From Sulfolobus acidocaldarius DSM 639 (GTDB taxonomy: Archaea > Thermoproteota > Thermoprotei_A > Sulfolobales > Sulfolobaceae): a stretch of DNA of 32,000 nt. Under the pieces are notes generated by a model. That model had not been told where the DNA came from and did not search any database. It saw nothing but the letters and a program-made list of their open reading frames with translations. Shown here piece by piece: positions 1 through 32,000 of this stretch (positions within the stretch are counted from its first letter, which is position 1; each line of letters begins with the position of its first letter). The stretch lies in assembly GCF_000012285.1 (NCBI RefSeq), contig NC_007181.1, positions 150,001 through 182,000 on the forward strand, read 5' to 3'. The position numbers and the translations under genes were made by a program.

Positions 1-1
1 C

Positions 2-559
2 TATGGCGTTTCTGAGGAGGCTAGAGTCATTGGAGCTGTGAACACTATTCATAACCTAAATGGTTACAATACTGACTACATAGCCATTTACAATTTGATA
101 AAGGAGAAGCTAATTGATAAACCTTCAATATGCACAGTTTTTGGAGCTGGTGGTGCAGGGAGGGCTAGTATATACGCATTATTGAAATTAGGCTGTGAGG
201 TTTATGTAATAAATAGATCATTAGAAAGGGCTCAATCCCTAGAGAAAGATTTTAAAGAATTTGGTTATGATATTAAGATAATTTCTTCCTGTAAACCTGG
301 AGATATAATAGTTAACGCTACTCCAAATTCTAGTTACGTTCCAGACGAATGCATAAAGGGAAAACTTGTTGTAGATCTAGTTTATAATCCTGTAAAGACT
401 CCACTTATATTAAAGGCTGAAAAAACAGGTATAAGATCAATAAATGGTCTAGAGATTTTGGTACGTCAGGCAATGGAGGCTGAAAGGATTTGGTTTGGTA
501 AATCGTTAAGTGATGAAGAGGTGGTGAAGTTCTTATATGCCAGGAAACTCGTTAGGTAA
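2..559 (+). CDS. aroE: Shikimate 5-dehydrogenase, C-terminal part (5' end outside window)
   Basis: Frame 2 is open from the window edge. Translation: [26 protein letters not shown]...[10 protein letters not shown] (Rossmann glycine motif)...VNATP...DLVYNP. It lies first in a run of shikimate-pathway genes. Confidence 0.85.
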
Positions 560-560
560 G

Positions 561-1712
561 ATGTTTAGAATTACGACATTTGGAGAGAGTCATGGTCCAA
601 TGATAGGTGTGATTGTGGACGGCGTTCCTGCAGGACTTTACATAAGTAAGGAGGATATCGAGTTTGAATTGAGTTTTCGAAGACCAGGTAAGCAATTCGT
701 TAGCGGAAGGAGGGAGAAGGATGAGCCTGAAATTGTCAGCGGGGTTTATAATGGTAGAACCACAGGTGCCCCGCTAACTATCATTATTAGAAATAATGAT
801 GTGATCTCCTCACTATATGAGGAAGTTAAACATAAACCCAGACCAGGACATGCAGACTTACCGTATATCATGAAATACGGTTATGAGAATTGGGACTATA
901 GGGGAGGAGGGAGATCGAGTGCAAGGGAGACCGCATCTAGAGTAGCAGCCTCTGCAATAGCCAAGAAATTACTCATGTTAACTGATACTGTGATAGGTGC
1001 ACATCTGAAGTCTTTGGGTCCAGTGGAACTTGATGAAGATGTTTCCTTCAGGGAGATATTCTGTTCTAAGTACAGCCCCGTAAGGGCAAGTAAGAAATGG
1101 CTTGAAGAGAAGTACGAGGAACTGATCAAACAAGCTACAGTTGAAGGAGATAGTTGGGGAGGAGTTGCTGAAGTTATTGCGGATAATGTGCCGATAGGTT
1201 TGGGTGAGCCAGTTTTTGATAAACTGAAGTCTGATTTAGCTAAGGCTTTACTTTCAATACCTGCAGTTGTTGGTTTTGAGTATGGGTTAGGATTTAAAGC
1301 AAGTAAAATGAAGGGTAGTGAGGCAAACGATGAAATAGTTATTAAGGATAATGGGAAACTGGGATGGAGATACAATAAGGCAGGAGGTATATTAGGTGGT
1401 CTTTCAAATGGCGAGAAATTAGTTTTGAGATGTGCATTTAAGCCTACTAGTTCAATAAGAAAACCACAGAAAACTGTAGATTTACGTACCTCTGAAGAGT
1501 CTACTATTCGTGTGATAGGTAGGCATGATCCTGCGGTAGCAATAAGAGGTGTCTCTGTGGCTGAGGCAATGGTTGCCTTAGTGTTAGTGGATCATGCACT
1601 TAGATCTGGTTATATTCCACCTGTAAAATTGAGTGAAGATCAAGCTAGGATTATAGAGGAGAAATGGAGGAGGTATGTAGAGGAATGCAAACCTATGCAG
1701 GAATCTCAGTAG
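561..1712 (+). CDS. aroC: Chorismate synthase
   Basis: [13 protein letters not shown]..., RPGHADL and [11 protein letters not shown] signatures. ATG 561 lies 2 nt after the aroE stop. The ORF-track start at 537 is probably an in-frame upstream extension. Confidence 0.93.
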
Positions 1713-2470
1713 TAAACGCATTGCCAGGCTGGTACGGTTCATCAATGGCAATTGACTTAAAGGTAGAGGTGAAAGTCAGTGAGACTGAGTACTGTGAGAG
1801 TCAAGATATATTGATAGATACTATAATTCAATTCTTCAGACAAAAGTACAACCTACCTTGTATGAAGGCTGAAATAAACTCAGAGATTCCTCCAAAAGGA
1901 GGTTTGAAAAGCAGTAGTGCTGTTTCCACTGCGTTAATAGCTGAAATTATGAGAAGGTATAAGATAAAAGATGTCGATCCACCAAAATTATCCGCAATAC
2001 TGTCACTAAAGGCAGGCGTGAGTTATACTGGAGCTTATGATGACGCTACATCCTCATATTATGGAGGGGTTACATTCACCTTTAATAAGGAATTCCAGTT
2101 AATTGAAATAAAAGAGCCACCTGATATCTCAGTAGTTTTACTCCCTAGAGGAAACAGACAGGTTAAAATTGATCTCAACCATTTAAAGAGATATGCTGGT
2201 CTATTCCAGGAAATATTCAATGTCGCAAGAAAAGACATAATTACGGGTATGAGGCTTAACGGAATTGCTATGGCTGAGATATTAGGTTATGACACTTCTC
2301 CCATAAAGCAAGCTTTAAAGGGCGGAGCATTAGCTTCTGGTATATCTGGTAATGGACCGTCGATTTTTGCTGTAACAAAACCAGGAGACGAGGGTAAGGT
2401 AATCGATATTTTCTCGAATTTTGGAGAGGTATTAGTAACTAGGGTGGTTGAGCCACGATCACTAGAATAA
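1685..2470 (+). CDS. aroK: Archaeal-type shikimate kinase (GHMP kinase family)
   Basis: N-terminus [23 protein letters not shown] and the GHMP motif [15 protein letters not shown]. It sits between aroC and aroA. The start is ATG 1685 (or 1664) and overlaps the aroC 3' end. Confidence 0.85.
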
Positions 2471-3684
2471 ATAAGTCCAAAATCTCAGGGATCATAAAGG
2501 CTCCTCAGTCTAAGAGCCTCGCAATAAGACTAATACTGTACTCGCTACTATCTAATGTTATCCTAAATAACCTTTCCCTGTCTGAGGACACTAAAGTTGC
2601 TATAGACGTGGTAAAGGACATTGGAGTAAATGTGAGTGATAATCTTAGCCTTAAGAAAGGTGAAAAATTAAGAGTACCGCAATACCTGAATTTTGGCGGT
2701 TCTGCTACCACCCTAAGAATGATGATACCTATTTTATCAGTTTTGGGAGGAGAGGTGGTTTTAGACGGGAATGAAAGTCTAAGGAGGAGACCTATAACCG
2801 CGATAGTGGAAGCCCTAGCGGGGCAAATAAGATTTTCATCAAATTATCTTCCAGTTACAATGACTGGAAAACTAAAGGAAAATTATGTGAGGATAAGGGG
2901 AGATGAGAGCAGTCAGTACATCTCTGGGTTTATATATGCCTTCTCCTTGGTGAACGGTGGGGATATCGAGATTATCCCCCCGTTGTCTTCTAAGAGCTAT
3001 ATACATATGACTATTGATTTGATCAATGCACTCGGTGGTAGTGTGAAGTTTACTGGAAACAGGATTAGGGTAGAAAGGGGGGAGTTTAGAGACTTTAGAG
3101 GAGATGTTCCAGGAGACTATGCATTAGCTTCATTTTATGCTATTGCCTCTGCAATAACTGGAGGAGAGATTCAAATTAAGGGACTCTATTCTCCTCCATA
3201 TTACGATGGCGATCACAGCATTGTAAAAATAATTAAGAATATGGGTGTAGACTCTAGAGTCGAGGGTAACTCATGGATTGTTTCAGGGAACGGAATTATA
3301 AAGGGAATAAAAGTGGATGTGGACGATATGCCTGACCTTGCACCATCTATAGCTTGTATTGCACCCTTTGCTACCTCAGAGACTGAAATTACTGGAATTA
3401 AGAGATTGAGAATTAAGGAGAGTGACAGGGTAAGTACAATAAAATCCACCCTGGAGGCTTTTTCAGGTAATGTGGTTGTCGATACAGATTTTATTAAGAT
3501 ATTTCCGTCAAAGTTAACTGAGGGTAGTATAATATGTCCCAATGATCACAGAATAGCAATGATGGCAGGAGTGATATCCCTGAGGACAGGAGGTACTGTT
3601 GAAAACGCTCAATGTGTGAATAAGAGTAATCCTAGTTTCTGGTTAGACTTAATTAGTTTAGGTGGTGATATACATTTCACCTAA
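2458..3684 (+). CDS. aroA: 5-enolpyruvylshikimate-3-phosphate (EPSP) synthase; start codon unresolved
   Basis: The frame is open from 2452. The upstream part encodes KISGIIKAPQSKSLAIRLIL, the conserved S3P-binding SKS..R motif. Downstream motifs include LNFGGSATTLRMM, DHRIAMM and NKSNPSFW. The first canonical start, GTG 2608, would delete the N-terminal motif. The start given here is the ATC at 2458 and is only a placeholder. Confidence 0.85.
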   Translation: MTRINKSKISGIIKAPQSKSLAIRLILYSLLSNVILNNLSLSEDTKVAIDVVKDIGVNVSDNLSLKKGEKLRVPQYLNFGGSATTLRMMIPILSVLGGEVVLDGNESLRRRPITAIVEALAGQIRFSSNYLPVTMTGKLKENYVRIRGDESSQYISGFIYAFSLVNGGDIEIIPPLSSKSYIHMTIDLINALGGSVKFTGNRIRVERGEFRDFRGDVPGDYALASFYAIASAITGGEIQIKGLYSPPYYDGDHSIVKIIKNMGVDSRVEGNSWIVSGNGIIKGIKVDVDDMPDLAPSIACIAPFATSETEITGIKRLRIKESDRVSTIKSTLEAFSGNVVVDTDFIKIFPSKLTEGSIICPNDHRIAMMAGVISLRTGGTVENAQCVNKSNPSFWLDLISLGGDIHFT

Positions 3685-4324
3685 GCTCGTTGTAGCCTTA
3701 CCTGTCAAGGAATTAAAAGATTTAAATAGAATTGAATTGCTTATAAACGACGTTGACTTAGTAGAACTTAGGCTAGATTATCTTAGCAAATTTGACGTTG
3801 ATATTCTAGACTTGTTCTCAAAATACAAGGAAAAGTTGATTATAACCCTAAGGGATAAGGACGAAGGAGGAGTAAATTATATAGATCCTGCTTTTAAGGC
3901 TAACTTTGTCAGACGTATGGAAAGAGAGAAATTTATGTATGATATTGAGGCAAGATTTGCATTAAGATATCAAGTTAATGTTAAAGACAAGATAGTTTCA
4001 ATTCATTATTTCGATAATCTGCCTGAGTTTACAGAGGTAAAGGAAATTTTTGATAAATTTGATGAAGCATATCTTAGAAAAATAGCTGTAATAGCTAAGA
4101 GAGGTTATAGGGAACTTTTGATGAGAGTTCTTGATAATTACGATAATGCAGTTGTTATGCCTATGGGTGTTAATGGAGTAGAGAGAATAGCCTTCTCTCT
4201 TCTGGGATCTAAGTTGATATATGCCCATGCTGGCGAAGAAACTGCTAAAGGGCAGTTACATTATAAGGATGTGAGAAGAATCTTAAATCAACTTTCCACA
4301 ATTATGTCTTCACCATCAACCTGA
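3662..4324 (+). CDS. aroD: 3-dehydroquinate dehydratase, type I
   Basis: Product is about 220 aa. LVELRLDYL and later MPMG motifs are typical of type I DHQase. It is the last gene of the aro run. The GTG start overlaps the aroA 3' end. Confidence 0.8.
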   Translation: MVIYISPKLVVALPVKELKDLNRIELLINDVDLVELRLDYLSKFDVDILDLFSKYKEKLIITLRDKDEGGVNYIDPAFKANFVRRMEREKFMYDIEARFALRYQVNVKDKIVSIHYFDNLPEFTEVKEIFDKFDEAYLRKIAVIAKRGYRELLMRVLDNYDNAVVMPMGVNGVERIAFSLLGSKLIYAHAGEETAKGQLHYKDVRRILNQLSTIMSSPST

Positions 4325-4590
4325 ACGCGGTATAGTTTCAATGGTTTCTTGGTTGCTCCTTTGATTGCTCTTCCGTCATTAATGGAGAAGTGTGTGAAAT
4401 GGCATTGACATACTAATTCTTCTCTAATCACTACGCCTACTTTGTACAGGTCGCAACCCAGGTGAGGGCATCTACTTTGGAATGCGTAATACTTTCCTCC
4501 TCCCAGGTAAAGTAAAATTACTTCCTCATTTCCAATGGTTACTTTTTTCTTTTCACCTGGTTTTAGTTCAGAACGCTTAATCCTTAACAT
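4288..4590 (-). CDS. Stand-alone Rieske [2Fe-2S] domain protein (100 aa)
   Basis: C-P-H-x17-C-Q-C-H matches the Rieske C-x-H...C-x-x-H ligand pattern. It is convergent with aroD and overlaps it by 37 nt. Confidence 0.8.
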   Translation of the reverse strand: MLRIKRSELKPGEKKKVTIGNEEVILLYLGGGKYYAFQSRCPHLGCDLYKVGVVIREELVCQCHFTHFSINDGRAIKGATKKPLKLYRVQVDGEDIIVES

Positions 4591-4713
4591 CTTCTTACTG
4601 GAAATTTATAAACACGCTGGCTAATTAAAACATTAATACTGAATATTAAGCATCTAGTATTGTTTTTTATATATTCCACCTAACTTTATATGCAATTAGT
4701 TTATAATGTTAAA

Positions 4714-4730
4714 AAGATATAATATATCTT
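4714..4730 (+). promoter_or_regulatory. A/T-rich perfect 8-1-8 palindrome AAGATATAATATATCTT at TATA-box distance from the first gene of the XPD operon
   Basis: The palindrome is centred 29 nt upstream of ATG 4751. Its arms AAGATATA/TATATCTT are exact reverse complements. Confidence 0.5.
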
Positions 4731-4750
4731 AGGTAAAGGAGTGAAAAAAT

Positions 4751-5041
4751 ATGAGTAGTACTGAGGAAAAAGTGTTAGAGAAACTTGATTACAGAATCCT
4801 TGAGATTAATAATATTTCAAGATCAGCGGATGTCAGCTGTATAATAATAACCAACAGACCACCTGCAAGTGAAATTATTGAGGATATTAAAAAGACAGTG
4901 AATGTTTTATCAGTTTTTTCGTTTTTGTCTACTATAAAGGCGAAAGGTAAAGTCAAGGATTTCATTGAATTGGCTAATAAAGATTATGTTAAGTTCATTA
5001 TGTTAGATGAAGTTTTAGTCAAGCTTGAAGAATTAATGTAA
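4751..5041 (+). CDS. Hypothetical 96-aa protein, translationally coupled to XPD
   Basis: ATG-initiated ORF. Its stop TAA (5039-5041) shares one nt with the XPD ATG (5041), forming TAATG. I recognise no motif in it. Confidence 0.6.
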   Translation: MSSTEEKVLEKLDYRILEINNISRSADVSCIIITNRPPASEIIEDIKKTVNVLSVFSFLSTIKAKGKVKDFIELANKDYVKFIMLDEVLVKLEELM

Positions 5042-6696
5042 TGTTGAAACTCAGGGATTGGCAAGAAAAATTAAAGGACAAAGTTATAGAAGGACTTAGA
5101 AATAATTTTTTGGTTGCCTTAAATGCTCCCACTGGTAGTGGGAAGACTCTATTTTCCCTTTTAGTTTCTTTAGAGGTTAAACCGAAAGTATTGTTCGTAG
5201 TCAGAACACATAATGAGTTTTACCCAATCTACAGAGACTTAACTAAAATTCGAGAGAAGAGAAATATCACTTTTTCTTTTCTTGTAGGTAAACCCTCATC
5301 ATGTTTATACGCTGAGAAGGGAGCAGAGAGCGAAGATATTCCATGCAAATATTGTGAGCTTAAAGGCTCTATAGTCGAGGTAAAGACCGATGACTCTCCA
5401 TTGTCCTTAGTGAAGAAGTTGAAGAAAGACGGACTTCAGGATAAATTCTGCCCCTACTACTCATTACTCAATTCATTATATAAGGCAGACGTTATAGCCC
5501 TAACTTATCCATATTTCTTTATAGATCGTTATAGGGAATTTATTGATATAGATTTAAGGGAATATATGATAGTCATAGACGAGGCTCATAACTTAGATAA
5601 GGTAAACGAGCTTGAAGAAAGGAGTCTAAGTGAGATTACGATTCAAATGGCGATAAAACAAAGTAAAAGTGAAGAGAGCAGAAGAATATTAAGTAAACTG
5701 TTAAATCAGCTTAGAGAAGTTGTCTTACCTGATGAGAAATACATCAAAGTGGAGAATGTTCCTAAGTTATCAAAGGAGGAACTGGAAATCTTAGCTGATG
5801 ATTATGAAGATATTAGAAAAGACAGTTTAAAGCAAGGCAAGGTAAATAAAATCCATATAGGTTCTATTCTGAGGTTTTTCTCTCTACTGTCTATAGGCTC
5901 ATTTATTCCCTTTTCATATTCTAAGAGACTAGTTATTAAAAACCCAGAAATATCTTATTATCTAAATCTACTTAATGATAACGAATTGTCAATAATTTTA
6001 ATGTCTGGTACATTACCGCCTAGGGAATACATGGAGAAGGTTTGGGGTATAAAGAGAAATATGTTATACCTTGATGTAGAAAGGGAAATACAAAAGAGGG
6101 TTTCTGGTTCTTACGAGTGTTACATTGGTGTCGACGTTACCTCTAAGTATGATATGAGAAGTGACAATATGTGGAAGAGATATGCTGACTATCTTCTAAA
6201 AATATACTTTCAGGCTAAGGCAAATGTTTTGGTAGTATTTCCGTCATACGAGATAATGGATAGGGTTATGTCTAGGATTTCATTACCTAAGTATGTTGAA
6301 AGTGAAGACTCTTCAGTAGAGGATCTATACTCTGCAATATCTGCAAATAATAAAGTCCTGATAGGGAGTGTAGGAAAAGGAAAATTAGCCGAAGGCATAG
6401 AATTAAGGAACAATGATAGAAGTTTGATTTCTGATGTGGTAATTGTGGGTATACCTTACCCACCACCTGATGATTACTTGAAAATTTTAGCCCAAAGGGT
6501 TTCATTGAAGATGAATAGGGAAAATGAGGAGTTTTTGTTTAAGATTCCAGCTTTAGTTACAATAAAACAGGCTATAGGAAGGGCTATTCGTGATGTAAAT
6601 GACAAGTGTAATGTATGGCTTTTGGACAAGCGTTTCGAGTCCCTTTATTGGAAGAAAAATCTAAAATGTTTGAATGCGAATAAAATGAAGCTATGA
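5041..6696 (+). CDS. xpd: XPD/Rad3-family 5'-3' DNA helicase with 4Fe-4S cluster domain
   Basis: Walker A APTGSGKT and a DEAH box (VIDEAHNL). Four Cys lie in the FeS insert (SSCLY, PCKYCEL, FCPYY). The 551-aa length and N-terminus MLKLRDWQEKL match my memory of S. acidocaldarius XPD. Confidence 0.96.
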   Translation: MLKLRDWQEKLKDKVIEGLRNNFLVALNAPTGSGKTLFSLLVSLEVKPKVLFVVRTHNEFYPIYRDLTKIREKRNITFSFLVGKPSSCLYAEKGAESEDIPCKYCELKGSIVEVKTDDSPLSLVKKLKKDGLQDKFCPYYSLLNSLYKADVIALTYPYFFIDRYREFIDIDLREYMIVIDEAHNLDKVNELEERSLSEITIQMAIKQSKSEESRRILSKLLNQLREVVLPDEKYIKVENVPKLSKEELEILADDYEDIRKDSLKQGKVNKIHIGSILRFFSLLSIGSFIPFSYSKRLVIKNPEISYYLNLLNDNELSIILMSGTLPPREYMEKVWGIKRNMLYLDVEREIQKRVSGSYECYIGVDVTSKYDMRSDNMWKRYADYLLKIYFQAKANVLVVFPSYEIMDRVMSRISLPKYVESEDSSVEDLYSAISANNKVLIGSVGKGKLAEGIELRNNDRSLISDVVIVGIPYPPPDDYLKILAQRVSLKMNRENEEFLFKIPALVTIKQAIGRAIRDVNDKCNVWLLDKRFESLYWKKNLKCLNANKMKL

Positions 6697-7496
6697 GTAA
6701 AGTAGAGATTTTTACGCATAAGACTTGTACTGAGTGCGGTATTTTAATGGAATTTCTAGAGAGAAATAAACTTCTAGGAAAAGTGACCATAATAGACACA
6801 GAACTATATCCATTTTTAGCATTCGAGAGAGGAGTGATCTCAACTCCCTCAATATTCGTTGACGGTAAACTAGTGTATGCTGGAGTAGTTGATTATGACG
6901 AGCTCCTGAAAATACTGCAAGATAAAAAGGTTATTGTGGAGGTAAATAAGGACGAATTGGTAAATAAACTGATGTTTGGCGTAGTTAATTCGTTTGCAGC
7001 TACAGCCTGGCTTTATGTAAATAGAGATTTTGATGCTTTGATGGCTCAAAAGGACTTTGTCTTGGCTGTTACAGGTTTATCACTCGTTGATGACAAAAGT
7101 GCTGATGAGTATTATACATATCTCAGAAATATAATTGTGAAGGAAGGGGAGAAATATGTTGACGAGTGGAAAGAGAAGATGTTAAGAGTTATTGCTACTA
7201 ATTTCATCAGAGAACTTTACTTACTCTATAGGAAAAAGCTAAGTGATGAAGAGATTATGAGGAAATATCCGTTGGAAGTCTTTGCCCATTGGCTAATGAT
7301 CAGAGGAGGGGCTGTGGGCAGGGTAGGTCTAAGAATTCATCCTCTCTCCGATAATCAAGTGTTAGAGAAGATCAGTGAGGTTTACGTTTATACATTGTCT
7401 AATGCAAAACAATTGTGGGATAAAGTGATAAAAGAACAGGAAGAGCTGGCGAAGAAAAGTGCTTTATATGAGCAGGCAAGATTCATAAGTATATAA
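6693..7496 (+). CDS. Thioredoxin/glutaredoxin-fold protein (CxxC) with an uncharacterised about 180-aa helical C-terminal domain
   Basis: The N-terminal about 80 aa (VEIFTHKTCTECG...ISTPSIFVDGK) carry a C-T-E-C redox motif and a cis-Pro-type TP motif. The ATG overlaps the XPD stop (ATGA). Confidence 0.7.
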   Translation: MSKVEIFTHKTCTECGILMEFLERNKLLGKVTIIDTELYPFLAFERGVISTPSIFVDGKLVYAGVVDYDELLKILQDKKVIVEVNKDELVNKLMFGVVNSFAATAWLYVNRDFDALMAQKDFVLAVTGLSLVDDKSADEYYTYLRNIIVKEGEKYVDEWKEKMLRVIATNFIRELYLLYRKKLSDEEIMRKYPLEVFAHWLMIRGGAVGRVGLRIHPLSDNQVLEKISEVYVYTLSNAKQLWDKVIKEQEELAKKSALYEQARFISI

Positions 7497-7511
7497 AAGG
7501 TGATAATAATT

Positions 7512-7739
7512 ATGAGTCAACAGTTAAGACTGGATTTAAGAGGAAAGAGTTGCGACGAATATATCTTGGAGATCTCAAAGGTACTGGTTAACATGAAACC
7601 TGGTGACATACTGAACATAATAGCTGATAAGGATAGGATAATGTGCACGCATCAGTTACTTAGAAATGCACCGAGATACTTATTTAAGGGAGACGTTGTA
7701 GATGACCACGCTGAGATATCCATAAGGAGGCTAAGATGA
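7512..7739 (+). CDS. TusA/SirA-like small sulfur-carrier-fold protein
   Basis: [11 protein letters not shown]...[12 protein letters not shown] resembles the TusA LDxxGxxCP...GD.L.v..D pattern, but the Pro after Cys is absent. It lies 3-15 nt after the preceding gene. An alternative GTG start is at 7500. Confidence 0.55.
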
Positions 7740-7805
7740 TTAGGTCATAAATTTGTTGTTATTGTTAGATAGTAATAATTTTCATGTTAAAACCTATTTC
7801 TAATC

Positions 7806-7816
7806 AAAATATTTAA
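7806..7816 (+). promoter_or_regulatory. TATA-like box (AAAATATTTAA) of the sod gene
   Basis: Centred about 29 nt upstream of ATG 7840, which fits a leaderless transcript. Confidence 0.5.
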
Positions 7817-7839
7817 TCCACCATTGGCTATTTGTTTGT

Positions 7840-8475
7840 ATGACCCAAGTTATTCAGTTAAAAAGATATGAATTTCCACAACTTCCATACAAAGTAGATG
7901 CATTAGAACCCTATATCAGCAAAGATATAATAGATGTCCACTATAACGGACACCATAAGGGATATGTTAATGGTGCAAACTCCCTTCTAGATAGATTAGA
8001 GAAATTGATTAAGGGCGACCTACCTCAAGGACAATACGATCTACAGGGCATATTGAGGGGTTTAACATTCAATATTAACGGTCACAAATTACACGCAATA
8101 TATTGGAATAACATGGCTCCTGCTGGTAAGGGAGGAGGAAAGCCTGGTGGTGCTTTAGCTGACCTGATCAATAAACAATATGGAAGCTTCGACAGGTTTA
8201 AACAGGTATTTAGTGAATCAGCCAATAGTTTACCTGGATCTGGCTGGACTGTACTATATTATGATAACGAGTCCGGTAACCTACAGATAATGACAGTGGA
8301 GAACCACTTCATGAATCATATTGCGGAGTTGCCAGTGATCTTGATAGTAGACGAGTTTGAACATGCATATTATCTTCAGTACAAGAACAAGAGAGGAGAC
8401 TACCTGAACGCCTGGTGGAATGTAGTAAACTGGGACGATGCCGAAAAGAGATTACAGAAGTATCTAAATAAGTAA
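7840..8475 (+). CDS. sod: Fe/Mn-family superoxide dismutase
   Basis: [19 protein letters not shown] and [13 protein letters not shown](K)R metal-ligand signatures. Product is 211 aa. Confidence 0.96.
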
Positions 8476-8476
8476 G

Positions 8477-8494
8477 TTTATTTTACTGTTTTTT
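8477..8494 (+). terminator. T-rich tract downstream of sod (TTTATTTTACTGTTTTTT)
   Basis: Oligo-T runs begin directly after the sod stop. Archaeal intrinsic termination typically uses oligo-T tracts. Confidence 0.45.
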
Positions 8495-8507
8495 CCTAAA
8501 TTATATA

Positions 8508-9587
8508 ATGGTATCTGCTATAGTTCTTGCAGGTGGATACGCAACTAGACTAAGACCATTAAGCTTAACAAAACCTAAAGCACTTCTTCCTGTACTAGGA
8601 AAACCATTAATGGACTATACACTCTACTCTCTAGCATCTTCAGACGTTGATACGATATATCTCTCCTTGAGGGTCATGGCTGATAAAGTTCTCGACCATG
8701 TTAAGCAGTTAAACTTACAGAAAAACATAGTTTCCGTTATAGAGGAGAGTAGGCTAGGAGATGCTGGTCCACTCAAATTCATAAATTCAAAGTATAACCT
8801 ATCTGATGACGTGATAGTGGTTTATGGAGACATATATGCTGAGATAGATTTCAATAAATTATTAGAATATCATCAGAGTAAAGGCTGTAATGCAACACTT
8901 ACAGCTACTCAAGTGGAGGATCCCTCTAGGTATGGCGTATTAATAACAGATGGTCATAGATTAATTCAGATTATAGAAAAACCCAAAACTCCATTAAGCA
9001 ACTTAGTAAATGCTGGAATATATGTATTTAAAAAAGAGTTATTAAACAAGATAGACGGCTTGTCTATAAGCAGAGACTTTTTACCGAAATTGTTGGTTTC
9101 TGATACCTGTGTATCAGTATATCCATATAAGGGGTTGTGGATGGACATAGGAGTTCCCAGGGACTATATGAGAATAAACCTAGAACTGTTGACACTAAAA
9201 TATCCAAAAGGGTTCATCTCACAAAGTGCTAAGGTAAGTGAGAAAGCAGAACTATTTCCCCCATTTTACATAGGCGATAATACGACCGTGGGTGAAGGCT
9301 CAAGTATTAGGAATTCGATAATCGGAGTAAATAACAGGATAGGGAATGGTAGCTGTGTCGAGGAGAGTATACTGATGAATGATGTGATGTTAGGTGATTT
9401 CTCTCTTATCAAGGAAAGTGTAATTGGTGATGAGGTAAGTCTAGGTAAATGGAATAGAGTAGATGGGGCAATAATCGGTGATGGCGTTTTAATACATGAT
9501 CAGGTGTTCATAAACAGGGATACAATAATATTGCCCGATAAGGAAGTTGCTGAGTCGGTATACGATAAAGGGAAAATAATACTTTGA
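8508..9587 (+). CDS. Sugar-1-phosphate nucleotidyltransferase (NDP-sugar pyrophosphorylase) with C-terminal left-handed beta-helix
   Basis: The N-terminus AIVLAGGYATRLRPLSLTKPKALLPV is the classic G-x-G-T-R-L nucleotidyltransferase motif. The C-terminus has hexapeptide-like repeats (IGDNTTVGEGSSI, IGVNNRIGNGSCV, IGDEVSLG, IGDGVLI). Confidence 0.85.
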   Translation: MVSAIVLAGGYATRLRPLSLTKPKALLPVLGKPLMDYTLYSLASSDVDTIYLSLRVMADKVLDHVKQLNLQKNIVSVIEESRLGDAGPLKFINSKYNLSDDVIVVYGDIYAEIDFNKLLEYHQSKGCNATLTATQVEDPSRYGVLITDGHRLIQIIEKPKTPLSNLVNAGIYVFKKELLNKIDGLSISRDFLPKLLVSDTCVSVYPYKGLWMDIGVPRDYMRINLELLTLKYPKGFISQSAKVSEKAELFPPFYIGDNTTVGEGSSIRNSIIGVNNRIGNGSCVEESILMNDVMLGDFSLIKESVIGDEVSLGKWNRVDGAIIGDGVLIHDQVFINRDTIILPDKEVAESVYDKGKIIL

Positions 9588-9624
9588 GCAAGGACTCCCC
9601 TTTTAATCTCAGTAGAATTTGTCA

Positions 9625-10275
9625 ATGAAATTGCCAGCATTACTCCCTATTTCTCTTTTTATAACTATCCTAATCCCACTCTGCATTTTTTCGATTGTCA
9701 CAGAGTCTTCAGTACATACTCTAGAGATCCTAATAAACGGTCCCTTACAGGTAACTATAACGCAGGGAAATAATTTCACTGTAATTAGCAAAACTACCTC
9801 ATTGAGATTACAGGGTAATATAACTATTCAAGCATCAACCCTTCAACCTGGATACCAGATATTCATTAATGGCATCAAGGCAAATACGCTAACCCTCAAT
9901 TCTTCATTGTATGATTTGATAAACGTGACCGCTGTCCCCACATATGTGGATCTTAAGGTAATTGTAAATAATGGTTCCAATGTACAAATAAGATTCGATA
10001 ACGGATCCTACATTAGTATAAAATCAAGTTCGCAATTCCTTGTAAGAAATGACTCTTATGTCTACATTACTACCCCAATAGGATCAAACAGTATTATAAA
10101 CAATGTCTCCACGAACTTTTACATACTATTTGTGACCAATGACTCAGTTGTAAATGTCACATTCGTGAAATCTCATGAATTAAACTCAAGCTCTTCTCCA
10201 TCGGTGGATTTGTTAGGTGTAGGCTTAGGGGTTATGGCGTTAGCCATCTATTTGATTATAAAGAGAAGGCAATAA
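9625..10275 (+). CDS. Secreted, C-terminally membrane-anchored protein rich in N-glycosylation sequons
   Basis: It has an N-terminal hydrophobic signal/TM segment, a C-terminal TM (LLGVGLGVMALAIYLII) followed by KRRQ, and 11 N-x-S/T sequons. ATG 9625 is preferred over the TTG at 9619. Confidence 0.6.
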   Translation: MKLPALLPISLFITILIPLCIFSIVTESSVHTLEILINGPLQVTITQGNNFTVISKTTSLRLQGNITIQASTLQPGYQIFINGIKANTLTLNSSLYDLINVTAVPTYVDLKVIVNNGSNVQIRFDNGSYISIKSSSQFLVRNDSYVYITTPIGSNSIINNVSTNFYILFVTNDSVVNVTFVKSHELNSSSSPSVDLLGVGLGVMALAIYLIIKRRQ

Positions 10276-10313
10276 TACATACTTTTTATTGTTAATATAC
10301 ATATATATCACGT

Positions 10314-12212
10314 ATGAATAGATTAGGTAACGTAAGTAGTGCATTTCTTAAACTATCCTCAGAGAGTCCTATTGATTGGTTTCCGTGGAGTGATGAGGCT
10401 TTTGATAAGGCAAAAAAAGAGGATAAGCCAGTATTGGTAGACGTTGGCGCTTCATGGTGTCACTGGTGCCACGTAATGGATGAGACAACTTATGAGGACA
10501 AGGAGGTCATCGATTTAATTAACAAAAACTTTGTTGCAATTAAAGTAGATAGGGATGAGATGCCTGACTTGGATAGGAGACTTCAGCTTGCTGTAAGCTC
10601 GATTACTGGAGAATCTGGTTGGCCTTTAACGGTATTTATGACACCTGATGGTAAGGTGTTTTTCGGCGGAACATATTTTCCTCCAGAGGACTCCTACGGT
10701 AGGGTTGGTTTCAAGAGACTTCTTAATGAGATTATAAGATTATGGAAGAATGAGAGGGATAAAATATTTCAGACTGCTAATTCTCTTCACTCTTCACTTC
10801 AGAATCTAGGATATCAAAAAGTTGAAGCCCAATGGGATCAAGTGGAGAGCATAGTGAGTTATATTGCATCAAATTTTGACTTTCAAAACGGTGGACTCTT
10901 AGGTAGTATGAAATTTCCTCACCCAACTATAGATCAGCTCTTAATTGCTTACTCTTTCTACACAAAGAGTGATACTGAGGCTAAACTTTCTATGTTTACG
11001 TTAAAGAAGATGTATTATGGTGGGATCTTTGACCAGGTCGGTGGTGGGTTTCATAGATACACCGTAGACAATGAATGGTACGTTCCGCATTTTGAAAAAC
11101 TCCTTATAGATAATGCTGAACTTCTAATTAGTTACACGCAGGCTTACATGCAAAGTGAGGATATTGAAATATTGGACGCGATGAATATGACTGTGAACTT
11201 CATTCTCAGGGAGTTAAGCACTGTGGATGGGTTTTCAAATAGTGTCGATGCGGACTCAGAAGGTGTAGAAGGGTTCTACTATACATGGACGTTAAAGGAG
11301 TTTCAGGAAGCTCTCGGTGGAGAAGATATTAACTTTTGGATCAGATTTTTCAATGTTGATACTGGAAAAGAAGTTGAAGGCAGAAAAGTGTTAAGAAGGA
11401 ATTATGATTTAAGAGAATTAAGTAAAAGGTTCAAGGATCCAATAGGTAAACTGAATGATGTTAGGGAAAGATTAAGAGTCTATAGAGAAGAGAGAAGAAA
11501 GTATCCCTTTATCGACACAAATGTATATACTCACTCTAACTGTAGAACAGCTGAGGCTTTAACATTAGCTTATCCAATTACAGGTAAAGGTTTAAATGAA
11601 GCCCTTAAGGTAATAGATATGATAAACACTAAGATTACTAGAAGACTAACGGGGGGTAAAGATGGCTTACCCGAAGATTATGCATCTGCTTTACTAGCCT
11701 TATTATCAGCCTATGAGGTAACAGGTAAAATGAAGTATAGAGATCTAGCCCTTAGGATAGGAAGAGAATTAAAGGAGATGGACTATAATTACCCTATTGA
11801 TTCTCCCAATGAGAGTAATGCGTCTTTAGCTAACAAAGGACTGCTGAAGTTATCGCTTTTAGATGAGTCATTTAAGTTTACTCCTAATTCTTATTCAATA
11901 GATTCCCCTTACATTGCAGGTGTAACATTTAACTCAATGGCTTTTGAGAAAGGTTTAGCTCATATTGTGGTAGTTGACGAAAAAGACGGTAAGGCTAAAG
12001 ATCTTCACCTATCTGCACTGAAAATATATCATCCTTTCAAGGTCGTGGAGCTCGTGAGTGAAGACTCTATAGATATGCTTCCCTCTTTTATAAAATCCAT
12101 GGTTAATTACAATAAAGGTTCCAGTAGAGTTTATGTGTGTATAGGTAATACTTGTAATTTACCGGTAGACTCTTCAGAGAAGATTAGATTATTATTAGGT
12201 GGTAAAACATGA
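10314..12212 (+). CDS. Thioredoxin-domain protein of the DUF255/YyaL (SPATA20-like) family
   Basis: N-terminus IDWFPWSDEAFDKAKKEDKPVLVDVGASWCHWCHVM, then GGGFHRY and an (alpha/alpha)6-like C-terminal region. Confidence 0.85.
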   Translation: MNRLGNVSSAFLKLSSESPIDWFPWSDEAFDKAKKEDKPVLVDVGASWCHWCHVMDETTYEDKEVIDLINKNFVAIKVDRDEMPDLDRRLQLAVSSITGESGWPLTVFMTPDGKVFFGGTYFPPEDSYGRVGFKRLLNEIIRLWKNERDKIFQTANSLHSSLQNLGYQKVEAQWDQVESIVSYIASNFDFQNGGLLGSMKFPHPTIDQLLIAYSFYTKSDTEAKLSMFTLKKMYYGGIFDQVGGGFHRYTVDNEWYVPHFEKLLIDNAELLISYTQAYMQSEDIEILDAMNMTVNFILRELSTVDGFSNSVDADSEGVEGFYYTWTLKEFQEALGGEDINFWIRFFNVDTGKEVEGRKVLRRNYDLRELSKRFKDPIGKLNDVRERLRVYREERRKYPFIDTNVYTHSNCRTAEALTLAYPITGKGLNEALKVIDMINTKITRRLTGGKDGLPEDYASALLALLSAYEVTGKMKYRDLALRIGRELKEMDYNYPIDSPNESNASLANKGLLKLSLLDESFKFTPNSYSIDSPYIAGVTFNSMAFEKGLAHIVVVDEKDGKAKDLHLSALKIYHPFKVVELVSEDSIDMLPSFIKSMVNYNKGSSRVYVCIGNTCNLPVDSSEKIRLLLGGKT

Positions 12213-12913
12213 GATTGAAGGGAAGAAGGGTTTTAATTGCAGGTACAAGTACAGGTTTAGGTTATGCTGTAGCCTATTTTAGTATAAACGAAGGTGCTGA
12301 GGTAGTTCTTAATGCCAGAAGTGAGAAAAAACTTGTGGAAATAGTAAAATCTTTGGGGGATAAAGCCAGCTATGTTGTAGGGGATGTCTCAACCCCCCAA
12401 GGGGCTAGGGATGTAGTTAGTAGGGCTGGAAACATAACTGATTTAGTGATCACAGTAGGTGGGTATTTAGAGGATACAGTGGAATCTCCAAGTGGATTAG
12501 ACGAAATGTTGAAAAACCACATAAAAACACCACTATATTTGGTTAATGCCTCGTTGGAAAAGCTTCATGAAGGTTCCACAATAGTTATGGTATCATCAAC
12601 TAGGGCATTATATACAGCATTGCCAAACCAACTGTCTTATGCAATTGCGAAATCGGGTTTAACCAAGGCAGTAGAGATCCTAGCATCTGAATTGCTGAAT
12701 AAGGGAATAAGGGTTGTTGGTGTAGCGCCAAGCTTTATAATGGGTGATTTCGTACCAGGTAGGGATTGGAGAAAGATGAGAAAATTAGGTGATGCAGGTG
12801 CACCGCCTGAAGATTTTGCTCAAGTTATAACATGGTTATTGAGTAATGAGGCACAATGGGTTAATGGAGTAGTTATTCCAGTTGATGGCGGTGCTAGACT
12901 GAAGTGGGTGTAG
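12209..12913 (+). CDS. Short-chain dehydrogenase/reductase (SDR)
   Basis: Cofactor motif AGTSTGLG and catalytic Y-x-x-x-K (YAIAK). ATGA overlap with the preceding gene. Confidence 0.85.
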   Translation: MRLKGRRVLIAGTSTGLGYAVAYFSINEGAEVVLNARSEKKLVEIVKSLGDKASYVVGDVSTPQGARDVVSRAGNITDLVITVGGYLEDTVESPSGLDEMLKNHIKTPLYLVNASLEKLHEGSTIVMVSSTRALYTALPNQLSYAIAKSGLTKAVEILASELLNKGIRVVGVAPSFIMGDFVPGRDWRKMRKLGDAGAPPEDFAQVITWLLSNEAQWVNGVVIPVDGGARLKWV

Positions 12914-12966
12914 AGTACATTCTTCTCTCTAGAGTGAATATATATTAGTTTTTTATAAGTAATACT

Positions 12967-13719
12967 ATGTTCAAGGTATTACTCGAGCCTGATTTACAGG
13001 AGGCTTTAATTTTCCTCAATGAATCGGTGAATGCTCTACTTACAATTTATTCTGAATGCGAAATCTTATATTCAGGCAGGGCTAAATCACGAGCCTCTCT
13101 CTCACCGAGACTTACAATTATCAAACCAGATGGGAGTGTTATAATCCACGGACCTACTAAAAGAGAGCCTGTAAATTGGCAACCTCCAGGATCGAGAATA
13201 GAGTACAGTATAGAGAGTGGAGTATTGACAGTAAATGCTGAAAGGAAGAGACCAAAGGAAAGACTCTCCATTCTGCACCACAGAGTCTACTATATTACCT
13301 CTTCAGAGGTTAAGCCTGGAGAGTTCTTTCTAGTGGGAAGAGAGAAGGATGAAGTGGACTTCATTATAAATAACCCTGATGTAATAGAGGGTGGATTTAA
13401 GCCAATTCACCGAGAGTATCGCACTCCCTATGGTACCGTAGACCTAATAGGGAAGGATAAAGAGGGTAATTTAGTTGTTTTAGAGTTTAAAAGAGCTAAA
13501 GCTTCGCTTCAGGCTGTATCTCAACTATATAGGTATATAATGTATTTTAAGGAGATTGGAGAGAACGCCAGAGGAATCCTAGTTGCGCCCGGTATCTCTG
13601 AGAACGCTTTAAATTTACTTAAGCGGTTAGAATTAGAGTATGTTAATATTTCTGATAAGCTCGGCGATAGTACTATTAGCAGACCTATTAATTACGTACC
13701 AAATTTACAGAGAGATTAA
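12967..13719 (+). CDS. nucS: Endonuclease NucS/EndoMS
   Basis: The 250-aa two-domain layout, with C-terminal RecB-like PD-(D/E)xK motif YGTVDLIGKD...LVVLEFKRAKA...QLYRY, is characteristic of NucS. Confidence 0.88.
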   Translation: MFKVLLEPDLQEALIFLNESVNALLTIYSECEILYSGRAKSRASLSPRLTIIKPDGSVIIHGPTKREPVNWQPPGSRIEYSIESGVLTVNAERKRPKERLSILHHRVYYITSSEVKPGEFFLVGREKDEVDFIINNPDVIEGGFKPIHREYRTPYGTVDLIGKDKEGNLVVLEFKRAKASLQAVSQLYRYIMYFKEIGENARGILVAPGISENALNLLKRLELEYVNISDKLGDSTISRPINYVPNLQRD

Positions 13720-14668
13720 GGTTCGAAGAGAGGTAAGTGGAAATCAAGGGGGCTTCGCTTCCGTAATTATTCCTGTTAGAGGTTTGGATGTAAACGCAGA
13801 GGAAAACCTCAAATCCCTTTTATCACAGGATTATTCAGCATATGAGGTAATCTATGTAGTCGATGACGAAAATGATCCCATAGTTCCTATCCTTAGGAAA
13901 TACAACGTGAAAGTTGTTGTAAGTAATAAAAACTGTGACATATGTAGTGGGAAAATAAATGCCCAGTTAGAGGGACTAAAACACGCAAGAGGGGATATAA
14001 TAGTATTTGCCGATTCAGATACATGGTTCCCTAAGTATTGGCTAAAAGAACTAGTATCCCCATTATCTAACTATGTTGCAACAACGGTGTTTTCATGGGC
14101 AAAGCCTGTTAGGCTTACAATCGGTAATATAATAAGGGCGGGATTTTGGACCTTAGGGTTCGAGAGCCAGGCTGTAGGGGGAACATTCCTTTGGGGAGGG
14201 TCTATGGCTTTCAAAAGGGAATTCTTCGACGAGAGGGTAATTCAGGAGTTAAAAACTCAGTGGTGCGATGATTGTACCTTAACAAGGATAGCCAAAGAAA
14301 GAGGAAAATTAGGTTTTGTATTCAACGCAATGCCGTTAAATTTCTACGACGAAACCCAATTGATAACATGGAGTAAAAGGCAACTAATAACAGTGTGGAG
14401 ATACTCAAGGAGGGGAGTCAATGGATTTATAATTGTAGCAATCTTCATGCTAGCTTTTCTCTTCTTGATACCCTTCAACGTATTTGCAATAACTCCCTTC
14501 ATCTTTTGGGTTTTTAAAAATATTTTGAGAAGTTATAAGATAGGTCTGTCCAATTCAATAATTCCTTCATTAGCCTCGATATTAGCAATATTTTACTCAT
14601 TGTTCTTAATCGCCTTAACTTTAAGAGAAAAGAATATTATATGGAGAGGTAAAATTTATAAAGTGTGA
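13640..14668 (+). CDS. Family-2 glycosyltransferase, membrane-bound (ceramide-glucosyltransferase-like topology)
   Basis: N-terminal TM, then SVIIPVRG, VDDENDP and FADSD (DxD) motifs, followed by C-terminal TM helices. The only start that retains the N-terminal TM is ATG 13640, which lies inside nucS. Confidence 0.8.
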   Translation: MLIFLISSAIVLLADLLITYQIYREIKVRREVSGNQGGFASVIIPVRGLDVNAEENLKSLLSQDYSAYEVIYVVDDENDPIVPILRKYNVKVVVSNKNCDICSGKINAQLEGLKHARGDIIVFADSDTWFPKYWLKELVSPLSNYVATTVFSWAKPVRLTIGNIIRAGFWTLGFESQAVGGTFLWGGSMAFKREFFDERVIQELKTQWCDDCTLTRIAKERGKLGFVFNAMPLNFYDETQLITWSKRQLITVWRYSRRGVNGFIIVAIFMLAFLFLIPFNVFAITPFIFWVFKNILRSYKIGLSNSIIPSLASILAIFYSLFLIALTLREKNIIWRGKIYKV

Positions 14669-15033
14669 ATAAGTGGAGATTGCTACTGATAATTGGAGTT
14701 TCCTTATTATTAATTGGAGTGGCTCTAGGAGATTTCATACTTTCTCAATCACTAAAGGAAATTGGCATACCACCAACATCCTCATATACAGTGAATAAGG
14801 GTTTAGTTTTAGTAGAAAACCAACAACTCGCCGCTTCTCCTAATAATCAAGTTCCCATAACAATTACCAGCCTGACTACGGATTACACTATAGTAAATTC
14901 CATGACGTCTGTGAAATCAATTACTATAATACAGTATCCACCACTACTTAATATCATATTTGGGATAATTATTGTAAGTTTAATAATAGTTCTAGTAGCT
15001 GGTCTAGTGATTTTATATAATAAACTTAAATAA
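14665..15033 (+). CDS. Small membrane protein (N- and C-terminal TM helices)
   Basis: The GTG start overlaps the GT2 stop (GTGTGA). It has two hydrophobic helices flanking a Ser/Thr/Asn-rich loop. Confidence 0.5.
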   Translation: MNKWRLLLIIGVSLLLIGVALGDFILSQSLKEIGIPPTSSYTVNKGLVLVENQQLAASPNNQVPITITSLTTDYTIVNSMTSVKSITIIQYPPLLNIIFGIIIVSLIIVLVAGLVILYNKLK

Positions 15034-15122
15034 GTGGACTTAAGGTTCTTGGGATCAAATTATTTAATGGTGAAGTCTTTTTGAATGACCCTACTTTGGT
15101 AATATTCATTATAGTAATATCA

Positions 15123-15578
15123 TTAACTCTTTTTACTCTCTAATGTGACCTCCTCTGCTATTCTAAAAAGATCCGGATATATCTCTCTCAGTCCACGCTC
15201 TAAGGCGTCCTTTGCAATCTTACTCATTTTAAATCCAGGAACTGTATGATACAAGTACTGTAGCACAAGAAAAGACGGATAACTCCATATCCCTATTTTA
15301 GGATCCCTATCTATGAACTTTTTCATTATTCCCTTTATGTTATCCACCTTGACCTCTGAATTTGAGTTTGGACTACTCTTCACTTCCTCTAAATCTTCCC
15401 TAGGGCTTTTTGAAGCGTCATTCTCATTAACCTTTTCCTGGGTTTCACTAGTTTTGGTCTCTGCTAATTTCTGGGTAGTAGACTTGGAAGTCTCCTGTCT
15501 GGACTCAACTTTCTGTTCACTAGCCTCTACTTTCTGTTCAGTCTTTTTTCTGTTTAAGATTAAGTCTAACTCACTCAT
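15123..15578 (-). CDS. segB: SegB-like DNA-binding partner of SegA (archaeal chromosome segregation)
   Basis: It follows segA directly with an ATGA overlap, as I remember for the Sulfolobus segAB operon. It has a low-complexity charged N-terminal half and a structured C-terminal half (IGIWSYPSFLVLQYLYH...AKDALERGLREIYPDL). Confidence 0.7.
   Translation of the reverse strand: MSELDLILNRKKTEQKVEASEQKVESRQETSKSTTQKLAETKTSETQEKVNENDASKSPREDLEEVKSSPNSNSEVKVDNIKGIMKKFIDRDPKIGIWSYPSFLVLQYLYHTVPGFKMSKIAKDALERGLREIYPDLFRIAEEVTLESKKS
15508..15540 (-). repeat. Tandem 21-nt (7-aa) duplication inside segB
   Basis: ACTTTCTGTTCA occurs at 15508-15519 and again at 15529-15540. It encodes EQKVEAS/EQKVESR. 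Confidence 0.8.
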
Positions 15579-16237
15579 CCTTCTATCACCACTTTAGCTA
15601 AGTCTTCATATAATTGTGAAAACTTAGGTCTCTTCACTCTAAATTCTTCATATCTAAGGGCTGGAACTCCGAGTCTAGTGGCTTCAGAGAAAAGTTTAGA
15701 CTGTGGGATTGATAAGTCTATACTCTTGACTGAAGGTAGCTCAAGCTTTACAGATTTCTTACTCATGTTCGTAAATGCTATTGCAGGTTTCCTTAGACCC
15801 TGCAGTCTAGAATCCAGATTCTTGGCAGCCTCTAGCACAAGGGGTTGTGGGGTAATTGGTGTAACTATCTTATCCCCAGCAATCATGGCAGAGACTGCTA
15901 ATGTGCCCAAGTTAGGGGGAGTATCTATGACTAGAAAGTCAAAGTTCTCGGCAAGTTTCTTAAGAGAGGAGACTATAGACTCTATATCACCATTGAGCTC
16001 TAGTTTGAGTAGACCAATATGTGCAAGAAATACTTCCACGTTAAATATATTCACACTTTTTCCTCCTAATGGATATTCCCTTTTTTCCCTCTTTATTCCA
16101 AATGATATTGTAGCTCCACCTTCGGGATCAAGGTCTAGTAATGCCGTATTTTTATTTTTGGATAAAGTGTAAGAGAGATTTACGGAGGTTGTAGTTTTCC
16201 CTACACCTCCTTTCTGATTGATGACAGTGATTATCAT
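15575..16237 (-). CDS. segA: SegA, ParA/Soj-type deviant Walker ATPase
   Basis: MIITVINQKGGVGKTTTSVNLS (deviant Walker A KGGVGKT) and Walker B FLVIDTPP. The 220-aa length equals what I remember for Sulfolobus SegA. Confidence 0.88.
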   Translation of the reverse strand: MIITVINQKGGVGKTTTSVNLSYTLSKNKNTALLDLDPEGGATISFGIKREKREYPLGGKSVNIFNVEVFLAHIGLLKLELNGDIESIVSSLKKLAENFDFLVIDTPPNLGTLAVSAMIAGDKIVTPITPQPLVLEAAKNLDSRLQGLRKPAIAFTNMSKKSVKLELPSVKSIDLSIPQSKLFSEATRLGVPALRYEEFRVKRPKFSQLYEDLAKVVIEG

Positions 16238-16238
16238 A

Positions 16239-16258
16239 TATAGACTCTTAACTCTATA
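16239..16258 (-). promoter_or_regulatory. Candidate operator between the segA TATA box and start codon (TATAGAGTTAAGAGTCTATA on the coding strand)
   Basis: Inverted outer arms TATAGA/TCTATA enclose a direct AGAGT repeat with 7-nt spacing. It lies at -2 to -21 relative to the segA ATG. Confidence 0.3.
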
Positions 16259-16261
16259 CCC

Positions 16262-16268
16262 TTTATTT
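16262..16268 (-). promoter_or_regulatory. TATA-like box (AAATAAA) of segAB
   Basis: Located -25 to -31 from segA ATG 16237, which fits a leaderless transcript. Confidence 0.45.
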
Positions 16269-16309
16269 CAGATTCTTCTCATAATACACCGTAGTCTGGA
16301 GTGAAAAAT

Positions 16310-17278
16310 CTAAAGTAAATCCACTAGGTGAATAGGTTTTAAACCCATTTTTATAAAGGCGAGTGTGCATGACGGATTTGTTGAAATCACAGTATTAACC
16401 CCACTCTTCATTACTTTCTCCTTCTTTCTACTCATTACATCAGAGGATATCTGTTTGTTAAAGAATATTTGTGAACCTCCAGCACCACATTCGAAGTAAG
16501 GATCGTCAGAATCCATTATTGTCAAACCTAGTTTCTCAGCCATCTTCCTTATATAACCTTCAATACCGACAACGTGGGCATGACAGGGATAATGTATGGT
16601 AACTTTTTCATTAACTTTAGGTAATGGCAAATTTTTAGATAGTACAAACTCAGGGAAGTCATACACATCTAACCCATTCTCTTTCATAAAAGCACTGCAA
16701 TTGGAGGAAAGAGACACAACTGTCTTTCCCTTAAACTCCTCTCTTAGCTTTTGAACAATATCCATGGCTCTCTTGTTCTCACCTACATGTGAGTGAGCTA
16801 AACCACAGCAAGTATTAATGACTTTTACGTTGTACCCTAGACCTTTGAAGTATTTCACTGCTTTCTCTACACTACTTCTAGATATAACTGAGGTTAAACA
16901 TCCTGGAAATATTATTAAATCTTCATTCTGGTCTCTGTACTCTAGAGGAAGGCTGGTCTCCACTCCCATTCCTATTTTCAGAGGTAAGGCTAATGATGAG
17001 GGTTTTTCAAGTAATCTTAACATAGATCTTTCCAATGGGTTAGACTTTCTTGAATTTACGAATATCTCTGAGTACTTCACCCCACTTGGACAGGCTATTT
17101 CACATTTTCTACAAAACATGCAGGTCTTAAGACCTTCACTGTCTATTCCTAATTTTACAGCAGTTATCCTACCTCTTGGTGAGTGTATTTCTGATCTAGT
17201 TACAACATAAGTTGGGCAAGACTCTAGACAAAATCCACAATGAACACATTTTAGAGCTTCCTCTAATCCCATTCCCAC
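16310..17278 (-). CDS. GlcF-like iron-sulfur subunit (2x 4Fe-4S ferredoxin motifs plus CCG domains)
   Basis: CVHCGFCLESCP and CMFCRKCEIACP cluster motifs, plus FPGC, CCGLAH, YPCHAH and CGAGG CCG-domain motifs. It overlaps the upstream FAD oxidase gene. Confidence 0.8.
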   Translation of the reverse strand: MGMGLEEALKCVHCGFCLESCPTYVVTRSEIHSPRGRITAVKLGIDSEGLKTCMFCRKCEIACPSGVKYSEIFVNSRKSNPLERSMLRLLEKPSSLALPLKIGMGVETSLPLEYRDQNEDLIIFPGCLTSVISRSSVEKAVKYFKGLGYNVKVINTCCGLAHSHVGENKRAMDIVQKLREEFKGKTVVSLSSNCSAFMKENGLDVYDFPEFVLSKNLPLPKVNEKVTIHYPCHAHVVGIEGYIRKMAEKLGLTIMDSDDPYFECGAGGSQIFFNKQISSDVMSRKKEKVMKSGVNTVISTNPSCTLAFIKMGLKPIHLVDLL

Positions 17279-18642
17279 AACACCTTTAACTCTTTTGTGT
17301 AAGCTTTACAACCACCTAATGTCTTACAAGGATTAAACAGCCCATATGTGTCGAAGGTTGTCTTAATTTTTTTCATCACTTCTAATGATTTTTCATCATA
17401 ATATAAGTCAAGATATTTAACTTTCTCAATTCCTATTCCGTGCTCTCCTGAGGGAACACCACCACTTTCAATAACTAATTTCTCTATTTCATCACTGGCT
17501 TTTACAGCCTTTACGAAGCTATCGAAGTCCTCAGGATTATAAGAGATAAGTGGATGAAGATTCCCATCTCCAGCATGAAATACATTTGCGATATACAGGT
17601 TCTGCTTTATAGATATTTCACGTATCTTCGCTAAAACTTCAGGTAAGTTACTTCTCAACACATTACAGTCTAAGGTGATATATGCCGGTGAGATAACTCC
17701 CATAGCCGGAAAAGCTCCCCTTCTTGCACTCCAGAACTTTTCTGGTTCCTTTGGATTAATTATCTCACCGTTATTTTCGCTTATTACATCCCTGACTCTA
17801 CTCTCTTCACTCTTCACTTGAATCTCTGAACCATCTAGTTCTATAAGCAATATCGCCTCAACTTCAGGTAAGCCTGCCCTATATCTACTCTTTTCTATTG
17901 CAATTATGGAATATCTGTCCATCATCTCGAGTGCCGAGGGGATAACTCCCTTCTTAAAGATATCAATAATCGCCTTTCCTGCGTCTTTGACGTCATTAAA
18001 AGTTGCAAATACACTCTTCCTGGATTTGGGTTTGGGATATAACCTGAGCCTAGCCCTTAAGACAGCCCCTAAGCCACCCTCTCCTCCGATAAAAATGCTA
18101 GTTGGATTCAGAAACGGTGAGGGCTTGATCTCCTCCACATTCCCGTTTGCAAGAATAACCTTTACCGAAACCACGCTATTAAATGTAGGTCCATATTTCA
18201 CCACATGGACTCCTCCTGAGTCGTGAGATATGTTACCTCCAATACTTGATACCTGGTAACTTGCGGGATCAGGAGCGTAAAACAGGTGTGGAGGACAACT
18301 CTTAGTTACAAGTGCATTAGCTATTCCAGGTCCTACCTCAATTTCCAGTCCTCTGATTCCATAAACCTTGTTTAACCTCGATAAGGAGACCACAACCTCA
18401 TCACCTTCCACAGGAACCGTAGCTCCGCTGAGACTAGTTCCAGAACCTCTAATTATAATTTTTCTTCTATTCTGTATCAAGTATCTTATTACAGCAATTG
18501 CCTCCTCTTCATTACCGGGTAGTACAACTAATTCTGGTTCTCCCTTTACTGCTGTTAGACCATCAAAACCATAGAGTCTTCTCTCTTCATCCTTTATGAC
18601 CCACTTGTCCCCAACTATTTGTTTTAGGTCTTGGATCAACAC
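17263..18642 (-). CDS. FAD-linked oxidase, GlcD / D-lactate dehydrogenase-like
   Basis: FAD_binding_4-type N-terminal domain (IIIRGSGTSLSGATVP) and C-terminal GGVPSGEHGIGIEK motif. GTG start. Confidence 0.88.
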   Translation of the reverse strand: MLIQDLKQIVGDKWVIKDEERRLYGFDGLTAVKGEPELVVLPGNEEEAIAVIRYLIQNRRKIIIRGSGTSLSGATVPVEGDEVVVSLSRLNKVYGIRGLEIEVGPGIANALVTKSCPPHLFYAPDPASYQVSSIGGNISHDSGGVHVVKYGPTFNSVVSVKVILANGNVEEIKPSPFLNPTSIFIGGEGGLGAVLRARLRLYPKPKSRKSVFATFNDVKDAGKAIIDIFKKGVIPSALEMMDRYSIIAIEKSRYRAGLPEVEAILLIELDGSEIQVKSEESRVRDVISENNGEIINPKEPEKFWSARRGAFPAMGVISPAYITLDCNVLRSNLPEVLAKIREISIKQNLYIANVFHAGDGNLHPLISYNPEDFDSFVKAVKASDEIEKLVIESGGVPSGEHGIGIEKVKYLDLYYDEKSLEVMKKIKTTFDTYGLFNPCKTLGGCKAYTKELKVLWEWD

Positions 18643-18791
18643 TACAGTTTCACTTTATGATTTAATGGAAATAAATTTTTGTTAACAATTAATTAGTAGG
18701 ATTAAATTATAGAAAGAACTTTTCTAAAGTGAATCATGTTGTAGAGTTATTAAACAAAATTTATTTTAGTGATTAGGTTAATAAAGGAGCG

Positions 18792-22535
<3,744 letters not shown>

Positions 22536-22560
22536 ATCAATTGTATATACGTAGTTAGAG

Positions 22561-22568
22561 ATATAAAT
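22561..22568 (-). promoter_or_regulatory. TATA box (TTTATAT on the coding strand) of the OFOR operon
   Basis: Located -26 to -32 from ATG 22535. Confidence 0.5.
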
Positions 22569-22651
22569 AAGTTTATAAAATGGTATAAGCAGTCTTCCAA
22601 ATGTTTAAGTAACCACTTTCATATTTATTTTATCATTATAATACCTACTGT

Positions 22652-23464
22652 TCAAAGTCCAGGCATCTTGGAGAGTAAACCATCTACTATAATTTTCTTG
22701 TTTTTATTATTTATAAATCCTGTTTTGTAATCATAGTATAACTCAGCTTTACTTGTAGAATCTACAACATCACCATTTAGTATATCATTCTTACTCGCCT
22801 TTCCCTCTAAAATCCTGTACGTTAATTCCTCCTTGTCTCTAGTTATTAGTACCCTATTTTTGAGGGGGTATACGTTATTGGCAATTATACCTGCAAGGAT
22901 ATATGAACTCGAAGTGGGAGACAAGTTTACTATGACAGGTTTTTTAGACTCTAAAGTCTCTGTTACATTCCTAAAATCAGTGTAAATATTTCTCTTCTTC
23001 TCGACGTTAACAGGTAATCCTTTGTTAAATTCAACTATAATATCCTCCTCATCCCTTCTAGCTATTGACGACTCTAGTTCAGAGTAACTTGAATAGGGCA
23101 TAAAAGTGTATCTTACTTTACCCCTTAGTATCATGGCTTTAGGGGGTAACCAGTTATTTCTTACGAACGTGACCTCTACTTCCTCGCTAATGGGAACAGC
23201 ATAGTAAATGTATTCTACGTATTCATTATTATTCCAACCTAATACATTCTTGGCGTTCTTCACAAACTCCACACGACTAGTTCTAAATTTTTCAAATATT
23301 GGTCCTAATTTCTGATCCAGAGACTTAACTAGCTTTTTCAATATTTCGTCCTCTAGATAGAGAGATATTAATGGTACTAAGTCTAATTCTTCTGCGATTT
23401 TTAATGTTCTTTCGAATAAGTTTTTTATCTCATTCTTCGCGCTAAACAACTTTACTGAGTTCAT
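22652..23464 (-). CDS. Hypothetical 270-aa protein
   Basis: Long ATG-initiated ORF with normal composition. It lies 31 nt downstream of, and co-oriented with, the C-N hydrolase gene. I recognise no motif. Confidence 0.6.
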   Translation of the reverse strand: MNSVKLFSAKNEIKNLFERTLKIAEELDLVPLISLYLEDEILKKLVKSLDQKLGPIFEKFRTSRVEFVKNAKNVLGWNNNEYVEYIYYAVPISEEVEVTFVRNNWLPPKAMILRGKVRYTFMPYSSYSELESSIARRDEEDIIVEFNKGLPVNVEKKRNIYTDFRNVTETLESKKPVIVNLSPTSSSYILAGIIANNVYPLKNRVLITRDKEELTYRILEGKASKNDILNGDVVDSTSKAELYYDYKTGFINNKNKKIIVDGLLSKMPGL

Positions 23465-23495
23465 CCTTACTAAAATACGTTGGGTCTTTTATTAA

Positions 23496-24212
23496 TCATT
23501 TTAGTTCGGTAATTTCGAAATTTCTATATTCCTTTAGTCTTTCTAATCTCATATTCACAAAGTCCAACGGATTCACATCAACAACCATGTAACTCTCGCT
23601 CGAGTCTAGTTCTCCGAGCACATAAGGATAAACAAACCTACCTTGAAACTTAGGCACATAAACTATACTTTTTCCTGGAAAATCTGGGGGAAAAATTGCG
23701 TTTGAGTTTATTATTGCAATTCTATTCTCTAGAACTCTAGTCCTTAAATACTCCCTCCACAAGTCTATTCCGTCTGTGGGAATTTTTGAGGGAACTAAAA
23801 CTATCTCCACACCCTTTAAGAACATACTTCGTATTACCTCTGGGAAGTCAGCATCATAACAAATTACTACACCTATCTTGATCCCCCTAAAATTAAACAT
23901 TGTGGTGAAAGTTCCTGGGAGGAGTCTTTTACTCTCCTCCAAAAACAAATGGATCTTCTTCGCTATTCCTTTTACTTCACCGTCATAACTTATAATAGGC
24001 GAGATTATTGACACACCGTCCTCTACAGCACCTGGAATTATGTATGCAGTATACCTCTTGGCTAAATTTCGTAAGTCTTCCAGTGGTAGCTCATCCAGTG
24101 TTTTTACCCATTTTTCAGGTAATAGCACTACTTCAGCTCCTTCTCTCAACGCGTTCTCTGTTAACTCTAATGCTAATCCTTTTTTATTTACCTGAACTAT
24201 ACCAAACTTCAA
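23496..24212 (-). CDS. Carbon-nitrogen hydrolase (nitrilase superfamily)
   Basis: Glu (VVLLPEKW), Lys (GIAKKIHLF) and Cys (GVVICYDADFPE) match the E-K-C catalytic-triad context. The TTG start overlaps the stop of the CBS gene (TTGA). Confidence 0.82.
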   Translation of the reverse strand: MKFGIVQVNKKGLALELTENALREGAEVVLLPEKWVKTLDELPLEDLRNLAKRYTAYIIPGAVEDGVSIISPIISYDGEVKGIAKKIHLFLEESKRLLPGTFTTMFNFRGIKIGVVICYDADFPEVIRSMFLKGVEIVLVPSKIPTDGIDLWREYLRTRVLENRIAIINSNAIFPPDFPGKSIVYVPKFQGRFVYPYVLGELDSSESYMVVDVNPLDFVNMRLERLKEYRNFEITELK

Positions 24213-25342
24213 ATCTCTTCTGCCTTGGGTTTTCTCCTTTTGCTCTCCATTTTTCTCGATGTCTTAATCACTCTGTCCTCTAACTTCTCCACTGCTTTCC
24301 TTAACGCAGTTATTGGATCCCAGTCTCTTTCCTTTGCAATGAATTCACCCATCTTGGTGGAAACCCTAGCGGTGACTTGGTAGACTTTCTTATTATTTTC
24401 GCTTTTTGCCTCCTCCTTAAAGGCGACCTTAAAATCAAGAATTTCAGTCAATCTTTCCAGTTTAGCTAAATACCTCTCTAAGATGGAGTCTATTATTGCC
24501 CTTGAATTGCCCTCCTTAAGTTCACCAGTTAACTTAGCCTCTATCGGCATAGAAAGTTCGAATTTCCTTGCAATAACTTTAAGCGCATCAATTCCGCTAA
24601 ACATTCCCACAATCATGTTACCTTCTAGTACTGGCATACCTGATATCTTTCTGGTGAGTAGAGTATTCACTGCAGAGTGAAGATTCTCTGCTCCATTTAC
24701 AGTTATTACGGGGTAGTTCATTATTTCCTTTATCGGCATTGCCATTAATCTCTCTTCCTCAGTAAGTATGGAGGACTTCTTCTTTCCGCTAATGCTGTAT
24801 AATCTGTTCAGTATATCCCTGGCACTGATAATTCCTGCAACTTCTTTACCTTGTATAACAGGGAGTTTTGTTATGTTATTGTTACTCATTAACCACCTAG
24901 CTCTAGCCACTGAATCTTCCGCGTCTATAGTTATTGCAGGGGAGTTCATCACTTCCCTGACTTTCGCCTTTTTGAACTCCTCCTCATTTAAGAACTGTAA
25001 CAGTACTCTCTCCCGTGTAACTATACCTGTAAACCTCTTCTTCTCGTCAATAACTGGAATCGCTCTACTTCGTGTGGTGTAAAATTTTGCTATGACTCTT
25101 CCAATATCATCATTTAGATTTACTGAAATTGGAGGGCTCATGAGATTTACGACTTTAGATTCAGGACTAATTCTCTTCTTTAACAAGTCATTGTAACTAA
25201 TTATACCAACTAATAACTTCTCTTTCAGAACTGGTACAACCCATTGGTTTTGCTCCCTCATTTTACTAATAACTTCCCTTATCCTATCACCATAAGTTGC
25301 GATAACTTTCGGTTCCTCTAGTAGATTAGATAAGCTCATCAT
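24209..25342 (-). CDS. Four-CBS-domain protein with C-terminal HPF/YfiA-like (ribosome-hibernation-factor-like) module
   Basis: Four CBS repeats at approximately aa 5-55, 63-118, 127-183 and 203-258. The C-terminal about 115 aa follow the beta-alpha-beta-beta-beta-alpha pattern of S30AE/HPF proteins and end in a basic tail (see finding). Confidence 0.85.
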   Translation of the reverse strand: MMSLSNLLEEPKVIATYGDRIREVISKMREQNQWVVPVLKEKLLVGIISYNDLLKKRISPESKVVNLMSPPISVNLNDDIGRVIAKFYTTRSRAIPVIDEKKRFTGIVTRERVLLQFLNEEEFKKAKVREVMNSPAITIDAEDSVARARWLMSNNNITKLPVIQGKEVAGIISARDILNRLYSISGKKKSSILTEEERLMAMPIKEIMNYPVITVNGAENLHSAVNTLLTRKISGMPVLEGNMIVGMFSGIDALKVIARKFELSMPIEAKLTGELKEGNSRAIIDSILERYLAKLERLTEILDFKVAFKEEAKSENNKKVYQVTARVSTKMGEFIAKERDWDPITALRKAVEKLEDRVIKTSRKMESKRRKPKAEEI

Positions 25343-25362
25343 GGAAAAATCCTCGTGTACAC

Positions 25363-25370
25363 TTATATAG
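25363..25370. promoter_or_regulatory. Single central TATA element (TTATATAG) shared by divergent genes
   Basis: Its centre is about 24.5 nt from ATG 25342 (minus strand) and about 26.5 nt from ATG 25393 (plus strand). The palindrome GTGTACAC abuts it at 25355-25362. Confidence 0.45.
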
Positions 25371-25392
25371 TTTTTGATATATATTAAAATTC

Positions 25393-26433
25393 ATGAATGT
25401 TGCATTTCTATGGGATTATGATTATTTAAAGTATTCATTTCCAGGAAATCATCCTTTTAAGGCTTTAAGGGAAACTATGGCAAAGAAGATCTTAGAGGAG
25501 AGAGGAGCATTCCATTACATGGATGTAATAAAACCTGATTTAATAAGTGAGGAGGACTTACTTAAGGTTCACTCAAGAGATTATATCCAGCTGGTGAAAA
25601 AGAAGAGTGAGGAGGGAACAGGATATTTAGACGATGGGGATACCCCTGCATTTAAAGGAATGTATGAGGGTGCACTATCTAGAACGAGCGGGACTGTAAC
25701 TACTATAAAACTCTTGGACAAGTATGATGTTGTGTTCAATATAGGAGGAGGCTTTCATCACGCAAAGTACTCCTCTGCCTCAGGCTTTTGTGTATTCAAT
25801 GATGTCGCATTAGCTATCAAGATAGCTCAGGAGAAATATAATAGAATTGCACTAATCGATATTGACGGTCATCACGGTGATGGAACCCAGTATATGCTAT
25901 TTGATGACCCGAACTCACTTAAGATCTCTCTTCATATGTATCACAGGGGCTTCTTCCCAGGAACTGGTAACTATGACGAAATAGGAAGGGGAAGAGGTGA
26001 GGGTTTAGTATTGAATGTTCCTTTACCACCAGGTACTGGGGATAAGGAATACCTTAAGGCTTTCACAGAAACAGTTATACCTAAGGTGGAGTCGTATAAA
26101 CCTGATTTAATCATAATATTAAATGGAGGCGATTCTCATTTCACTGACCCATTGGTGGAACTTAAGTTAACCAACAAAGGATATGTTGACGTAATTTCTT
26201 TATTAAAAGATCTCGCACAGAGATTTAAGAGCAAGATTGTGATGACAGGCGGTGGTGGGTACAGCTATGAAGCCACAGCTAAAATTTGGGTACTGTCAAT
26301 AGCGACATTAGCAGAGTTAGGTTTAAGTGATTATGAGGACTTAGAAGACCCCTCATACACTGTATCGTCTGATTTTGTAGTAAAGAAAGTGAATGAGGTT
26401 GTGGAAAAAATAAAGGGTATACACGGTTTATGA
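25393..26433 (+). CDS. Histone-deacetylase-family (AcuC/acetylpolyamine amidohydrolase-like) zinc deacetylase
   Basis: GGGFHHA and [11 protein letters not shown] motifs, later GGDSH and GGGGY. Confidence 0.9.
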
Positions 26434-27624
26434 AACTAGAATTAGAGCAGAGGCTTTTCTAACTTTCTCCTTTGCCTCCTCAACACTGTTTCCTGTAGCC
26501 AGTACTATACCCATTCTCCTTTCGTTGTAGGTGACAGGTTTTCCGAATAATCTTACCTGAACGCCAGGAATTTCCAAAGCCTTATCGACGTTAATGTATT
26601 TTGGTGCCCATTTCTCTCCTGAAGCTAATATGACGTGGGCAGCAGCTGGTGTTACAACCTTAACATCTGGCGTAGGTAAGCCTAATGCACTTCTTACATG
26701 TACCTGAAATTCGCTAATGTCACTACTCACTAATGTTACTAATCCTGTATCATGTGGTCTTGGTGCAACCTCGTTAAACAGAACCCTATTACCTGCTATC
26801 ATTATTTCAACACCAAAGATTCCAAAACCTCCTAATTCATTAACCACCTTAGTTGCATACTCTGAAGCCTTTGATATAACGTCTTGGCTTACAGTCGCAG
26901 GATGCCAGGACTCTATATAATGGTATACACCCTGAGGTCTCTGGTGCTCTACTGGGTAGATGGTCTTTGTGGCTACTCCCCCTGAACTGAGAGGATACCT
27001 GTAAGTTAAAACTGTAAGCTCTCTATCTATTTTCACATATTCCTCTACAATAACTGTCTTACTTTTTCCCCTTGCATGTGTTAGAGCCTCCTTAAACTTC
27101 TCCTCCACTTGACTTTCGTCATATATAACCTCGTGACCGTGACCACTCGAACTCATCTGTGGTTTAATGATACATGGGTAACCTACGTCTTTGCACATTT
27201 TCTTAACTTCTTCCGGTGAAGTTGCAAAACCATAGGCTGTTGTAGGAACTTTGACCTTCTCTGCTGCAAATCTCCTTAGTTCAATTCTATCCATACAGAT
27301 TTTCACTGCCCTCGCGTTAGGCATAACCTTTATTCCGTCCATCTCTATCTTACTCAGTGTCTCTGTGTTAATAGCCTCAATTTCAGCTATTACTGCATCA
27401 GGTCTCTCCTTTCTTATTATGCTCTCAATTGCACCCCCATCATGCATGTTCACAACATACTTTCTATGTGCAACATGCATGGCTGGAGCTAAATCATATC
27501 TATCTATGACGACAGTTTCTACTCCCATTCTTTGAGCTTCTATTACCATTTCCTTACCTAGTTCTCCTCCACCTAACCATAACAATTTCTTAGCTCCTTC
27601 AAAAAGAGGTGTTCCTATCTCCAT
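26428..27624 (-). CDS. purT: Phosphoribosylglycinamide formyltransferase 2 (formate-dependent GAR transformylase, ATP-grasp)
   Basis: N-terminus [21 protein letters not shown] and an ATP-grasp core ([19 protein letters not shown]). The 398-aa length is typical of PurT. Confidence 0.92.
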
Positions 27625-27637
27625 GTTATATTTTTAC

Positions 27638-28252
27638 TTAAGCCCGGTTAAAAACTTTAACCCAGTCTACAAATCTTTTTACATCACTAAGTAAATAATA
27701 AAAACACCTCCATCTCCTAACTTTGCATTCACCACTCCAAGGAAAGACCACCGCACCGATGTCGTATATCTTCTCATAATCTTCTATTTGTTCGTAACTG
27801 TAATAACCTGTCTTAGCCTCAATTGCTATTTTGTTTTCCACCAAGAAATCAGGCTTGTTGTGTGTCTTTGCACCAAGCTTAGGCAAGGATAGAACCCTTT
27901 TATCGTTATTTCTCTCTACTCTGAGACCTGTATTTAATAACTGGTTATACACATAATCTTCAAACACTAGTCCTATTAGTTGATTTAATTTCAGTATTCT
28001 GGTCTTTATGTCAGGGTAAGCTAACGCATAATTTTCATCAACATTTATTCCTATTTTAGTCGTAATTTCCCTAAGCCTGTTTAAAAGGACTCTCTCTTGA
28101 CCAAGTGGTTTGAACTGAAATTTTTTCAATTCAACACCATTCTCAAAAACCTTAACCATTAGATTTTCAACTGTTACGATCACGTTACCATCGTTCTCCG
28201 CAGGTACTAATGTACCATCTGGCAATTTTTTGTATAAAAATACGCTTACCAC
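27638..28252 (-). CDS. Hypothetical protein with C-terminal PD-(D/E)xK nuclease-like core
   Basis: Pattern FEDYVYNQLLNTGLRV...KPDFLVENKIAIEAKTGY, i.e. E...PD...E-x-K. GTG start. It ends 13 nt upstream of the purT start on the same strand. Confidence 0.55.
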   Translation of the reverse strand: MVSVFLYKKLPDGTLVPAENDGNVIVTVENLMVKVFENGVELKKFQFKPLGQERVLLNRLREITTKIGINVDENYALAYPDIKTRILKLNQLIGLVFEDYVYNQLLNTGLRVERNNDKRVLSLPKLGAKTHNKPDFLVENKIAIEAKTGYYSYEQIEDYEKIYDIGAVVFPWSGECKVRRWRCFYYLLSDVKRFVDWVKVFNRA

Positions 28253-28295
28253 ATCTAATTGTCAAAAAAGTTTTTAATAACTCTTCATCGATGAA

Positions 28296-28952
28296 GTGAT
28301 AATGATTATTACTTATAGTGACGTAGTATGGGGCTTAATTTTAGTGGCATGGGTAGCCTTTGTCACCTTATACTTGTCTAAGCTAATTAATAAGTACACG
28401 AACACTTACGTAACAAGGAAAGCTATACATATTTTAGGAGGCGGAGTTGTGGCAGTGGTTTCACAATTCTTGTTCTCTTCACCATTGGTTCCCATAATAG
28501 CCTCCTATGCAATCATGATCTACCTTATAGTCCATAGGACTAGGCAGAAGATGTTAAACTGGTTCCAGGATGAGGGAGATAGGGGTGAAGTATACTTCTC
28601 CTTTTCATTTGGTACAGTTCTTCTCATAATGTGGTTGATTGAGCCTACGTTCTGGAGTAGTCCACTTAAATTCGTTCCCTTCCTCCCACTTTACTACATG
28701 AGTTTTGGTGATGGTATAACTGGGATAATCAGGAACTACGTGTATAGGAGAAGATTTAAGGGGTTTTGGGGTAGCGTAGGTATGTTTTTATTCTGTGTTC
28801 CTCTAGGTTACTTGATCTACGGAATACCTGGTATGATCTCAGGAGTTATAGCTACTATAGTTGAGACTTTGCCCTACATAGACGACAATATATCTGTTCC
28901 ATTCATATCATTCATTTTCCTTTACATTGCTGTAAAATTCCTCTATATTTAA
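28296..28952 (+). CDS. Polytopic membrane protein of the dolichol/phytol-kinase (CTP_transf_1-like) family
   Basis: Motifs [32 protein letters not shown] and [14 protein letters not shown] resemble the SRKxxH / GDxxAxxxG / KxxEGS / DN..vP motifs of CTP-dependent polyprenol kinases. The start is GTG 28296 or ATG 28302. Confidence 0.6.
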
Positions 28953-29543
28953 ATAGCTCTTAGGGTCTATTATCTTTATATCTAAGTTCTTTGTATTAAT
29001 CGTGATAATTCCATTTAATCTACACACCTTGACGTCATTTAGGGTGATGTCTGGTGACTTTGTGTATTTTCTAATAAGCATCATAATTTTTCTAACGTCG
29101 CTTTCGCTTCTCTGCTCTGGGTTAATAAGAAGTTCCCTGGGTACTGGAGGTATGTAAAATGATGGCACTGCTATGTAAAATTGTTGAGCAATGTTACTGT
29201 ATCTCACAGTCTTTGAGGCTATCCTACTCATTAGATATTCTTCAGCTAGGAATATATTTGTGGGAGGCACATAACCAGTTTCGACCTCTATGGACATATC
29301 TACCCCCTTTATGGCATATATGTCCGTAATTCCCCCGGGTACTTCCACCTCAGTGTAAACTTTGAAACCCTTATTAACAAGGTAGGCGGAGAGGATTAGT
29401 TCAAGGACTAGATGGCTAGAGTTTACTATACTAGCCTTGTTAAGAGATAATAGTTTCTTGAATATGTTTTCTAAGTCTTCACTCCCTCCAAACTTCTCGT
29501 TTACTCTTTTGTAAATCTCATAAAATTGTTTCATTTTTATCAC
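28908..29543 (-). CDS. Hypothetical protein with N-terminal PD-(D/E)xK-like (Hjc-like) core, variant E-V-E
   Basis: Pattern [20 protein letters not shown]...[22 protein letters not shown]. The start is GTG 29543 or ATG 29534. Its 3' end overlaps the convergent membrane-protein gene by 45 nt. Confidence 0.55.
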
Positions 29544-29592
29544 TCAGGATGGGAAGCGATCTTCATCAGTCTGTAAACCGTCACATCATCAT
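29544..29592 (-). ncRNA. Candidate C/D-box sRNA (atypical spacing)
   Basis: Minus strand reads ATGATGA(C)-tgtgacggtttacaga-CTGA(D')-TGAAGA(C')-tcgcttcccatc-CTGA(D). A TATA-like TTAAATAT lies 22 nt upstream of the C box. Confidence 0.35.
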
Positions 29593-29614
29593 TATAAGTA
29601 AAGTCTTATACCAC

Positions 29615-29622
29615 ATATTTAA
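29615..29622 (-). promoter_or_regulatory. TATA-like box (TTAAATAT on the minus strand) upstream of the candidate sRNA / 211-aa gene
   Basis: Its 22-nt spacing to the C box would place the transcription start at about the C box. That is about 50-58 nt upstream of the ORF start. Confidence 0.35.
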
Positions 29623-29631
29623 GGATTTAAT

Positions 29632-30072
29632 ATGCTAAGTTGGATAATTGGCTCTCCAGCACCGCCTTGGCATTACCTAAGAGATATGTTTGAGGACTAT
29701 AATAACGTTGGAGTCTATGTTGACAGTAAGGGAAATATTCAGTTAATTAAAGTGAGTGAATTCGATGAATTTCATATAACAACTTCTGTTCTAATAAGTG
29801 GGTATCACTTACTAACCTTAAAGCCCTATTACATTAAACTAAGGAAATATGTTGCGTTTACCACAACAAGGCTAAATGTCGTTAAAGAATTGATTAAGAA
29901 CAGAAACTGGAGGAGTATGGAGTATTATTACGGAGATGAATTCGTTTACGCGTGGGTCATATACAGTTGTGAGATGTGCGAGGAAAAGCAGAGATTACAC
30001 CTTGAGGTTAATGAGGAGAAATTGAATGATGATGAACTCTTGAGTAAGCACCTTGAAATCTATAATTCATGA
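29632..30072 (+). CDS. Hypothetical 146-aa protein
   Basis: ATG-initiated ORF with ordinary composition and no recognised motif (a single CEMC pair). Its 3' end overlaps the convergent FAD oxidoreductase gene by 13 nt. Confidence 0.5.
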   Translation: MLSWIIGSPAPPWHYLRDMFEDYNNVGVYVDSKGNIQLIKVSEFDEFHITTSVLISGYHLLTLKPYYIKLRKYVAFTTTRLNVVKELIKNRNWRSMEYYYGDEFVYAWVIYSCEMCEEKQRLHLEVNEEKLNDDELLSKHLEIYNS

Positions 30073-31058
30073 GGCTCCTTACCTATTTTGAAATCAGTTA
30101 CTCCATTAAATCTTCTCCAATAGTAATCACTGTCTTTCTCTCCTTCTAGAATGTATTTGACCAGCAGGTTTGCTATACCAGGACCTATTTCAGCCCCATA
30201 GCCATCTAAACCACCCGCAAAGTATAACCTCTCAGTTATCTCACCATATATAGGTCTCATGTCAGGTGTACCTTCGCAGTAACCCTCTCCCCTATATATC
30301 GGAAACAACTTACCTACTCTACTCTCCGCTTTTTCCACTGCTTTCTTATCGCCAATTTTCTTGTCAAACGGGGAGCACTCTATCACGTCACCATCTCCCA
30401 CTATACTTAATGGAAGCCCTATTCCCATGAAAGGTCTTGAGTAATATCCTAGCTCGTAATCATAAATGAAAACTTTGTCCAATAGTGAATTTCTGTTTAG
30501 GGTCAACCACGACCAACAATAGTAACTCTTAAGGGGAAGCCTCAAACCATTTATTGAAAGAGTATTCCAAGCACCAGCTGTCAGTATGAAAATATCATAT
30601 CTTGATGTGACGTCATTATTGTCCAGTGTAACTCTCAACTTATTATCATTTACCTCAACTGATACATTTCCGCTGATCTTAGGAACACTGTCTATCAGCT
30701 TTCTAATTTGAACCAAAGAGTCTGTTCCATAGCCTATTATGGCTTTATCCCTCAACCACTCAACGTACTTCTCTTCAACATTTAAGCCTAAACTTAACCA
30801 TTTATTGACGACCTCGTTACTCACTTTTCCGAGTGTATAGGATGTAAAGGACTTGAGCGGAATATTGTGTTTTACGTAAAACTCCTTGGATAGTATAGAG
30901 AGTTCAACATCCTTTCCAACCAACAACAAAGAGTGAATAAGCGTTGGCGGAAATTTCCTAAATCCGCTCTCTACTACAGATACCTCATGACCTCTCTCCT
31001 TAAGTAGGTGATATATAGAACTTCCTAGTATACCTTTGCCAATTACTAAGACTTTCAC
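30060..31058 (-). CDS. FAD-dependent oxidoreductase (DAO / glycine-oxidase-like family)
   Basis: N-terminal dinucleotide fold MKVLVIGKGILGSSIYHLLKERGHEVSVVE, mid-protein TAGAW, and C-terminal GGLDGYGAEIGPG. Confidence 0.78.
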   Translation of the reverse strand: MKVLVIGKGILGSSIYHLLKERGHEVSVVESGFRKFPPTLIHSLLLVGKDVELSILSKEFYVKHNIPLKSFTSYTLGKVSNEVVNKWLSLGLNVEEKYVEWLRDKAIIGYGTDSLVQIRKLIDSVPKISGNVSVEVNDNKLRVTLDNNDVTSRYDIFILTAGAWNTLSINGLRLPLKSYYCWSWLTLNRNSLLDKVFIYDYELGYYSRPFMGIGLPLSIVGDGDVIECSPFDKKIGDKKAVEKAESRVGKLFPIYRGEGYCEGTPDMRPIYGEITERLYFAGGLDGYGAEIGPGIANLLVKYILEGEKDSDYYWRRFNGVTDFKIGKEPHEL

Positions 31059-31094
31059 TTAATCCTTAAAGCCTAATACACTAAAAAAATTATT

Positions 31095-31892
31095 GTGATC
31101 ACCGAGGGTTACTTCGTTAAGTACGATGGCGTTTATTGGGCTGTTAAAGGATGCTTTCATCCACAAGGTTATGTCGTAGGTATACCTAGGTTGTATAAAG
31201 GCGAGAAGATTAAGAGGTATAATGATGCCATGAATATCGTAAGAAGGGATTTTCCGCATTTACTACGATACGTTGAGGAGATAGGTGCCGAAGTTCCTTT
31301 AATACCCCTTAAGGGCTCTGAGGTGCTAGATCCTTTTGACCTCAAGAAGGTGACAGATCCTAAGGTTAAGTACTTTATATCACTATTCAGACATGTGGGA
31401 ATTACGGGAAGTTTACTCTATTTTAAAGGCAAGAACTTTAACGATATTGATTTACTTTCATTTGACATAGGGAACTATGAGATACTCAGGGAGCTCAGAA
31501 AAGCTGGGATAACTAAGTCACTGAGTTCCTTCAACCAAGGAGAGGTTGAAATATTAAACTCTCATGACTTTAATCTGCTAAAAAGGGAGAGGGTTTTGGA
31601 AGGCATATTTCATGATATCCCTTATACTTTTAAGATAGTTGAGTGTGAGGATTTCGGAAAAGTAAAAAGAGTGGAGAAATTTGAGGGGAAGGTAACTATA
31701 GACAAAACCTTGAAACCCTATTCTTTACCGGTAAAGTACCTAACTGATACCGGTCATGTTTTGACGTCTTTTAGGACAAGGTTCACAGAGTTAAAGGAAG
31801 GATTAGAGCTTTATGTGGATGGTTTCTTGCTAGAAAGAGATAAATTCAGTGATATTGATTTAGACATAGCCCGAAAGGTGGAAATTCTTTGA
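31095..31892 (+). CDS. Predicted Pol-beta-type nucleotidyltransferase-domain protein with beta-rich C-terminal domain
   Basis: GITGSLLYFKGKNFNDIDLL fits the G-S-x(n)-D-x-D minimal nucleotidyltransferase signature. GTG start. Confidence 0.55.
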   Translation: MITEGYFVKYDGVYWAVKGCFHPQGYVVGIPRLYKGEKIKRYNDAMNIVRRDFPHLLRYVEEIGAEVPLIPLKGSEVLDPFDLKKVTDPKVKYFISLFRHVGITGSLLYFKGKNFNDIDLLSFDIGNYEILRELRKAGITKSLSSFNQGEVEILNSHDFNLLKRERVLEGIFHDIPYTFKIVECEDFGKVKRVEKFEGKVTIDKTLKPYSLPVKYLTDTGHVLTSFRTRFTELKEGLELYVDGFLLERDKFSDIDLDIARKVEIL

Positions 31893-32000
31893 CAGCACAT
31901 GAGAAACACAAGGAACACGCCCCTAAGGAAGTGAGGTTTTACGTGATTACGATAAGTACTTCACGATACGAGAAATTCATAAAGAGAGAGACTATTGTGG
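31889..32000 (+). CDS. moaB: Molybdenum cofactor biosynthesis protein B (MoaB/Mog family), N-terminal fragment (3' end outside window)
   Basis: From TTG 31889 (TTGA overlap with the previous stop) the frame reads (M)TAHEKHKEHAPKEVRFYVITISTSRYEKFIKRETIV. The FxVITxSxSR start is typical of MoaB. Confidence 0.5.
   Translation, partial: MTAHEKHKEHAPKEVRFYVITISTSRYEKFIKRETIV

What the first reader, a model, noticed from the sequence alone, without database searches (positions are those of the whole stretch)
24209..25342. Four CBS domains fused to an HPF/YfiA-like module: a candidate energy-sensing ribosome hibernation factor in an archaeon
Seen directly: four tandem CBS repeats are followed by an about 115-aa C-terminal module (aa about 262-377, nt 24209-24559). 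Its elements are MPIEAKLTGELKEGN (strand), SRAIIDSILERYLAKLERL (helix), ILDFKVAFKEE / KKVYQVTARVS / GEFIAKERD (three strands), WDPITALRKAVEKLEDRVIKTSRK (helix), then a basic tail KMESKRRKPK. This parallels bacterial HPF/YfiA/RaiA element for element. For comparison, E. coli HPF from memory: [80 protein letters not shown]. Established: HPF-family proteins occupy the small-subunit decoding region, and CBS pairs bind adenosyl ligands (AMP/ATP/SAM). Inference: the fusion could couple energy charge to ribosome silencing. HPF-type factors are not part of the classical picture of archaeal translation. I cannot tell from here whether this family has been characterised recently. The gene is leaderless-style and translationally coupled (TTGA) to a C-N hydrolase.
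Basis: partly seen in the sequence, partly recalled or inferred. Interest (0 to 1): 0.78.

Follow-up and report, generated by a model that had tools for sequence, protein, structure and literature searches.

The report
Known archaeal ribosome hibernation factor HibA

Summary
ORF 24209-25342 (-) encodes 377 aa with four CBS motifs and a C-terminal domain. [quoted passage not shown]

The whole protein aligns collinearly with Pyrococcus abyssi HibA (PDB 9sr9_H, E 5.5e-25, 26 % identity). HibA has been seen by cryo-EM in the 30S mRNA/tRNA channel, with its CBS module on the 50S tRNA sites and peptidyl-transferase centre. The protein is exactly UniProt Q4JC48 of S. acidocaldarius, annotated only as "CBS domain protein".

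The family is published as HibA/Hib (Nat Commun 2026), AHA (Haloferax volcanii preprint, seeded with a Saccharolobus orthologue) and "SriA-RaiA/HPF fusion". The energy-sensing step remains unproven even for the characterised members: AMP and ATP bind, yet no effect on ribosome binding was seen.

The lineage-specific context may be unreported. The stop/start overlap with a divergent C-N hydrolase is kept in 19 of 22 Sulfolobaceae loci. An HDAC-type deacetylase gene lies divergently upstream in 17.

The parts
24209..25342 (-). hibA/AHA-family gene (377 aa including the first Met; UniProt Q4JC48_SULAC, AAY79631.1). The end coordinate includes the TGA stop.
   Evidence: ORF. Exact match to S. acidocaldarius database entries. 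Gene call on CP046615.1. Full-length homology to P. abyssi HibA 9sr9_H, E 5.5e-25.
24557..25342 (-). N-terminal CBS tetrad (aa 1-262): CBS1 about aa 8-55, CBS2 about 62-119, CBS3 about 127-183, CBS4 about 204-260. By homology this is the 50S-binding and adenine-nucleotide-binding module.
   Evidence: Pfam CBS with 4 stretches, E 3.4e-39. AF2 model. Foldseek matches to MJ1225, SSO3205, ribosome-bound SriA/SriD and Dri, and AMPK-gamma. G170/D176 in CBS3 and G246/D252 in CBS4 are invariant across 33 homologues.
24740..24790 (-). Extended loop between CBS3 and CBS4 (aa 185-201, SGKKKSSILTEEERLMA). It is the positional equivalent of the HibA 'PTC loop' (Pa residues 190-207) and AHA 'loop 3', which insert into the peptidyl-transferase centre.
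   Evidence: Aligned to Pa-HibA RFKAQYGELAGEKIPPFS. pLDDT is lower here, 62-76. It is the most conserved segment among Sulfolobaceae orthologues, 0.75 against 0.65 overall.
24236..24550 (-). [quoted passage not shown] By homology it is the 30S mRNA/tRNA-channel plug.
   Evidence: PF02482 above the gathering score. Profile hits to HibA, then to about 20 bacterial HPF/RaiA chains. AF2 topology. The Foldseek top 34 hits are all HPF/RaiA/YfiA/pY/RafH.
24209..24235 (-). Disordered charged C-terminal tail (aa 370-377, RKPKAEEI) plus the stop codon. [quoted passage not shown]
   Evidence: pLDDT below 50 for aa 371-377. Statement about the Pa-HibA C-terminus from PMC13324472.
25363..25369 (.). TATATAA/TTATATA box in the 50-nt divergent intergenic region. 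It sits at -27..-21 from the hibA ATG and -30..-24 from the ATG of the divergent deacetylase gene. It is a candidate shared archaeal TATA element for two leaderless transcripts.
   Evidence: Read directly from the sequence. The identical element and spacing occur in the 70 %-identical RB850M locus. Inference only, with no TSS data.
23496..24212 (-). Co-directional C-N hydrolase (nitrilase-superfamily) gene, 238 aa, whose TTG start overlaps the hibA stop (TTGA). It is the likely second gene of a two-gene operon.
   Evidence: PF00795, E 3.5e-16. All NCBIfam hits are far below cut-offs. The best PDB relatives are PH0642 and P. abyssi nitrilase. The gene lies immediately downstream in 19 of 22 Sulfolobaceae-type loci, 17 of them with an NTGA overlap.
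25393..26433 (+). Divergently transcribed HDAC/AcuC-type Zn-dependent deacetylase gene (346 aa). It is a conserved neighbour and not part of HibA itself.
   Evidence: PF00850, E 3.4e-81. PDB relatives are HDAC6, HDAC1/2 and HDLP. Present divergently upstream in 17 of 22 Sulfolobaceae-type loci.

Best explanation
The gene encodes the Sulfolobus acidocaldarius orthologue of the archaeal ribosome hibernation factor HibA (also called Hib or AHA).

[quoted passage not shown] The N-terminal CBS tetrad, tethered to it, occupies vacant tRNA sites on the 50S subunit. In one state it inserts the loop between CBS3 and CBS4 into the peptidyl-transferase centre. Because it bridges both subunits, it keeps an inactive 70S particle assembled, blocks translation, and shields functional rRNA sites from degradation until growth resumes.

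The CBS3/CBS4 pair probably binds AMP more tightly than ADP or ATP. Whether this controls loading or release is not established.

Shown here: domain architecture, fold, homology, conservation and gene context. Inferred: ribosome binding, translation inhibition, nucleotide binding and physiological role in Sulfolobus.
For: Architecture: four CBS motifs plus PF02482 above the gathering threshold. 17 of 19 orthologous C-terminal domains hit PF02482 independently.

Homology: full-length collinear match to Pa-HibA 9sr9_H (E 5.5e-25; 26 % identity over 353 columns). With the C-terminal profile alone, the best PDB hits are HibA (2.4e-9) and a second CBS-HPF fusion, 9l96_a (6.4e-8), followed by about 20 bacterial or plastid HPF/RaiA/pY chains.

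[quoted passage not shown] The Foldseek top 34 PDB hits for the C-terminal model are all HPF/RaiA/YfiA/pY/RafH. The CBS tetrad matches ribosome-bound SriA/SriD and Dri, and AMPK-gamma.

Loop and ligand site: the CBS3-CBS4 loop is present (17 aa against 18 in Pa-HibA) and is the best-conserved segment in Sulfolobaceae. The G-x-x-S-x-x-D motifs of CBS3 and CBS4 are invariant across 33 homologues.

Published function of the family: PMC13324472, PMC12934967 and PMC13004131. The AHA survey used a Saccharolobus solfataricus orthologue as a search seed. The S. acidocaldarius genome is in the HibA survey database.

Selection: orthologues at 46-71 % identity occur throughout Sulfolobaceae.
Against: No experiment has been done on the Sulfolobus protein. 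No paper mentioning Q4JC48 or the guessed locus tags was found. Published S. acidocaldarius ribosome structures are cited only as tRNA-bound references.

Identity to the characterised members is low: 26 % to Pa-HibA and about 20 % to haloarchaeal homologues. The NCBIfam bacterial HPF/YfiA equivalog model is not reached, 26-30 bits against a cut-off of 40.9.

The loop sequence (KKKSSILTEEER) is unrelated in sequence to the Pa-HibA loop and is partly acidic, so PTC insertion is an extrapolation.

For the regulatory step, the HibA authors saw no effect of AMP or ATP on ribosome occupancy or conformations.
Confidence: 0.88

Rival explanations
1. The protein is a HibA-type hibernation factor, but the CBS tetrad is not an energy sensor. 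It acts mainly as a bulky, loosely specific plug for vacant tRNA sites, and nucleotide binding is structural or irrelevant to ribosome binding. This would undercut the reader's 'energy-sensing' part only.
For: In P. abyssi, AMP or ATP at 5 mM did not change the classes or their distribution, apart from one weakly populated extra state. No nucleotide was seen in native complexes. Conserved CBS residues lie in the core rather than at ribosome contacts (PMC13324472).
Against: AMP binds Pa-HibA with Kd 12 uM, more tightly than ADP or ATP. Two AMP molecules are seen in native H. volcanii AHA-ribosome complexes. The ribose-binding Asp motifs of CBS3 and CBS4 are invariant across very distant homologues, which argues for selection on ligand binding. 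In the related stand-alone CBS system ARC, ATP triggers release (abstract of 10.64898/2026.01.19.700304).
Confidence: 0.35
2. In Sulfolobaceae the protein works together with the translationally coupled C-N hydrolase, and perhaps with the divergently transcribed HDAC-type deacetylase, as a lineage-specific module. The enzyme might modify the ribosome, HibA or a small-molecule signal, or salvage nitrogen, as part of the dormancy programme.
For: The C-N hydrolase lies immediately downstream in 19 of 22 Sulfolobaceae-type loci, 17 of them with an overlapping NTGA stop/start. The HDAC-like gene lies divergently upstream in 17 of 22. The hydrolase is a divergent nitrilase-superfamily member that fits no curated equivalog.
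Against: The linkage is absent from the Ignisphaera/Desulfurococcaceae orthologues (0 of 8) and from three Sulfolobaceae-type loci. HibA from P. abyssi works alone in vitro. Conserved gene order within one family can be mere inheritance. PurT and DUF8278 are also syntenic there without any obvious link.
Confidence: 0.15
3. The protein is a CBS-domain metabolic or transcriptional regulator (like HhpR/CM-3, or AcuB next to AcuC) whose C-terminal alpha/beta domain binds something other than the ribosome.
For: Databases annotate it as 'CBS domain protein' or 'histidine kinase'. CBS tetrads serve many functions, including the transcription factor HhpR. A CBS gene next to an HDAC/AcuC-like gene recalls acuB-acuC (my own knowledge). 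dsRBD folds appear as weak fold matches from rank 35.
Against: The best full-length PDB relative is HibA, including its C-terminal domain. The C-terminal fold matches are HPF/RaiA for the first 34 ranks. Pfam PF02482 is hit above threshold in 17 of 19 orthologues. HhpR-type proteins lack the HPF domain.
Confidence: 0.04

Closest known systems
HibA / Hib (Pyrococcus abyssi Q9UYR4, PDB 9sr9 series; Thermococcus barophilus F0LKU5), Madru et al., Nat Commun 2026 (PMC13324472)
   Same: [quoted passage not shown] The length is similar (377 against 392 aa). The alignment is collinear over the full length, E 5.5e-25.
   Different: Only 26 % identical. The loop sequence is unrelated (SGKKKSSILTEEERLMA against RFKAQYGELAGEKIPPFS). 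The host is a crenarchaeal aerobic thermoacidophile, not a euryarchaeal anaerobe. The gene sits in a Sulfolobaceae-specific operon with a C-N hydrolase. Nothing has been tested experimentally.
AHA (Haloferax volcanii HVO_2384), Souza et al., bioRxiv 2026 (PMC12934967)
   Same: Same CBS-tetrad plus HPF fusion. The invariant ligand motifs in CBS3 and CBS4 correspond to the region where two AMP molecules were seen. Sulfolobales orthologues were part of that paper's family definition.
   Different: Haloarchaeal homologues are about 20 % identical. They carry a roughly 25-residue longer CBS3-CBS4 loop and a longer C-terminal extension.
Bacterial HPF / RaiA (YfiA, protein Y) and plastid pY/PSRP1 (Pfam PF02482)
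   Same: The C-terminal domain has the same fold and passes the Pfam gathering threshold. In the archaeal homologues it binds the equivalent 30S site.
   Different: It has no stand-alone or long-HPF architecture, and an N-terminal CBS tetrad takes the place of a C-terminal dimerisation domain. It scores below the NCBIfam HPF/YfiA equivalog cut-off. The published archaeal mechanism stabilises 70S particles rather than forming 100S dimers.
Dri (Pyrobaculum calidifontis, PDB 9e6q/9e7f) and SriA-D / ARC-A/P stand-alone CBS-tetrad hibernation factors
   Same: The CBS tetrads are homologous, with a CBS3-CBS4 loop, and bind ribosomal tRNA and PTC sites.
   Different: These factors lack the HPF/RaiA domain. 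Dri has two CBS tetrads and binds the PTC in the opposite orientation. Sri and Hib are phyletically anti-correlated.
Eukaryotic AMPK-gamma / SNF4 adenylate sensor
   Same: CBS tetrad fold, with Foldseek E about 1e-16 and TM 0.66-0.72 normalised to the target. Adenine nucleotides bind at the CBS3/CBS4 sites in the archaeal homologue.
   Different: There are no kinase partner subunits, and the output is steric ribosome blockade rather than kinase regulation.

Membership tests
HibA / Hib / AHA (archaeal CBS-HPF hibernation factors) | N-terminal module of four tandem CBS motifs forming one compact CBS tetrad | tested here: met
   Pfam CBS with 4 stretches, E 3.4e-39. AF2 shows four beta-alpha-beta-beta-alpha units at pLDDT mostly 85-95. 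Foldseek matches CBS tetrads with E down to 3e-21.
HibA / Hib / AHA (archaeal CBS-HPF hibernation factors) | [quoted passage not shown] | tested here: met
   PF02482 scores 29.7-32.3 bits against a gathering cut-off of 23.7, and 17 of 19 orthologues hit it. AF2 topology. The Foldseek top 34 hits are HPF/RaiA/YfiA/pY.
HibA / Hib / AHA (archaeal CBS-HPF hibernation factors) | Full-length collinear sequence homology to an experimentally characterised member | tested here: met
   9sr9_H (Pa-HibA) is the best PDB sequence hit, aa 23-362 against 25-372, E 5.5e-25. BLASTP gives 26 % identity, E 1e-26. The C-terminal profile alone still ranks HibA first.
HibA / Hib / AHA (archaeal CBS-HPF hibernation factors) | Extended loop between CBS3 and CBS4 (PTC loop / loop 3) | tested here: met
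   aa 185-201 align to Pa-HibA 190-207. Confidence is lower in the model. It is the most conserved segment in Sulfolobaceae. Actual insertion into the PTC was not tested.
HibA / Hib / AHA (archaeal CBS-HPF hibernation factors) | Two archaeal-specific insertions in the HPF domain (beta1-alpha1 and beta2-beta3) | tested here: inconclusive
   The Pfam match starts only at profile position 17 and spans 79 residues for 71 profile positions. AF2 shows an extra short helix at 273-276 and an 8-residue beta2-beta3 loop. No residue-level structural superposition on Pa-HibA or E. coli RaiA was made.
HibA / Hib / AHA (archaeal CBS-HPF hibernation factors) | Adenine-nucleotide binding at the CBS3/CBS4 interface | not testable with these tools
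   Indirect only: G170-x-x-S-x-x-D176 and G246-x-x-S-x-x-D252 are invariant in 33 homologues. ITC or a structure is needed.
HibA / Hib / AHA (archaeal CBS-HPF hibernation factors) | Binds the 30S mRNA/tRNA channel and the 50S tRNA sites, inhibits translation and preserves 70S particles in stationary phase | not testable with these tools
   Known for P. abyssi, T. barophilus and H. volcanii. No data were found for Sulfolobus.
Bacterial HPF/RaiA/YfiA (TIGR00741 equivalog) | Score above the NCBIfam equivalog cut-off for HPF/YfiA | tested here: not met
   26.4 bits for the full protein and 29.6 bits for the domain alone, against a cut-off of 40.9. It is a homologous domain, not an equivalog of the bacterial protein.
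Bacterial HPF/RaiA/YfiA (TIGR00741 equivalog) | Architecture: stand-alone roughly 100-aa domain (short HPF/RaiA), or N-terminal HPF plus a C-terminal dimerisation domain (long HPF) | tested here: not met
   The HPF-like domain is C-terminal to a 262-aa CBS tetrad, and only a 8-aa tail follows it.
Dri / Sri / ARC CBS-only hibernation factors | One or two CBS tetrads with no HPF/RaiA domain | tested here: not met
   This protein carries the HPF/RaiA domain. Dri and Sri chains match only the CBS part.

The most novel reading that the evidence does not exclude
In Sulfolobaceae, HibA may not act alone. It could be the first cistron of a conserved, translationally coupled operon with a divergent nitrilase-superfamily C-N hydrolase, and it may share a bidirectional promoter with an HDAC/AcuC-type deacetylase. 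That would point to a lineage-specific enzymatic layer of ribosome hibernation that the published HibA/AHA work did not consider. Such a layer could involve deamidation or deacylation of ribosomal proteins, of HibA or of a signalling metabolite, or nitrogen salvage coupled to dormancy. Separately, the unusually conserved and partly acidic CBS3-CBS4 loop (KKxSILxEEER) might engage the Sulfolobus ribosome differently from the Pyrococcus PTC loop.
Probability: 0.15. Interest if true: 0.55.

Novelty: already known. Interest (0 to 1): 0.2.

Why it matters
The family matters. [quoted passage not shown] That case has already been made in print (PMC13324472, PMC12934967, PMC13004131).

What this locus adds is modest. 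It gives a confidently assigned HibA orthologue in S. acidocaldarius, which to my knowledge is genetically tractable, and no experiment on the family in any crenarchaeon turned up in the papers I searched. The protein is still annotated only as 'CBS domain protein' or 'histidine kinase'. The locus also carries a conserved hibA-C-N hydrolase operon and a deacetylase neighbour that could guide follow-up experiments.

Tried and rejected
1. NCBIfam. The bacterial HPF/YfiA equivalog TIGR00741 is hit but below its cut-off. I therefore do not file the protein as a bacterial-type HPF. The many CBS-containing NCBIfam hits (PrdR, CcpN, IMPDH and others) reflect only the CBS repeats and are all far below their cut-offs.

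2. Full-length Foldseek against PDB. It returned only CBS tetrads and not the HibA entries. The library stops at 2026-04-08, and the CBS part dominates the score. I solved this by modelling and searching the C-terminal domain alone.

3. The search for related loci with the 33-sequence alignment failed because no conserved stretch was found. I repeated it with 12 Sulfolobaceae sequences. This reaches only Sulfolobales and Desulfurococcales relatives, so gene context in Thermococcales, haloarchaea and other lineages was not examined.

4. Literature searches for Q4JC48, the guessed locus tags Saci_0210 to Saci_0213, and PDB 9L96 found nothing. The search for 'Sulfolobus acidocaldarius' plus 'hibernation' found no study of this gene.

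5. Other CBS-module hibernation genes in the window. None was found. The other ORFs of 100 aa or more with a Pfam hit are housekeeping genes (shikimate pathway, XPD, SOD, NucS, 2-oxoacid:ferredoxin oxidoreductase, PurT and others), while about nine gave no Pfam hit and ORFs under 100 aa were not scanned.

6. A dsRBD-like reading of the C-terminal domain is rejected, because dsRBDs appear only from rank 35 with TM about 0.4.

7. A pseudogene or chance ORF is rejected, because orthologues at 46-71 % identity occur across the family.
Full report
**Observation**

The window is Sulfolobus acidocaldarius DNA. The 377-aa product of ORF 24209-25342 (-) is identical to UniProt Q4JC48_SULAC / AAY79631.1, annotated 'CBS domain protein'. 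The same gene is called on chromosome CP046615.1.

Pfam finds four CBS stretches (E 3.4e-39). It also finds PF02482 Ribosomal_S30AE at aa 287-365, scoring 29.7 bits against a gathering cut-off of 23.7. The C-terminal 113 aa alone score 32.3 bits, E 1.7e-7. The match is robust, because 17 of 19 orthologous C-terminal domains hit PF02482 when scanned individually. Many orthologues already carry a precomputed PF02482 hit, and JGI even names some 'CBS domain-containing protein/ribosome-associated translation inhibitor RaiA'. The bacterial HPF/YfiA equivalog model of NCBIfam is hit only below its cut-off, 26-30 bits against 40.9.

**Structure**

An AlphaFold2 model built on 33 homologues has mean pLDDT 83.7. 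It shows four CBS units and a lower-confidence segment between CBS3 and CBS4. The C-terminal domain has a strand at 267-270, a helix at 273-298, strands at 301-311, 320-329 and 333-340, and a helix at 343-369.

The full-length model matches CBS tetrads: MJ1225, SSO3205, the ribosome-bound SriA/SriD and Dri, and AMPK-gamma. A separate model of the C-terminal domain has pLDDT 78.5. Its first 34 PDB matches are all HPF, RaiA/YfiA, plastid pY/PSRP1 or mycobacterial RafH chains, most of them ribosome-bound, with E down to 1.5e-5 and target-normalised TM up to 0.78. dsRBDs follow only from rank 35.

A sequence profile of the C-terminal domain gives the same answer. It ranks two archaeal CBS-HPF fusions first (9sr9_H at 2.4e-9 and 9l96_a at 6.4e-8), and then about 20 bacterial or plastid HPF/RaiA chains.

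**What it is**

The best PDB sequence match of the whole protein is 9sr9 chain H, deposited as 'Dehydrogenase'. The match is collinear over aa 23-362 with E 5.5e-25, and 26 % identical by BLASTP. This chain is P. abyssi HibA. Madru et al. (PMC13324472) found it by cryo-EM in about three quarters of the hibernating-like 70S particles from stressed cells.

- Its HPF/RaiA-like C-terminal domain sits in the 30S mRNA/tRNA channel.
- Its CBS module takes three positions on the 50S subunit: the PTC, uL5 and the L1 stalk. In the PTC state a loop (residues 190-207) lies where the CCA ends of the A- and P-site tRNAs would sit.
- The recombinant protein reproduces these states and inhibits translation in extracts. 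It binds AMP (Kd 12 uM) more tightly than ADP or ATP.
- A T. barophilus deletion has about 60 % fewer 70S particles in stationary phase and a doubled lag.

Souza et al. (PMC12934967) independently described the H. volcanii homologue AHA. It has the same ribosome contacts, two AMP molecules at CBS3/CBS4 and a stationary-phase survival defect. They used a Saccharolobus solfataricus orthologue as one of their search seeds. Nissley et al. (PMC13004131) noted the same 'SriA-RaiA/HPF fusion' in 42 % of archaeal species. The S. acidocaldarius genome is in the HibA paper's survey database.

The window protein meets the family's sequence- and structure-level defining features, as listed in the membership table. 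This includes the CBS3-CBS4 loop: aa 185-201 align to the Pa-HibA PTC loop. It also includes invariant G-x-x-S-x-x-D motifs in CBS3 and CBS4 across 33 homologues. I therefore assign it to HibA/AHA with high confidence.

**Mechanism and what remains open**

By homology, the protein plugs the decoding channel with its HPF domain and the 50S tRNA sites and PTC with its CBS tetrad. This holds an inactive 70S particle together. These steps are inferred for Sulfolobus, since no experimental work on this gene was found.

Nucleotides bind, yet AMP or ATP did not alter occupancy or conformations in P. abyssi. ATP-triggered release has been reported only for the distinct stand-alone CBS system ARC.

**Locus-specific findings**

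I compared 22 distinct Sulfolobaceae-type loci with 46-100 % identical HibA.

- A 236-240-aa PF00795 C-N hydrolase lies immediately downstream in 19 of them.
- In 17 of those 19 the stop and start overlap as NTGA: TTGA in 13, ATGA in 3 and GTGA in 1.
- An HDAC/AcuC-type deacetylase gene (PF00850) lies divergently upstream in 17 of the 22.
- Neither gene accompanies the 8 Ignisphaera/Desulfurococcaceae-type orthologues, which are about 35 % identical.

The hydrolase fits no curated NCBIfam equivalog. Its nearest solved relatives are PH0642 and P. abyssi nitrilase. Neither HibA/AHA paper mentions operons or neighbours.

The 50-nt intergenic region holds one palindromic TATATA element. It sits at -27..-21 from the hibA ATG and -30..-24 from the deacetylase ATG. 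This is compatible with two leaderless divergent transcripts, but no TSS data were available. The start is ATGATG, and one strain's annotation uses the second Met, giving 376 aa.

Within Sulfolobaceae the CBS3-CBS4 loop is the best-conserved segment of the protein, with mean column identity 0.75 against 0.65 overall. Its motif is K-K/R-x-S-I-L/M-x-E-E-E-R. This contrasts with the HibA authors' remark that conserved residues lie mostly in the CBS core.

**Verdict**

The family is already described by at least three groups, and the Sulfolobales orthologues fall within their surveys. Novelty is therefore 'already known', and interest is low at 0.2. The residual value lies in the unstudied Sulfolobaceae operon context and in having a model crenarchaeon in which to test the unresolved nucleotide-sensing step.

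Noticed in passing
window 23496-24212 (-), junction at 24209-24212; also L002, L003, L005-L016, L018, L021-L024: The hibA stop overlaps the start of a divergent nitrilase-superfamily C-N hydrolase (TTGA here). The pair is conserved in 19 of 22 Sulfolobaceae-type loci, 17 of them with an NTGA overlap. It is absent from 8 Ignisphaera/Desulfurococcaceae-type loci and is not discussed in the HibA/AHA papers. The hydrolase matches no curated NCBIfam equivalog.
   Followed up: partly
window 25393-26433 (+) and intergenic 25343-25392: An HDAC/AcuC-type Zn deacetylase gene is divergently transcribed from hibA, in 17 of 22 Sulfolobaceae loci. The 50-nt spacer contains one palindromic TATATA (25363-25369), placed about 24-27 nt from both ATGs. 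This suggests a shared bidirectional TATA box and two leaderless mRNAs. A CBS gene next to an AcuC-like gene recalls Bacillus acuB-acuC (my own knowledge).
   Followed up: partly
window 25337-25342 (-): The start is ATGATG. Strain SUSAZ annotation uses the second Met (376 aa). Given the TATA position, either codon could be the leaderless start.
   Followed up: no
window 24740-24790 (-), aa 185-201: The CBS3-CBS4 loop, equivalent to the PTC loop, is the most conserved segment among Sulfolobaceae orthologues. It carries an acidic EEER motif that is unrelated in sequence to the Pyrococcus loop.
   Followed up: partly
window 22652-23464 (-): A DUF8278 protein (270 aa; no Pfam hit in the local scan, PF26923 in the precomputed table) lies near the hibA operon in many Sulfolobaceae loci, in variable orientation. 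Its function is unknown.
   Followed up: no
PDB 9l96 chain a (not in the window): A 406-aa 'CBS domain-containing protein' present in four PDB entries (9l96, 9l98, 9l9c, 9l9v) is another CBS-HPF fusion, with E 6.4e-8 to the C-terminal profile. No paper citing it was found in the library.
   Followed up: partly
L011 (JAFMDM010000086.1) and L017, L019, L020: A MAG labelled 'Methanobacteriota archaeon' carries a Sulfodiicoccus-like HDAC-hibA-CNH locus, which probably reflects mis-binning or a mislabelled taxonomy. Three Acd1-type Sulfolobales loci have hibA without the hydrolase or the deacetylase.
   Followed up: no
window 27638-28252 (-), 28296-28952 (+), 28908-29543 (-), 29632-30072 (+), 31095-31892 (+), 9619-10275 (+), 14665-15033 (+), 15123-15578 (-): Several ORFs of 120-265 aa have no Pfam match at E <= 0.001. 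The first four are syntenic with hibA/PurT in other Sulfolobaceae according to the gene-call tables.
   Followed up: no
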